Of a DNA stretch of 64,000 bases, positions 1 through 64,000 are shown one piece after another. Origin of the DNA: a virus. The DNA lies in IMG/VR virus record IMGVR_UViG_3300028394_000037, one strand, 5' to 3'. The position numbers and the translations under genes are program-made. The notes under the pieces were generated by a model. It saw only the letters and a list, made by a program, of their open reading frames with translations. It searched no databases and was not told the DNA's origin. The stretch's first letter is position 1. The number at the start of each line of letters is the position of its first letter.

Positions 1-75
1 CATTGCATCACGAAGTTCTTCATCATATACTGCCTGATATGCAAGTAAAGACTCTACTAGAATTCTTGAATCCAT
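1..75 (-). CDS. 5' end of a late gene running off the window (MDSRILVESLLAYQAVYDEELRDAM...), possible internal head protein
   Basis: Hand-translated; ATG at 73-75, open to window edge; TATAAATA late promoter at 103-110 upstream. Confidence 0.6.
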   Translation of the reverse strand, partial: MDSRILVESLLAYQAVYDEELRDAM

Positions 76-100
76 TTTACCTAGAATAGTATACTCTAAG

Positions 101-116
101 TTTATTTATAAATAAA
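101..116. promoter_or_regulatory. Palindromic T4-type late promoter (TATAAATA on both strands)
   Basis: TTTATTTATAAATAAA is a perfect 16-bp palindrome containing the gp55 late -10 box. Confidence 0.65.
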
Positions 117-150
117 ATAATTTTTCCATTATCTGGAAAAATATATAAAA

Positions 151-558
151 TCACTTATCGTTAGGATCTCTATTTTCGGAGCGATAAACATCAAAAGCAC
201 CTTCGGGATAACGCTTACTGAGTTTTAAATAGTTACGTTCTAGAACTTCCTCAAAAGAAACATCAAGTGCCATACAGGCTTGTGCGGCATACCACATAAT
301 GTCACCAAGTTCAATTTTCAAATGTTCTATATTATCTTCATTATAAGGTTTTCCTTGAAGAAACATTTTCTTTACAATTTCAGTAAACTCACCTGCCTCT
401 GCACTCATACCAAATGAAGCAGTAAGAAGACGAGGAACATCAGCATCAGCAAGTTCTAATTCAGTCAAACGAGCAAAAAGTGCTGCAAAATCAGTGCTTT
501 CTTTACTTGTAGTTTGACGAACAAATTCAATATATTTTTGTGTATCTATTTTAGACAT
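151..558 (-). CDS. mazG: MazG nucleoside triphosphate pyrophosphohydrolase
   Basis: EAGEFTEIVKK...ELGDIMWY MazG motif; position downstream of gp41 as in T4-like cyanophages. Confidence 0.92.
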   Translation of the reverse strand: MSKIDTQKYIEFVRQTTSKESTDFAALFARLTELELADADVPRLLTASFGMSAEAGEFTEIVKKMFLQGKPYNEDNIEHLKIELGDIMWYAAQACMALDVSFEEVLERNYLKLSKRYPEGAFDVYRSENRDPNDK

Positions 559-1937
559 TAGAATTTAAATCCCTCGAATGATTTTTTAGGTTTTTTTTCT
601 TCTTCATAAGTATACTCTTCTTCCTTTCCATTGTCAATAATATCATCCTGTGCTTTTTGTTCACAATCATAAAGACGCATTTTAGCACGATCAATACCAA
701 CAACAAATCTTTTATTCATTGTTGGATCATTATATCTATTCTTCAGTTGTTTCACCATTATCTGTCCAAGTTGTTCCAACTCTTCAGTGCTAATAAGGGC
801 AAACATAAGATCAGCAGTAGCAGGGAGACCAAAGGATTCAGAAGTATCAGTAAGTTCAACATCAGAGTTACCATAACCACTACGAGTAGTCTGGGTAGCA
901 GAAACAATTGGAACATTAAATTCAACTGCAAGACCTCTAAGTTCTTCAGCAATAGACTTGATATATGAATAAGAATTTGCAGAACCATTTGCTTTGTGCC
1001 TGGAGGAAGCACAAATATTAAGGTAGTCAATGAAAATAATATCAGGTCTAAATGATTTCTTAAGAGCAAGTTCATTCAAAAGTGCCTTAAAATGTCCAGA
1101 GTGTGCCGAAGCAGTTGGATATTCTTTAATAATAAAAGTTCCTTGTGTTTTCTTTGCAATACTATTTACCTTAGATTCAAACATAGACCTTGGCAAATCA
1201 GTAATATCTTTAATATTAACATTTAATAAATTTGCGTCAATTCGCTCAGCAATTTTCTCCTCTGCCATTTCAAGAGTGATGTAGAGAACGTTGCGCCCTT
1301 GCAATAAGACGGAACTAGCAACGTGGCACATAAAGAGACTCTTTCCGACACCTGTACCAGCAAGAGCGATATTGAGAGTCTTAGTAGGTAAACCACCTTT
1401 AGTAATTTTGTTGAAATATTCAAGGTCAAATTCAATCTTTTGCTCCTTTTTATGGTAAGATTCATAACGTTTTTCATAGTCTAACAGATAGTCGTGTCCG
1501 ATTGCAGTATCAAAAGATACTGCTAGGGCATCAGATAAGATTGATGGAATGCTATCACGATTTTTCTTTTCGTCTTTACCATCAGCAATATGAATAGATT
1601 CCATTAGAGCCAAATAAATGGCACGGTCACGACACCACTTTTCGGTAGTATCAACTAACCAATCAAATTCTATAGGAACATCATCAAGACATTCAATTAA
1701 TTGTAAGACTTGTTTAAAACTATCTTCATTAATATCTTTAGATTTCTCAACTTCAATACAAAGAACTTCTTTTGTAGCAAGTTGATTATACTTTTGAACA
1801 AAATTTAAAATTTCCTGAAATACAATTTTTTGATTCGTGTCTTCAAAATATTCTGGTTTAACGAAAGGAATAACCTTTCTTGTATATTGTTCATTATGTA
1901 AAAAATTTCTTAGAATCAAAAATTCAACTTTATCCAT
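558..1937 (-). CDS. gp41: Replicative DNA helicase gp41 (DnaB-like)
   Basis: Walker A AGTGVGKS, IFIDYLN, ATQTTRSG, KQLKNRY; start moved to MDKVEF (1937). Confidence 0.96.
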   Translation of the reverse strand: MDKVEFLILRNFLHNEQYTRKVIPFVKPEYFEDTNQKIVFQEILNFVQKYNQLATKEVLCIEVEKSKDINEDSFKQVLQLIECLDDVPIEFDWLVDTTEKWCRDRAIYLALMESIHIADGKDEKKNRDSIPSILSDALAVSFDTAIGHDYLLDYEKRYESYHKKEQKIEFDLEYFNKITKGGLPTKTLNIALAGTGVGKSLFMCHVASSVLLQGRNVLYITLEMAEEKIAERIDANLLNVNIKDITDLPRSMFESKVNSIAKKTQGTFIIKEYPTASAHSGHFKALLNELALKKSFRPDIIFIDYLNICASSRHKANGSANSYSYIKSIAEELRGLAVEFNVPIVSATQTTRSGYGNSDVELTDTSESFGLPATADLMFALISTEELEQLGQIMVKQLKNRYNDPTMNKRFVVGIDRAKMRLYDCEQKAQDDIIDNGKEEEYTYEEEKKPKKSFEGFKF

Positions 1938-2931
1938 AACTAAATTCTTTTCGTGCTGTCTCATCAAGTGCTTGCATTACTTCAGGTGTGAAGTATTTTT
2001 CAGGATTTTTTAGAATCTCTTTTGCATAGAGTTTCTTTCCATCTATCTCATAACGTCCAGCAACATTCTTCCAAAGTCCACCAAGTTCTCCCAATTCAAG
2101 AAGTCCATAATACCTATCTAAACCACGCTCATCATAGAACAAACGGATTTCAACATCTTTATTTTCTTTACTTAAACGCGACTTAGCAGTCTTTGCCTTG
2201 ATAATGTTTCCAATGACTTCTGTTCCATCTTTTTCTTTTTTCTTGCTGAGATACACGATAGTAGAACTGGCATACTTAAGACCAGAACCACCACCCATTT
2301 CTTTTGTAGGAACATAAGCACCGATGACATCGTAGGTATGATTGGTTACAATCATTGGAATTTTTGCTTGACCAAGTTTGAGCGTAAGCATTCGGAATGC
2401 ACCCTTTACAAGTTGAGATTTGGTCATATCTCTGACTTGCTTTTCATTTAGGGCATCAGTAATCTCTTTATCAGTAGAAAGCATACCCAGAGAATCTAAC
2501 ACAAACATACAAGGTTTGCGATCATCCACTGGTGACTTAAGATATATATCTACTGCTTTCAGTGCCTTATTTCTAAAGTCTTCAATTGTAACGACTCTTA
2601 CAACTACAAGACGTTTCGTATCAACACCACGACTTTCTAGAAGTGATTTGGTGATTGCTGCCTCAGTATCAAAATAGAGACAATATCCATCAGGATTACT
2701 ATCAAGAAAATTCTTAACGACAGCCAGACTGAAGAAAGTCTTTCCTGTAGAACTTTCACCTGCGATTGCAGTAATCTTGTTACCAGATACACCACCAAAG
2801 ATACTCCCACTGACAAGAGCATTAAAGATGTATGAACCCGTATCCACATAAGTTTCAGTCTCATCAATATCTGATGCCAACTCTGTGTAGTCATCGCCAA
2901 TTTCTTTTACAATATCTTTAAGAAAATCCAT
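1930..2931 (-). CDS. uvsX: UvsX RecA-like recombinase
   Basis: GESSTGKT Walker A, YFDTEAA, VLDSLGML, MGGGSGLKY; start MDFLKD at 2931. Confidence 0.95.
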   Translation of the reverse strand: MDFLKDIVKEIGDDYTELASDIDETETYVDTGSYIFNALVSGSIFGGVSGNKITAIAGESSTGKTFFSLAVVKNFLDSNPDGYCLYFDTEAAITKSLLESRGVDTKRLVVVRVVTIEDFRNKALKAVDIYLKSPVDDRKPCMFVLDSLGMLSTDKEITDALNEKQVRDMTKSQLVKGAFRMLTLKLGQAKIPMIVTNHTYDVIGAYVPTKEMGGGSGLKYASSTIVYLSKKKEKDGTEVIGNIIKAKTAKSRLSKENKDVEIRLFYDERGLDRYYGLLELGELGGLWKNVAGRYEIDGKKLYAKEILKNPEKYFTPEVMQALDETARKEFSYG

Positions 2932-2933
2932 AA

Positions 2934-3071
2934 TCAATCATCCTTTTTTTCATTTTTATTCAAATTATTCATCTTATAACTCCATAGTTTTTGATATAGT
3001 GCAGTATCACCCCCCAGTCTTAGAGCACTAAGAATAGTTTCAAGTTCTTTGTCGTTAATTGGCAATTCCAT
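2934..3071 (-). CDS. Small hypothetical protein, 45 aa (MELPINDKELETILSALRLGGDTALYQKLWSYKMNNLNKNEKKDD)
   Basis: Hand-translated; ATG overlaps gp43 stop (TAATG) and ORF exactly fills the gp43-uvsX gap. Confidence 0.75.
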   Translation of the reverse strand: MELPINDKELETILSALRLGGDTALYQKLWSYKMNNLNKNEKKDD

Positions 3072-5566
3072 TAAGAGAAAAATAATTCAAGGTTTACAGT
3101 TTTTTCCACGTTCCATCCAATGGCATCAAGAATTGATTTAAGAGGATCTAGAAATGCTTTCTCAAATTGTAGGTCATAATCCACATATTTATCAAGTCTA
3201 ATTTCTTTAGGAAATTCTGATATAAATGAAATTACATTCTCGTGAATTGGATTTGGTTTCTTTAGATATACAAACTTAATCTTTTCACCACTTTGTATTA
3301 ATGAATATTTATTTGTTAGTTTTGCCTCTTTAATATAATGATTAAAGAGGAGCGCCCCACGAACGTGAATGGGTGTCCCTTTTGTATAAATTGAAGATGA
3401 TGATTTGTATTTGTTTGTATCAGACACAGAACGAGGAAATGAAATTTGCTCAGGAGGAAGTTTTTTAAAGTTATTACGACACTTATCAATATAATCAATA
3501 ACTTCATCTTCAGTGCCACTCATCATTAGTTTAAGAGCATCCTTAATCATCTGACGGCAAGGAGCAGGAGTTGAGGATTTAACAGCTTCAATTCCCATCA
3601 TCTTGAGTTTGGGTTCAGTATATGCCACACCCTCACTATTCCATACATTGAGAATATAACGCTTCTTGGCAGTCCAGATTCCACGATCAGCAATATTCTC
3701 ACGCTTCATCTGCATCTTCTGATCATAAGCATTCACATAGGTTGCCAGTTCTTGGTAAGAACCCTCAATATATTTTTCAAGTTCCATCTCACAGATCTTA
3801 TCAAGGAACGAGACAATGCTTTCAGTAGTTTTCTCTCTTCCCTTGAATACAGTTTCAACCACAGGACCCATATTAAGATAAATGGAATCGGTATCAGAAG
3901 CAATGACATAATCTACATCCTCAGTCTTAAGAAGTTTATTGATATAAGAATTCATCTTGGATTCAATCCAACGAATAGAAACCTGACCAGAAAGAGTGAT
4001 TGCCTCAGCATTTGCTAGTTTATAATACCGGAAATACTGGTTACCAATAGCACCATAAGCAGAGTTAAGAGAAATTTTCTTTGCCATTTGAATATTATTA
4101 CATCTGGCAATTTCTTTTTCCAACTCCTTAGACTTATTTTTTTCATATGATTTTTTGGCATCAATCATCTTCTTTTTAAAGATAACTCGCTCATTGTACA
4201 TTTTCTCCATAAGTTCAGGAAGAATTCCACGAACATCCTTACGGTACATTGCACCATTTGCACATACCGCATAATCATTATACCCATCAAAGTCAATCTC
4301 TTGATTAAGAATTTTATCAACAGTTGCAGTAGGATGACGTTCATCAACCAAAGTTTCAGGAGAAATATTATACTGCATAATCAAGTGAGGATACAGTGAG
4401 TTAAGGTCAAAGTTCACCACCCAATCATACTTACCAGGAATTGGTTCCTTTACATAAGCACCAGCATATTTTTCATTCTTTTGAGATTTATTTTTTGGAG
4501 GAATTACAATATTACGTTTCTTGAGATAATTGTAGATAATATTATCCCACATACGAACCTGATAAAAAACATCATTAAAATTTACTTTGGCATCAAATGC
4601 CATTGTAATTGCAAGTTCAATGAGTTTCATTTTATCTTCTAGACGATCAACAAGTTCCACATCAATGATGTTATACTCAATAAACTTTTGCCAGTTATTT
4701 GTATAAAATTCTTTAAATGTATCAAACTCAGAGTGATCTAGTTTCTTTTGCCCAAGTTCTACCTCAGCAATATAATCCAAACGATAGGATTCTTGTGCTT
4801 TATAAGTAAACTTCTTATAAAGATCCAGATAATCTAAAACAGTTACACCACCAATATCAAATACTGTATGTTTACGTCCATTAATATAAATTTCATCCTC
4901 AGTTACAAGTCCCCAAGGAGAAAGTCTCTTCATTGTTTTTTCATTGAGAATTCTATTGAGACGCTTGGCAATATATGGAATATCATATAATTGAACATTC
5001 CATCCAGTAATAACTTCTGGAGTTTGTTGTGACCAATAATGAATAAAAGAATTTAGAAGATCATATTCAGAGTTACATTGAACATATTTTACATTTTCTT
5101 GCTTATTTTCAAAAGGTTTAATTCCCCAAGTTATAATCCTTTTGGTATTATAATTTTGAATAGAGATTGCAAGAATTTCCTCAGAACAAGATTCAACATC
5201 GGGGAATCCTTCTTCTGATGCAACTTCAATATCAAGAGTTATAAGTTTGATTTTACTAATATCAAACTTAATTTCATCTTCTGGATATTTTTCTGAAATA
5301 TATTGATAAACATATCTATCTTGCCCATATACATCAAATCCTTCAACATCTTCATACCTTTTAAAAAATTCCCTACAATCTTTAACTGTTCCCGGTTGAA
5401 TAACCTCAACCGGTTCTCCGCTTAATGTTTTATACTTAGTTTCTTTTTTAGTTTTTACAAAAAGAGTTGGAGTAAATTCTTCTCTTGTTTCAAAATTTTC
5501 TCCATTTTCATATCCACGAATCAAAACTTTATTTCCAATTAACTGGACATTAGTATAAAATTTCAT
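3071..5566 (-). CDS. gp43: DNA polymerase gp43 (family B)
   Basis: Exo DIEV, FDLNSLYPH, KISLNSAYG, ASDTDSIY, KKRYIL motifs. Confidence 0.98.
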   Translation of the reverse strand: MKFYTNVQLIGNKVLIRGYENGENFETREEFTPTLFVKTKKETKYKTLSGEPVEVIQPGTVKDCREFFKRYEDVEGFDVYGQDRYVYQYISEKYPEDEIKFDISKIKLITLDIEVASEEGFPDVESCSEEILAISIQNYNTKRIITWGIKPFENKQENVKYVQCNSEYDLLNSFIHYWSQQTPEVITGWNVQLYDIPYIAKRLNRILNEKTMKRLSPWGLVTEDEIYINGRKHTVFDIGGVTVLDYLDLYKKFTYKAQESYRLDYIAEVELGQKKLDHSEFDTFKEFYTNNWQKFIEYNIIDVELVDRLEDKMKLIELAITMAFDAKVNFNDVFYQVRMWDNIIYNYLKKRNIVIPPKNKSQKNEKYAGAYVKEPIPGKYDWVVNFDLNSLYPHLIMQYNISPETLVDERHPTATVDKILNQEIDFDGYNDYAVCANGAMYRKDVRGILPELMEKMYNERVIFKKKMIDAKKSYEKNKSKELEKEIARCNNIQMAKKISLNSAYGAIGNQYFRYYKLANAEAITLSGQVSIRWIESKMNSYINKLLKTEDVDYVIASDTDSIYLNMGPVVETVFKGREKTTESIVSFLDKICEMELEKYIEGSYQELATYVNAYDQKMQMKRENIADRGIWTAKKRYILNVWNSEGVAYTEPKLKMMGIEAVKSSTPAPCRQMIKDALKLMMSGTEDEVIDYIDKCRNNFKKLPPEQISFPRSVSDTNKYKSSSSIYTKGTPIHVRGALLFNHYIKEAKLTNKYSLIQSGEKIKFVYLKKPNPIHENVISFISEFPKEIRLDKYVDYDLQFEKAFLDPLKSILDAIGWNVEKTVNLELFFS

Positions 5567-5823
5567 TTAATAAGATCCTCATATTTTTTCAATAATAAAT
5601 TATTTGGATCAACAATTGTTAGGATTTTGTCAGAATGTATCATAAAAGTATTCTGTGACGAATATTCCATCATCCAAGGAACTAATATTTTATCATCAGT
5701 AATTAAAAAAGGCTCAATCAATTTACAATCAGGTTCACCTAACTCAGATCCAACTTCTTCAATCTGAGTTATCAGAATTTCCTTGTTCAGAAGAACTAAA
5801 ATTTTTATCATTTTCATTTCCAT
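5563..5823 (-). CDS. Conserved hypothetical protein upstream of gp43
   Basis: Coupled to gp43 start; LGEPDCKLIEPF...HSDKILTI resembles the small core ORF at this position in cyanomyoviruses. Confidence 0.75.
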   Translation of the reverse strand: MEMKMIKILVLLNKEILITQIEEVGSELGEPDCKLIEPFLITDDKILVPWMMEYSSQNTFMIHSDKILTIVDPNNLLLKKYEDLIK

Positions 5824-6127
5824 AATTCAATACATCCTCTAAATACATTTCTTTAAGTTTTTCTACAGGTTCAACCATTGTAACAACCCACTCAGTAGTT
5901 AATGGAATTGTTTTATCTTTGCTTAGTGGCATCCAAGGATACAAAGAAACTTGAAATGCTGCTTTTTGATTTTGATCAACTTCTTCAGTCAATACATTTG
6001 GATTTCGCATTTTAACAATGCAAGGTTTAGTTAAAAAATATCCAATAACTAAATCATCTTTAACCATCTCTTGAATATCTGCGATTAGATCTTCTCCAGA
6101 TTTCAATAAAACAAGTTTTACAGTCAT
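5759..6127 (-). CDS. Conserved hypothetical protein (LLKSGEDLIA, possible Sm-like beta fold)
   Basis: Start at MTVKLVLLKSGED; LxPWMP motif shared with the neighbouring ORF and with 15630..16022. Confidence 0.75.
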   Translation of the reverse strand: MTVKLVLLKSGEDLIADIQEMVKDDLVIGYFLTKPCIVKMRNPNVLTEEVDQNQKAAFQVSLYPWMPLSKDKTIPLTTEWVVTMVEPVEKLKEMYLEDVLNYGNENDKNFSSSEQGNSDNSD

Positions 6128-6158
6128 AGTTTTCCCATACCTCTTAGTATTGTAGCAC

Positions 6159-6201
6159 AAAAAAAGGGGAGGCACAACTGGTTTTTGCCAGTTACCTCCC
6201 T
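6159..6201 (-). terminator. Intrinsic terminator hairpin after hsp20
   Basis: Minus strand AGGGAGGTAACTGGCAAAAACCAGTTGTGCCTCCCC followed by T7. Confidence 0.7.
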
Positions 6202-6229
6202 GCGACAACGATAGTTAGCTCAATATTAT

Positions 6230-6673
6230 TTATTTAAGTTCATATACCTTTCTCTTTTGGTGTTCTGGAATAACTCTATTTAATTTGACAGTCAGTAGTC
6301 CATCTTCAAAAGAAACATCACCAACGACCACATCATCAGAAAGAGTCCAGGTGCGTGTGAATGCTCTCTTTGCCAATCCCTGATGTAGATATTCATCCTC
6401 AGATTTACGAACTTTTCCCGATTCCACAAAGAGTTTATTCCATTCTGTAGATACTCTAATATCATCTCTTTTGTATCCGGCAAGTGCAATTTCTAATCTA
6501 AAATCAACATTACTTTCTTTAACTAGATTATATGGTGGATAGTTGGTATGCGATTCATACACAGTATCAAACCTTTTGAACCACTCATCTAATCCAATAC
6601 TATTTCTCTGAACTTCCATCAGATACTTTGCAGTTTCTGGTACTGAGAGTGTAAGCGAACTTGTTCCAAACAT
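6230..6673 (-). CDS. hsp20: Small heat shock protein Hsp20
   Basis: NYPPYNLV, LEIALAG, YLHQGLAKRAF, FEDGLLTV alpha-crystallin motifs. Confidence 0.95.
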   Translation of the reverse strand: MFGTSSLTLSVPETAKYLMEVQRNSIGLDEWFKRFDTVYESHTNYPPYNLVKESNVDFRLEIALAGYKRDDIRVSTEWNKLFVESGKVRKSEDEYLHQGLAKRAFTRTWTLSDDVVVGDVSFEDGLLTVKLNRVIPEHQKRKVYELK

Positions 6674-6747
6674 GATAGACCTCCTTAAAGCGTCTGTAAA
6701 TTAATAATGTCCCCGAAGGCAACATCATTAGTATATATTCCGAACAT

Positions 6748-6773
6748 AAAAAAAGCGGGATGTTGTTTCCCGC
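6748..6773 (-). terminator. Intrinsic terminator after regA
   Basis: GCGGGA-AACAACA-TCCCGC-T7 on minus strand. Confidence 0.75.
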
Positions 6774-6779
6774 CCATTT

Positions 6780-7226
6780 TTATTCGGTTTCCTGTTCCTT
6801 ACTACGTTTACCAATATTATATTTTTGTTCCAAAATCCAATCTCCCTTATCCTTATAAGCAAGAACTTTGATTTGATTTAGAGGAGCAATATCTGTCACA
6901 GAATCTGGATTTACGATAGTTATAAGTCCCCAATCAGCAAGTAGACGAACGATACGATTACGTCTTTGAACATCATTCACAGTCAGATTAGCATATTTAC
7001 CATCCAAAGCAAATAATTCTTTGAAATGTACAATATAATATCTACCTTGCTTGTGAAGAATATGGCAAGATTGGTATATTTTTTTCTCTTTACGAGATGC
7101 AACTCCGATTCGTGTTAAAGTCTCACGAACTTTTAAAAAGTCATCAGGTTCATTTAAAATCACCTCAACCATCTGGTCTTGTGACCAATGAACTTCAGGT
7201 TCTACTGTTGTGTGTGCAGTAGTCAT
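6780..7226 (-). CDS. regA: RegA translational repressor
   Basis: DDFLKVRETLTRIGVASRK...QSCHILHKQGRYYIVHFKELF. Confidence 0.96.
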   Translation of the reverse strand: MTTAHTTVEPEVHWSQDQMVEVILNEPDDFLKVRETLTRIGVASRKEKKIYQSCHILHKQGRYYIVHFKELFALDGKYANLTVNDVQRRNRIVRLLADWGLITIVNPDSVTDIAPLNQIKVLAYKDKGDWILEQKYNIGKRSKEQETE

Positions 7227-7609
7227 TTTGTTCCTCCAGTATCAAGTCGTTGTTTAATAAAGTTAATTTGGTCTTTTGATAAAATTTTTAGAGATTGGGA
7301 TGCCTTTTCATTACTATAATTATAGTATTTTTTTACGCATTCTAAGTCTGTGACTTTATCCTTTCGGAGCCAAGGAGAATATCTTTTCCTTTTCCTTAGA
7401 CTATTTAGATAAAATGAATATTGCATATCTTTATCTAAAGAATGATGAAGATTCATTTCATTAGCAAATAATATGCAATCAATATGACCAGATAAACAAC
7501 GATTAATTATATAAGGTGCATAATCTTTTTTTGCATTGGGGTCTTCATTCATCAGATTCTGCTTTGACTGATTGATTGAATTCAACCAGTCCTTCAGTTC
7601 GTAAGTCAT
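7223..7609 (-). CDS. gp62: Clamp loader small subunit gp62
   Basis: YAPYIINRCLS...ANEMN...KRYSPW; synteny before regA. Confidence 0.92.
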   Translation of the reverse strand: MTYELKDWLNSINQSKQNLMNEDPNAKKDYAPYIINRCLSGHIDCILFANEMNLHHSLDKDMQYSFYLNSLRKRKRYSPWLRKDKVTDLECVKKYYNYSNEKASQSLKILSKDQINFIKQRLDTGGTK

Positions 7610-8519
7610 AATTTAATAGCAAAAGTTCTTTTCTTTGTTTTTGATCGCGCATATATTCACCAACAGAACGCATTGTATAAGTTAAGTCAAACTCATATGC
7701 TTTCCAGTCTTTTCCAGAAAAACGATCCTTTACAAGTTGGTCTGAATTATAACTCACCATCATATTCATATTTGTGTTATTACAAACTTCGGCAAACTTA
7801 TCGTGATCAAATCCCTTATGAATTTCTCCATTCTTTCCATAAAGATTATCTTTAATATCATAAGGAGGATCTAGATAGATAAAAGTATTTTTATCATCAG
7901 TCAACATTTGCTCATAAGATTTATTGGTAATCTTCCAATTTCCAATAAGTTCTCCATATTCAGGAAGTTTCCCAATTCCCCTAGTAGAAAAATTACTAAT
8001 AGATGCCTGTTGAGAAAAAGATGAAGATGATGTCAACCCAGAAAAAGAACATTTATTGGCAACATAAAAAGCAGCAGCTCTTTCCAGAGCACTAGATTCT
8101 GTTCCGTTTGCAATCTCTACTGACTTGTGAAACAAGTCTTTTGCAGGATAAAAAAGAGTTCCTTTATAATCTTTATCATCTGCTTTTTTTACTTTCTCCT
8201 TCTCAACTTCTTCAGGATCTGGATTGGGATGCTTATCCTTAATATCCATTAGTAGATCATGAAGTTCATTAGGTTGATATCTTAACTGGCACCAAAAATT
8301 ATATAAAGGTTCGTAAAGATCATTCACCCAAATATTCAAGTTTGGATACTTCTTTGTAATGTGAATTGCAACACTTCCACCACCAAGGAATGGTTCACGA
8401 AACTCATCATAGTCTCGTAGATCTGGAAAGTATTGGTCCATCTTGGCGCAGGCACGGGACTTGCCGCCAGGATACCTTAAACAGGTTTTTAGTTGTTTTT
8501 GACTAAATGGAGTTTTCAT
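7545..8519 (-). CDS. dam: DNA adenine methyltransferase (Dam/D12 class, N6-adenine)
   Basis: LRYPGGKS, EPFLGGGSV (motif I), NDLY, YLDPPY (motif IV), KELLLLNY. Confidence 0.93.
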   Translation of the reverse strand: MKTPFSQKQLKTCLRYPGGKSRACAKMDQYFPDLRDYDEFREPFLGGGSVAIHITKKYPNLNIWVNDLYEPLYNFWCQLRYQPNELHDLLMDIKDKHPNPDPEEVEKEKVKKADDKDYKGTLFYPAKDLFHKSVEIANGTESSALERAAAFYVANKCSFSGLTSSSSFSQQASISNFSTRGIGKLPEYGELIGNWKITNKSYEQMLTDDKNTFIYLDPPYDIKDNLYGKNGEIHKGFDHDKFAEVCNNTNMNMMVSYNSDQLVKDRFSGKDWKAYEFDLTYTMRSVGEYMRDQKQRKELLLLNYDLRTEGLVEFNQSVKAESDE

Positions 8520-9034
8520 ACCAATTGCTCAATTAATTCATAAAGTTTAATAGAAAAATCTTGCTTTTCTGCCGGAATAACATTTTTTGCCAGAAAAGTA
8601 ATATCATCACAATCAACTCTAAACCCAACATTTGCATCCTTAAGAATTGCATTTTTTATACAAGCATCCCAAGAACAAATTCCAACACTATAATTTTTAG
8701 TATCCCATAGAAGCATATAATCAAAGGTTTTTTCTGGAAGACCCAAATTTTTGCCCTGAAAATTCTTTAAGGTAATTTCTTTAGTGTAAGGTACGGTTTT
8801 TTGAAATAACCCATCCATCCCTTTAGATTCATAATTTAGTTTATCCAAAATACCAATAAAATCTTTTCCATTTTCAGTATCTCCAACATATTTCAATTGT
8901 CCTCCACTATACTTAGCAATAGCAATTTCTTGAACTTCTGCTCGTAATGGTCTTGTTTGATTTCGTTTAAGTCCTTCAGTAGATTTAATTACACCAAAAA
9001 TAGAAGAAAAATCAAATAATTCAAAGTTGATCAT
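8516..9034 (-). CDS. Hypothetical protein, candidate PD-(D/E)xK endonuclease
   Basis: E36 helix, G-K-D58-F, Y-E69-S-K71, downstream FDYMLLWD strand; overlaps dam start. Confidence 0.5.
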   Translation of the reverse strand: MINFELFDFSSIFGVIKSTEGLKRNQTRPLRAEVQEIAIAKYSGGQLKYVGDTENGKDFIGILDKLNYESKGMDGLFQKTVPYTKEITLKNFQGKNLGLPEKTFDYMLLWDTKNYSVGICSWDACIKNAILKDANVGFRVDCDDITFLAKNVIPAEKQDFSIKLYELIEQLV

Positions 9035-9221
9035 AATTGGGTTGGTTATATTTCAAGTATTCAAAAAAAGTTAATTTCATTTCTTTATTAGTCATTCCAC
9101 AATGTCTTGCTGCTTCTGGAAGATTCCACTTAGCACGAAAAAGATTTTCATTTGATTCCTGAACATTTTGTGGAGTAGTTTTAACTTTACCCTCTTTAAG
9201 GTCTTGATAATTAAATTTCAT
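9021..9221 (-). CDS. Small helix-turn-helix protein
   Basis: WNLPEAARHCGMTNKEM fits an HTH pattern; coupled to gp44 stop. Confidence 0.6.
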   Translation of the reverse strand: MKFNYQDLKEGKVKTTPQNVQESNENLFRAKWNLPEAARHCGMTNKEMKLTFFEYLKYNQPNYDQL

Positions 9222-10162
9222 TTAAACTCACATTCACACATAATTTCAGTTAGTGCTGCAAGAAGATTAATTTCCTGATCTGCTACAAATGCAATTTGAT
9301 ACTGATACTTAGCAATAATAAGTACAGCAGCAGGAATAGTGGTGGGCACCAAAGAGTCGTAAAGTGAATCATAGACTCTACGAAGAATAACACTAGAATC
9401 GTTATCCAAATTGGAAACAACCCATTTACGAACTTCTGCAAAGTTTTTCTCCTTAAGATATTTAATCAGATCATTTACTGAAACGTCTGAAAAAGATGCA
9501 AGAATTGCTGCGTCAATTTTACCCCCCACCGAATACCTTTGACATTCGTTAAGAATTCTTCTCCAGTCGGGAAAGTGCTTATTGATGAGTTCTGCAAGGA
9601 CTTTTGCATCAAATTCTACTTGCTCGTGAACGAGAATTGTTTGAAGTCGCTTGAAGAATTCTCCTGCAAGTTGAGGCTTTTCTTTTCCTTTGATTCCAAA
9701 CTCCACAACGGCACAACGGGAATGAAGGGGTTCAATGATTTTGTTTTTGTAGTTACAGGTGAAGATGAATCTACAGTTGCTACTAAATTCCTCAATAGAC
9801 GCCCGTAAGAGGAGTTGAACATCGCTGGTTGTGTTATCTGCCTCATCAATGATGATGACTTTGTGTTTAGCAGTTGAAGAAAGTGAGACGGTAGAAGCGA
9901 AGTTCTTCGCATTGTTTCTGACAGTATCAAGGAATCTACCTTCGTCGGATCCATTAATGACATAAAAATCTACTCCCAATTCATTACATAATGCCTTTGC
10001 TACCGTAGTCTTTCCACAACCGGCAGGACCAGCAAGAAGAAGATTTGGCATCTCTCCGTTATTTACAAAGTTCTGAAATGTCTTCTTGGTTGTGGCAGGT
10101 AAAATACAATCTTCAATAATCTTCGGGCGATACTTTTCAACCCATAGAAATTCATCACGCAT
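9218..10162 (-). CDS. gp44: Clamp loader large subunit gp44
   Basis: WVEKYRP, GPAGCGKT, IIDEAD, SRC motif. Confidence 0.96.
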   Translation of the reverse strand: MRDEFLWVEKYRPKIIEDCILPATTKKTFQNFVNNGEMPNLLLAGPAGCGKTTVAKALCNELGVDFYVINGSDEGRFLDTVRNNAKNFASTVSLSSTAKHKVIIIDEADNTTSDVQLLLRASIEEFSSNCRFIFTCNYKNKIIEPLHSRCAVVEFGIKGKEKPQLAGEFFKRLQTILVHEQVEFDAKVLAELINKHFPDWRRILNECQRYSVGGKIDAAILASFSDVSVNDLIKYLKEKNFAEVRKWVVSNLDNDSSVILRRVYDSLYDSLVPTTIPAAVLIIAKYQYQIAFVADQEINLLAALTEIMCECEFK

Positions 10163-10164
10163 AA

Positions 10165-10692
10165 TCAAATCCAATCAGGTTTCCGTTCTGGACGGCGAAG
10201 ATAATTATCGCACACCCAGGGTTTAGATGCAATATACATCTTATAAGCAGTGAAGGTATCAATACTATCATCAAGTTTATATTCATCAGGCATTGCCCGA
10301 GTGAATTCTTTTACATTAGTATGCTCGGAAATAGAAATCTTAGCATTGTTATGAAAGATTACCATTGCTTCTTCTAGTGTACTCAAACAAGAGTGTCGTT
10401 TTTGATACCGATGTTCGTACTCAAAGCATAAATGTATTCCGTGTGTAATCAACCAGGCAAGATTGTAGTGATTATCTGCAGCCCATTTAGTGCAGGGATG
10501 ATTACGAAAGGCACCCTTTACTGTACTATAAGGAGTGCCGTCTGTTTTATTAATTGTACCCCAATCATAGTACCACTTAGAGTATATGATGGAGACCATC
10601 TGACAGGTCTCCAGGGGCATTTTCACGACGTGTTTATCAGGAAGTACTTGAGCAGACTTACTGGGGGACACGTCAGTTACAAAGATATTCAT
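10165..10692 (-). CDS. Pyrimidine-dimer DNA glycosylase-like (DenV-related) protein
   Basis: MNIFV...DKHVVKMPLETCQM...NHPCTKWA...EYEHRY..RH..AMPDEYK pattern of the phage family commonly annotated as endonuclease V-like. Confidence 0.6.
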   Translation of the reverse strand: MNIFVTDVSPSKSAQVLPDKHVVKMPLETCQMVSIIYSKWYYDWGTINKTDGTPYSTVKGAFRNHPCTKWAADNHYNLAWLITHGIHLCFEYEHRYQKRHSCLSTLEEAMVIFHNNAKISISEHTNVKEFTRAMPDEYKLDDSIDTFTAYKMYIASKPWVCDNYLRRPERKPDWI

Positions 10693-11378
10693 CAGTTAAA
10701 GGTGGAATCAGGCTCTAGAGCAATATAATACTTCAAATCTCGGTCAGTGCTCGTAAATCGTGACAAAAGTTTTTGTGACACAACCACCTCGTAACTGCCA
10801 GGAAGAATCTTGATATTCTCTACCTTAAAGTTAAAGGTAAACGTGTCATCAGTCTCACCAACCACAATAGAAAAATCATTTGACGTATCATTCTTCTTGT
10901 CACGAACCAGTAGTTTTACCACACCTGCCTCACCAACGGCAGAAAGATCTGGAAGTTGATAAATTGCTGCTGCCTTAAGTAACTTATCCATTTGCTGAGT
11001 ACTCAACTCAAAACAAACATCTTCACTGGGAAGAGAGATTTCTTTATCAGGAGGAGTTACAATTACACTGGGATCCGCAAAGAAATACTTAGACCGCATC
11101 TTACCTTCACGAATCATCACATAACCATTATTCTCAAAATCCAATTCAGCTTGCTGATGTAGATTAAGTCCGTTTAGAAATTGATTCAAATCATAAATGC
11201 CAAAATCTTTAGGAAACTCTTCTGTAATAGTTGCCTCGGCAAGAATATTCTTCATCACAGAAATTGTGCGAAGAGAACTACCTTCTTTGAATAAAATTGA
11301 TTGATTGATTCCAGAGAAGTTCTTTAATAATGCCAGAGTTTTATCAGAAAGTTTCATAGTTTGATTTCGCAGTTTCAT
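10692..11378 (-). CDS. gp45: Sliding clamp gp45
   Basis: MKLSDKTLALLKNFSGINQS, FGIYDLNQFL, YYIALE; start 11378 or 11357. Confidence 0.95.
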   Translation of the reverse strand: MKLRNQTMKLSDKTLALLKNFSGINQSILFKEGSSLRTISVMKNILAEATITEEFPKDFGIYDLNQFLNGLNLHQQAELDFENNGYVMIREGKMRSKYFFADPSVIVTPPDKEISLPSEDVCFELSTQQMDKLLKAAAIYQLPDLSAVGEAGVVKLLVRDKKNDTSNDFSIVVGETDDTFTFNFKVENIKILPGSYEVVVSQKLLSRFTSTDRDLKYYIALEPDSTFN

Positions 11379-11934
11379 TATTAAATCCGGCAAAGTGATA
11401 CAGAAGAACACCGTAATGGATAATCTTCAGTGCGTCAAGACGGGACATTCCATCTTTCTTACCGAAACGAGATGAATACTTGATGAGATTATCACGACAG
11501 AAAGGAACACCATCACCAATTGCATCAATCATATCCAGAACCTGAACCTTAGACTTTTCAGATGCATAATGTGAATGATATGTACTGACAATATAATCAT
11601 TCACTGCCTTTAAAGTTTCACCTTCACCAAACTTCCAAAATTGCTCTTGACTTGATTTTTGTGAAGTAGTCAGATTAATATTCTGTGGAGTTTTATTTAA
11701 ATTAAATGACTGAGAACTAAAAGTTGTACTATGATTATTTCCAAATGTTACTGCGGCAGCAGGTCCTCCCAGATTGAAAACATCTGGAGAAGCATATGGA
11801 TTTCCAGTCAAACTGAATCCATCATCCTCCCAATAGTTATTCGTATTAAACGAAATATGGTCATCACCCATTCCACCAGGTAAATTAGATCCAATGTAAG
11901 TGACATTATTTTTCTTTTCAGGAATTTTAGACAT
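11344..11934 (-). CDS. Hypothetical protein with C-terminal DUF3310-like domain
   Basis: HY...FCRDNLIKYSSRFGKKDG...DALKIIHY pattern; long low-complexity N-terminus. Confidence 0.65.
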   Translation of the reverse strand: MSKIPEKKNNVTYIGSNLPGGMGDDHISFNTNNYWEDDGFSLTGNPYASPDVFNLGGPAAAVTFGNNHSTTFSSQSFNLNKTPQNINLTTSQKSSQEQFWKFGEGETLKAVNDYIVSTYHSHYASEKSKVQVLDMIDAIGDGVPFCRDNLIKYSSRFGKKDGMSRLDALKIIHYGVLLYHFAGFNNETAKSNYETF

Positions 11935-11958
11935 AACTTTTTATATACAACACCTTAG

Positions 11959-11987
11959 ATAATAGCATCTGAGAATTTCAAAGTCAA
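11959..11987 (-). promoter_or_regulatory. Sigma70-type promoter for the clamp/clamp-loader operon
   Basis: TTGACT-17 nt-TATTAT with TG extension. Confidence 0.6.
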
Positions 11988-13696
11988 GTACCAATACGAC
12001 TAAATCCCTTAATTTTTTCAAATTTAATTACGCTCTCAAATTTATCAAACAATTCAGATTTATGTGATATTACAAATATATTAGCATCTTTAATTACAAA
12101 ACGAATAATTTTTAAAAATTCTTCTGTTCCAAAACCATCAAGAGAACTATCAAAAACTTCATCCAATATTAGTAAATTTGTATTTACAGAATTTTTAAAT
12201 CTTGCAACTTCACGCCAAGTAAAAAGAAGAGCTAAATCAATTCTCATTTTTTCACCTTCACTAAATGAAGCATAAGAAAAATCTTCGTGAATCGGTGATT
12301 GAACAGTTTCATTAAATTCTTCATCAAGAGTAAAGTTAATATAAAAGTCCATCATCTGAAGATAACGATTAACTTGTTGATTAATCAGAGGCAAATATTT
12401 CTTAATAATTTTAGATTTAACTCCACCATCCTTCAGAAGATTGTATGAAAAATCGTAATACCCAATCTCATCTTTTTTCTTTGAAAGATTTTCAAAAGTT
12501 TCTTGAAGTGATTTTTTATATTCATCTAATTTTTCATGTTCAATATTTTGATTTTCTATTTTTTCAGTAATAGTTTTAATTTCAAATTTCAAATCTTCAA
12601 TTTGTTTATCATATCCAGAAATAGAAAGATTGTTTTGAGAAATCTTATGATTTAGGGAAGTGATATCCTTTGATAATTTAATAAACTCATTTTCTCTATT
12701 CTCTTCATCTTCAATTGCTTTCTCAAGTTCTTGATACCCTTTCTGAAGTTCTTTAGCATTTGATTGGGCATCATTTATTTTATCTAAACGAAATTCTTCT
12801 TGAATTTCCTGCTTGCAAGTAGGACAAACCGTATTTTCAGTAAAAAATTTATGTTGTTCTGTAATTGAAGATACTTTTTGTTGAACCTTTCCTTTCAATC
12901 CAACAAGTTTTCTAAGTTTATCTGATGAACCAGAAAAATTTTCAAGTTCTTTATTTAAACTATCAACTTTAATTAATATATTTTTTATATCAATTTTTAA
13001 ATTTTCCTCTAACTTAGAAAGTTCTTTTATTTTATTTTCTTTTTCTTTTATATTTTCTTTTCCTCTTTGTTCTAATTCATCAATAAATCCATTTTGCATT
13101 TCAACTTTATCTTTGAGAGATTGCCTTTTAAGTTCTAATGTTTTAATCTCATCTTTAATCTCACGAATCTTATCTTTGATAACAACATTCATAGAAGAAA
13201 AGATTTTAATATCTAACAAATCTTCAATGACTTCTCTGCGATGAGCAGTAGAAAGTTGCATAAAAGGAACAAAAGTACTACTACCAAGAATTACAATCTG
13301 AGTAAAAGATTTATAATTCATTTTAATTACAGTTTGTTCAAACCATTTTTGTTGATCAATTGTAGCAGATACTTGATCTAAAAGTTTTCCATTATTATAA
13401 ATTTGAAATGTATTTGGTTTAATTCCACGTACAACTTTCCAATCAATATTGGAAATTGAAAATTCAACTTGAACAACACAGTCTTTTTCATTGACTGTAT
13501 TAACAAGTTGTGATTTATTAATTTTACGAAATGGTTTTCCAAATAAAGCAAAAGTAAGAGCATCCAAAACAGTGCTTTTACCTGCTCCATTATTACCAAT
13601 AATTAAGTTGGTTGTATTTTTAGTAAAATCTATTTCTGTCCATTGATTGCCTGTGGATAGAAAATTTTTCCAAGAAATTTTACGGAATAAAATCAT
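11984..13696 (-). CDS. gp46: Recombination endonuclease subunit gp46 (Rad50/SbcC)
   Basis: GNNGAGKS, CPTC zinc hook, FSEGEK signature, LDEVFD. Confidence 0.96.
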   Translation of the reverse strand: MILFRKISWKNFLSTGNQWTEIDFTKNTTNLIIGNNGAGKSTVLDALTFALFGKPFRKINKSQLVNTVNEKDCVVQVEFSISNIDWKVVRGIKPNTFQIYNNGKLLDQVSATIDQQKWFEQTVIKMNYKSFTQIVILGSSTFVPFMQLSTAHRREVIEDLLDIKIFSSMNVVIKDKIREIKDEIKTLELKRQSLKDKVEMQNGFIDELEQRGKENIKEKENKIKELSKLEENLKIDIKNILIKVDSLNKELENFSGSSDKLRKLVGLKGKVQQKVSSITEQHKFFTENTVCPTCKQEIQEEFRLDKINDAQSNAKELQKGYQELEKAIEDEENRENEFIKLSKDITSLNHKISQNNLSISGYDKQIEDLKFEIKTITEKIENQNIEHEKLDEYKKSLQETFENLSKKKDEIGYYDFSYNLLKDGGVKSKIIKKYLPLINQQVNRYLQMMDFYINFTLDEEFNETVQSPIHEDFSYASFSEGEKMRIDLALLFTWREVARFKNSVNTNLLILDEVFDSSLDGFGTEEFLKIIRFVIKDANIFVISHKSELFDKFESVIKFEKIKGFSRIGT

Positions 13697-13952
13697 AATC
13701 TTTAGGTGGTATTACAATATCATCGGGTGTAATAATCGTATAACGATAATCATGAGTCTCACAAGTTTTTATCATTACTTCATCTTCTATTTCAATTACA
13801 TGCATTTCAGGATATCCATCCTCTTCCATTAAAAGAGCATATCTAACTGCATCATCTTCTTCTTGAAAGAGATATAAAATTTTATCTCCTTCATCATCAA
13901 GTACAGAATATGCCCCTTCAGTTTCCCTTCCATTAATTGTAAGTATAAACAT
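13680..13952 (-). CDS. Hypothetical protein, DUF3110-like
   Basis: EGAYS...LFQEEDDAVRYALLME...IVIPP resembles a cyanobacterial DUF3110-type pattern. Confidence 0.65.
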   Translation of the reverse strand: MFILTINGRETEGAYSVLDDEGDKILYLFQEEDDAVRYALLMEEDGYPEMHVIEIEDEVMIKTCETHDYRYTIITPDDIVIPPKDYDFIP

Positions 13953-14986
13953 TACATCATCTCACAAGCTTCTTGATATATTGATTGAATCATAGTTTTA
14001 ACCAAAGATTTGTCAAGTTCTATTTCTGCTTCTTCAACATATCTATTCAAAATTGAAAGTGTATCTTCAGATTCTGTTATTTCAAATTCTACATTTTCTT
14101 CAACCTGAAAATTTTCAACTATTTTAAGTTCTGATATATTTGAACTATAAAGTTTATCAATAAATTTTTCAAATCTTTCAGTATTTGTTTTTTTACGAAC
14201 AATTACTTTAACAATTTTTCCTTCATATTCTGCTGTATCAAATGTCTTATAATCTAAATCCTCATAATAAATTACATAATACATTCTATATGGATTATTG
14301 ACTGGAATATGTTCTAAGGTTTCAGTATCAAAAATATGAAATCCACGAGTATCATTTAAATCATTCCAAAACATTTCATATGGATTTCCCAAATAATATA
14401 CTGTTCCATTATCTGAACGGGTATGATAATGCCCAGAGAATACTTTTTTGAATCCACTAAAAACTATAGAGTCCATACCATCATCCATAATATGTCCCCT
14501 ATATGCTTCAAATCCATTCAACTCCAAATGACCCATCGCAATTTTACAACTATTATTTTTAATCAGACGTAAAGTTTTTTCTTCATTATCAGCGCATATC
14601 CAAGGAATAAAAAGAATATTTAGATTTCCAATCTTAACAACTTCCGGATCACTATAAGTCTTAATATTTGAATAATTTTGAAGTAAAAGATTTGGTGAAT
14701 TCACATTATTAGTATTTTTATAATATGCATCGTGATTACCAATAATCATATGAACATCACAAGACGAGAGAGGATCTAATACAACCCGTTTTGTCCATTC
14801 TAGACTTTGATAATCTATTGATTTGCGACTATCAAAAGCATCCCCAAGATGCAATACGGTAGTAATCCCTTCTTTTTCTAATGTTGGGAAAAAAATATCA
14901 TTATAAAACATTTCAAAATAATCATGAAAAAGTTTAGAACCTTTTCTTGCTCCCCAATGACTGTCTGTTAAAATAGCCACTTTCAT
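13952..14986 (-). CDS. gp47: Recombination endonuclease subunit gp47 (Mre11/SbcD)
   Basis: TDSHWG, LGDAFD, IGNHD, SGHYH phosphoesterase motifs. Confidence 0.96.
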   Translation of the reverse strand: MKVAILTDSHWGARKGSKLFHDYFEMFYNDIFFPTLEKEGITTVLHLGDAFDSRKSIDYQSLEWTKRVVLDPLSSCDVHMIIGNHDAYYKNTNNVNSPNLLLQNYSNIKTYSDPEVVKIGNLNILFIPWICADNEEKTLRLIKNNSCKIAMGHLELNGFEAYRGHIMDDGMDSIVFSGFKKVFSGHYHTRSDNGTVYYLGNPYEMFWNDLNDTRGFHIFDTETLEHIPVNNPYRMYYVIYYEDLDYKTFDTAEYEGKIVKVIVRKKTNTERFEKFIDKLYSSNISELKIVENFQVEENVEFEITESEDTLSILNRYVEEAEIELDKSLVKTMIQSIYQEACEMM

Positions 14987-15028
14987 AATTTTACGTTTCC
15001 TTTATGGATTTTTAGAAAATGTATTTGA

Positions 15029-15523
15029 TCAATATCTAAATTTAGAATAAACAGCATCTTTAATACTATTATAATCTGAATAATTTTCGCCATCAATAAG
15101 ATTATTATCTACAAATACATTATCAAATCCAGTCTTTTCAAGAATCTTATTCTTAATTTCCAATTGTTTTTTTTCTTTTTGAATTCTTCTTAAAAAAGCA
15201 TAGTAAACAATTTGAGTAAAATAAGCAAATGGATTTGTACGTTCTACATCAAATCTGTCAATATATTGTACACAATTTTCTATACCATCACAAATCATAT
15301 CATCCTTAAACATATAATTTACAAAATTTGGTTTAAAGGATAAATGTGTAGCAATCTTTAAAAAACATTCACCAAGATAGTTTGTAATTCTTGGTTTTGG
15401 ATTGTTGCCAGATTCTGCATTTTCAACTTCTTTTTTGTACTTAATAAGTGCATCCAAAAAATCTTTATTATTAACATAATGCTCTGACCTCTTTCTTTTG
15501 GTCATAACTGTTGTTGTAATCAT
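15029..15523 (-). CDS. gp55: Late transcription sigma factor gp55
   Basis: HYVNNKDF, KIATHLS.KPNF.NY, NPFAYFTQI.YYAFLRRIQKEKKQ. Confidence 0.95.
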   Translation of the reverse strand: MITTTVMTKRKRSEHYVNNKDFLDALIKYKKEVENAESGNNPKPRITNYLGECFLKIATHLSFKPNFVNYMFKDDMICDGIENCVQYIDRFDVERTNPFAYFTQIVYYAFLRRIQKEKKQLEIKNKILEKTGFDNVFVDNNLIDGENYSDYNSIKDAVYSKFRY

Positions 15524-15550
15524 TAACTTAATTTACTTTAGTATCTAGAC

Positions 15551-15601
15551 ATTATAATATTTTTAGTCGTAGTTGACAAGTGTATTGAAAATTGATACAA
15601 T
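15551..15601. promoter_or_regulatory. Back-to-back sigma70 promoters sharing one -35 region
   Basis: Minus: TTGTCA(15579-15574)-17-TATAAT(15556-15551) toward gp55; plus: TTGACA(15573-15578)-17-TACAAT(15596-15601) with TG extension. Confidence 0.7.
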
Positions 15602-15629
15602 AACCTTTGTGAGGGTTGAAAGAAATGTA

Positions 15630-16022
15630 TTAGTTATTTTTATAGAGCTTCTCTAAGCTCTTCTTGGCATCATCAATATTGGAAATATATCCCATTTTTC
15701 TATTTAATTTGGATTCATTTGATTTTAACTTATCACACTGTCTCACATAAGACTGATACATCATTATCATTTCAATATCAGAAGATTCTGTCATTGTGAT
15801 AATATCATTCAAATTAATAATAAACATATCTTCTGTGGTAGTTTTTAACCAAGGCTCTACTTTATAACCAAATTGACCTATCTTATTTTTATATTCAGAT
15901 ACAGTAATTGGATGAGTAACTATCAATAAAGTTCTGTCTTCTTCTTCAGAAGCTGCCACTCTACAGAAAATTTCCTCTCCTGATTTTAATTTTAAAGTTG
16001 CATAAAAATCTTCTTCTATCAT
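15630..16022 (-). CDS. Conserved hypothetical protein downstream of uvsW
   Basis: FYATLKLKSGEEIF...KVEPWLK; usual position between uvsW and gp55. Confidence 0.75.
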   Translation of the reverse strand: MIEEDFYATLKLKSGEEIFCRVAASEEEDRTLLIVTHPITVSEYKNKIGQFGYKVEPWLKTTTEDMFIINLNDIITMTESSDIEMIMMYQSYVRQCDKLKSNESKLNRKMGYISNIDDAKKSLEKLYKNN

Positions 16023-17491
16023 TTTTTTAATTGAATAGTGGTTATTTCGTAATTAAATTTTTCTTCATTATAAATTTTAATTCGTTCTATCAAATGATTG
16101 AGTGTATAATTTTTTCTTGAATTATGAGTACAATCATCTGCAATATCATAAAGAACTGCTTTTGTTTTATTTTTACCTTTTCTCAGTACTCTTCCAATTG
16201 ATTGAAGATTTCTGACTCTTGATTTACTTGGAGAAGCAAAAATAACATTATGTAAATTTTTGATATTGATTCCAGTGGAGAAAGTACCGTAAGAAGCAAC
16301 AATAATAGCGTTAATTTCCTTTTCAGTAATTTCTCTAACTAATTCTCTTTCTTCAGTATCCACTCCACCGTGAATAAAAAAGACTTTACGATCATTTCGC
16401 TTATTACTATTTATCATTTCGTATAATATCTTACCATGCGCTTCTACTCTTGAAAAAAGAACAAGTGTATTTCCTTTCAAATCTAAAGTAAGATTTGTAA
16501 TAAATTTATTTCTTTTTTCGTGAGAAATTAAAAATTGTATTTCATCTTCATAAGTTTCAAATTTTTGTGGAGAATGTTTAAGAACAATGCATTGAATATC
16601 TAACTGTGAAAGATGACCTTGTTCCATCAATTCAGCAGTTTTAGTTACTTTGTATGAAGGTCCAAATAATCCTTCAAGAACCCATTTATGAGTTTGAGTT
16701 CCATCTAATGTTCCAGTGAATCCAAATCTATATTTTGCATGATGAAGATTATTCATAATATTAATTAAAGATTTGCTCTTGAATAAATGAGCTTCATCAC
16801 CTATAATTACATTATAGTCTTCAAAAAATGAACGCTCTAATTTATAAATGGATTGCCAAGTTGTAATTGTAACTGGTGATTCGTTTGTTTTTTCTCTACC
16901 TGAATAAATTTTATGACAATATGATTCAGCATTCCAACCATAATCCTGAAAATCTTTATACATTTGCTCTACAAGACTGGTTGTTGGAACGACTAAAAGA
17001 ATTTTTTGATTCTTATCAACATAATAACGCACTAAAGAATAAATCATCAGACTTTTTCCTGATGCAGTAGGACTTATCAATAACTTCCTATTGTTCTTTA
17101 ATGCGCCGTATACGCCTTCTATTTGATATTGGCGAGGTTCATGTACACAAATAGACTTCATGTAGTCTTTTACACCTTCAAGAGAAATTAACTCATTGAT
17201 TTCAAAAGGTAATCCATAAAATTTATTATTTTCAAATTTATAAGTATATCCATATTGCTTACAAAAATCTATAACTTTATCTAAAAGACCAACATAGATT
17301 TGCTTAGTTCTTGTATCAAATAAATGTATTTCTCCATTCCAATTTCTACCTCTATACTGAGGCATAAATTTTGCATTAGGAACTTCAAATTTGAAATGAT
17401 CTCTAAGTTCATATTCAATATGAGGTTCTGTTTGTATTTTTAAATAAACTTCGTTTGACTTGCTAATAACCAGATTTGTAGTATCAACCAT
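16019..17491 (-). CDS. uvsW: UvsW DNA helicase (SF2)
   Basis: SPTASGKS, GDEAH, GFTGT, QSIGRVLR. Confidence 0.96.
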   Translation of the reverse strand: MVDTTNLVISKSNEVYLKIQTEPHIEYELRDHFKFEVPNAKFMPQYRGRNWNGEIHLFDTRTKQIYVGLLDKVIDFCKQYGYTYKFENNKFYGLPFEINELISLEGVKDYMKSICVHEPRQYQIEGVYGALKNNRKLLISPTASGKSLMIYSLVRYYVDKNQKILLVVPTTSLVEQMYKDFQDYGWNAESYCHKIYSGREKTNESPVTITTWQSIYKLERSFFEDYNVIIGDEAHLFKSKSLINIMNNLHHAKYRFGFTGTLDGTQTHKWVLEGLFGPSYKVTKTAELMEQGHLSQLDIQCIVLKHSPQKFETYEDEIQFLISHEKRNKFITNLTLDLKGNTLVLFSRVEAHGKILYEMINSNKRNDRKVFFIHGGVDTEERELVREITEKEINAIIVASYGTFSTGINIKNLHNVIFASPSKSRVRNLQSIGRVLRKGKNKTKAVLYDIADDCTHNSRKNYTLNHLIERIKIYNEEKFNYEITTIQLKK

Positions 17492-17921
17492 ATCCTGCCT
17501 GGAATCTTATAAATTCAATTGCATTTTTAATTTGATAAGTACGATTTTGTATTACTTTAAGAATGCTCTCTAAGTAATTTAGCATAGTTTCATAGTAGTC
17601 AATTTTTAAAGAAATTTGTGATAATTTTTCATCAGCATCAAGATATTTTTGTAAAGTATCTTTATCTCTTATTTTTTTAGGAAAAGGATTGTCTATGTAA
17701 ATTTCTGGATCGGATTTGCCAGAATAATATTCGTATCTTTCGTGACGAATATTTCTTTTTTGTTGCTCTGCTCTTTTTCTTAATAGAATTATATTATTAT
17801 AAAGATCAAAATATTTTGCATGTAATGATGGGATTTTTAAAGATTCTGTATGAAGATTATCTGGATCAATTTTAGAATCTTCTTCCCACATTTTTTGAAT
17901 CATTTCAATATCAAAACTCAT
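17484..17921 (-). CDS. uvsY: UvsY recombination mediator
   Basis: DSKID..NL..ESLKIPSLHAKY...RTYQIKNAIEF.RFQAG. Confidence 0.92.
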   Translation of the reverse strand: MSFDIEMIQKMWEEDSKIDPDNLHTESLKIPSLHAKYFDLYNNIILLRKRAEQQKRNIRHERYEYYSGKSDPEIYIDNPFPKKIRDKDTLQKYLDADEKLSQISLKIDYYETMLNYLESILKVIQNRTYQIKNAIEFIRFQAGYG

Positions 17922-18466
17922 AAAGGATTTCCACTTAAATCTGTTATATTGTAAATAGTATACTTGAAACTTATATCTGCCGTAAAGTATTGTATATCAG
18001 TATCTGTAGCATCAAAAATAATTGTTGATAGTGAATATGGAAATAAGTCTTTAAATATAACTTTAAAACGTGGTACTAAATTGCTACTTAAAATTTGCAA
18101 AGTACCATCAGAATAAATGTCCATTCCACGTTGAGTGTATCTTGCATTTATAAAACCATTATTTTGTAAATTATAAATTTCTTCTAAACTTTCTGGATAT
18201 CCAAGACCACGAATCCAATTTTGCAATTCCATATAATTTTCAAGATTTTCATCAACTAAAAATCTCAAATTCAAATCACCAAAAATTATTTTATCTCCTG
18301 GTTGGTCAATATCTTTTAAGTATGATGGTTGAACGGCAATACCCAAATTAATATCTGGTATATTTGCTTGATTGCAAAAAAATGCTACTTTGGGACTTCT
18401 ATTTAAAGAAAACTTAAACCCTGTAGGCGATAAAAAATTGCGATTATCTATTTGATTTGATGACAT
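17918..18466 (-). CDS. gp3: Tail completion / sheath stabiliser gp3
   Basis: NRNFLSPTGFKF, FLVDENLENY, FKDLFP; position after gp23. Confidence 0.88.
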   Translation of the reverse strand: MSSNQIDNRNFLSPTGFKFSLNRSPKVAFFCNQANIPDINLGIAVQPSYLKDIDQPGDKIIFGDLNLRFLVDENLENYMELQNWIRGLGYPESLEEIYNLQNNGFINARYTQRGMDIYSDGTLQILSSNLVPRFKVIFKDLFPYSLSTIIFDATDTDIQYFTADISFKYTIYNITDLSGNPL

Positions 18467-18485
18467 TTTTTTTAAATATTTAGAC

Positions 18486-18515
18486 AAAAAAAGGGACCCC
18501 TTTTGAGGGTCCCTT
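18486..18515 (-). terminator. Intrinsic terminator after gp23
   Basis: AAGGGACCC-loop-GGGTCCC-T7 on minus strand. Confidence 0.85.
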
Positions 18516-18532
18516 GAAAACTGCATGTAAAA

Positions 18533-19963
18533 TTACATGAGATTTTTTACAGAAACACGTCTGTAGTAACGGTTTGCATTAACTTGCAATCTACCTTGAC
18601 CTTGAGTGGTTCCTTCTGCAAATGGGTTAGCAACAATACCGTAACGAGTCTTGAAGCCAATCTTTGGTTGGAAGGAGTTCTCACCAACGGCACGAACCAT
18701 TTGGAGAGGAACATAAGGACAATAGAAGAGTCCAGCATCATAAGGGGATGTACCCTTATAACCGACAACATAGTACTGATTAGTACCTTGTGCAAGACCA
18801 ATGTTGTTAGCAGCGAGGTTAGCAGAATATGGGTCAATATATACGCGGAATTTGCCCATCAATGTACCAGCAAAAGTATTGCCAGTGTCATCAACGTTAA
18901 GGTTAGCGTTGAGTGCAGGGGTGTAGTCAAGAACACCAGCCATGGTAAGTGCTGAAGCAACGTCAGCAGAACACATGATGATGTTGCCCTTTCCACGACG
19001 AGTTCTTTGTGCGATTGCGTTAGCATCACGCTCAATTTGGAACAAGAGACCCTTGAACTTCTCAACTGACCAACGACCGTTGGAATCAACGTCAAGGTCA
19101 AATACACCAGCAGTAGCGGTGTTTTGAACAGCACCTTGCTCAGCAACCTTGTAGATGGTACGAATAACTTCGCGGTTGATTTCAGCAAGAATCTCAGTTG
19201 AGAGAATGTTTGCCAATTCCGCTTCAGCATTCAGACCATGAATTGCCTTAAGGTCTTGTGCGAGTTCTAATGAGTACTCAGCCTTGAGTGCTCTAGACTT
19301 TGCAGTAACAGTGACCTTCTCAATTGAGAATGCCATCTGGTTGAACTGGTCACCACCAGCGCCATCTCCAAGTGCTTCTGCATCACCAGTCTGCATTCCG
19401 TTACCAACGTTGTATGCAGTTTGATCGCCAGCACCACCAACAGGGTTAAGAACTGATGGGTTGGTTCCAGATTGTGAAGTAGTACCAATACCAGCAGCAG
19501 TGCTACCAAATCCAACGTTATCAAACGCTGAATTTTGTCCAGAGAATGCTGAATCTACTTCATTGTAGAATGCTTCATTACCGGATTGATTGGTGTAACG
19601 TGAACGCATTGCGAAGATGAGTCCAGTAGGACCGCTCATTGGTTGAACACCTGCGAGGTCATAAGCGACCAAGTTAGGCATTGAACGACGAATGAGTGAG
19701 ATTAGAACTGGATCAAAACCTGCGGTAGGACCACCAGAAGCAGAACCACCACTGAAACCACCAGTACCAGTTGAGTTAGTTGGTGATTCCATGAGCATAC
19801 TCATGGATCCATTATCAAAAGAAGATTGCTCTCTTAAGAATTTTTCTTGATTTTCTAGCAGGACTGCGGTTACAGCTCTACGATGGGAATCTTTAATTTG
19901 ATCAAGACCCTCATAGTTGAGAAGTGGTGCCCACTTTTCCTGCAGATGTTCTGATTGAAACAT
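18533..19963 (-). CDS. gp23: Major capsid protein gp23
   Basis: LQEKWAPLL, FDPVLISLIRR, GVQPMSGPTGLIFAMRSRY, AKSRALKAEYS.ELAQDLKAIHG, FQPKIGFKTRYG. Confidence 0.99.
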   Translation of the reverse strand: MFQSEHLQEKWAPLLNYEGLDQIKDSHRRAVTAVLLENQEKFLREQSSFDNGSMSMLMESPTNSTGTGGFSGGSASGGPTAGFDPVLISLIRRSMPNLVAYDLAGVQPMSGPTGLIFAMRSRYTNQSGNEAFYNEVDSAFSGQNSAFDNVGFGSTAAGIGTTSQSGTNPSVLNPVGGAGDQTAYNVGNGMQTGDAEALGDGAGGDQFNQMAFSIEKVTVTAKSRALKAEYSLELAQDLKAIHGLNAEAELANILSTEILAEINREVIRTIYKVAEQGAVQNTATAGVFDLDVDSNGRWSVEKFKGLLFQIERDANAIAQRTRRGKGNIIMCSADVASALTMAGVLDYTPALNANLNVDDTGNTFAGTLMGKFRVYIDPYSANLAANNIGLAQGTNQYYVVGYKGTSPYDAGLFYCPYVPLQMVRAVGENSFQPKIGFKTRYGIVANPFAEGTTQGQGRLQVNANRYYRRVSVKNLM

Positions 19964-20019
19964 TTGCTTTTACCTTTAGTAAGTGTGTTTTTTTGCGTTT
20001 GATTTAATATTAAAATCAG

Positions 20020-21207
20020 TTATTTGCTGAATGCTGAAAGAGTTTTCAAGTAAGAAGCCATTGTTCCTGAAATTGATTCAGGTGAACTATCTACACCTTC
20101 TGATAAAGTTTCAGTTTTAGCTTTTGGAGTTCTATGAGTTGGGAAGTATGACTCCCTCAATATCTCCAATTTTTCACGATATTCTGCTTCACTTTCAAAC
20201 TCAACACTTTCGGAAAGTGAGGCGAGCTTCTCTTTCTGAGTAATCGCAAGACCCTCAGAAACTTGATCTAAGATTCCATCAGCAACCGACTCTGCGAGAC
20301 GCCTGTTAAGGGAAACATTTTTCTCAATCTGCTCGTTGAGTTTTGTCTCCATTTCATCAAGTTTTACTACCATACTATCTAACACATCATATTTATCTTC
20401 AGGGATTTCTACATAATGTTCTTCAAAAAGACCTTTCATTCCTGAAAGGAATGATTCTGTAAGTTCTGACTTAAGACCTTGCTCAATTGCAAGAAAATTT
20501 TCTGCAAACCATTCATCAGAAACATATTCTAGATAGGAATCAACACGATCACTAAGATTTTCTTTGATGATTTCAACTTCTTCAATCAATCTTTGATCAT
20601 ATTGATACTCAAGAGATTCTTTAATTTCATAAACTTTAGATTTTAAAGCAGCTTCAAAAATTGTTTTTGCTTTTACTTTAAATTCTTCTGAAAGATCTTC
20701 GCCACCAAGAAGAGCATTTACATCCTCTTCAATTTCAAAACTTTCATCCATATCTTCTTTTTCATCTTCTTCATCCTCATCATCTTCTTCAGATTTCTTA
20801 GGATTCTTTTTACCATATTCTTTTTTATCTTCCTTCTTATCTTCTTCACTCCCTTCGTCTTCGTATTCTTCCTCTTCTTCTTTTGCTTCTAGAAGTTCTT
20901 CATCTTCATCATAATCAGAATCTTCCTTCATTCCTTTCATTGGGCCAGCACCTTTTGCACCCTTGTTTACAACATCTCTAACTTGCTTGAGTGTTGCACC
21001 AGGAGTTTTAAGTTTTGCTGTTCCGTTTTCATCATTAGTATAATCTTCTGGAGTAGGACCACCGAGGTCTTCCCAACTACCAGTTTGCCCAGCGACAGCG
21101 CCGCCAGCTAATTTTGGCATCGCATCTGCTGCTTTAGCATTCGTATTCACAGCAGTTTTGGATTGCTTAGTGCCTACTTCCATTTCTTGTAGATCTCCAC
21201 GAGACAT
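20020..21207 (-). CDS. gp22: Prohead core scaffold protein gp22
   Basis: LSEEFKVKAKTIFEAA, DSYLEYVSDEW; acidic coiled coil between gp21 and gp23. Confidence 0.93.
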   Translation of the reverse strand: MSRGDLQEMEVGTKQSKTAVNTNAKAADAMPKLAGGAVAGQTGSWEDLGGPTPEDYTNDENGTAKLKTPGATLKQVRDVVNKGAKGAGPMKGMKEDSDYDEDEELLEAKEEEEEYEDEGSEEDKKEDKKEYGKKNPKKSEEDDEDEEDEKEDMDESFEIEEDVNALLGGEDLSEEFKVKAKTIFEAALKSKVYEIKESLEYQYDQRLIEEVEIIKENLSDRVDSYLEYVSDEWFAENFLAIEQGLKSELTESFLSGMKGLFEEHYVEIPEDKYDVLDSMVVKLDEMETKLNEQIEKNVSLNRRLAESVADGILDQVSEGLAITQKEKLASLSESVEFESEAEYREKLEILRESYFPTHRTPKAKTETLSEGVDSSPESISGTMASYLKTLSAFSK

Positions 21208-21243
21208 TTGAACTCTCCGATTTACCTGTATTAAATCTATATT

Positions 21244-21251
21244 TATTTATA
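21244..21251 (-). promoter_or_regulatory. Late promoter TATAAATA upstream of gp22/gp23
   Basis: Exact T4 late consensus in intergenic gap; similar ATAAATA boxes precede gp19-gp20, gp18, 28973..30475, gp13, gp8 and gp25. Confidence 0.75.
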
Positions 21252-21253
21252 AT

Positions 21254-21904
21254 TTAAAGATTTGCTAGAAAATCGTTGAACAGATTTAATTTCTGCTCAT
21301 CAAGTTGTTTTTGGTCAGAAAGAGTATTAATTCTTCTTTGAATTTTAGTTGCAACTTGTTCACGAAGAATTCCTCCTTCCCAAATCCACTCCTTACCTTC
21401 CATAATTCCCTGAACAAATGCATCAGGGGCAGAAGGGTCTGCAACAATATCTGCAGCAGTAGCAAGCATAAAATCTTGACCAACTTCATTGTATCCATCA
21501 CGATTTCTTATGACAGATCCTATACCACGAGAAGATACTCCAAGAGTAACTCCAGAGTTTAAGAGTGCCTCTGCAATTTTACCCATTGGAGTTGGAAGAA
21601 TTTGAGCTTTACCAATAAAATTATTTCCCTCAGCATAAAGGCAAACAATTTTATGAGAAACTCTATCCAAATTTACAGTCGGACCATCAGGATGTCCGAG
21701 TTCTCCAAGTGCCCTACCTTTCAAGATATAATTTTCATTATATCGTTTAACTTCCCTTTCCATTACTGGAAAGCGATATACTCTATTATTACGATTTGGT
21801 TGTTCCGTTTGAAGGAATGGACCTTGAATGAATAGTGTTTTCTTACCATTTACACTTTCGGTAAGAACTTCTACTGATTCTATTTCTTCGGTAATGAGTT
21901 TCAT
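21254..21904 (-). CDS. gp21: Prohead protease gp21
   Basis: NRNNRVY, ALGELGHP, GVSSRGIGS, DIVADPSAPDA. Confidence 0.97.
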   Translation of the reverse strand: MKLITEEIESVEVLTESVNGKKTLFIQGPFLQTEQPNRNNRVYRFPVMEREVKRYNENYILKGRALGELGHPDGPTVNLDRVSHKIVCLYAEGNNFIGKAQILPTPMGKIAEALLNSGVTLGVSSRGIGSVIRNRDGYNEVGQDFMLATAADIVADPSAPDAFVQGIMEGKEWIWEGGILREQVATKIQRRINTLSDQKQLDEQKLNLFNDFLANL

Positions 21905-22458
21905 CAGGCTTGGTTGGTAATTTGTACTTGTTGATAATAAAGTATTCCACCACCACCTGCCCCGTAAGCAGCAATCTTTTGAGAAATAACTGCGGTAGCA
22001 TCGGTTGGCGCAAAGGCAGTCAGAATTCCACTTGAATTATAGCTTACGGTAATTCTGCCTTGGAAATAACCATTTACACCAGAAGATGTATCTACAGATG
22101 CAACTCTCTGATGGGAGAAATCATAATATGATTGTCCACTTGCAGTTAGACTGATATAATCACCAACACCAAATGGTGCTTGAGTACCTTCTGCAAAGGT
22201 TAGAATCGTTGATGTTCCAGTGGTAACACCAACTACTCTATTAGATGCTTTTGTAAGCGCAAGAGTTACTGCAGACCCTGATGGAATGTAGTAGTCAGTT
22301 ACTGATGTAGCTGGACTTGCTGCAATTGCAACGTGTGCAGCTCCACCAACCGCAATCACTCTCAAAGTATCAGACTGAACTGAAAATGCTGTTGAAGTTG
22401 TTGCGGTTCCTGCTGTAAATGCAAATGAGGCACCTGCCCCAACCGGTCTATGCGTCAT
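21904..22458 (-). CDS. Hypothetical virion-associated protein
   Basis: A/T/S/G-rich beta-type protein within head gene cluster, coupled to gp21. Confidence 0.7.
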   Translation of the reverse strand: MTHRPVGAGASFAFTAGTATTSTAFSVQSDTLRVIAVGGAAHVAIAASPATSVTDYYIPSGSAVTLALTKASNRVVGVTTGTSTILTFAEGTQAPFGVGDYISLTASGQSYYDFSHQRVASVDTSSGVNGYFQGRITVSYNSSGILTAFAPTDATAVISQKIAAYGAGGGGILYYQQVQITNQA

Positions 22459-22511
22459 TATTCGTATAATACATTTATTAGTTATTTAGTATTTCTCACA
22501 AGTTCTCAATA

Positions 22512-22697
22512 TCACTCTTCGTCTTCTTCCTCATATTCTTCTTCGGAGTCTTCATCTTCACCAAATAGTGAAGATGCTACCATTGGACGAAATGCATCCA
22601 GTCTTTCTGCAGATTTTGAGAACAACAAGTCCTTAATTTTATCGCTAATATGCGAAGGAGATTCGTCAGAAACAATCATATCCATCAGTTCATCCAT
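22512..22697 (-). CDS. Small acidic head-region protein (gp67-like position)
   Basis: Acidic tail; follows portal; TATAAATA at 22723-22730. Confidence 0.65.
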   Translation of the reverse strand: MDELMDMIVSDESPSHISDKIKDLLFSKSAERLDAFRPMVASSLFGEDEDSEEEYEEEDEE

Positions 22698-22731
22698 AGT
22701 TTTGACCAATTACTTACTTGTGTATTTATAT

Positions 22732-24417
22732 TTATATTTCAGCCCCTTTGGGAATTTCTGCTACTTTTGCATCTACTTTTGTAACATCTCCTTGCTTATC
22801 AATATTTGGTTCCATTACTGGTTGTCCTAAATTACCCATTTGACCATCTTGCAATGGCATTCCAGTCTGAGGATCAATTGGAGTATTTGGATCTGGAATG
22901 ATACCATTTTCAATTTCCTTTTTCATCAACATATCCTGTTCAAGAATCTCAACGTCAGTTTGACGAAGAATTTTTCTTCTCAGATAATCTTGAGAAAAAT
23001 ACCTACCAACATATGGTTCTGCAACTTGAACCATATTTAATCTTTCATTGAGAAGTTCTGCATCTTTAAGTTCTGCAAAGTGATTATCATACAAGAAGTC
23101 ATATTGAATATGTTCATCCATCATCTCCCAATCTTCTGGAGTAATAATATTTTTAAGAAGTAATTGAGTTCTTAGCATATCATTGAACATATATGAGAAT
23201 CTTTTTCTCAAACGAGCAACAAATTTACTAAACTTAACTTCATCACGAAGAATTTCAGATGAACGTCCTAAATTAAATCCACCTTCACCATCCATTCTTG
23301 ATGGTGGAACATTTAGAGAACGATAAAGTTTTTTCTTAAAGTATTCAATATCTGTAATTTCTCCAAGATTTTGACCACCAGGAAGAGTTGTAATTTCTGT
23401 TCCTCTACCACCTTCTCTACGTGGAAGCCAGAAATCTTCCAGCATACTCATAAATTTCTTATCATCTCGTACTTCACCAGTATTGGCATCATATACAAGT
23501 TTATTGCGATATCTCATCATTACATCACGAAGATATTGCTCTGCTTTAACCTTAGGGAGATTACCAACGTCAATATAGAAAATTCTTCTTTCTGGAGCAC
23601 GAGAAAGTCTATAGATTACAAGACTATCTTCAATCATTCTCAATTGATTGAGAGATTTGATTGACTTATGTAGATATGAAAGAGTTGATCCTTTATTGCG
23701 ATCTACAAGACCTGAAGTGCAATATGTAATGGAATCTTTTGTCATCTTGATTCCTGCCTCACCACCCAAAGCTGAAGGATTTCCTGTAGGATATGTCATC
23801 TTTGGATTGTAGATGAAATATTCCTCCAATTCTGGAAATTCATATTCCATTGGATTGCTATTATTTGTATTTCCTAATCTATATTTTCTATCACTATCTT
23901 TTGTTTTTTTCTGTTGCCTTACATAACGCATCTTCATTGCGTCAATATATCTTAATTCTTGAATTCCTTCTTCTGGTTTTTTAAAATCAATTACTTTATG
24001 ATAATAAAGTCTTCCATCAATATACCAATTTCTATAAATTTCGTGAGATTTTCTATCAAAATCCAATAAATCTAAAATAACTTTAAATTCTTCTCTGATC
24101 TTTTTCTTTATACCATCACTGGCATTTAGATTTGAAAGTTCAATTTGTACCGGAGAATCATTTGTATCTGATACAATTGCTTCATTTACTAAATCTTCAA
24201 TTGCACTATCACATTCTGGATGAAGTGCCATTTCACGGTATCTTTTAATTAAATCAAACTCAGTTCTATAAACACCTTCAATATCTACATAAGAACCAAA
24301 AAATCCACTACTTAGATAAAAATCAGACCCGTCTTCACTGTTAGGTGCGACGGGCGATACTGTAGATGGAGATAGTGGTTGATTGTCCTCAATAGAAAAA
24401 CCAAATAATTTTGCCAT
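22732..24417 (-). CDS. gp20: Portal vertex protein gp20
   Basis: RAPERRIFYIDVGNLPK.KAEQYL, EDFWLPRREGGRGTEITTLPGG. Confidence 0.98.
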   Translation of the reverse strand: MAKLFGFSIEDNQPLSPSTVSPVAPNSEDGSDFYLSSGFFGSYVDIEGVYRTEFDLIKRYREMALHPECDSAIEDLVNEAIVSDTNDSPVQIELSNLNASDGIKKKIREEFKVILDLLDFDRKSHEIYRNWYIDGRLYYHKVIDFKKPEEGIQELRYIDAMKMRYVRQQKKTKDSDRKYRLGNTNNSNPMEYEFPELEEYFIYNPKMTYPTGNPSALGGEAGIKMTKDSITYCTSGLVDRNKGSTLSYLHKSIKSLNQLRMIEDSLVIYRLSRAPERRIFYIDVGNLPKVKAEQYLRDVMMRYRNKLVYDANTGEVRDDKKFMSMLEDFWLPRREGGRGTEITTLPGGQNLGEITDIEYFKKKLYRSLNVPPSRMDGEGGFNLGRSSEILRDEVKFSKFVARLRKRFSYMFNDMLRTQLLLKNIITPEDWEMMDEHIQYDFLYDNHFAELKDAELLNERLNMVQVAEPYVGRYFSQDYLRRKILRQTDVEILEQDMLMKKEIENGIIPDPNTPIDPQTGMPLQDGQMGNLGQPVMEPNIDKQGDVTKVDAKVAEIPKGAEI

Positions 24418-24447
24418 AACTAAATTATAATTTGATGCTACTATTTA

Positions 24448-25029
24448 TCAGTTACTTTTACCAACAGGATACCAATAATTCACTTGAAATTCAACAGTAA
24501 ATTCTTCAATTTGATCTGAAGAATCAAATGAGAGATCAATTGCAGAAATATTAGTTGGGAATATATCTTCAAATTTATATTCCTTTGCACTTTTAATACC
24601 GCCACCACTACTGGCTGTCATAGTTGAAACATTTCTATCCAATTGAGTCACTGTGGCATTTGCCATATAATCTGCCGGAGTTGTTACCCCACTCGCATCT
24701 TTATACTGACCAATATGTTGCATCCAGCTTTCCATAAACGTTCTGATTACAAAATCAGTATCGTTAATGACAGTAATCTGCCAAGTATCAAATGTACGAT
24801 CTCCTGCTACCTTAAATACTCTTCCTCTAAAAGGAACATCAATATTACCAACATTTGATGCTGGAAGATTTGTTGCCTTACATAACAATGTAAATTTTGC
24901 ATCAATTTGTGAACCAACTGCTGTCTGTGCCGCCGCTGGTAGAGTTATTCCAACTTCAAATAGATTGGGGCGAGCACCACCACCCGAAAGTGCTGTTTTA
25001 AAATCTGATAGAGTTTTGTTTGTTGCCAT
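24448..25029 (-). CDS. gp19: Tail tube protein gp19
   Basis: GGARPNLFEV, VPFRGR.FKVAGDRTFDTW, IEEFTVEFQV. Confidence 0.96.
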   Translation of the reverse strand: MATNKTLSDFKTALSGGGARPNLFEVGITLPAAAQTAVGSQIDAKFTLLCKATNLPASNVGNIDVPFRGRVFKVAGDRTFDTWQITVINDTDFVIRTFMESWMQHIGQYKDASGVTTPADYMANATVTQLDRNVSTMTASSGGGIKSAKEYKFEDIFPTNISAIDLSFDSSDQIEEFTVEFQVNYWYPVGKSN

Positions 25030-25063
25030 TTGTAAAATCTCCTTTGGTTTTAGTTAGTTATGT

Positions 25064-27265
25064 TTAAACAGTACCAGCAACTTCTTCAAAACTTACACCA
25101 GTGCGAGTTGCAACAAATGTAAGAGTAACATAGTTAATTGACTTGGTTGGTTTTAAGTAGATGTCAGCACGGAATTCATTGTTATCAATAACATCAGGAG
25201 TATTGTTTGTGGTGTCACAAACAACAAGGAATCCATAGAGTCCTCTTTTTGCTTGTACATCACGGAGATATGGTTCAACAATATTTCTAAAGTTTGCTCT
25301 AGTGAGGTCATCGTTGAGTTCAAAGAGTTGAGCATTTGCTGATTTTTGAAGTGCCTGCTCAATTGTTAGGAACAATCTACGAACGTTAATGCGGTCAAAT
25401 GCAGATGCATACCCAAGTGCAGTCTTATCACCAAAGAGAAGAGTACCAATACCTGGTTGAGTAACAATAGAATTAACTCTCAAAGGATAGAGTTGATCTC
25501 TTTGATCCTTGGAAGGATTGTATGCAAGTTTAATTGCATTATTCAAAATACCTCTCTGTTGTCCAGCAGGAGAGAACCAAGGATATGATGTAATGTTTGT
25601 TCTGCACATTAAACCTGCAATATCGGCATTACAAGGAATGTAGCGGAACTGATTGTTGAATCTATCATAGGTGTACTTATATCCACTATCAAAGACTGCA
25701 TAAGACGATGAAGAAAGTGAACTAAAGAATCTAATTAGATTATTAGTTTGAGTTGTTGTATTGGTAATATTTACCAAATTTGCCCTATGAGGACCAACTA
25801 CTGCAATACAATCTTTTCTTAAATTAGCAATTGAGATTAAACTATTTGCCTTTGCCTGTGAATCAAATTCATTGGTTAAACCAGGACCCATAATTAAATA
25901 ATCAACAGCAACACCATCTCTGTTAGTGAAGAGGTCATATGAAGTTGTTAAATCTCCAAGAGTTGCTTCCATTCCACCAGAAGCAGAATAATCAACACCA
26001 CCAGTTAAGGTGTAAGTCTTATTGCCAATTGCATTGAAGGTAATACCCTGTGCATTTTGTCCCCAGAGTCCTCCATTAGTAGTAATTGGAGTAAATGATG
26101 TTGAGAAGGCAACTGCTCTTGGTGTAGTTCCCCAGAAAGCATCTGTCGCACTAGATGTATTATATCCTGAGTAGATTTGTGATGAGAAATCTGCAATATA
26201 ATTCTTATACCAGATTTTCTGTGGAGAATTAACTGCAGAAATTGCATCAAGTGCCTTAGAAAGTCCTACGTGATTCTCAATAATCGCACCTTGAATTCCG
26301 GTGATTGTACCGAAATCATCAACAACAGCAATATTGATGCCATCTCCTTCTCCACCTCTTCCAGCAGTGTAACTTGTAGTTACTGGTTTTGGTGCAATAG
26401 ACTTCCAATATACAGTACTATTGGTTAAACCAAGAGTTTGTTGATCGTACCAATCTACAACGGTTGCTGGAGTTACACCTGCTAATCCTTGTGTAGAACC
26501 AGTAGCAATACCAGAATTATTTACAAACTTAATTGTATTTGAAGTTGTGAAAGATGCATAACTTGCAGATTGTGCATAGTTAATTGCAGTTTCTGTACCT
26601 GTAGAAGAAACTCTTGAAACAATATGAACATCAATTGCACTATTTCCGTTAGTGGAATCAGTAGTAACTCCAGTAATAATTCCTTTTAGATATCCATTAA
26701 ATACTGAAGTTGTTCCTGTACCAGGAAGGACAACATTGCTAAGTGCTGCAGTAACACCAAATCCAATCGTAGCACCTAAAGTGCCTGGATTAGTAGTTGT
26801 GATACCTATAGTTTGATCTGCAAAATCATCAATAAAACAAACCTTCAAACTATTTGCCCAAGAACCTGGATTTTTAGCTGCAAAAGTGAAGTTAGTTGCA
26901 GTTGAAAAATTATTTTGATAATCGTCGTAATTTTTAATGTTGAGTGTAGTAGTTGTTCCAATTCCTACACCAGCATTTGCACAATTAAGTGTGCTACCAC
27001 TAGTTCTAACGACCTTAAGAACACCACCATATGAAAGATATGATGAAGCACTCATCCAGTACTCATATTGAGCATTTGTTGAAAGTGGTTTACCGAAAGT
27101 ATTGATTAAATCTTGTTCGGTTGAAATGTTAATTGGAGAATCTACAGGTCCAATTGAAAATGGTCCAGCAATTGCTCCAATATTGTCTATTACATTATCT
27201 GCTCTCCCAACTGTTAAATCAACTTCCCTAGTAAGTACCCCAGGAGATAATTGAGGAGTCGCCAT
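25064..27265 (-). CDS. gp18: Tail sheath protein gp18
   Basis: SPGVLTREVD, WFSPAG..RG, FDRINVRRLF, KSINYVTLTFVATRTG. Confidence 0.97.
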   Translation of the reverse strand: MATPQLSPGVLTREVDLTVGRADNVIDNIGAIAGPFSIGPVDSPINISTEQDLINTFGKPLSTNAQYEYWMSASSYLSYGGVLKVVRTSGSTLNCANAGVGIGTTTTLNIKNYDDYQNNFSTATNFTFAAKNPGSWANSLKVCFIDDFADQTIGITTTNPGTLGATIGFGVTAALSNVVLPGTGTTSVFNGYLKGIITGVTTDSTNGNSAIDVHIVSRVSSTGTETAINYAQSASYASFTTSNTIKFVNNSGIATGSTQGLAGVTPATVVDWYDQQTLGLTNSTVYWKSIAPKPVTTSYTAGRGGEGDGINIAVVDDFGTITGIQGAIIENHVGLSKALDAISAVNSPQKIWYKNYIADFSSQIYSGYNTSSATDAFWGTTPRAVAFSTSFTPITTNGGLWGQNAQGITFNAIGNKTYTLTGGVDYSASGGMEATLGDLTTSYDLFTNRDGVAVDYLIMGPGLTNEFDSQAKANSLISIANLRKDCIAVVGPHRANLVNITNTTTQTNNLIRFFSSLSSSSYAVFDSGYKYTYDRFNNQFRYIPCNADIAGLMCRTNITSYPWFSPAGQQRGILNNAIKLAYNPSKDQRDQLYPLRVNSIVTQPGIGTLLFGDKTALGYASAFDRINVRRLFLTIEQALQKSANAQLFELNDDLTRANFRNIVEPYLRDVQAKRGLYGFLVVCDTTNNTPDVIDNNEFRADIYLKPTKSINYVTLTFVATRTGVSFEEVAGTV

Positions 27266-27319
27266 TTTTTTCTCCGTAAAGTCTCAGTTTATCTAAAAGA
27301 TATTTATTAAATTATTAAT

Positions 27320-28966
27320 TTACATATATTGCCACATAAAAGATCTATCGCCATATTCATCTGCAAACCATCTATCCCCATCAACGTCTGTGAAACTAGA
27401 ATCACCCATTCCATCATCCATAAATCCAAATGGTGCCATATCTTGATCTATTTGATTTTTTTGTTCCTCATACAATTTCTTTCTTACATCTTGATCTGTA
27501 AGTTCTTTAAAATAATCCTGCGCTACTAACCAGGCATAAATTACTAAACACATTGCAAGATCATCATTACATCCTTCTTCTGCTTCAAATGAATTATGTT
27601 TTTGAATAAATGTTGTAAGTTCGCTAATAATTTCATAATCATTGAATAATAATTTATTCTCTTCAATCATTGTCTTTAAGTTCAAACATCCAACTTTTTT
27701 TACAGTTTTGGACATTTTTACTCCAAGTTGAGTTTTCTTTCCAGAAAATCCTTGTCCCACAATTTGACCAGCACGACCTCTCATTGAACACATAAGAATA
27801 TTTTGGTATTCCAGATCATATTGAAGAATACTTGCTACTTGATCTCCAATATCATTCACTTCACATAAAATAAAAGCATTGTTATAACTTTTTGCTATTT
27901 CATAAATTATACTAGGAAATATCATTGGTTTAATTTCATTATTTCTATACTTTGCAACAATTACGTGTGGAAATATTGTAATATCTACTATTACAAATGC
28001 AGAATAATCATTTCCAACTCCTCTAGCAACGTCTACAGTGATAATATAATCGTGTTTATCTTCTGGGTCCAGATAAACATCTAAACCACCACTACGGGTC
28101 TTAGGATTATCATAGACAAAACTTCTAAGTTTACTTGGTGCAATCAGAGTATCAACAGAACCAAGAAATTCACATTCAAACTCAACCTTAAATTGTTGTT
28201 CACTAGTATTGGCAATTGTCTGTGCTTTCCAAACTTCGTCTCTGCCAGGAACTTCAGTCCAATGAACATCTGTTGGAATATATTCATTTTTTCCTCTTTC
28301 TGCATCGTGCCACATTCGGTAGAAGTGATTCATACCGTGAGGTGTGGATACAATAATTACCTTTGTTGATTTACCAGATGAAATTGTGGGATAAACAGAA
28401 GCAAAGAATTGATCTGCAATATGATTTGGAATGAATGCAAATTCATCCATAAAAATAATATTAAATGACATACCACGAACAGCAGATGCAGATGTTGATG
28501 CTGCAATAATTTTTGAACCATTCTCAAGCATCAAGCTTCCTTTATTCCAAGAAAGAATACCCTGTTGCATCCATTTGGGTAAGTTTTCATATGCAATTTG
28601 AAGACGCTCAAGAAGTTCTCTTGCAGTTGCTGCCTTGTTTGCAAGAATACCAATATTTACACTATCATTAAAAACTGCGTAATGTAAAAGATAAGAAACC
28701 ACAGTTGTAGATTTACCTGTTTGACGAGGCATTTTACATATATTAAATCTATTATTATGAAAGTTTCTTATCAATTTTTTTTGAAATTCATACATATCAA
28801 AAGGAATTAGTCCTCTATCAACGTTTACAATTTTTACATAATTTTCTGCGAAATATACTGGATCTTCTTTACATTTAATAAACTCAAGAATATTATCTTC
28901 TGTAAATTCAATATGAGTATTTGCTTTTTTTAAATTAGGATTACCTAAGTAAATATCATCTGCCAT
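27320..28966 (-). CDS. gp17: Terminase large subunit gp17
   Basis: YLGNPNLK, PRQTGKST, FMDEFAF, DVARG, DDLAM. Confidence 0.98.
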   Translation of the reverse strand: MADDIYLGNPNLKKANTHIEFTEDNILEFIKCKEDPVYFAENYVKIVNVDRGLIPFDMYEFQKKLIRNFHNNRFNICKMPRQTGKSTTVVSYLLHYAVFNDSVNIGILANKAATARELLERLQIAYENLPKWMQQGILSWNKGSLMLENGSKIIAASTSASAVRGMSFNIIFMDEFAFIPNHIADQFFASVYPTISSGKSTKVIIVSTPHGMNHFYRMWHDAERGKNEYIPTDVHWTEVPGRDEVWKAQTIANTSEQQFKVEFECEFLGSVDTLIAPSKLRSFVYDNPKTRSGGLDVYLDPEDKHDYIITVDVARGVGNDYSAFVIVDITIFPHVIVAKYRNNEIKPMIFPSIIYEIAKSYNNAFILCEVNDIGDQVASILQYDLEYQNILMCSMRGRAGQIVGQGFSGKKTQLGVKMSKTVKKVGCLNLKTMIEENKLLFNDYEIISELTTFIQKHNSFEAEEGCNDDLAMCLVIYAWLVAQDYFKELTDQDVRKKLYEEQKNQIDQDMAPFGFMDDGMGDSSFTDVDGDRWFADEYGDRSFMWQYM

Positions 28967-28972
28967 AATTTA

Positions 28973-30475
28973 TCAACACTTCCAACGTCTTCTTGCTGCC
29001 AATCCTCTTTCTCCATCCCAACTTCTACTACGAGAACAGAAGTTTTTACGACGTTGTGCTGCTTTACTTCCTGGTTTCACATCACCAGTTACAGGTGCTT
29101 GAAGATGTGAACCAGTAGCACGATTGTACTTATCCCTACCTTTTTTAGTAAGTCCACCACCTCTTTCCACTGAAAGTTTTTCACCTCTTCCAACTGATAA
29201 TACTGGACCTTCTTCTTCAATAGTCTCTTCACCAATTGTTTTATTATTCATTAAATAATTTTTTGACTTTTTATTGTCAACATAAATGAGTGGTTGTCCT
29301 GGAACAAATTCTGTAACCTTGTAAGATAATATTCTAGAATCAGGATAAACTTTTTGAATTTCATATTCAACATCCATTCTAGATGGAATACTTAATTGTG
29401 GGAAAAACATCTTTGTAATATAGGTTTTTCCTCTCCAATTTAATATTACAGAAATAATATTGCCAGTTGTTGCAGGAAGACGAGTTGCTTCACTTACTTG
29501 TTGCTTAAATCCTTTGATTAGTTCTGGTTTGATTATATCAACAACTTCTGCAAATGTATTACCATTTGCATCTTCAATTGTTACATCTTCTTTCTTATAT
29601 CCCTTTGCTTTTGGTACTCCTTTGGAAGGAACACAGTTTGGAACTTTTTTTCCATCTTTATCTTTCATTCCAACTTGAGTATATCCTTTCCAACAAGGAT
29701 CTTCTTCTTGAAGTTCTGCAAGAATTTTAGCAACTAGTTTTTCTTCTTTTTTAATTGTTGGAAGTGTAGTAGTTTTTCCTAACTTTCTTTTTGCTACGTC
29801 TGCTTCGTTTGGATTTGGTGATGTGGTTAATGCCTCAATCTTTCTTCTTTTTGCTGCAACTTTATGTGCTTCAGGATTTATTGTAAATGATTCTTCCATT
29901 TCTCCACTTGCAATATAATCTGCTGCGGTATCAATATAATCTGCTGCCTTAGTGATTTTTGATTGTACCCACGCTTCCAAATTACCTTCACCTTTACTCA
30001 TTTTTTTCTGAAGTCTCTTTATAGCATCCGCCATTGTAGAAAGTTCCGACCTTGCCATAGAATATTCGTGATCTTTTACTGAAAACTTATCCCAAGCCTT
30101 TTCTCCATAAGAACATTCTGATCTAGATTCTCTTTTGTCACAAAGAGAACAATATCTTTGCTCATCCATTTCTTCCTTTACATCCTTAAAATTTTTATGT
30201 TCTTTTTTTGCTGTTGTTTCCATTTTTTTAAGTCTGGTATAGTAATCGGGAATTTCATCTAAATGTTGCAAAGCAATATTTCTTGCTAAGTTATTATCTC
30301 CAGTATGTTCGTGCTCAATAGGAATTCCCATCTTGAGTTGATTTTCTATAAACGAAACTTCTAGACGATGTTTTTTTGCAATCTCATTCACAGTTTTTGA
30401 TGATTTTACTGAAGGACATTTTTTCTTTCCGTGTATTGAACAAACAGATCCTTTATCAGTATGATTGCAATTCAT
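28973..30475 (-). CDS. Mosaic late protein of short modules, possible internal head polyprotein
   Basis: 500-aa ORF between gp16 and gp17 with ATAAATA box upstream; short modules separated by hydrophobic-X-E(E) linkers. Confidence 0.7.
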   Translation of the reverse strand: MNCNHTDKGSVCSIHGKKKCPSVKSSKTVNEIAKKHRLEVSFIENQLKMGIPIEHEHTGDNNLARNIALQHLDEIPDYYTRLKKMETTAKKEHKNFKDVKEEMDEQRYCSLCDKRESRSECSYGEKAWDKFSVKDHEYSMARSELSTMADAIKRLQKKMSKGEGNLEAWVQSKITKAADYIDTAADYIASGEMEESFTINPEAHKVAAKRRKIEALTTSPNPNEADVAKRKLGKTTTLPTIKKEEKLVAKILAELQEEDPCWKGYTQVGMKDKDGKKVPNCVPSKGVPKAKGYKKEDVTIEDANGNTFAEVVDIIKPELIKGFKQQVSEATRLPATTGNIISVILNWRGKTYITKMFFPQLSIPSRMDVEYEIQKVYPDSRILSYKVTEFVPGQPLIYVDNKKSKNYLMNNKTIGEETIEEEGPVLSVGRGEKLSVERGGGLTKKGRDKYNRATGSHLQAPVTGDVKPGSKAAQRRKNFCSRSRSWDGERGLAARRRWKC

Positions 30476-30504
30476 TTTTATCTAGTATCCTTATATATTT
30501 ATTT

Positions 30505-30936
30505 TTAAGAATTTTTGTCTTCAATTAATTTTGATTTTAATAATTTTGATAATTCTGCAGTAGATCCAACAAATAGTGCATTTGTGACATTTGTGGGTCC
30601 TCTTACTTGTTTAATTTCATCAATATCTTTTAATTTTTTCTGTAGTTCCATTAATTTGTCAGTAGCATCCGCTACATTTTTAATTAATTGACCTGCAACT
30701 TCATATGCTCTTGGCATTTCACTTTCTTGTGCAAGTTCAAGAATGCCATTGATTGCTTCTTGACCCTTTTCAATTAAAGAATACAAATTTCCTCTTGTAT
30801 ATTCATAATCCTTTTTTATATCATCAACAGATGATGATATTTTTTCTATTTTTTCTTCATTAGTTTCAATTTCTTTGGATACTATTTCCCCAGAAATATC
30901 AAATGCATCATTTAATTTGTCAAATTTTTTTGCCAT
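30505..30936 (-). CDS. gp16: Terminase small subunit gp16
   Basis: DYEYTRGNLY, PRAYEVAGQLIK, NALFVGSTAEL. Confidence 0.93.
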   Translation of the reverse strand: MAKKFDKLNDAFDISGEIVSKEIETNEEKIEKISSSVDDIKKDYEYTRGNLYSLIEKGQEAINGILELAQESEMPRAYEVAGQLIKNVADATDKLMELQKKLKDIDEIKQVRGPTNVTNALFVGSTAELSKLLKSKLIEDKNS

Positions 30937-30939
30937 TTT

Positions 30940-31932
30940 TTATATAGTATTCCCAGAAAATCCAAAATTATCACCATCTTGAATCAATAAATTGTCTGCA
31001 GAAGTGATGGATTTAATTTCTGCTCCAGATACGTGAGAAATTGCTTTTGTAGAATCTCTTCCTCTCTCAACTGTAAGAGTGCTGTCATCTTTTGATTTTA
31101 CATAAATTTCTTCACCTTCAATATCAATATAAGTATTTTGTAAAATTGAAGATGCATTATTGACAGTTATTAATGTATCTGTGGGAGTAATATCATATGT
31201 AAGATTTGTAACAACAATTCCAGTATAATTTTTAAGTGCTCTTGGTTCTACAGAATAACTAAGTTCTCTAGTTGCAGAGGAACCTGCATCACTAGCAACA
31301 AATCCAACAGATATTTTTTTGACAACATCTTTGGTGACTGATGAAGTTGGTCCAAACAAATATGTTTTAGCTAAAAATTTTAAACTATAAAGTAATACTC
31401 TTCTTTTATCAAAATCTCCTTCATACTCATCTTGCATACTAATTCCTTCAAATATGATAGGAATATCCTTTTTCTCTTTTATTTCTTTAACTAATTCAAT
31501 AGTTAAATTGTATGATGGTTGAAAATATGGTAAAATCTGCTCTACAATTTGAAGCATATCATCATTCAATTTTGTCATAATATTCAATTCAAAAGTCATA
31601 TTATATGGAACTGGCATATATGTTTTTTGAATATTATCACCATCTGGTGATGTAAAAGTTTGAGTTGATGTAACTTTTCGTGACCCATCATATGACAAAC
31701 CGGTAAATTCAAATGACATTCTTGGTAATGTCATTTGAATGGGTTTATTTAAATCTGGAGACTGTTCTAATCTTGCTAAAAACTTTTGTGTTGGTCCATA
31801 AGCAAGAGGAACTTTTATGACGCTAACGACATTATTATTATCATCAAAATGTTTAATATTAATATTATTAAATAATGTTCCAAATCCTATAATAGTTTTT
31901 CGTAGAATCTCGTGATAAAAATATCCAAACAT
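30940..31932 (-). CDS. gp15: Tail sheath stabiliser / terminator gp15 with extra C-terminal domain
   Basis: YFYHEILRK, KVPLAYGP.QKFL, LPRMSFE, QIVEQILPYFQP. Confidence 0.93.
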   Translation of the reverse strand: MFGYFYHEILRKTIIGFGTLFNNINIKHFDDNNNVVSVIKVPLAYGPTQKFLARLEQSPDLNKPIQMTLPRMSFEFTGLSYDGSRKVTSTQTFTSPDGDNIQKTYMPVPYNMTFELNIMTKLNDDMLQIVEQILPYFQPSYNLTIELVKEIKEKKDIPIIFEGISMQDEYEGDFDKRRVLLYSLKFLAKTYLFGPTSSVTKDVVKKISVGFVASDAGSSATRELSYSVEPRALKNYTGIVVTNLTYDITPTDTLITVNNASSILQNTYIDIEGEEIYVKSKDDSTLTVERGRDSTKAISHVSGAEIKSITSADNLLIQDGDNFGFSGNTI

Positions 31933-31980
31933 ATCTATTAAGAAGTGTACTTATATTAACTATTTAACATTTTTTTATAA

Positions 31981-33381
31981 TTAGATTAAACCAAAAGGAT
32001 TGCGCTCACTAAAATCTAGTATATCATTTGCTTCACTTTGAATATCTATATTATCAGAATATCCAGTATCAGATCCATTTGTATCAATTATTCTTATTTT
32101 GAATGATGCAGAAGAAGAAGATCCAACCACAGTTTCTCCAAGAGAAAATTCACCAGAAACATTTGATACATCTAGTTTATTTGTAGTATAATTCCAATTT
32201 CTTACTCTTGCCGTTGTTCCACTATAGGATCCTGTTATAACTTCATTGAACAAGAAAGTTCCAATACCACCAACAGGGGGTGGTGATATACTTATTGTAG
32301 TTCCAGTATATCCAAAACCACCATCTTTGATACGAATAGATGTAATAGTACCAGAAGAGCTAACAATTGCCTCTGCAGATGCTGCGGATAAATTAAATCC
32401 ACTAAATGAAACTGTTGGTGGATTTACATATCCTGATCCTCCATTAGTAACAGTAATTATTCCAATTACTCCATTGTTTATTATAGCAGTAGCATATGCT
32501 CCAGAACCTCCTCCACCAATAAATGCAACTTTTGGAGCAACTGTATATCCATATCCAGAATTTATTATTTCTACGCTTTGTACTGATTTTGATACCGAAT
32601 TCACATTTTGATTACATACAACAATACCATCAATCATTATTGCTGTAGCAATTCCAGTTTTACCTCCTGATGGTGCAGAAGAAATTGCTACTCTTGGAAT
32701 ACTGGTGTATCCACCTCCTCTATTTGAAACAATGATTGAACGTATTCCGCCATTTACAATATTACCTATTGCATAAGCAGTTGATGATGATCCTACTAAA
32801 GTTAAAGTTTGTGTTGGTCCAAATTGTTCTGGAATACTTCTTGGATCTTTTAAATTCTGATCAATCTCATCAATATTTGTATCAATAATCTCATCTTCAT
32901 ATCTAAATAACTCACATTTTAGTGTATAAACGTAAGTTTTTTTTAGTTGATAAAATGGTTGTTCGTGCTCTACAAATTTAATCTCAAATAAACGATTTCC
33001 TAGTGGAAAGAATATTAAATCACCTTCTTTTGGTCTGGTTGATAATTTAGTATCCGCTTCATCTCTTATTAATGGTGTAATATAATTTTCAAAACGTTCT
33101 TTTGAAATTGTAATTCTTAATTCGTTTAGTGCCTGTATGCCAAATTTTGAAAGTATGGTTGTATTATCACCATATCCCTCATAATTTTCAATATAAGCTT
33201 CAATTGGAAAATTAATATCAAATGTTGATTGAATAACTTCTTTTATAATTGTTTTTTCAGTTATATATTTTCTAGGCAAATAATATACATCAACACCATA
33301 CATTCTTAATTGTTCATTGATTAAATCTTGAACGAGACCTTGCTCTGTTTCGGACCCTTGAAGAAAAAATGGATTTAACAT
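31981..33381 (-). CDS. gp14: Neck protein gp14 with inserted Gly-rich repeat domain
   Basis: EQLRMYG.DVYYLPR, RPKEGDLIFFP, FYQL, DFSERNPFG. Confidence 0.92.
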   Translation of the reverse strand: MLNPFFLQGSETEQGLVQDLINEQLRMYGVDVYYLPRKYITEKTIIKEVIQSTFDINFPIEAYIENYEGYGDNTTILSKFGIQALNELRITISKERFENYITPLIRDEADTKLSTRPKEGDLIFFPLGNRLFEIKFVEHEQPFYQLKKTYVYTLKCELFRYEDEIIDTNIDEIDQNLKDPRSIPEQFGPTQTLTLVGSSSTAYAIGNIVNGGIRSIIVSNRGGGYTSIPRVAISSAPSGGKTGIATAIMIDGIVVCNQNVNSVSKSVQSVEIINSGYGYTVAPKVAFIGGGGSGAYATAIINNGVIGIITVTNGGSGYVNPPTVSFSGFNLSAASAEAIVSSSGTITSIRIKDGGFGYTGTTISISPPPVGGIGTFLFNEVITGSYSGTTARVRNWNYTTNKLDVSNVSGEFSLGETVVGSSSSASFKIRIIDTNGSDTGYSDNIDIQSEANDILDFSERNPFGLI

Positions 33382-34226
33382 TATCCTATCATATCAAAGG
33401 GTGGAAGTTCATATGTGCTTGACATTTTTTCCATTATAATATCAATTTCTCTTTGTGCATCATCGTACATTTGTCTTCCATTAAGTTCTACCCCTCCAGG
33501 AAGTTTTACTCCTTGGAATTTAATTAAGTTTTGTCCCCACTGTTTTTTAATTAATGAAGTTAAATATGGTTTTAAAAATGAATCATTCCATACTCTACTA
33601 TAATCATTTGGATTTAATGTACTGTAACAATCTATAATTAAATAATTTCCAACAGAAACAGCTCCCCAATCAATATCCAAATACAATCTATCTTGTCTTT
33701 TATTGAACCTAATTTGTTTCTGGGTTGTCAATAACCAATCAAGATCCTCAAGATATGTTTTGACCATTGCATAACTCAAAAGTTCTGTAGTTCCCCAGTA
33801 GTAAATATCATTTAAAAATAATTGATATTTGACACTGAACATATTGTGAGTAATTGTATTTGTCCCATCATAATGAAAAATTTTAGTTACACCGATAACT
33901 GATGGTGGGATTTCCAAATAATTACTATTTTCAGTGTAATTGAATGTATTTGCTACTCCAACAATATTTGCTGTAACTGAAGTTGATGCTAAACCAACGA
34001 CAGAATTATTTCCTGGGGCTCTTCCTCTATCAATATCCTTTTGAGTTATCTTATATTTAAAATATGTTTGATAAACTCCATCAAAATGACGTTCTTGGAA
34101 TAATTGGATTGCATCATCTACAAGATCATCAATCTGTTCATCTGCAACATTAATCTCAAGTACTGGAGCACCCAATTTTCTTTTACAATAATCTATCAAT
34201 TCTTGTCTAGTAGTTGGTTGCGCCAT
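33381..34226 (-). CDS. gp13: Neck protein gp13
   Basis: LGAPVLEINV, KKQWGQNLIKF.GVKLPGGVELNG. Confidence 0.94.
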   Translation of the reverse strand: MAQPTTRQELIDYCKRKLGAPVLEINVADEQIDDLVDDAIQLFQERHFDGVYQTYFKYKITQKDIDRGRAPGNNSVVGLASTSVTANIVGVANTFNYTENSNYLEIPPSVIGVTKIFHYDGTNTITHNMFSVKYQLFLNDIYYWGTTELLSYAMVKTYLEDLDWLLTTQKQIRFNKRQDRLYLDIDWGAVSVGNYLIIDCYSTLNPNDYSRVWNDSFLKPYLTSLIKKQWGQNLIKFQGVKLPGGVELNGRQMYDDAQREIDIIMEKMSSTYELPPFDMIG

Positions 34227-34255
34227 TTATTTTTATCCGTTAAAAATATTTATGA

Positions 34256-34429
34256 TTATAAACTTGCTAATTTTGAAACTACCTCTTGTTGCTTTAAATA
34301 AAGTTTATAATAACATTTTGCGATGTTTTTAATATTTTCAATGTCATATATGTTATCTATTTCAGAACAAACTTTAAAGTATTCAAAACTTTTTGTTAAA
34401 TTTTCAAGCTGAATTTCATCAGGATTCAT
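34256..34429 (-). CDS. 57-aa NblA-like helical-hairpin protein (MNPDEIQLENLTKSFEYFKVCSEIDNIYDIENIKNIAKCYYKLYLKQQEVVSKLASL)
   Basis: Hand-translated, overlaps upstream stop and fills the gap before gp13; length and hydrophobic spacing resemble NblA. Confidence 0.55.
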   Translation of the reverse strand: MNPDEIQLENLTKSFEYFKVCSEIDNIYDIENIKNIAKCYYKLYLKQQEVVSKLASL

Positions 34430-34643
34430 TGACTAAACTCCTAAGTAAAGATTTTATTTCATCAAGATCATTTTTTATACTAGCAACATCAGACTCAAGA
34501 TTCTGTATTTTTTGATTCTTTTCACTTTTTGAATCTCTTCTTGTAATGTATTCTTGATATTCTGACATATTAATATTTACAATAGAATTTGTATTTGGAT
34601 CTCTCATTAAATCTGAATGTCCCTCTACTTTCAAATAATTCAT
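34419..34643 (-). CDS. Small coiled-coil hypothetical protein
   Basis: YLKVEGHSDLMRDPNTNSIVN then heptad LESDVASIKNDLDEIKSLL. Confidence 0.75.
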   Translation of the reverse strand: MNYLKVEGHSDLMRDPNTNSIVNINMSEYQEYITRRDSKSEKNQKIQNLESDVASIKNDLDEIKSLLRSLVNES

Positions 34644-34644
34644 A

Positions 34645-37600
34645 TTATGCAAGTGCAATTACTTTCAAGTCCTTCATTCTAGGAACATACACTTGATTAG
34701 TTGATGTCATAATAATTTTAATTCTGTATGATCTAAATGATTGTAAATTGCCTGATGTAAATACATATTCTTTATATTCAATATCTGAAGGAGAAAATCC
34801 CATAGAAGTTGTTTGAGAAATAAAGTTATCAGAACTACCATCACTATTCTCAAAATTTATAATTTGTTTTTGTGTATTTAAATTATTATATCCAGGAAAA
34901 GGTATAAATATTGGATTGAAGTTTTGTGAAGAACTTACTGCATAAAATGCACGAATATCACAATATGGATTTACGTGTGCATTTAATATTATTTTTATAG
35001 CGGAAGCTGAATTTTCTAAAATAATTTCTTTAGAAATATATTGGAATGCAGTTGGATCATTATCTATAGTGTTTGATTTACTATCTGTAGCATAATTTGT
35101 AATTACACTATTAATTCTATTTGATGTTAAAATTGTACTGATTCTTTGTGTATCTACCATTGGACTCAATTTAGTATCAATTGTATTGAGTGATAGTCTC
35201 ATATTAAGTGATTTATTTCCAGGTAAAGTTGAAAGTTTATTACTTTCATTTACTTTGGATGCAATAATTCTGGGACTATTATAATAATTTGATTTATTTA
35301 ATGCAATTGATTCAAATCCATTATCAACGTAAGATAATTCATTTCCACTTATACTAGTTCCAGAAATTGATCTTAATTCAGCACTTAAAGAAGTTCCTTG
35401 AACTGTAAGATTGTGTACTACCGGAGTAATAATTTCATATGGTATATTCTGAGTTGCTCTGATATTAAACCCACCAGTAGATTTAGTTTGATTTAAAAAT
35501 AGTTTGGGATATCCATTATCAGTACTTCTATCAGTACCGTCCGTTGTCATATCAATCTTAATATTGTACGAATCTAATGTTATTGGATTGCTGATAGAAA
35601 CATCATTTAAATAATGAGTCTTATTAATTCTTCTTAAAGAAACTCCTCCCAATTCATACTTATAAACTGGAGTTCCTACTGGATAATTTTTGGGATTTGA
35701 TCCTCTAACTATAGTTCCATTAATCACTCCTGGAGAAGTTGATGTATATGAAATAATTTCATCACCAATTAAGATATATCCTTTATTGGTTGTTCCCACT
35801 CCAACATTTTCAAAAGTTGATAGATTTGATGTACTTTCTACAGAAATATTAGAACTGGAATTTGTATTATATGCAACAGACAGTTTTGTTGGTTTTACAT
35901 CAGATTCAACATTTGAAATTGTCACATAGTTATCTTTTGAATACATTCCATGATTTTTATGATCAACTAAAATATGAAGTCCATCACTAATTGCGTTGAT
36001 ATTTGATATTTGAACATCTCCACCATTGGAATAGTTTAATATTGTAGTTATACCAGAACTATTAATATATTGAAGTGTTTTTCCGGTTCCAACAACAACA
36101 AAATCACCCTGAACATTATTCAAAATTAATTGATTAGTACTTCCAATTGAAACAATAGAGAATTTTGCATCACCACCAGTGCCACTATTTCCAATTGTTG
36201 TTATACCCAAAACATCTCCAATTTGATATCCACTACCACCTGCTACAATTGTTGCTGCAATTGCAACACCTTGACTTATAGTAATATCTGCAGTTGCATT
36301 TGCGCCATAACCTGTAATACTAGTTAAATTTACGTTGTTGAAAGTATATGATCCTGATGATGGAGTGTAACCAATACCCGCATTGATAACATTTAACGAT
36401 GATGTTGCACTTCCTGCACTTCCAACATAATTTCCAGTAGCATTAGTTCCAAGTTGTAAAACTGTATTTCCAAATGCTAATCCAGAATCTGCAATGGTTG
36501 TACCCAAACCTACTCTAATATTTCTAGATGATAAATTAATTGAATTTGGCATCAATACTGGAATTTGATTATTTCCTTCAGATAATTCTGGATTATAAAA
36601 TTCAACTGTACCTGATTTTATGAAATCTGCACGATAAAGAACAAATTTCAAATCTTCCCATTGACTTGCTTCCCAAGTGGAAGTATTTTGTGATTTGAAT
36701 AAGTATCCAAGATATGGTTGATTAGATATGAATGATTGTGACAGTAGATCATTCTCACCAATTCTTGATACATAAATGCTATATTTTGTAGAATTTGATG
36801 ATACGCAAATTGCATATTCTTTACCACCTTCCAGATATACCGGAGATTTGAAAATAAATGAAGTTGCTACAGAAGAATTTGATGAAATACTAACCTCAGA
36901 TGAATCTAATGTAACTTCAGAAAATGGTAGTATCTTTTGAGTTGGAATTCCATTTTCAATTGTTCTGAGTTGTAGTGTAACTGGAATATCCATATCATCT
37001 TTTGATTTAAAGAAGATATCACATCTTGTCAAAAAGATTCCTGTTGAATCTTCAACCAAGAACGATTGTGCAATAGGATCATACCAACTAACAACAACAT
37101 CTTTATTTGATTTATTTGCTAATATTCCCGCTCCAGAAACAATTTGCGTTCCTGTTGTTTTTGATACTAATTTATTATTAAATTCTTTTTTATTTTGTAT
37201 TCTTGTATTTCTTATTGAAATTATATCATCTTGGACTGTTTCCAAAATACCTGTAGATGAAAATCCTTCTTCTGCAGTTGTATTTGCTAGATTTGAATCA
37301 TTTATATCATTATCAATAAAACTGAGTACTTTATTTCCAATTTCAAATCTTGGATTTTCAAGAACATTTGGATTTGGAATAAAGAAACATCCAGTTAAAG
37401 TTGATGATAAATCTGATATTAATCGTACATTTGTAATTGTTGCTTGAGCACCACTTCTTTGTCCAACTAAAATCATATTAGATTCTACCCATCCACTAAA
37501 CTCACCTTGAGTTTGATTTGCTAAAGAAAATGTGTCTACATTTAATATAGTTGAGGTTGATGAATAATTTCCTTGAAGTATTTGACTTGTGTATGGATTA

Positions 37601-40600
37601 AATGGATATGTTGAAGTTGCTGAATTATAAGGACCATCTTTATGATTTGATTGTGCAACTCTAAATGTTATACTTGGTGTTGTTTGTTCAATATTTGGTC
37701 CAAGTCCAGTATTTCTTACAGTTCCAACAACAGTTTCTCCAACAGAAAATACCCCAGAGATCATAGATATCTCTAATAGTTTTGGAGTACAATATTTGCT
37801 TACATTAACTCCATCAAAGAAAGCATAAAGTCTAGTTAATGGTTTTAATTTCTTAGCAACAAATTGAACATTTCTAGATCTCATATAAGAAATGAGATCT
37901 TTATTTACAACTTTATCACCAATAGATGACTTATCAAATTGATCAGAAACAATTGTTGTTCCTATTTTTTGAGGTACAACTTCTTTAACTTGATTTCTTA
38001 CTATAGTTGATACTTGCGTATCATATACAGATCTTCCCCACTCACTACCAGATATCATAGATGAATATTTTGGAGTTTCAATAATATCCTTACCAACCCA
38101 AATAGTTTCCCAAGAATCCCAAAGAACTGGAGCGAATCCAATTTGAGAATCCATATCTATGGTTCTTGATGCAAGAGATAATATCTCTGAGTAATTTCCT
38201 TCAGTGTTACTGCTTTTTGCATTTATTCTAACAGTATCCATCCAACTATCAGATGCTGGAGTAATCTCAATAGAACCTTGCCAGAAACTGATAATAAATG
38301 GAGTTACATTTTCTGATCTTGTAGCAAAAGATTGTTTCAACCATTCAATTTCAGCATAATCAAGAGTGATAATATCTCCAGTTTTTCTTGTATTGATTCC
38401 ATCTATAACTGAAAATTCCAAATCTTCTGATGGATCAACATTAGTAACTGGTCCAACAATCAAATCAACGGAATTTGTATAATGTTTTGGACGTAATTCT
38501 TTATTTGAAATATCTATACTATTTTTATACTCAACTCCATTTTCTTGTGGAAATAATGAACTAAAATTATCCACAAAGAAACCGGATTTAAATCTATTGA
38601 ATCCATTTTCATCAGAAACAAAAAGATTTGCAGTATTTGTTTCTAATAAAGATAGTGATGTATAATACTCCAGATTTTTTATTCTATTCTCAAGTTGTTT
38701 AATATCAACCATTCTATATTTTTTATGCTCCAAAAATCTTAAAGAACTTTGGGATACATTATACAAATATGGAGGTAACATTACTGATGATATCTCCATT
38801 GCATCATCTACAGATATGGGAAGATCAGGTTTTTCTGATGGTGTTCCATATTTTATTTGAAATTTTCCATCCTTTGTTAGGTATACTCTGTCAATTCTAC
38901 CAAGATAGAATGAAAAAGTTGTGACAATAGATTCATCTGATGCAAGAATGTTAGCAGCAGAATTTCCAGAAGAATTGAAGGTTCTTCCATAAAATTCTAA
39001 TGGAGATCTTGAACCTATAGAAACACTATAGTTAGAAACTCTTGGTCTAATATCAATTAAATCAGTATTTCTGATATTATCTACACTCTGTATTTCTTTA
39101 CCATAGTTAAATGTATCATATGACTGAACTGTAGTGACATCTCCAGAATCTGATGATTGATAATATCCATTGGAAAAGTATATCTTTAATTTTTTGGATG
39201 GCTCTAAAGCATTTGATTTTCTATTAATTGTTCCGTAATTATAAAATGATCCATTTTGTCCATTATCATAACTATAATTAAATGATACATCAAAACTTGT
39301 TGAAGTTAATGTAGTAATTGTTGCCCTAACTTTAGATTCTTCAAATATTACAGTTTCACCTTCCTTAAAATTGTATTGATTTTTTGAAACAAATGAAATC
39401 TGATAATCGGTTAGTTTTTCCGCGCAGATTGCAACAGCACCACTACTTTGTCCTGTAAATTTTTCTCCGATAATTAAATCGGATGTTTTTGATGACGGAC
39501 CATTTAATGATGATAAAACTACCTTTGGTGCAGATGCTGCAGTAATATCGGATGATTCATAAATTGAATGAATTTCAATTATATCTGGAACATTTAAAGA
39601 AATTATTTCATCTTGAATTCTTGTGCCATATGGATAATTTCCATAAATTAATCCATCATTCAATGTTCCAGATCCTGTTCCAGATGAACTATACTTTGAT
39701 TTGTCAATAATTAATGTATTTACTCTATTTTTTATTTTTAATTTTGATTTTATTTTAGACTTCTTAAGAGTAGTTATTAATGTTGCATTTGTATCATTTG
39801 ATCCAAGATTGTTAATTTGTAACTGTAATGAATCAGATGTAATATTGACATTATTTGACGTTAATATTTCTGTAGTACCATCAGATCTGATTAATGAGTA
39901 TCTCTCATCGGAAAATGGTAGAAATGTCTCATTTGTCCCAGCAGTAACTGCAGATGATAACTGATTTCCGGAAATATTAACATTTTGAATCTTTCTTATA
40001 GTTACATAAGAATCTGTTAAATCTATAGATTCTATATTATCTTTTGGTAATTTTGTATATAATGTGTTGTCACTTGAAGATGATAAAGATGATGTTATTA
40101 TTTTTAAGTCTGTTACATTTAATGTACTAGATGGCAATTTACCTTCAACTATACCAGTAATTGTAGTAACTCCAGATATTGTAATAGATGTTGATCCAAC
40201 GCTTACAACTTTAGCAAAAACTGGATCTGAAGATCCTCCACTATACTTTATAATATTTTTTGCTCTTATATTTTTTCCTGGAAATTGAGGATTTGAACTA
40301 TATACCGTACTTATGCCACCACTCAAAGCTGAAATTGTTGCTATTCCAATATTGAATGAATCTGACTGAATTACATCTGCAGTAAATGTTGAAGCAGAAC
40401 CAACAATACCATAAACAGATTTAATATCCGAGATTCCATATGAAGTAACTGCTATTGCTACTCTATTATTTTCTATACCGTTAAATATAAATGATTCATT
40501 TGCAATAAATTCTCCAGACTTTTCATATACAGTTACTGCAGTCCCGGCTGAAACAGCATATCGTAGAAATGCTGTTGCACCACTAGATTTGCCCTTAATA

Positions 40601-42069
40601 AATGTAGGTATTGATAAATCAATTGGTTGATTTAATGTAATCTCTGAAATAGTTTGAATATCATATAATGAAATATCCCATTCATTTATATTTTTATTTG
40701 ATGTATTGTATTTTCCAGATTCTAATCTAAAATCATAAACTCTTGCGACACCTATTTCATTTCCTGGTGCGGTCGTTGAAGAATATCCAACACGTTCATC
40801 TCTTAAACTTAATATATAAGTATTTCCAATTCCAATTGTAGGTGTTCCATATACTCTATTTAATTTTAATGTTGATCCTGTATTGTAATTGATTGATTGA
40901 TTTTTTATTGTCTTTGTTGTTCTTGGTTTTGGTACATCCAAAAATATTGGAGATGTATTTTCAACTTCATACCCTCTTACAACAGATTTTCCTGGAGATA
41001 TTTGATATATTGCTAAATCATCAGACGATGTTGATCCTCCATATGTAAATTGTCCAGAATTAAATATTCCACGATTTCCAACACCATCATTTAATGACTC
41101 TACTACAGAAATATTATATGGATTTATGTAATAATTTCCAGACTCTGCGTATGTTTTTTTTGCTAATTCATCTTTAACAAGATTATAATTTGATGAAACT
41201 GATTGAGATTTTATAATTCCATCATTAATTGTTGATAATTCTATAAAATTGTTATCATTAAAATCTGCTAAATTCTTTTTATACAGTGAAACTGTTATTT
41301 TCAGTCTATCAGCACCTGGAGCAGCATAATTATTAAATCCTTGTGAATTATCTGTTAAATTTTCATCAATATCTGCATTGATGATTTCTTCATTTATAAA
41401 TAAACCAACTCTATAGTTAGGTTTATTTGTATATTGATCTAAAATTAATGTCTCTGTATTTACATTTACAAATTGTCCACGAATAAAATATACACCATTA
41501 GTGATAGAAAATGCAGATCCTACTGATGTTGAATTATTTGCAATTGTAGATGCAAATACACTACCTGAAGGAATTGATGTATTTCCAAGAAGTCCAGATA
41601 TAATAGTTACACTTGTTTCTAATAATTCATCGTCAGAGAACTGTTGTGTTGAATTATTTTGAGTATTTGATGAAATATAATTTACATATAATGTTACATT
41701 TCCTCTTTCTGAATCATTTGCAGATAGAACTTTTTCTACTACAGCAGTTACTCCAGAAGTCTGCCCTGTAATTTTTGTTCCTACAAGTTGACTTATATAA
41801 GCTTCTATTGGAATTCCAAGATATGTATTATTTAATTCAACTGCATAATAAATTGCATTATAACCAGTATTTCCGGGAATAACTTTTGCGCCTTCTTTAA
41901 AGAAGTGTTGCCCAAATTTTTCAATTTGATTCTGTAATATTGACTGAAGAGTTGTTAATTCTCTTGCTTGAATTGGAATACCAGGTTTAAAAAGTACTTT
42001 ATAGTAGTCATTATTTGCATCAAAATCGTCAAAATATGGTGATACATTTAAATTAGTTTGCTGAGACAT
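34645..42069 (-). CDS. Large baseplate-associated virion structural protein (DUF4815/VrlC-like), 2474 aa
   Basis: NLNVSPYFDDFD...KVLFKPG..QARELT.LQSILQNQ, APGADRLK, RIKNLEYYTSLSLLE, DPIAQSF. Confidence 0.85.
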   Translation of the reverse strand: MSQQTNLNVSPYFDDFDANNDYYKVLFKPGIPIQARELTTLQSILQNQIEKFGQHFFKEGAKVIPGNTGYNAIYYAVELNNTYLGIPIEAYISQLVGTKITGQTSGVTAVVEKVLSANDSERGNVTLYVNYISSNTQNNSTQQFSDDELLETSVTIISGLLGNTSIPSGSVFASTIANNSTSVGSAFSITNGVYFIRGQFVNVNTETLILDQYTNKPNYRVGLFINEEIINADIDENLTDNSQGFNNYAAPGADRLKITVSLYKKNLADFNDNNFIELSTINDGIIKSQSVSSNYNLVKDELAKKTYAESGNYYINPYNISVVESLNDGVGNRGIFNSGQFTYGGSTSSDDLAIYQISPGKSVVRGYEVENTSPIFLDVPKPRTTKTIKNQSINYNTGSTLKLNRVYGTPTIGIGNTYILSLRDERVGYSSTTAPGNEIGVARVYDFRLESGKYNTSNKNINEWDISLYDIQTISEITLNQPIDLSIPTFIKGKSSGATAFLRYAVSAGTAVTVYEKSGEFIANESFIFNGIENNRVAIAVTSYGISDIKSVYGIVGSASTFTADVIQSDSFNIGIATISALSGGISTVYSSNPQFPGKNIRAKNIIKYSGGSSDPVFAKVVSVGSTSITISGVTTITGIVEGKLPSSTLNVTDLKIITSSLSSSSDNTLYTKLPKDNIESIDLTDSYVTIRKIQNVNISGNQLSSAVTAGTNETFLPFSDERYSLIRSDGTTEILTSNNVNITSDSLQLQINNLGSNDTNATLITTLKKSKIKSKLKIKNRVNTLIIDKSKYSSSGTGSGTLNDGLIYGNYPYGTRIQDEIISLNVPDIIEIHSIYESSDITAASAPKVVLSSLNGPSSKTSDLIIGEKFTGQSSGAVAICAEKLTDYQISFVSKNQYNFKEGETVIFEESKVRATITTLTSTSFDVSFNYSYDNGQNGSFYNYGTINRKSNALEPSKKLKIYFSNGYYQSSDSGDVTTVQSYDTFNYGKEIQSVDNIRNTDLIDIRPRVSNYSVSIGSRSPLEFYGRTFNSSGNSAANILASDESIVTTFSFYLGRIDRVYLTKDGKFQIKYGTPSEKPDLPISVDDAMEISSVMLPPYLYNVSQSSLRFLEHKKYRMVDIKQLENRIKNLEYYTSLSLLETNTANLFVSDENGFNRFKSGFFVDNFSSLFPQENGVEYKNSIDISNKELRPKHYTNSVDLIVGPVTNVDPSEDLEFSVIDGINTRKTGDIITLDYAEIEWLKQSFATRSENVTPFIISFWQGSIEITPASDSWMDTVRINAKSSNTEGNYSEILSLASRTIDMDSQIGFAPVLWDSWETIWVGKDIIETPKYSSMISGSEWGRSVYDTQVSTIVRNQVKEVVPQKIGTTIVSDQFDKSSIGDKVVNKDLISYMRSRNVQFVAKKLKPLTRLYAFFDGVNVSKYCTPKLLEISMISGVFSVGETVVGTVRNTGLGPNIEQTTPSITFRVAQSNHKDGPYNSATSTYPFNPYTSQILQGNYSSTSTILNVDTFSLANQTQGEFSGWVESNMILVGQRSGAQATITNVRLISDLSSTLTGCFFIPNPNVLENPRFEIGNKVLSFIDNDINDSNLANTTAEEGFSSTGILETVQDDIISIRNTRIQNKKEFNNKLVSKTTGTQIVSGAGILANKSNKDVVVSWYDPIAQSFLVEDSTGIFLTRCDIFFKSKDDMDIPVTLQLRTIENGIPTQKILPFSEVTLDSSEVSISSNSSVATSFIFKSPVYLEGGKEYAICVSSNSTKYSIYVSRIGENDLLSQSFISNQPYLGYLFKSQNTSTWEASQWEDLKFVLYRADFIKSGTVEFYNPELSEGNNQIPVLMPNSINLSSRNIRVGLGTTIADSGLAFGNTVLQLGTNATGNYVGSAGSATSSLNVINAGIGYTPSSGSYTFNNVNLTSITGYGANATADITISQGVAIAATIVAGGSGYQIGDVLGITTIGNSGTGGDAKFSIVSIGSTNQLILNNVQGDFVVVGTGKTLQYINSSGITTILNYSNGGDVQISNINAISDGLHILVDHKNHGMYSKDNYVTISNVESDVKPTKLSVAYNTNSSSNISVESTSNLSTFENVGVGTTNKGYILIGDEIISYTSTSPGVINGTIVRGSNPKNYPVGTPVYKYELGGVSLRRINKTHYLNDVSISNPITLDSYNIKIDMTTDGTDRSTDNGYPKLFLNQTKSTGGFNIRATQNIPYEIITPVVHNLTVQGTSLSAELRSISGTSISGNELSYVDNGFESIALNKSNYYNSPRIIASKVNESNKLSTLPGNKSLNMRLSLNTIDTKLSPMVDTQRISTILTSNRINSVITNYATDSKSNTIDNDPTAFQYISKEIILENSASAIKIILNAHVNPYCDIRAFYAVSSSQNFNPIFIPFPGYNNLNTQKQIINFENSDGSSDNFISQTTSMGFSPSDIEYKEYVFTSGNLQSFRSYRIKIIMTSTNQVYVPRMKDLKVIALA

Positions 42070-42075
42070 AATTCT

Positions 42076-43629
42076 TTAGAATTGCAAAATGACTTTAATA
42101 TCTTCTTTTTGGTTAGATGATCTGGTTATTGATGGTCTATTATCAACATATATGATATTTCCTGAATATTTTTTTATCTCAGGAGTTGCAAGACCATTTA
42201 CAAATGACTGACCTAAGTAATATGTTCTATTATTTATTGCAGTTGATATACCCGTAAATGTACTGTCTATTGAGAGAGTTGTCCCAGAATTTCCCGATAC
42301 AACTAAACTTCCACCAGTAGAAGGTGAACTTGTAAATTGCGTAAGGTTAAAACTATACTGGGGGGTTGTTTGTGATGTTCCATCTGTGTTAAATCCGGAT
42401 AGTGTCCTATCTTGCCAATACTTTAGTACTGCAGTAGTCTGATCGTAACTTATAACTCTACCTACTGCGGTAACTCCAGTTGACACTGTTTGACTTATTA
42501 ATGAATCTGCAGTAAATGATGCCGAACTATAACCTACTCCAGTTAATCTTATTGCGTAAACAGCACTTGCTTTATCCAAAGACAAAATTTGAGTTGATCC
42601 ATATGATTTCGGATTCTCAATAATACCAATTCTTGAGAATTCATTTCCAGTTATAAAATCTGGATTTTCATTATCATTTTCAATTCTAGAATATATCAAT
42701 ACATTATATGCTCCAAGTTCTCTATAAATATCATATCCGTGCCCACCCTTGGGAGGAATAATAACATCAAAAGTTGGTCTAGTTGTTCCTGTAGGAACTC
42801 CACCAGATACTAAATCTACATTTGCATAAGTATATCCAGATCCTTGATTTGAGACTGTAATGGATTCTACTTGTTGATCATTGTTTATTACTATTGTGCA
42901 TTCTGCTCCAGAACCATTACCTTTAATTGGAACTCTTGTATATGTTCTATTTGCCGTTCCTACACCAACACCTCTATTTGTAATTGATACGATTTTAATT
43001 GATCCATCAACTGCATTATTTCTTACAGATGAATTATTTGTATCAGTTTCCCAATTTGATGGGACTGGCATAAAATTTGTAGATTCAAATTTTACTATAT
43101 CTGATGGATTGATTGTATATAGATATTTCCAAACGTATCCATCACCACTTGTACCTGCCGATCTTGGTTCTAAGTCAGTAAAAGTTGGTTCATCAATTGA
43201 TGGTTTTCCAGTTGGATTTTCTGGGTCCATTCCATTTTGTAAGCAAATATAAACTCTATATTCACTATTTAAAACGTAATATGATGAAAAATATAGATTA
43301 GTTGAACCTGATACTTGAGCAGTATTTGACACATTATAATCGTGTCTGTACATATCATATTTTGTGCCAGAAGACCACATTCTTTTCTGAATTACTTGTC
43401 GTATATCATTTGAAGTAATCTTTTTCAAAGCAATCATATTATCCCAATAATCATTCTCCTCATTAAAATTATCTTTAGGTGAGGGAGGATTTGCATTCCA
43501 ATCAGTTTGAATGTCTGTCGGATTTGGTAGTCCAATAAAAGAATAATATGTATTCGTAGATGTTGTTACGCCAGATATAAAGTTCTTAGCATTCAATATT
43601 CTAATTTGGTCAGTTATAATAGCAGACAT
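42076..43629 (-). CDS. gp8: Baseplate wedge protein gp8
   Basis: YDMYRHDY, YRVYICL, DGYVWKYLYTI, NRPSITRS..QKEDIKVILQF. Confidence 0.9.
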   Translation of the reverse strand: MSAIITDQIRILNAKNFISGVTTSTNTYYSFIGLPNPTDIQTDWNANPPSPKDNFNEENDYWDNMIALKKITSNDIRQVIQKRMWSSGTKYDMYRHDYNVSNTAQVSGSTNLYFSSYYVLNSEYRVYICLQNGMDPENPTGKPSIDEPTFTDLEPRSAGTSGDGYVWKYLYTINPSDIVKFESTNFMPVPSNWETDTNNSSVRNNAVDGSIKIVSITNRGVGVGTANRTYTRVPIKGNGSGAECTIVINNDQQVESITVSNQGSGYTYANVDLVSGGVPTGTTRPTFDVIIPPKGGHGYDIYRELGAYNVLIYSRIENDNENPDFITGNEFSRIGIIENPKSYGSTQILSLDKASAVYAIRLTGVGYSSASFTADSLISQTVSTGVTAVGRVISYDQTTAVLKYWQDRTLSGFNTDGTSQTTPQYSFNLTQFTSSPSTGGSLVVSGNSGTTLSIDSTFTGISTAINNRTYYLGQSFVNGLATPEIKKYSGNIIYVDNRPSITRSSNQKEDIKVILQF

Positions 43630-43653
43630 TTTTATGGTTTTTTATTTATTTAT

Positions 43654-46600
43654 TTATGAAACATAATTGATATAACCAAGAGGTTTTGTTCTTTTTAAAA
43701 TAGTTCCTGTAGTTATTCCTGCCGATCCACGTAAATTATACGAATTATAAGATAATTCTTTATTTCTAGATTCAAGTGAAACTTTTCCCCAACTAAATTC
43801 TCCATAAAAATTACTATATCCAATTCCAGTCAATCCATTATAATTTGAAACACTTACCGTTACTTTTGCAACATAAGTAATTCCAAAACCAACCGCAGAA
43901 GTTTGTGCAATTGATACTGAAGCAACTTGATATACATTATCTAAGAAAGTAGATCCTACACCAACAATAGATCCAGAAGAATTTAAAGAAGTTACACCAT
44001 TTCCAACATTGGAATTGTAAACAACAAAATAATAACCTGTTTGAATTCCACTAATAGTTGTTACTCCAGTTATTAAAGAATTTCTGAGGAAAGAATTTTT
44101 TGAAATAACAAAGTCAAATACAATTCCAGTTGAGGCTACTCCAACAGAAGTTGTTTTTATACCTGTTATAATACCAAAATCACCCTCATATGATTTTACT
44201 TCATTATTTTCAGTTTTCATTGTTGGTGGTTCAATTAATACTATAGGTATTGTCGTATAACCTAGTCCTGGAGTAGTTATTGTTATTGTTGTCACTATAC
44301 CAGCAGTTATTGATGCAACACCAACAGCAGTATTTTCTGTTGCAGTTGTTCCAAATCCAATTGGACCTGCAATTGTAACAGTTGGATTTGTAATATACCC
44401 CTGTCCACCATTAGAAATAACAATTGAAGAAATTGTTCCAGCAATTGAAACTATTGCAGTTGCTGCTGCAGAAACTTTAGGTTCTTGAGAAATTAATGTA
44501 ATATTTTTTTGATAATCTAAATTAGTACTATTTTCATTGATTTGATTAAAGAATGGTTTAATATTATCAACAAATATAATTGTGCTACCTATACCAACCG
44601 AATTTATTAAATATGCAACAGGATTGATCAATGGTTCATATAATATTCTACTTTTTGATATTACAGTTTCATCAATAATCATATCTTCAGTTTGCTTGCA
44701 CCAAGTAACTGGACGAAGAAGTGTTGCGTCTGTGACGTTTCCTGGACCAAAATATGGATTAGTACTTAAAACATTAGTTGAATTTATACTTGTAACTGCC
44801 CTTTCATTTTCTTGTAGAGATATAGATTGTCCAATATATGGATCATATCCAATCGTAAGTTCATCACCAACTTTTACAGTTTCCAATATGTCTCTATATA
44901 CAACATCAATTTCACCGCTTCCTTTATAGAAAATGATCTTTGATGTATCTCCAGATTTTGGAGGTTCTGTAAAAGTTATAATACTCCCACCAGGAAATTG
45001 ATATCCTTCTCCAGGAACCTGTAGAATATCATTTACAAAAATTAGCAGTGTATCCTCAACATTTATATTGGATCCTTTTGCTGAATATATTGAAAATGGA
45101 ATTCTAGAATATGATATTGTAAAGGTTTTTCTTTTTCCATCAAATAAACTGTCAAAGTTATCTAGTACTTGAAGTTTTCCAATTGACCAACCAGTAAATT
45201 TATCTGTAAATGTTTTTTGTATATTTATTTTAAATTCTTCAAAATTTGAATTGGATGTTGTTGGAATTCCTACAGTTCCACCAATACCAATTGTTAGTAT
45301 ATCATTTTCATTATAACCATATCCAGTATTTTTAATTTCATAATCAATTATACTAGATCCTTGCCCAACAACAATATCAATAGTTGCCTGTGTACCAATT
45401 CCAGATGATGAAGAACTATAAACTAATGGTATATTTGAATATGAAAGTGGAGCATCAAATATGACATATGGTGTATTTGTGAAAGTATACCCAACTCCAG
45501 GATTTGTTATTGAAACACCAGTGATATATCCATTATTAATTGATGCTGTTCCAACAATTGTTATATTTAAGATATCAGTAGAAGATGTTCCTACTCCAAC
45601 TCTAACGGTCTGTAACCCTTGTCTATAACCAGATCCACTATTACCTATACTAATAGATGAAATTGTTCCTGCTGCCGATACAGTTGCAGTACCACCAGCA
45701 GAAATTAATGGTTGATATCCAAATCCTGAAGATGAACCTACTGATACAATAATACCACCACGAGGAATAGATGCTGTATTTACATCTGATGTAATTGAAG
45801 ATGCAGTTCCTGTAAAAGTAACTGATGTAATGCCTGCTGTTTGAGATAATGTATAATTATATTGGGATTCTGGTCCCTGAAAAATATCATTAATTAATAT
45901 AATCGCATTTTCTGAAGATATTCCAGATATATTTGATCCAAATGATTTTAGATTAAATGTTTTTTCTTTACCGTTAAAACCAGATGATATATCATCAAAT
46001 ATGTAATTTTTATAATAAGTCTCATTTGATGTATTAGATTCACCAGATCTCAAAAAGGTTCTTCCTTGGAATTTTGAATGAATTGAAATTCCTTCCCAAT
46101 CTCTTTCATCTGGAGGATTTGTAGTTGTTCCATATGGAATATTTCCATATGGAGCTTCAATGAAATTAAGAGTATTATCAACAATGTTATAATTTCCAGA
46201 TACTTTAGTTACCAAAGTTCCTGTTGAATATCCCGCAACAACCGTTCCCAACCAAGGTCTACGAACTCTGATTCCATTGGTACTTCCTATACCAACTTCA
46301 TCAATTCTCATTATTTCATTACCAATTTTAAGTAAGTTTGATCCAAATAATGATGTAATGTTATCAAGATAAATGATATCGTCAGTAGTAAATACTCTAT
46401 TTGATAGTGTTGTAGTTACAGCAGAGGCTACAATTGGGGATTGTATCAAGTTATCAATAGCAATAATAACTTTTGCATTTTGATTTGTTGATGTGAATGA
46501 GTGTAATGTTTCTCCAATACCAACACTTACAATATTTAATACTTTGGGAATAGGATTTAAAGCATCACTTGCACTTGCTGCGAGTTTAATCTTATTATCA

Positions 46601-49600
46601 TTAACTTTGACTACATAGACAGATGATGGGAGTTTGCTAGTTGTACCAACACCAACAAAATATGTTGATGCAATTCCAATTGCACCATAAGTACTAGTGC
46701 TTATTCCTGGATGTGAATATGTAAGATTTTCTCCAGTAACAAAGAAATGATTTGGAATTGATATTGTATCTGAACTTGTGCTTATGATTGAAGAATCAGT
46801 ACCATCAAAATATCTTTGGAATATTGGATAATTTTTATGTTTTAATTCAAAAGATCTTTTAATATCACGATTAGTTCCATAATAATTTTGATAGTTTGTT
46901 TCTAGTGATGAATTATTAAATGATACTACATCTTTATCATCATCTTCATAACGTAAAATATTTGAAAATACTTTTATACCTGTTTCAACATTTTGAAGGG
47001 GAGTAAAAGTTAATTGTGTTACTCCACCAACTCTTGCTGTTCCAATTGTGCCAATTCCAGAAGAAGTTTCAATATTTGCAAATTCATTAAAATATGTTTC
47101 TGTATCATCATCAATGACAACGACCTCTGATAACTGATGTCTATTATTTGTAATATCTGATGCTTGAACTATAAAATATGCCCCATCATAATCATCCAAA
47201 TAATCTGAAATTACTATAGGTGTGGGTGTTGATGTTGATGCAATTGAAGTTGATCTTGATTCTAATCTAGAATGTTTCAAATCAAAGGTGCCAACACCAG
47301 AAAATCCAGTATTTGCAATAGAAACCTGTATCGTATTAATAATTGCCGTTAAACCAATTCCTGAATTTGGAATAAAATCTAATTTAAAATCAGATCCAGA
47401 AATGTATGTATTATAAGTTCCCAAACCAGAAGAAGAATTTTCAGTCAAACTATCAGTAGATAGTTGTCCATAATCAATAAATTGTACATCAGAACCATCG
47501 TGAATTATACTTATTTCATTAAATTGAAATGGTCCTGTTCCATTATTTGCCCCAATTTCAACCAAAATTTTTGCAGACTGATATGTGGTTGGAATATTGG
47601 AAATATTTGTTGTAGTTCCAGAAGATACTATAATACTTGTTGTTGCAAAACTTACAGAATCTCCAAAACTTGTACTTGCAACGGAAGTATACACATCCTT
47701 TAAATTGTATGATATTAATGTGACATCATAATCGTTTACTTCATATTTTGTTGGATAAAAATATAATACACCTTCAGAACCCACAATACCAAAATCAAAA
47801 GATCCCATATCATACGTAGTTTCAACTCTACCGTATTGGTTAATATGTCCCAATCCAACATCGTGAATTAGCGTAGAAATTAGCAATTGTCTTTGTGATG
47901 TATATCTTTTATCTCTTATATAAATGAAATTTTTCTGTGCTCTTGCATCAGTTAATAAAAATCTATGAACCTCAGAATAATTAGTAGGTCTTGGATTGCT
48001 ATTAAATTGTGAACTGATATCATCTATTGATAAAACTCTATTGCCGATAGATTCAAAATAATCAATTAAGATAGTATTTGAAAATATCATCTCATTGGAA
48101 ATGACTGATGAATTAATTTCTAATGAATTTTCTCGTACTAAATCAAAATTATAAAAACAATTCAAATCAGCATATCCAACAATATCTGTTATGACATCTA
48201 TTGTTGCACTTAATGCCTGATTATTTTTTGGATCAAATATGTTTGGTTCTGAACTTTCTAATTGATAATCACTGAATTTTTTAAATCCAGATGTATGATT
48301 TAATGTACTTACTGCGTCATTCCAAGTATCATAGTCTACTTTTGATTTTAATGAATATGAAAAATTTTGATAATAATGATTATCTTGTATTCTCTGTAAA
48401 TTATCATTTAAGAATCCAGCATTTGAATTCCACCCACCATTTATATCCGATGATGAATTTAATTCAAATACTGCATCAAAGTTGTCTAATTTACTAATAA
48501 TTCCTTGACTCTTTGATGTATACCCTTCTATTATTTCATTGGCTACAAATTTTTGATTTGAAATTATTCTTAATTGATCTATTGTAGAATTCCAAGTGTC
48601 CACATAACCAGATGCTGATAGTGTTAATACTTTTTCATTTTCAAGAAAATTATTTTTTTTCAAAATAGAATTAAAAATTGGAAAATATTTTTCTGGTATT
48701 ATTCTTCCTGCAGAATTAATGGAATCATATGTACCTGGAACTTCAGATCCTATTAAGTAATTTGATAGATTATAAGTTACTGTTCCAATATTTCCTCCAA
48801 TATTTGCGTCAACTGCAGTAATTGTAAATAGAGAATAATTATAATTTTCGGAATTAAAACCTTTACCAGTTGATTCAATTCCAACACTAACATTTTCAAT
48901 AAGAACCTTATCATTAACTTTAAATGGAAAATCATTTGCAACACTAAATCCAACAGATAATGTTACTGTCACATCTTTTGATATACTATTAAATTGAATT
49001 GAACTTATTCCGACACCATTTGAATTTTGTATTGGAATAATTTTTGGGGTAATGTTATTGAGTCCATAAGTATTTTTTAATATTTTAACATCATTATCAC
49101 CAAGAGTATATTTTAAATCAACCTCAGATGCAATTCTATTTGTTTTGCCATCAATAACAATTAGTTTTGGTGATACTGTGTATCCTCTACCAAAAGAGGA
49201 TACTTTTATTGATTCAAATGATGCTAGAGGTTCAACCTTTATAACCTGTGGCATCTGAACAGATGGTTTAACTGTAAAATCGCAAGGAAAATCAAATCCA
49301 ATATCATTAATTTTTGTGCTATTTACTTTTCCTATTGATTTGCTTGATGCTTCTAAGAGTGCTCCATATCCATCTGTAGATGTAATATTCGTGAGTGTTG
49401 GGAGAGTATAATAATTTTTACCTTTATTTGTAATTTCTACATTTGAAATTGTACCAGAACAATTTTTAGAATTCGTTTGGTATTCTAGTTTTGAACTGGA
49501 TGAAGAATATAAATCTGCTTCTAAAATTTCCCCAGAAGTGTATGTAAATGATGTGGATGATGCAACTGAAACTTGATATTCTCCATTATATTTACTTTGA

Positions 49601-52600
49601 TGTATTTGTATTTCATTATTTGAATGTATAGAATTATCTACAACTATTTCTTGTTTTGTACTTGGGAGTTGATTTTCATAGATTGGATTTAATTTATAGT
49701 ATAATTTTTCTGGTAGATATTGATTGACCGTTAATATCACTCTTGCATCATTTGTTATTCCAACAGATCCATATCTTGTAATTTCAAAAATATTCGTTTG
49801 CTCAGATGTTGTATATTTTTCTGTAAAATTTGAATCTTTATAAAAATCCAATTTGAATGCAGAGTAAATATTTCCTTGTAAATTATATGAAAGAGATGAA
49901 TCTGATAAATCAAAAGTAACCGTTGAATCTTTATAAACTTTTATTGGTGGATTGATTGCAGAAATTGTACCAAATGATGCACTACTGATACCAACAATTT
50001 CTGGATTTAGTGAAATTGAATCAAAATATGTATTTGATAATTTAATATTATTTTCATCAACAATTACAGCATAATAAATTTTATTTGATTGTAATCCAAT
50101 TGATGGTGACGAAGAAGTATGAATTATCTTTTGACCTTTTACATACCCGTGATTTGGAATTGTAATAGTATTAGTTATAGTACTTATTCCAGCAGATAAA
50201 AATGTGTTTGGATTAACTACTAATCTTCTATTGTAGTCATTATAATTGATAGTAAATGTTGTTGATATTGATGGATTTACATCCACAAATACTGTATCTC
50301 CATTTAGTAAACCGTGTGTTTGTGCTGTGGATACCGTAATAAGATTCCTAGAAATCTTTCCAGTAATTGGTAGATAATTTGTTTTGAAACTGTGATTGAC
50401 TCCTGTTCCCAGTCCAGTAAAATAAAGTGTACTTAAAGAGCTAGTAGTACTTGCTATTCCAACAAATGTTCCTGTTGAACCAAGTCCAACTTTTACCGTT
50501 GATATTCCAATTAAACTATTGGATATTTTTGCGACATATACTGTAGAATTATTTTCTAAAGTTGTTGTTCCTATTCCAGTTTGTGAGACTATCAGTGGAC
50601 TACCACCATTTACGGAATATGTAAGAATATCTCCAGTTTCTAAATTGTGGTATGGAATATAAATTGATTTAGTTGGAATGAAAATTTGAGTTATTCCAAC
50701 TCCAGGATTTGAGAATGATATTGTTGTCCCTATTCCAACACCAGATTTAGTTCCAATTCCAATAGATTCAATTGGATTTAAATATATTTCTTTATTTGTT
50801 TTATAATCAAATAATGTAGAAAATCCAACATTTATATTCAATCTTTTTGAATTTTCAAATAATAAAGATGATGCTGTATGAGATACTCCTACTGAACCAT
50901 TAACTCCTCTCAATACTTTAATTCTTGACGATCTTTCATCTATACTTAAAACTTGTACTTTTTCTGTTCCTATACCTAAAATATCATTCTCACGAATATT
51001 TTGATAAGACAAATTTCCAGAAACTGAGAAGTATGTTATTATACCTGTGCTACTCAAATTTCCAGTAGATGATATTAGAGTAAGAGTATTTGTTGTAACT
51101 CCTACAGTATAAAATGCTTCAAGTAATGATGATGTTGTATTTAATCCAGATATTGAAATGATATCACTATCTTTGAAATTATGAGGATTCTTTGTGAATA
51201 AAACAAGATTTCTTTTTTCTTCTGTTGGATATATTTCTACATTTGAAATACTACTAGTTGCTACACTTATTGTATTAATAGGTTTTCCATATATTTTAGA
51301 TACTTTAGCAGAAGCTCCATATCCTCCTTGTAAATTTTCATTGTTGAATGTAATACTATCATCTACTTTATAATCATTTCCTCCGGTTACAATTCCAACA
51401 TTCTCTACCGCACCAGGTGATGCTGATTTTATATCAACAGTTTGATTTAATTTATTTGGAATATTTAAATATGGATATGAACTATTTTCATCAATTAAAT
51501 TGTATGGATAAGTATTTCTCATCCATTGGGTTTTATTTAAATCAATATATTTTTGATTTGATAACTTATCAAAATTAAAATCAATTGGTTTTGATCTAAA
51601 ATTATTCCCAATAATATATGGGAATGTTGGTTGCTTATATCCTATAAATGGTCCAGAAGAGTCTACTGAAATATTATTAATAGTTACAAAATATGCATAA
51701 GTCCCATTTGGAAATTCTGGAGTAATACAATATCTTCCATTATTCTCATCCAATACTGTTTCATCATCTCTATTATAATAAGTATAATCTTCTACAAAAA
51801 ATCCAACAGGGAAATTATCATTTACTGGAGGTCTATTTGTTTTCAAATCAATTTTATATCCAGATTTCATCTGAGATACTATTCCACCTTGATTTTTTAA
51901 GTATCCATAGGGACCATATATTGGATTTCCATCATAAGCCCATCCTATAATTGGAGAATGATCGGTAGATAAAATTTCTGAACCATTTACTTTTTTTAGA
52001 TCTGCTGTTTTATATAAAATATTTCCACCCTGATCTGATGCATATAAAATTTCTCTAAGTTTTCTTGGTGCATATAAATGAGTATATTCCAATCCATACT
52101 CACTATTCAAACCTTCTGAAATTATTCCATCATCATCTGTGATAGATTTAAAATATTTTTGAAATAAATTTACTTTCCAAGTTTGTATTTTAGATTTAAA
52201 TACTGATTTTGTGCCAGAAGAAATTACTTCTATTTTTGTAGTTTCTTGAGTATAATTAACTCCACTTTCAATAATTTTTACTGATACTATTTGTCCATTT
52301 TGTATAATAGGAGTTAAGACTGCACCATTTCCAACTCCACTAATGTATAATTTTGGAGAAGAATTGTAATTATTTCCGGTTTTGTTTATTATAACATCTA
52401 CAATTTTTCCATCTATTGACACAACTGGTGTTAATATTGCATCAGATCCACTATCCAAAGTAAAATTTGGTTCACGATAATAATTTAAAATTTCCGATGA
52501 ACCATATCCAACTCCACCATTCGTTAAATGGAATGATGTAATGGTTCCTCTAAATATTGGTTGAATTTTTGATTGGAATGTTTCTCCAGACACTGAAGAA

Positions 52601-55600
52601 ATTCCAACATTTCCAATAATTTCAACTAAAATATCTGGATAATTAAATGTATGTGTTCCTGATCCAACTGATGAAAAATCAATATATTGATTTGTTGTGT
52701 AATAAAAATCTTGATTAGTTAGACCAACTCCAATTTGAGATAGTTTAAATTGGTTATCATCAACTTTTGATATGTAATAATTGGTATTATTTTGTAATCC
52801 ACCAATTACAGCATCATCGTTAGTATATGTTACAATTTCTCCAGATTTATAATCGTGATTTTTGATATACACTAATCCAAGTGAAGTATTAATACCACTT
52901 GATCCAGTTGTTCTTTTTTTATTCTCGTACCCACTACCAGAATTTATTACACTAATTGATCCTATAATAGATTTCTTATTATATGATTGTATGGTATGAT
53001 TTCCTATTCCATACGATGACAATGTAATAGTATTTACTCCAACTACTGCATCATCAAATGTATTATGCAGTTTAATTGTATATGGTGTTTGTACATTTAC
53101 ATAGTATGTTGAATCTGTTGATAAACCACCTACAGGAGTTTGTCCATCTGTCTTATAAATTACTTGTTCTGCGTTTCTAAATTTATGATATGTTGTAAAA
53201 CCTATAGTTGATATTGTGGTTCCTATGCCAACTAACTGAGAAGTTAAATTTGAATTAAATACTGACTGATGAGTAACTAATTTCATATTTGGTTCGGCTT
53301 TTGCACCAATTCCATTTCCACCAGTTATTTTGATAATTGGTGTTTGTAGATAATCAAATCCAGGATCAATTATTCTTATTTCTTTTAAATTTCCATTAAT
53401 AGCACAATATCCAGTAGCACCAGTTCCAACAGAATCGTTAATATTGAGAATTGGTGGATTGATTATATCATAATCAAATCCAGATGATACTACATTAATT
53501 TCTTCTAATGCACCATATGAAATATTATCTGTGGATTTATAATTAAGAATCTCAACACCGTTAATTAAAATGCCAATTTTTCCTGGATTAGTTTCATATT
53601 GATATCCATCATTTACTGGTGGTGAGATTTCTCTCAATAAATTTTGTGATGATACTATTTTAGAATTAAATTTTTGAAGTTCTAGTTTATTTGAACTTAC
53701 TGTTTTTGATGTGGTTATTCTTTCAAAATTTGAGTTAAAAATATCAGATCTACTTTTTGCAAATCTAATATTATTGAAATCTTCTCTTTTTACAAAATAT
53801 ACTCCTTCATTAAATAATGAACCGGAAGAAGTTATGGATCCTCTTGGATTATAATATATTGCATCTCCAGTATAAAAACCGTGATCAGTATTTGAAGTAA
53901 TTTTAAAAATATCAGTATATGCTAAACCAACTCCAAATGTTCCAGAAAAAATTATTGATTTATCTGATGGAGTTAATGTGTATGGTGATCCTGTTTGTAT
54001 ATCAATATAATATGGAATAGATGAAGAAGCAATTAATGTTCTATCTTTTATTTTATATACGTTTTGTATATTGGAAATAGCACTAGAAATATTTGATTTT
54101 AAAATATTTCTTTTTATTGTATACGTATCTGTAGTGGATAAAGTACCTTGTCCATTTATTTTAATAATTTTATTGGAAAATACATCAATTACAGTAGCTG
54201 ATTTTTTTACACCAGAACTATTTGTAATTGTAACAATATCACCAAGTCTAAAAATGTGAGAATCCTTAGTTATAATTTTATAGTCAGAATTATTTACTTT
54301 TGAAACTGATTCTACAACATAAGATGGTGATATATTAAATAACCAATTATTAGATACAGCATTTTTTTCATTAACTCCAAGAGTCTTAATTTTTCCAGTA
54401 TTTCCTGGTGCCAGATAATATGTATCATCTTCAATATTTAAATTGCTCAAAACCGAACGAATTTGTATCGTTATGGTTTCGTTTGAATTTTTTGAAGATT
54501 TCCCATAAGCATATGTATTGATACCAATATTTGATTCATCTAATATTGTGTTTGTGATATTTTTACAATCAAAAAATTGATTGATAGATTTTGAATAATA
54601 TGATACTATTCCAATAGTATTGTCAGAATATAATACTTTCAGTTCTCCACTTTGAGGAAATCCTATTGTAGAATCTACATCAAGAACTGTTGATCCTGTA
54701 GATACATTTCCTATCAATTTTGTTTTGGGATGAATTGAGAAATTTCCATATATTGCACCATCAACAATAAGATCTCTATTATACCCAGAATCCAAATTTA
54801 GTTTATAATATGAACCAAGTTCAGATGATATTTTTTCTACACTTGCAATTGGTGCATATGATTTTGTTATATTACCATATTCATCTTGAAATAATGTAGA
54901 ATTTTCAAGATCGTATGGATTGCCAGAAACACTTTCAACAACTAAAGATTTGTATACTTTATATTGAGCATCTGAAGGTCTAAAAAGTTGTTCTTTTGGT
55001 TTAATTATACTTACATTTTCCCCATATAATGCTTTAAATAAAATTTTAAATGACTCGTTTGTTCCTTTAACTGAATAAAAATCCTTTATATGTCTAATAA
55101 AATTTGATTGGTCTAATTTTACATCAAGATCTCTATTTTCAAATCCTGGTGTTAATTGATATTTTAATTTAGATAGAAATTCTTTTAAAAATAAAGAACT
55201 TAGATTTAAAATTTTAGAACCAGCACTATGCTCTGCAGATTCTGATTGTGAAAATACTAGTTCATCTGGTTTGTTTTGTTTTTTATGAGAAGTAATTCCA
55301 CTAAATCCTCTAATACATCCAGTAAATGTATTAGAAGTTTTTCCTATGTATGTAATAATTTCATCATCAATTTGAAGTAATCCATAAGATTCTGGAAATC
55401 CTTCAGTTCCAGTTGATGATTTCACCAAATCAATTGTAATCGTATCATCAATAAATGATATACTTGAAGATAATATTACATAGTCAATCTGATTTGTATT
55501 ATTGTCTAATTTTGAATATTGATCAATATTCTGTATTAAATCAGCAGGTGCTCCCTGAAACTCTTGAGAAATATAATACTGAGATAAAAATTCAGAAACT

Positions 55601-55677
55601 AACGGAAACTCATCTCTAACATATTCAGGAAGTTGATTTTTAACAATATTGTTAAATTGAATTCTTTTTTCTACCAT
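43654..55677 (-). CDS. gp7: Baseplate wedge initiator gp7-like giant protein, 4007 aa
   Basis: NQLPEYVRDEFP, IKDFY..KGT..SFKILFKALYG, QDNHYYQNFSYSLKS...LNHTSG; between gp6 and gp8. Confidence 0.85.
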   Translation of the reverse strand: MVEKRIQFNNIVKNQLPEYVRDEFPLVSEFLSQYYISQEFQGAPADLIQNIDQYSKLDNNTNQIDYVILSSSISFIDDTITIDLVKSSTGTEGFPESYGLLQIDDEIITYIGKTSNTFTGCIRGFSGITSHKKQNKPDELVFSQSESAEHSAGSKILNLSSLFLKEFLSKLKYQLTPGFENRDLDVKLDQSNFIRHIKDFYSVKGTNESFKILFKALYGENVSIIKPKEQLFRPSDAQYKVYKSLVVESVSGNPYDLENSTLFQDEYGNITKSYAPIASVEKISSELGSYYKLNLDSGYNRDLIVDGAIYGNFSIHPKTKLIGNVSTGSTVLDVDSTIGFPQSGELKVLYSDNTIGIVSYYSKSINQFFDCKNITNTILDESNIGINTYAYGKSSKNSNETITIQIRSVLSNLNIEDDTYYLAPGNTGKIKTLGVNEKNAVSNNWLFNISPSYVVESVSKVNNSDYKIITKDSHIFRLGDIVTITNSSGVKKSATVIDVFSNKIIKINGQGTLSTTDTYTIKRNILKSNISSAISNIQNVYKIKDRTLIASSSIPYYIDIQTGSPYTLTPSDKSIIFSGTFGVGLAYTDIFKITSNTDHGFYTGDAIYYNPRGSITSSGSLFNEGVYFVKREDFNNIRFAKSRSDIFNSNFERITTSKTVSSNKLELQKFNSKIVSSQNLLREISPPVNDGYQYETNPGKIGILINGVEILNYKSTDNISYGALEEINVVSSGFDYDIINPPILNINDSVGTGATGYCAINGNLKEIRIIDPGFDYLQTPIIKITGGNGIGAKAEPNMKLVTHQSVFNSNLTSQLVGIGTTISTIGFTTYHKFRNAEQVIYKTDGQTPVGGLSTDSTYYVNVQTPYTIKLHNTFDDAVVGVNTITLSSYGIGNHTIQSYNKKSIIGSISVINSGSGYENKKRTTGSSGINTSLGLVYIKNHDYKSGEIVTYTNDDAVIGGLQNNTNYYISKVDDNQFKLSQIGVGLTNQDFYYTTNQYIDFSSVGSGTHTFNYPDILVEIIGNVGISSVSGETFQSKIQPIFRGTITSFHLTNGGVGYGSSEILNYYREPNFTLDSGSDAILTPVVSIDGKIVDVIINKTGNNYNSSPKLYISGVGNGAVLTPIIQNGQIVSVKIIESGVNYTQETTKIEVISSGTKSVFKSKIQTWKVNLFQKYFKSITDDDGIISEGLNSEYGLEYTHLYAPRKLREILYASDQGGNILYKTADLKKVNGSEILSTDHSPIIGWAYDGNPIYGPYGYLKNQGGIVSQMKSGYKIDLKTNRPPVNDNFPVGFFVEDYTYYNRDDETVLDENNGRYCITPEFPNGTYAYFVTINNISVDSSGPFIGYKQPTFPYIIGNNFRSKPIDFNFDKLSNQKYIDLNKTQWMRNTYPYNLIDENSSYPYLNIPNKLNQTVDIKSASPGAVENVGIVTGGNDYKVDDSITFNNENLQGGYGASAKVSKIYGKPINTISVATSSISNVEIYPTEEKRNLVLFTKNPHNFKDSDIISISGLNTTSSLLEAFYTVGVTTNTLTLISSTGNLSSTGIITYFSVSGNLSYQNIRENDILGIGTEKVQVLSIDERSSRIKVLRGVNGSVGVSHTASSLLFENSKRLNINVGFSTLFDYKTNKEIYLNPIESIGIGTKSGVGIGTTISFSNPGVGITQIFIPTKSIYIPYHNLETGDILTYSVNGGSPLIVSQTGIGTTTLENNSTVYVAKISNSLIGISTVKVGLGSTGTFVGIASTTSSLSTLYFTGLGTGVNHSFKTNYLPITGKISRNLITVSTAQTHGLLNGDTVFVDVNPSISTTFTINYNDYNRRLVVNPNTFLSAGISTITNTITIPNHGYVKGQKIIHTSSSPSIGLQSNKIYYAVIVDENNIKLSNTYFDSISLNPEIVGISSASFGTISAINPPIKVYKDSTVTFDLSDSSLSYNLQGNIYSAFKLDFYKDSNFTEKYTTSEQTNIFEITRYGSVGITNDARVILTVNQYLPEKLYYKLNPIYENQLPSTKQEIVVDNSIHSNNEIQIHQSKYNGEYQVSVASSTSFTYTSGEILEADLYSSSSSKLEYQTNSKNCSGTISNVEITNKGKNYYTLPTLTNITSTDGYGALLEASSKSIGKVNSTKINDIGFDFPCDFTVKPSVQMPQVIKVEPLASFESIKVSSFGRGYTVSPKLIVIDGKTNRIASEVDLKYTLGDNDVKILKNTYGLNNITPKIIPIQNSNGVGISSIQFNSISKDVTVTLSVGFSVANDFPFKVNDKVLIENVSVGIESTGKGFNSENYNYSLFTITAVDANIGGNIGTVTYNLSNYLIGSEVPGTYDSINSAGRIIPEKYFPIFNSILKKNNFLENEKVLTLSASGYVDTWNSTIDQLRIISNQKFVANEIIEGYTSKSQGIISKLDNFDAVFELNSSSDINGGWNSNAGFLNDNLQRIQDNHYYQNFSYSLKSKVDYDTWNDAVSTLNHTSGFKKFSDYQLESSEPNIFDPKNNQALSATIDVITDIVGYADLNCFYNFDLVRENSLEINSSVISNEMIFSNTILIDYFESIGNRVLSIDDISSQFNSNPRPTNYSEVHRFLLTDARAQKNFIYIRDKRYTSQRQLLISTLIHDVGLGHINQYGRVETTYDMGSFDFGIVGSEGVLYFYPTKYEVNDYDVTLISYNLKDVYTSVASTSFGDSVSFATTSIIVSSGTTTNISNIPTTYQSAKILVEIGANNGTGPFQFNEISIIHDGSDVQFIDYGQLSTDSLTENSSSGLGTYNTYISGSDFKLDFIPNSGIGLTAIINTIQVSIANTGFSGVGTFDLKHSRLESRSTSIASTSTPTPIVISDYLDDYDGAYFIVQASDITNNRHQLSEVVVIDDDTETYFNEFANIETSSGIGTIGTARVGGVTQLTFTPLQNVETGIKVFSNILRYEDDDKDVVSFNNSSLETNYQNYYGTNRDIKRSFELKHKNYPIFQRYFDGTDSSIISTSSDTISIPNHFFVTGENLTYSHPGISTSTYGAIGIASTYFVGVGTTSKLPSSVYVVKVNDNKIKLAASASDALNPIPKVLNIVSVGIGETLHSFTSTNQNAKVIIAIDNLIQSPIVASAVTTTLSNRVFTTDDIIYLDNITSLFGSNLLKIGNEIMRIDEVGIGSTNGIRVRRPWLGTVVAGYSTGTLVTKVSGNYNIVDNTLNFIEAPYGNIPYGTTTNPPDERDWEGISIHSKFQGRTFLRSGESNTSNETYYKNYIFDDISSGFNGKEKTFNLKSFGSNISGISSENAIILINDIFQGPESQYNYTLSQTAGITSVTFTGTASSITSDVNTASIPRGGIIVSVGSSSGFGYQPLISAGGTATVSAAGTISSISIGNSGSGYRQGLQTVRVGVGTSSTDILNITIVGTASINNGYITGVSITNPGVGYTFTNTPYVIFDAPLSYSNIPLVYSSSSSGIGTQATIDIVVGQGSSIIDYEIKNTGYGYNENDILTIGIGGTVGIPTTSNSNFEEFKINIQKTFTDKFTGWSIGKLQVLDNFDSLFDGKRKTFTISYSRIPFSIYSAKGSNINVEDTLLIFVNDILQVPGEGYQFPGGSIITFTEPPKSGDTSKIIFYKGSGEIDVVYRDILETVKVGDELTIGYDPYIGQSISLQENERAVTSINSTNVLSTNPYFGPGNVTDATLLRPVTWCKQTEDMIIDETVISKSRILYEPLINPVAYLINSVGIGSTIIFVDNIKPFFNQINENSTNLDYQKNITLISQEPKVSAAATAIVSIAGTISSIVISNGGQGYITNPTVTIAGPIGFGTTATENTAVGVASITAGIVTTITITTPGLGYTTIPIVLIEPPTMKTENNEVKSYEGDFGIITGIKTTSVGVASTGIVFDFVISKNSFLRNSLITGVTTISGIQTGYYFVVYNSNVGNGVTSLNSSGSIVGVGSTFLDNVYQVASVSIAQTSAVGFGITYVAKVTVSVSNYNGLTGIGYSNFYGEFSWGKVSLESRNKELSYNSYNLRGSAGITTGTILKRTKPLGYINYVS

Positions 55678-55678
55678 T

Positions 55679-57604
55679 TTAGGATCTTACTAGGTTTCCG
55701 TTATTGTAACTTGATGATACTATGTAGTTTGATGCTGAAGGGTCAAGTCCAGAAGATATTTCATCTCTAATCATTTCAAATGTACTATTTGCAATATCCA
55801 ATTGTAAATACAAATCTTGCAATCCAATTACATCATTTGATTGTGGTACTGCTGAGATTTCAATAATAGTTTGTCCATCCTTCACTTTACCTGATGTAAT
55901 ATTAATGGGATTCAATGTAATTATACCTTTTACATAATCAATTCTACCAACATTTCTTTTTATGATAGTTGGTGTAGAAGAAGATGTATTTGGAACACTG
56001 AATAAAAATATAGATCCAGTTTTTTGATTAGAATCTGGTATGTCTGAAAGATATACATCTTGAAGAATATCACTAGTCTTAAATGCAGAAGATTTAATAT
56101 TATATCCATTCATACTTTTAATATGAAATTGATTACCAAATCCAATTGAATATTCTGCAAATGAATTTAAAGCAACTCTCAAATCTCTTCTCATTTGAAT
56201 CTTTGTGATATTTGATGTTATTGCTTCGTGACTTTCATCAATTATTTTCAAAAATTTACTATATTTTAATCTTGCCCCATATTTGTTCATCTCAGTTGAT
56301 TCTGAATATTTATTCGTATTATTCACAATAATAGTTGAAACATATTCAGAACTTGGTGCCAAATTTGTATTATAATAAACTTTTGATTCAACTTCAAGAT
56401 ACAGATATTTAAGATCTAAAATTTCAGGAACAATTCCAGCAACTGCATATTTTTTCAAATCTCGTTTAATATTCTCTTTAATTAGATTTGATAAAAAAGC
56501 TCCAATCCTTGGTTTAATACTTATGAAAACTTTACCGTATTGTGGAGGAACTAACTCTTCTCCACCAAATACTGATATTGATTCGGTTTCTGGATATATT
56601 TTTGCTGGAATTAATGTTTCATAATCATTTACAGTAAGTGCTCTATTTTGAGATGCGTATATTCTTGGAGCAAATTTTTTAATTGACTCTACAGATTCAA
56701 TAGATTCTCCACCAGAAGAAATTGATCCAGTAGATAATAAAGATATGCCAGAAGTGATTATATATTCTTGTGAATTGCGATTATAGATCAATCTTCCACT
56801 AAATGAGAAATTTGAGATACCATTTGCACTATCCCCATTTGTACTAATATATGATATCTCAATATAACTTCCTTCAGATAATGCTTTACCAAATACATTA
56901 TCTCCAAAGAATATTTCATATCGTTCATCTTGTATTTCTTGCAAAAAGAAAACTTTAGATTCACCATTTATTTCAAATAGGCTATCTTGATAACTATACT
57001 TATTTGATACATTTGTATTCTGACTAGACTTTACAATTACTGAAATTAAATCTGTATCAATTCCACTATTTTGTAAAACAAATTTTTGATTTGGATTATT
57101 TGAAGTATATGTAAATGAACTTGATAATAAAATACCTTCATAAACTTTTATATTATCAAATGATGCAATATTATTAATTACAGGAACTGTAATATCATCA
57201 AGTATTGAAAATATAAATGATTGATTACCAAACTGATTTGCAGTTGCTGCTACAGGTCCTTTTTTTAATGTTAATGTTGATGGTGAAGGAGTAATGTTTG
57301 TAGTATCAACAAAGAAACTTATAACTGCACTTGCTGCTTTTTTTGAACGAGGAACATAACCAATATTTCTTGCAAGTGCAACAACATTTTCTCTGAGTGT
57401 TGCACTATCAATAAACAATTCATTTGCCACCATATTTGCATTATATGATGTGATATATGTATTGTATGCCAACACATCAAGAATTGATGATAGATTAGAT
57501 CCATCAAAATTATAATCTGTAAAATTTGAGTTTGCTCTCAAATAATCTCTAAGAGTAGTTTTTATCTGGTCAAAATCCAGATTTGTAAAATTTACTAATG
57601 GCAT
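55679..57604 (-). CDS. gp6: Baseplate wedge protein gp6
   Basis: LDFDQIK, DYNFDGSNL..LDVLAYNT, QNRALTVNDY, PPQYGKVFISIKP. Confidence 0.95.
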   Translation of the reverse strand: MPLVNFTNLDFDQIKTTLRDYLRANSNFTDYNFDGSNLSSILDVLAYNTYITSYNANMVANELFIDSATLRENVVALARNIGYVPRSKKAASAVISFFVDTTNITPSPSTLTLKKGPVAATANQFGNQSFIFSILDDITVPVINNIASFDNIKVYEGILLSSSFTYTSNNPNQKFVLQNSGIDTDLISVIVKSSQNTNVSNKYSYQDSLFEINGESKVFFLQEIQDERYEIFFGDNVFGKALSEGSYIEISYISTNGDSANGISNFSFSGRLIYNRNSQEYIITSGISLLSTGSISSGGESIESVESIKKFAPRIYASQNRALTVNDYETLIPAKIYPETESISVFGGEELVPPQYGKVFISIKPRIGAFLSNLIKENIKRDLKKYAVAGIVPEILDLKYLYLEVESKVYYNTNLAPSSEYVSTIIVNNTNKYSESTEMNKYGARLKYSKFLKIIDESHEAITSNITKIQMRRDLRVALNSFAEYSIGFGNQFHIKSMNGYNIKSSAFKTSDILQDVYLSDIPDSNQKTGSIFLFSVPNTSSSTPTIIKRNVGRIDYVKGIITLNPINITSGKVKDGQTIIEISAVPQSNDVIGLQDLYLQLDIANSTFEMIRDEISSGLDPSASNYIVSSSYNNGNLVRS

Positions 57605-58006
57605 TTATCTGGTTGGCAGCAAAACGAACTCTAACTGTTGTGCAGGAACATCTGCACCTATTATCTTATATACAATACTCACATCAAATGAATTGCTATC
57701 ATAATTTGGAACTACATCAACACTAGATAAAGCAACTCGTGGTTCATAATTTTTAATTGAATTTTCAATTTCATTTTGAATTATATTTGCAGATGCACTG
57801 TCATTATTTTCAAAAAGTGATCTACTAATTCTAGATCCAAAATTTGGATTAAAAAACTTCTCGCCAGGTAAGGTAAAAACGATATTGCGAATTGAACGTG
57901 CAATTGCTGTCTCGTTTTTAAGAGCAATTAAGTCATTATTCAATGGATTATATTGAAAAGTCATACTAAGATCTTTAAACCCTTGACTTACCCTTTCTAG
58001 AGGCAT
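57605..58006 (-). CDS. gp25: Baseplate wedge subunit gp25
   Basis: FKDLS, AIARSIRNIV.T.PGEKFF.P.FGS, YEPRV. Confidence 0.94.
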   Translation of the reverse strand: MPLERVSQGFKDLSMTFQYNPLNNDLIALKNETAIARSIRNIVFTLPGEKFFNPNFGSRISRSLFENNDSASANIIQNEIENSIKNYEPRVALSSVDVVPNYDSNSFDVSIVYKIIGADVPAQQLEFVLLPTR

Positions 58007-58033
58007 TTAATTATTATATCTATGGTTATTTAT

Positions 58034-58276
58034 TCAGTTTTTCTTGACTTCATATAGTGGTTCTGTACCATACTCCCAATCATCATAGTCATCATCATTA
58101 CGAATTTTTTCGTGAATCTCATTTTGAATTGCAAAATCGTGTTTTTTGGGAGTTAAATCATCATTGTTGATTTCACGAAGCATTTTTGATGAATTTTTTG
58201 TATAATCAGTGATTAATTTTTCTGTTCCCCACATTTCTCTCATATAATCTTGATTTCTATCTGATTGTTTGCCCAT
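58034..58276 (-). CDS. Hypothetical protein
   Basis: ORF with CAGGAG Shine-Dalgarno; WGTEKLITDY. Confidence 0.7.
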   Translation of the reverse strand: MGKQSDRNQDYMREMWGTEKLITDYTKNSSKMLREINNDDLTPKKHDFAIQNEIHEKIRNDDDYDDWEYGTEPLYEVKKN

Positions 58277-58320
58277 TGTTTTCTCCTGATTTTGTGAAAT
58301 CAGAACTTTTAAAGGGGTTT

Positions 58321-58730
58321 CTATCCCTTTTGAATTAAATCATAATCAGTCTTCGCTAACTTTTTTCTAAATTCCCTTAGTTCTTCTTTTGGTTGAGCTA
58401 GAATTAGATTATAAAGTCCATTATTTGTCTTTATATCTTTTATGTAGGTATTATAAGAAGCACAGTCTTCAAAAAATTTCCAATCACTATACTTTTCGTT
58501 ATAAATTTGCACCCATCTCTGAACCTCCGGAAGGTCAAATGAGTTCTCAATGGCATACACATCACCTGATATCCTTCAACGGGCACGATGGCGCTCGCAG
58601 CGCACTCTACAATCAGATATCTTGCTTTTGCTGCAAATGGACAGATAGAAAAATTACCTAATTCCTTTCTTACCTTTGATACTTCTTTAATCCATCTGCG
58701 AATGTTTCTTTCAACTTCAGATTGCCTCAT
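58321..58730 (-). pseudogene. Frameshifted gene (ICPFA-motif protein) split into two overlapping ORFs
   Basis: 58730 frame reads plausibly to VEGYQV then becomes atypical; the -1 frame continues VYAIENSFDL...AKTDYDLIQKG from 58560. Confidence 0.6.
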
Positions 58731-58810
58731 TTGCTTTTCTTCAAACGGTTTATTTCTAGAGAGAGACGCGGAACGCCGGTAATTTTTTTATTATAAGTTC
58801 TTAAAAATAC

Positions 58811-58845
58811 AAAAAAAAGCATTCAGAAAAACTTCCAAATGCTTT
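58811..58845 (-). terminator. Possible intrinsic terminator
   Basis: AAAGCATT..AATGCTTT stem followed by T-run on minus strand. Confidence 0.45.
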
Positions 58846-58851
58846 GAAGAA

Positions 58852-58920
58852 TTATTTCTTAGGTAATGTACGCTTATCTGGACGGGACTTACCTCCCTTA
58901 TGAATCCATTTAACTCCCAT
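58852..58920 (-). CDS. 22-aa basic micropeptide (MGVKWIHKGGKSRPDKRTLPKK)
   Basis: ATG directly after upstream TAA; followed by terminator-like hairpin. Confidence 0.45.
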   Translation of the reverse strand: MGVKWIHKGGKSRPDKRTLPKK

Positions 58921-58921
58921 T

Positions 58922-59065
58922 TTACTTACCTTGTCCTCTTAATGGTTTACGTGGTTTGTTTCTGCTAGTTGCAGAATACTTTGTATTCTTTCCATTACCC
59001 TGTCGGGTATTCTTTGGATGTGAATCAATACCATCTGATCCACTCAGTGATTTGCGTGTTGCCAT
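58922..59065 (-). CDS. 47-aa very basic protein (MATRKSLSGSDGIDSHPKNTRQGNGKNTKYSATSRNKPRKPLRGQGK)
   Basis: Hand-translated; GGAGG SD upstream; KxTRQG...RGQGK pattern recalled from small phage basic proteins. Confidence 0.75.
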   Translation of the reverse strand: MATRKSLSGSDGIDSHPKNTRQGNGKNTKYSATSRNKPRKPLRGQGK

Positions 59066-59067
59066 AG

Positions 59068-59223
59068 TTAAATTTCCTCCATTTCAAGTTCATTTGGATC
59101 AATATCTTCTCCGGCATAAAATTGTTCGGAGAAGTCTTGAAGAATCTCACTACATTCTTCTGCAGTGAGATTTATATAAATTTTACGACCTTTGTATAAA
59201 AGATTGTAAATTTTTTCTTTCAT
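59068..59223 (-). CDS. Small acidic hypothetical protein
   Basis: MKEKIYNLLYKG...ELEMEEI; TGATG coupling to upstream gene. Confidence 0.7.
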   Translation of the reverse strand: MKEKIYNLLYKGRKIYINLTAEECSEILQDFSEQFYAGEDIDPNELEMEEI

Positions 59224-59993
59224 CAGATTACACGAGTCTTCTCGTGCCCAACCCGAATGCGCGGATCGCACCAGATCTTGAAACCTTTCTCAATTGCATC
59301 TAAACAGAATGATACATCTTCTCCGCACATATCTTGTACGGCACCCGATTCAAAAACCTGCATCTTCGGCGCGAACCAAGGATATTCAAGATTTTCAAAT
59401 ACTCCCTTCTTAATTAGCACCCATCCGAAACCAGTATAATCAACAGTGAATGGCTTCTTACGCTTTGAGATAGATTCCGTATTTTCGTGATTCATTACAC
59501 CACCATTCTTACGGAAGTCATCTTCTTCTAACCAATGAGCGACAGAAGTTGTGTAACCATCCTCTGTGGCATACCACCCGGCAGTGATCTCACGTTCTGT
59601 GCCATCTTCAGAGAGTGAAAGATCACACAATTGCCAGAACTTCTGTGAATCAAAAACAATATCACTATCAATCCAAAGTTGATAATCATACTGAAGTTTT
59701 CCATCCCAGGGAATTTGCTTTGGACCACGTAGTACATTTGCACCAAGACACTTACAACGGGCGAAATTCACCATTGATGAATAGTCTTGAGAAATTTGAA
59801 TGCTCATTCCATTTTGTACTAAGTCAAAACAAAGTTGTACAAATGCCTTGAGAAATGTAAATGAACATCCACGACCGGGTAAGCAAAATACAATGCTCTT
59901 TCCACGCATACGTGCCTTAATCGCATCATAATCCCACTCTTCCTTTTTTGTGGGCTTCGGAGCAGCAGCTTTAACAGTAAATCCTTTTGCCAT
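59223..59993 (-). CDS. GT-A fold glycosyltransferase-like protein
   Basis: LWIDSDIVF (DxD), VDYTGFGWVLIK.GVFE, GEDVSFC, RVGHEK. Confidence 0.8.
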   Translation of the reverse strand: MAKGFTVKAAAPKPTKKEEWDYDAIKARMRGKSIVFCLPGRGCSFTFLKAFVQLCFDLVQNGMSIQISQDYSSMVNFARCKCLGANVLRGPKQIPWDGKLQYDYQLWIDSDIVFDSQKFWQLCDLSLSEDGTEREITAGWYATEDGYTTSVAHWLEEDDFRKNGGVMNHENTESISKRKKPFTVDYTGFGWVLIKKGVFENLEYPWFAPKMQVFESGAVQDMCGEDVSFCLDAIEKGFKIWCDPRIRVGHEKTRVI

Positions 59994-60016
59994 AATTTGA
60001 AATCAATTTCAGTTTA

Positions 60017-60045
60017 ATTTTAGCGTTCTATTTATATTTTGTCAA
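60017..60045 (-). promoter_or_regulatory. Sigma70 promoter with nested late promoter
   Basis: TTGACA-17-TAAAAT; TATAAATA (60029-60036) lies inside the spacer. Confidence 0.7.
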
Positions 60046-60227
60046 TGTGACATCTCTAAATTTTTCATAACGTCCAGTTCCTCATATGAAAGATCACTCT
60101 CAGTTGCTTGGCAGTCTAGTAATTGTGCCAGTAAATTGAGAGTAGACCATTCAATTTTGAACTGCTCCTCTGAAAGAGAGTGTCTGACACATTTATTCTT
60201 TACATATATGTGGTATATTTTGTCCAT
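60042..60227 (-). CDS. Hypothetical protein
   Basis: MDKIYHIYVKNKC...LSYEEL; resembles 59068..59223 at the N-terminus (KIY.(I/L)(Y/L)..K). Confidence 0.65.
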   Translation of the reverse strand: MDKIYHIYVKNKCVRHSLSEEQFKIEWSTLNLLAQLLDCQATESDLSYEELDVMKNLEMSH

Positions 60228-60258
60228 AATTTTTGCGCGATTTTTTTTTTTCGGAAAT

Positions 60259-60384
60259 TTATCGTGTCAACGCATTATATATCAGAGCAAAACAAAAACC
60301 AATAACCATAAAAAATGGTCGTGGATATCTGATTATCCATCCGACCAGCAATACTCTCCAAAAATTCCAATAGGGGGTTTTCAT
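60259..60384 (-). CDS. 41-aa membrane peptide (MKTPYWNFWRVLLVGWIIRYPRPFFMVIGFCFALIYNALTR)
   Basis: Hand-translated; two hydrophobic segments separated by RYPRP. Confidence 0.6.
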   Translation of the reverse strand: MKTPYWNFWRVLLVGWIIRYPRPFFMVIGFCFALIYNALTR

Positions 60385-60536
60385 AATAAAATTTGGCGAA
60401 AATTTTTTTTATTTCAAGTGATATTGAGAGCTCGTTTTGTCACCTCTGTAGGTTAGGAAGGACCCTTTTTTTATATATGGACGGCATCGCCCACCAATAA
60501 CAATTAAACAACATAACATAATACTGTCCATACACG

Positions 60537-60572
60537 AACAGTGATTGAACGAATAACTAATCAATCACTGTT
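60537..60572. repeat. 12-bp perfect inverted repeat (probable terminator/hairpin)
   Basis: AACAGTGATTGA-12 nt-TCAATCACTGTT just downstream of the 60601..60768 gene. Confidence 0.75.
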
Positions 60573-60600
60573 GTTTAATTGTAAGAGAACGAACAAGTGA

Positions 60601-60768
60601 TTACCAACGAACTGAGAGATCTTCTACGTAACTATCTACGTGTTCATTTGATTCAAGGTTAAAGAGTTTATTCCAATTAATATCACGAGGATTAAAGTCT
60701 TCAAGAACATCAAGTTCCAGAGTAACACGATACTTATGCTTTTGAGTTGACAGATACGAATTGACCAT
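60601..60768 (-). CDS. 55-aa hypothetical early protein (MVNSYLSTQKHKYRVTLELDVLEDFNPRDINWNKLF...)
   Basis: GGGAGG SD, own consensus sigma70 promoter. Confidence 0.8.
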   Translation of the reverse strand: MVNSYLSTQKHKYRVTLELDVLEDFNPRDINWNKLFNLESNEHVDSYVEDLSVRW

Positions 60769-60804
60769 AAGAAACCTCCCAGTAAAACAGAATGAACTTC
60801 TTTG

Positions 60805-60833
60805 ATTATAGACCATAACAAACGAACTGTCAA
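60805..60833 (-). promoter_or_regulatory. Consensus sigma70 promoter
   Basis: TTGACA-17 nt-TATAAT, perfect. Confidence 0.85.
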
Positions 60834-60931
60834 TATACGAATATAACAAATCCACCCTTATCTGATACACTTCAAAAAGGGTTAGTAAGTACGAGCTATG
60901 TATTATAACAATCAATCAACGTATCAAGTGT

Positions 60932-61081
60932 TTCTGAGTATGCTGCTCAACGATTTTGTTATGCCGGAGACCGTGTTCAAACTCCCTCTTGTATGATATA
61001 GGTTATCTGCTTCATTCTGTCAGATTGTTACCTCTTGGTCCCGTAGGAGAGTTCAAGTGCTGCTCAAACGAATGAGTTAGA
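60932..61081 (-). ncRNA. Candidate structured non-coding RNA with pseudoknot
   Basis: Late promoter TATAAATA 61087-61094; no ORF; stems GAACUCUC/GGGAGUUU, AGGU..AUCUG/CAGAU.ACCU and crossing GGGACC/GGUCUC; flanked by two UUGAGCAGCA. Confidence 0.5.
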
Positions 61082-61104
61082 TGTTTTATTTATACAAGTA
61101 AACG

Positions 61105-61350
61105 AAATCCACAGGTTTATATAAGTTTTCCACAGGACGAATCTTATAAACTATTGCAAACACTCAGATAATTATAAAATCTGTGGAAAACTTATATGTG
61201 TGAACTCTGACAGTCCCTCAGGGGGTATTGACATTATGCGGCGAGTGTGTTATGATACGCAGTCTAAGATAACAACATAAACAGACATAAAAAGAATAAT
61301 AACACTATCGAAACTCAGAGATACATAAGTTTTCCACAGACCTGTTGAAT
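61105..61350. promoter_or_regulatory. Cluster of TTTTCCACA (cyanobacterial DnaA-box-like) sites, putative origin
   Basis: TTTTCCACA at 61126-61134 (+), 61182-61190 (-), 61330-61338 (+), each within ATAAGTTTTCCACAG; degenerate copies at 61105-61113 and ~61343-61351. Confidence 0.6.
61228..61256 (+). promoter_or_regulatory. Strong sigma70 promoter pointing against the gene flow
   Basis: TTGACA-17 nt-TATGAT; no downstream plus-strand ORF. Confidence 0.75.
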
Positions 61351-61418
61351 ACTCAATACATTAAATATAACATTATCATTATATTACATTATAATAGTAC
61401 ATACAAACACATATACAA

Positions 61419-61610
61419 TTAATTCATCCGAGTTAATTGATTACGAATATCAAACACTTCCATATCATCCATATCAATCATATCCATATCAACTGTTTCA
61501 AACTCATTCAGATTAACTATTCCATTCTCATACAATGGAGCATATGTAAGTTCATTGTATTCATCAAGTGAGAATACACAACCGTATCCTTCTTTGTAGA
61601 TCATATTCAT
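61419..61610 (-). CDS. Small acidic early hypothetical protein
   Basis: YGCVFSL...ELTYAPLYENG; overlaps upstream stop. Confidence 0.65.
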   Translation of the reverse strand: MNMIYKEGYGCVFSLDEYNELTYAPLYENGIVNLNEFETVDMDMIDMDDMEVFDIRNQLTRMN

Positions 61611-61822
61611 TTAGTGTGCTCCAGTTCTTGTTTGATTTGTTTGAGATTCATTCCTGCCCAAAGATCAAGGGCAATATCTGCTTTTTGAATTGCAGTCCAA
61701 AGTTTAGGATGATCTCTCCAATCTACAACATCCTCATCAATTGCTATAAGCAAATCAAGAATACAGATTTTATAGAGTTTTTCTGTTTCAGTCATTTGTT
61801 GATCTAATTGATCGTTAGTCAT
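61607..61822 (-). CDS. Hypothetical protein
   Basis: Translationally coupled on both sides. Confidence 0.65.
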   Translation of the reverse strand: MTNDQLDQQMTETEKLYKICILDLLIAIDEDVVDWRDHPKLWTAIQKADIALDLWAGMNLKQIKQELEHTK

Positions 61823-61998
61823 TAGAAGCGAATGATAGGGTGGTCTACATCAAGCACCTGACATTCTTCAGTTGCGAATACAAACTCTACATTGAGTTGA
61901 TAATACTCATCTGTGTCAGTGTCATAAACAGCAACATCAGAGTTCAGTTGTTCTTCGTTGAGTTTTTGAAGTTCAGAAAGAAGTTCTTTGTAAGTCAT
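61822..61998 (-). CDS. 58-aa hypothetical protein (MTYKELLSELQKLNEEQLNSDVAVYD...DVDHPIIRF)
   Basis: Hand-translated; ATGA/TAATG overlaps with both neighbours. Confidence 0.75.
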   Translation of the reverse strand: MTYKELLSELQKLNEEQLNSDVAVYDTDTDEYYQLNVEFVFATEECQVLDVDHPIIRF

Positions 61999-62204
61999 TT
62001 GATAGTAATGGTTTGATTTTTAATTTGACAAATACGAGAAAGATTATTACCAGCAAGAGCAACTTGAATGAAACTATAATTACTATTACATTCTTGATTA
62101 AGTGCTTGTTGTGTTACGATTACACGACTCACATCAACAATAGAAGCAACTAAAAGAATAACACATCCAACAATAGTAAGAATTTGAGTGGGATTGTTTT
62201 TCAT
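61995..62204 (-). CDS. Small membrane-anchored hypothetical protein
   Basis: N-terminal hydrophobic helix ILTIVGCVILLVASIV, two further Cys. Confidence 0.65.
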   Translation of the reverse strand: MKNNPTQILTIVGCVILLVASIVDVSRVIVTQQALNQECNSNYSFIQVALAGNNLSRICQIKNQTITIK

Positions 62205-62209
62205 TTGAT

Positions 62210-62350
62210 TTACTTTGATGAAATTAGTTTGGCAGGTGAACCACAAGAGCGATAGAAAATTACCATTCTTTGTGCTTCATCAAGTGTAGGAAATGTTTGG
62301 ATTCTCCATTCACAATTGTTGTAAGGAACCTGATAAGTGATTTGATACAT
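62210..62350 (-). CDS. 46-aa hypothetical protein (MYQITYQVPYNNCEWRIQTFPTLDEAQRMVIFYRSCGSPAKLISSK)
   Basis: Hand-translated; AAGGAG SD upstream; fills gap. Confidence 0.7.
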   Translation of the reverse strand: MYQITYQVPYNNCEWRIQTFPTLDEAQRMVIFYRSCGSPAKLISSK

Positions 62351-62355
62351 TTGAT

Positions 62356-62688
62356 TCAAGCTCCTTGAAGTTCTTTGATGATTGCATCTGCCTTAAGTGC
62401 TAGAGTATCTACTTTCTTCTTTGCAGGTAAGATTACATTTGCCTCAGGAACAACGTTGTTTGTATCTACTTGGGAATTAGTACCCATTGGGGCATTGGAT
62501 TGTATTGTAGAAGGTGTGAGAGAGTTTAGAACACGTTCTGCCCTTTCTTTCAGCATATCTTCTTTCTTCTTCTTATTCCGAATTGCAAGTTGTTGATTTG
62601 GTGTCATCACTCTACCTTGTGCTTGTAGTTCAGCAATACGTGCCCAACGTTCTTGTTTTTGTTCTTCAGTCTTAGTGATGTTGTTCAT
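62356..62688 (-). CDS. Hypothetical early protein
   Basis: First ORF downstream of repeated promoter unit. Confidence 0.7.
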   Translation of the reverse strand: MNNITKTEEQKQERWARIAELQAQGRVMTPNQQLAIRNKKKKEDMLKERAERVLNSLTPSTIQSNAPMGTNSQVDTNNVVPEANVILPAKKKVDTLALKADAIIKELQGA

Positions 62689-62712
62689 TTTGTTTTGGAT
62701 TGTCTGTTTGAC

Positions 62713-62784
62713 TGATTACTTCGTAATCATAGCACGGAAAAGGGGTCTCTGCTCATTTATTGTGCCAGTGCTACAACTGGCACA
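62713..62784 (-). promoter_or_regulatory. Repeated early promoter unit, copy 1
   Basis: TGTGCCAGT-6-ACTGGCACA palindrome, conserved spacer, extended -10 TGCTATGAT. Confidence 0.8.
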
Positions 62785-62833
62785 TCGTATCATTGGACTC
62801 ATGTGAGACAGATTATACTATGCACCGCATGAT

Positions 62834-63031
62834 TTAAGCAAATACAGAAACTAATGGGTTGAATTTGTAACCATAGTTACCTTCAACTGCTTCATATACA
62901 ACTACCTTCTCACCATTACATTCAACACTCCAATCAAGTGCATTTTCCTTTGCATCATCAACATTATCATACCACTCGGCATCAGACAAATCAAAAGAAA
63001 CAGGACAACAAACAAAAGCAGTTTCAGTCAT
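62834..63031 (-). CDS. Small acidic early hypothetical protein
   Basis: AAGGAGA SD; downstream of promoter unit copy 2. Confidence 0.7.
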   Translation of the reverse strand: MTETAFVCCPVSFDLSDAEWYDNVDDAKENALDWSVECNGEKVVVYEAVEGNYGYKFNPLVSVFA

Positions 63032-63051
63032 TAGGTCTCTCCTTTGGTTTC

Positions 63052-63122
63052 GATTACTCCGTAATCATAGCACGGAAAAGGGGTCTCTGCTCATTGATTG
63101 TGCCAGTACGATTAGTGGCACA
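63052..63122 (-). promoter_or_regulatory. Repeated early promoter unit, copy 2
   Basis: 36 nt identical to copy 1 (CGTAATCATAGCACGGAAAAGGGGTCTCTGCTCATT) plus TGTGCCA-10-TGGCACA. Confidence 0.8.
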
Positions 63123-63129
63123 AGGGATC

Positions 63130-63495
63130 TTAATTCTTTCTCACAAATACATATCCATTGGTGAAGTATAAGTTTTTTTCTTCTTCAATCTCTTCCCAAC
63201 TTAATTCACAATCGTTTTCTTCGTTGTATATTTCTATAAACTCTTCTTCATCATCAAATGCTCCTAAAAAATATAGGTCAAAGCATTTTAAATCATTCAA
63301 ATCAAATCTATTCAGAAACTCTGAAAGTGCCCCAAGTCCGTGATTATACTCAATCTCGGCAAAATCTTTCCAATACTTATCAATATTATCTTTTACATTG
63401 AATTCATTGCAATATTCACTTACAAAATCATCAAAAATATCAGTTTGCTCTTCTTTTATTTGATACTCTTCAATTAAAGTTTTCAAGGATTTCAT
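63130..63495 (-). CDS. Highly acidic protein, ArdA-like antirestriction / DNA-mimic candidate
   Basis: D/E-rich; FDLYFLGAFDDEEEFIE...SWEEI...NGYVF resembles the ArdA C-terminal pattern. Confidence 0.5.
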   Translation of the reverse strand: MKSLKTLIEEYQIKEEQTDIFDDFVSEYCNEFNVKDNIDKYWKDFAEIEYNHGLGALSEFLNRFDLNDLKCFDLYFLGAFDDEEEFIEIYNEENDCELSWEEIEEEKNLYFTNGYVFVRKN

Positions 63496-63505
63496 AATTA
63501 ATTTG

Positions 63506-63670
63506 TTAGGTGAGGTTGTTAATGTACTTTCGTAGTAAATGTCTTCCCTTTTCTAAGGGATAATTCTTATCTAAAACAAGAATTAATTCTTCAATCAAAT
63601 CGGAATATGCGATTGGCATTCTTAAATGTTTTGTATCGCCCGAGTTCTTGTATTTTGGCTGAAATACCAT
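63506..63670 (-). CDS. 54-aa protein, possible ribbon-helix-helix regulator (MVFQPKYKNSGDTKHLRMPIAYSDLIEELILVLDK...)
   Basis: Hand-translated; TKHLRMP strand followed by amphipathic helices. Confidence 0.55.
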   Translation of the reverse strand: MVFQPKYKNSGDTKHLRMPIAYSDLIEELILVLDKNYPLEKGRHLLRKYINNLT

Positions 63671-63692
63671 AGTTCTATATGTAACACATATA

Positions 63693-64000
63693 TTATGTAG
63701 TAACTATCTCACCTTGAACAAACACAACATCTACAAGTCCTTGAATCTTTTTTGCAATCTGATCACCATATCCATTAGAAACTGGAATGATAATCTTACC
63801 ATATGGCTTCTTGTAAAACTCAAACTGTCCAGGTTGTAGTTGTTTGTTTTGTATTGCACTCCGATCTTCTTGCGATACTCGTATCACTCTACCAATCGTT
63901 TGAAGCATCTCAATCGTAGGAAGATTACGCAACATAATACAATGCGTCAGTCCAGGCACATTGATACCCTCAGACAAAATAGAATAATGAAACACAATCA
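63693..64000 (-). CDS. C-terminus of an SF2 (DEAD/ResIII-like) helicase, truncated by window edge
   Basis: ILSEGINVP (motif V), QTIGRVIR (motif VI). Confidence 0.85.
   Translation of the reverse strand, partial: IVFHYSILSEGINVPGLTHCIMLRNLPTIEMLQTIGRVIRVSQEDRSAIQNKQLQPGQFEFYKKPYGKIIIPVSNGYGDQIAKKIQGLVDVVFVQGEIVTT

Follow-up and report, generated by a model that had tools for sequence, protein, structure and literature searches.

A late-promoter structured RNA with exchangeable heads and tails forms an apparently undescribed family in T4-like cyanophages

The window, by which we mean the whole 64,000-nt stretch of DNA analysed here, belongs to a T4-like (Kyanoviridae) phage of freshwater cyanobacteria, and the RNA runs containing it originate from lake water. 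The RNA locus is a large intergenic region with small early ORFs on one side and structural genes on the other (Table 1). The 55-aa gene and a 256-aa glycosyltransferase-like gene have matches solely in Synechococcus and Prochlorococcus myoviruses, and baseplate genes lie downstream of both. After the baseplate genes, the minus strand carries very long ORFs at 43654-55677 (4007 aa) and 34645-42069 (2474 aa), as is usual for cyanomyophage structural proteins. When the sequence was re-checked, all of the coordinates given in a preliminary description of this DNA proved correct, including those of the late box and of the perfect σ70 promoter, SD and ORF of the 55-aa gene. Across the RNA, no minus-strand ORF reaches 35 aa, in line with its description as ORF-free. 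The σ70 promoter is kept ahead of every homologue of the 55-aa gene. An extended -10-like sequence (TG-n-TATAAT; 60903-60911, minus strand), just 3' of the RNA, could provide this gene with an additional promoter. Within 61118-61340, three 15-17-nt repeats each contain a cyanobacterial DnaA-type 9-mer, the strict copies at 61126, 61190 and 61330 being the sole ones in the 64 kb, and a plus-strand σ70 promoter (61228-61256) sits among these repeats.

Table 1. Features of the RNA locus and of the adjoining 55-aa gene (positions in the window)
Feature	Position	Strand	Basis or remark
T4-type late promoter box	61087-61094	minus	Sequence; fixed spacing in the family
Whole non-coding RNA, ~150 nt	60931-61082	minus	Homologue alignments; both ends predicted
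5' rod hairpin	61005-61082	minus	Pairing and covariation in 31 sequences
Rod basal stems	61082-79/61008-05, 61075-70/61017-12	minus	Sequence variable, pairing kept
Conserved head, type R	61021-61062	minus	Three 3-bp helices, bulge, apical stem
Head helices	61062-60/61023-21, 61056-54/61027-25, 61051-49/61034-32	minus	93-99% paired
Head apical stem	61048-46/61041-39	minus	UACG tetraloop
H-type pseudoknot, tail A, 36 nt	60950-60985	minus	Covariation, 24 sequences
Pseudoknot S1	60985-82/60969-66	minus	100% paired, 24 sequences
Pseudoknot S2	60974-70/60954-50	minus	100% paired, 24 sequences
Terminal hairpin (60949-46/60938-35), then GAAA	60931-60949	minus	4/4 pairs with both-side changes, 92.7% paired
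Proposed antisense target in 55-aa leader	60787-60796	minus	Exact complement, unconserved; judged incidental
SD of 55-aa gene	60775-60780	minus	
σ70 promoter of 55-aa gene, perfect	60805-60833	minus	Separate transcription unit
55-aa gene	60601-60768	minus	PHROG 12516; usual, not obligatory, neighbour of the RNA

The preliminary description had proposed a structured RNA downstream of the late box and a comparison of homologous loci. We gathered such loci via the 55-aa gene and via DNA patterns, which yielded 86 distinct copies of the RNA in viral and metagenome contigs and in the cultured phage S-SRM01, where the copy is unannotated and falls in a gap near 86,500-86,600. A late box was present just upstream in 81 of the 83 testable copies, against a background of 2.5% (unfiltered count). 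The spacing from the late box to the head motif is 27-37 nt, or 52-54 nt in a longer type; in 60 of 81 members, pairing begins 3-6 nt past the box. GC-rich metagenome pattern matches lacking a late box were taken as chance. Relative to the 55-aa gene, the RNA is found upstream, downstream or on the opposite strand, and clustering of the neighbours, which are small ORFs at variable positions, revealed no accompanying nuclease, reverse transcriptase or other enzyme gene. A blastn search against cultured phages returned a single 24-nt match, in S-SRM01, and exact-pattern scans for the head and the pseudoknot found none in bacterial and archaeal genomes. Covariance models, which are narrow and could miss divergent forms, gave no match in the marine cyanophages S-SM2, Bellamy, S-SCSM1, P-TIM68 and S-B05, or in DSL-LC03 and two large IMG/VR genomes. 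Taken alone, the window RNA folds no better than its shuffles (z -0.5). The RNA is real and belongs to a phage RNA family.

We also searched for relationships to known RNAs. The window gave no relevant match in Rfam, either at gathering thresholds or at E-values up to 10, and the families of Rfam 15 without a match in the window include riboswitches, 6S, SRP, RNase P, ribozymes, abiF, wcaG, manA and PhotoRC. Fifteen homologous loci, C and D types included, likewise gave no Rfam match, and ARAGORN detected no tRNA or tmRNA in the window or in nine loci. No conserved adjacent nuclease or reverse transcriptase gene was found that would link the RNA to omega-RNA/HEARO or retrons. Likenesses to 16S helix 14, the sarcin-ricin loop and SRP domain IV, as well as to SAM-V, preQ1-I, pistol, T-box and RNase P loops, failed across the homologues and had no Rfam score. 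The proposal of a late-promoter, structured, pseudoknot-containing non-coding RNA absent from Rfam is supported. Literature searches yielded no paper describing the RNA, and the family is apparently undescribed; it could coincide with one of the unnamed candidate RNAs from viral metagenomes (PMC10690425), for which the comparative evidence is of the same sort. As for expression, lake metatranscriptome contigs cover parts of the RNA at a depth of ~4-5 (X1, 60493-61022; X4, 60879-61058), giving neither strand, ends, level nor timing, and the uncovered parts carry no meaning.

The 5' part of the RNA forms a long rod. Over 31 sequences, 88.8% of the cells were paired and both-side changes occurred in 11 of the 19 pairs, compared with 26-54% pairing in slid controls (the structure was read from the same sequences as were scored, and the counts are without relatedness correction). 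ViennaRNA folds the first 82 nt alone into this rod, with a pair probability of 0.78. The three helices of the type R head are split by a 3x1 loop, presumably C-loop-like, and a 2x4 loop, and are followed by a 4-nt bulge; the UACG apical loop is common among relatives yet dispensable. In the third helix (61051-49/61034-32), all three pairs show both-side changes, with a further C-G to G-C swap in locus L245. A second head, type D, is unrelated to R; the long rod that bears it follows the same late box. RNAs with this head often adjoin the 55-aa gene, carry tail A, tail B or neither, and have no Rfam match. The D-head rod is 150-190 nt long, with a conserved multi-loop head (L007:536-790, L149, L153, L157, L234-L239 and L026).

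The 3' part consists of one of three tails. In tail A, the H-type pseudoknot has a 7-nt L1, an A-rich 11-nt L3 and about a dozen invariant unpaired bases, and together with the terminal hairpin it is 97.8% paired over 24 sequences. Two pairs of S1 change jointly in L214 (also in L234) and two pairs of S2 in L116, a covariation that comprises few independent events, is uncorrected for relatedness and was scored on the sequences from which the structure was read; in L245, the wobble position of S2 is occupied by U-U. In the window, tail A is not followed by a predicted intrinsic terminator. Tail B is a bulged hairpin, 99.3% paired, with covariation in 3 of its 9 pairs, and type C combines the R head on a longer rod with a terminator-like hairpin at the end. 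Across the rod, the pseudoknot and the tail-B hairpin, pairing reaches 89-99%, and compensatory changes exceed those in column shuffles and slid controls. Heads of both types and all three tails (pseudoknot, bulged hairpin, terminator) have been swapped between relatives, the combinations found at the same locus being R-B (31), R-A (24), R-other (17), D-A (6), D-other (5) and D-B (2). Conserved sequence is concentrated in the short internal loops and in the loops of the pseudoknot. The long stems and the single-stranded linker are variable, and the RNA thus offers no conserved seed.

The covarying structure differs from the fold of the preliminary description, which had an outer stem, an inner stem capped by an 11-nt loop, and a crossing helix. 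The helices of that fold can form in this sequence, and ViennaRNA indeed prefers it, at -28.5 versus -22.8 kcal/mol for the nested covarying helices without S2; covariation supports the other fold. Among 20 tail-A homologues, the earlier inner stems were paired in just 53% of the cells, and the outer and crossing helices were 87% and 86% paired, with 0 and 1 both-side changes, respectively. The latter values are explained by the conservation of both sides for other pairings, with G-U permitted. Neither the outer nor the crossing helix has an equivalent in RNAs with tail B or C, the crossing helix is missing its 5' strand in several tail-A members, and L245 disrupts one pair in each of the two. 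The supposed loop, at 61020-61010, is the 3' strand of a rod basal stem. The 10-nt direct repeat (61058-61067 and 60941-60950) said to bracket the unit is present, but its bracketing role is incidental: the second copy consists of an arm and the loop of the variable terminal hairpin, and already differs in the near-identical phages L001 and L002. The earlier fold is thus not what evolution kept; it may be an alternative conformer, since ViennaRNA prefers it for the full copy and the rod for the first 82 nt.

Because of the late box, the covariation, the independence from neighbouring genes and the exchange of modules, we favour a stand-alone RNA that acts by its shape. Our working proposal, to which we would give a little less than even weight, is a protein-binding trans-acting RNA, most likely a decoy; both the protein partner and the decoy role are what we infer. 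The RNA would be made late by the gp55-type polymerase. The basal stem would enclose its 5' end, starting with the very first nucleotides, and at the 3' end the pseudoknot and hairpin could block 3' exonucleases or add a second binding surface. With both ends protected, it would be a stable late RNA. The head would be the protein-binding site, its conserved bases in the small internal loops forming the surface; most plausibly, the RNA would serve as a decoy for, or an inhibitor of, an RNA-binding host protein of defence or regulation. Precedents are the late small RNAs of phages PAK_P3 and T4 (PMC4933390) and the RNA by which a phage mimics an antitoxin (PMC3475682); if the cyanophage RNA functions at all, it would do so in the manner of one or the other. 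Against a stand-alone decoy, thermodynamic folding of the window copy favours the earlier nested fold. A bolder version, which we regard as rather unlikely, is that the RNA serves as a scaffold with exchangeable heads and 3' locks, swapped among cyanophages and neutralising different host proteins late in infection; it would then be an RNA counterpart of variable anti-defence proteins.

As an alternative, the RNA might be a structured 5' leader that stabilises a long late transcript or acts as its conformational switch, with read-through of the 55-aa gene towards the glycosyltransferase and baseplate genes; the earlier fold could be the alternative state. Read-through is conceivable given the lack of a predicted terminator after tail A. 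Moreover, in most R-A and R-B loci the RNA and the downstream genes share one orientation, an RNA-library contig extends over 61022-60493, which is not proof of a single transcript, and the earlier outer and crossing helices retain 86-87% pairing potential in tail-A loci. However, the type C copies (the S-SRM01 group) are in the reverse orientation and have terminator-like hairpins at their ends, the downstream genes carry their own promoters, and the alternative helices are almost without covariation, with a pair broken in each by L245. We thus consider a leader unlikely.

It is less probable again that the pseudoknot is a ligand-binding aptamer, for instance one that soaks up a metabolite or a signalling nucleotide of immunity. 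A compact H-type pseudoknot with invariant unpaired bases is typical of the preQ1-I and SAM-II/V aptamers, and tail A, with about a dozen such bases, has this character; however, no Rfam riboswitch matched at E up to 10, the tail is missing in about half of the family, and there is no expression platform. An RNA that primes replication, or forms an R-loop, at an origin beside the DnaA-type boxes appears improbable. T4 origins do use promoter-driven R-loops, and the three strict 9-mers are unique in the 64 kb, but strict boxes lie upstream in just 11 of the 69 listed loci, a late promoter fires after replication has started, and a self-folding rod and pseudoknot disfavour R-loops.

We also considered a mimic of a type III antitoxin. 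ToxI monomers are H-type pseudoknots of 34-36 nt (PMC5086642), and phage RNA mimicry of an antitoxin, pseudo-ToxI, has precedent (PMC3475682). The cyanophage RNA likewise is a phage intergenic RNA, conceivably a mimic, with an H-type pseudoknot of about 36 nt, within the 34-45 nt of such antitoxins, and with A-rich flanks. Repeats are however needed for activity in that system (PMC5086642, PMC3475682), whereas the window contains one model match and no tandem array. Unlike in type III systems, there is no toxin gene, and the pseudoknot is appended to a long rod and is replaced or missing in about half of the family; no antitoxin family of Rfam matched. A ToxI-like role is thus very improbable.

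Finally, the preliminary description had proposed an antisense guide or toxin-antitoxin-like RNA that shuts off the early 55-aa gene when its loop binds the beginning of the gene's mRNA. The exact 10-nt inverted match (61011-61020 with 60787-60796) was confirmed, with a duplex energy of -13.7 kcal/mol, and the loop is unpaired in the MFE fold of this genome. Taken by itself the match is modestly unusual: among shuffles, 1.2% gave a 10-nt match to the leader and 6.5% to the downstream 326 nt, the match itself having been picked post hoc. Among 52 loci that contain both the RNA and the 55-aa gene, it was found only in the window and in a near-identical relative, and in the other 50 the longest antisense run of the equivalent segment was 3-8 nt; such a lack of complementarity in homologous loci is what the preliminary description had itself named as refuting its model. 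The mean run for an RNA with its own leader (4.6 nt) did not exceed that for swapped pairs (4.8 nt), nor did it for the whole RNA (6.3 versus 6.4 nt). Neither the conserved complementarity nor the single-stranded seed of trans-acting antisense sRNAs and type I antitoxins was found, the proposed seed being variable in sequence and paired in cis in the covarying rod. With gene order variable as well, an antisense role is scarcely credible, and the RNA probably acts by shape, not by silencing the neighbouring gene.

To our knowledge, lytic phages have yielded few functional non-coding RNAs. The described structured RNAs of T4-like cyanophages, wcaG, manA, glnA and PhotoRC-II, precede metabolic genes as cis leaders and have Rfam entries (PMC2864571, PMC10665884); the late RNA, without an Rfam match, differs in having a late box of its own and in lacking a fixed gene downstream. 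It resembles PAK_P3 sRNA1 and sRNA2 and the T4 band C and D RNAs, small RNAs of lytic myoviruses that are abundant late and have no assigned function (PMC4933390), in being an intergenic RNA of ~100-150 nt from a lytic phage, with late expression here predicted from the promoter. It shows no evident sequence or structure link to them, and is distinguished by the covarying rod and pseudoknot and by the exchangeable modules. The shape-acting decoy that we propose would, if correct, point to a host target in freshwater cyanobacteria. The family is well bounded and directly testable, with a testable structure, a conserved late promoter, natural module swaps and a cultured-phage member, S-SRM01.

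Three further observations concern the surroundings of the RNA. Many contigs of loci L001-L080 stop less than 2 kb upstream of the 55-aa gene, which suggests a repeat-rich or hypervariable region that breaks assemblies. Directly after the 55-aa gene, a branched hairpin at 60500-60582 (minus strand; -36 kcal/mol over 131 nt), covered in part by RNA-library contigs, is possibly a 3' UTR structure or a second RNA. A non-coding element at 60420-60475 (minus strand) consists of an A-run, then CCTAACCTACA, then a conserved tail; a literature search on it gave no relevant paper. This element is a candidate origin or packaging-related site, and it is conserved far more widely than the late RNA, occurring in 89 distinct contexts, including the marine phages S-SM2, Bellamy and S-SCSM1.
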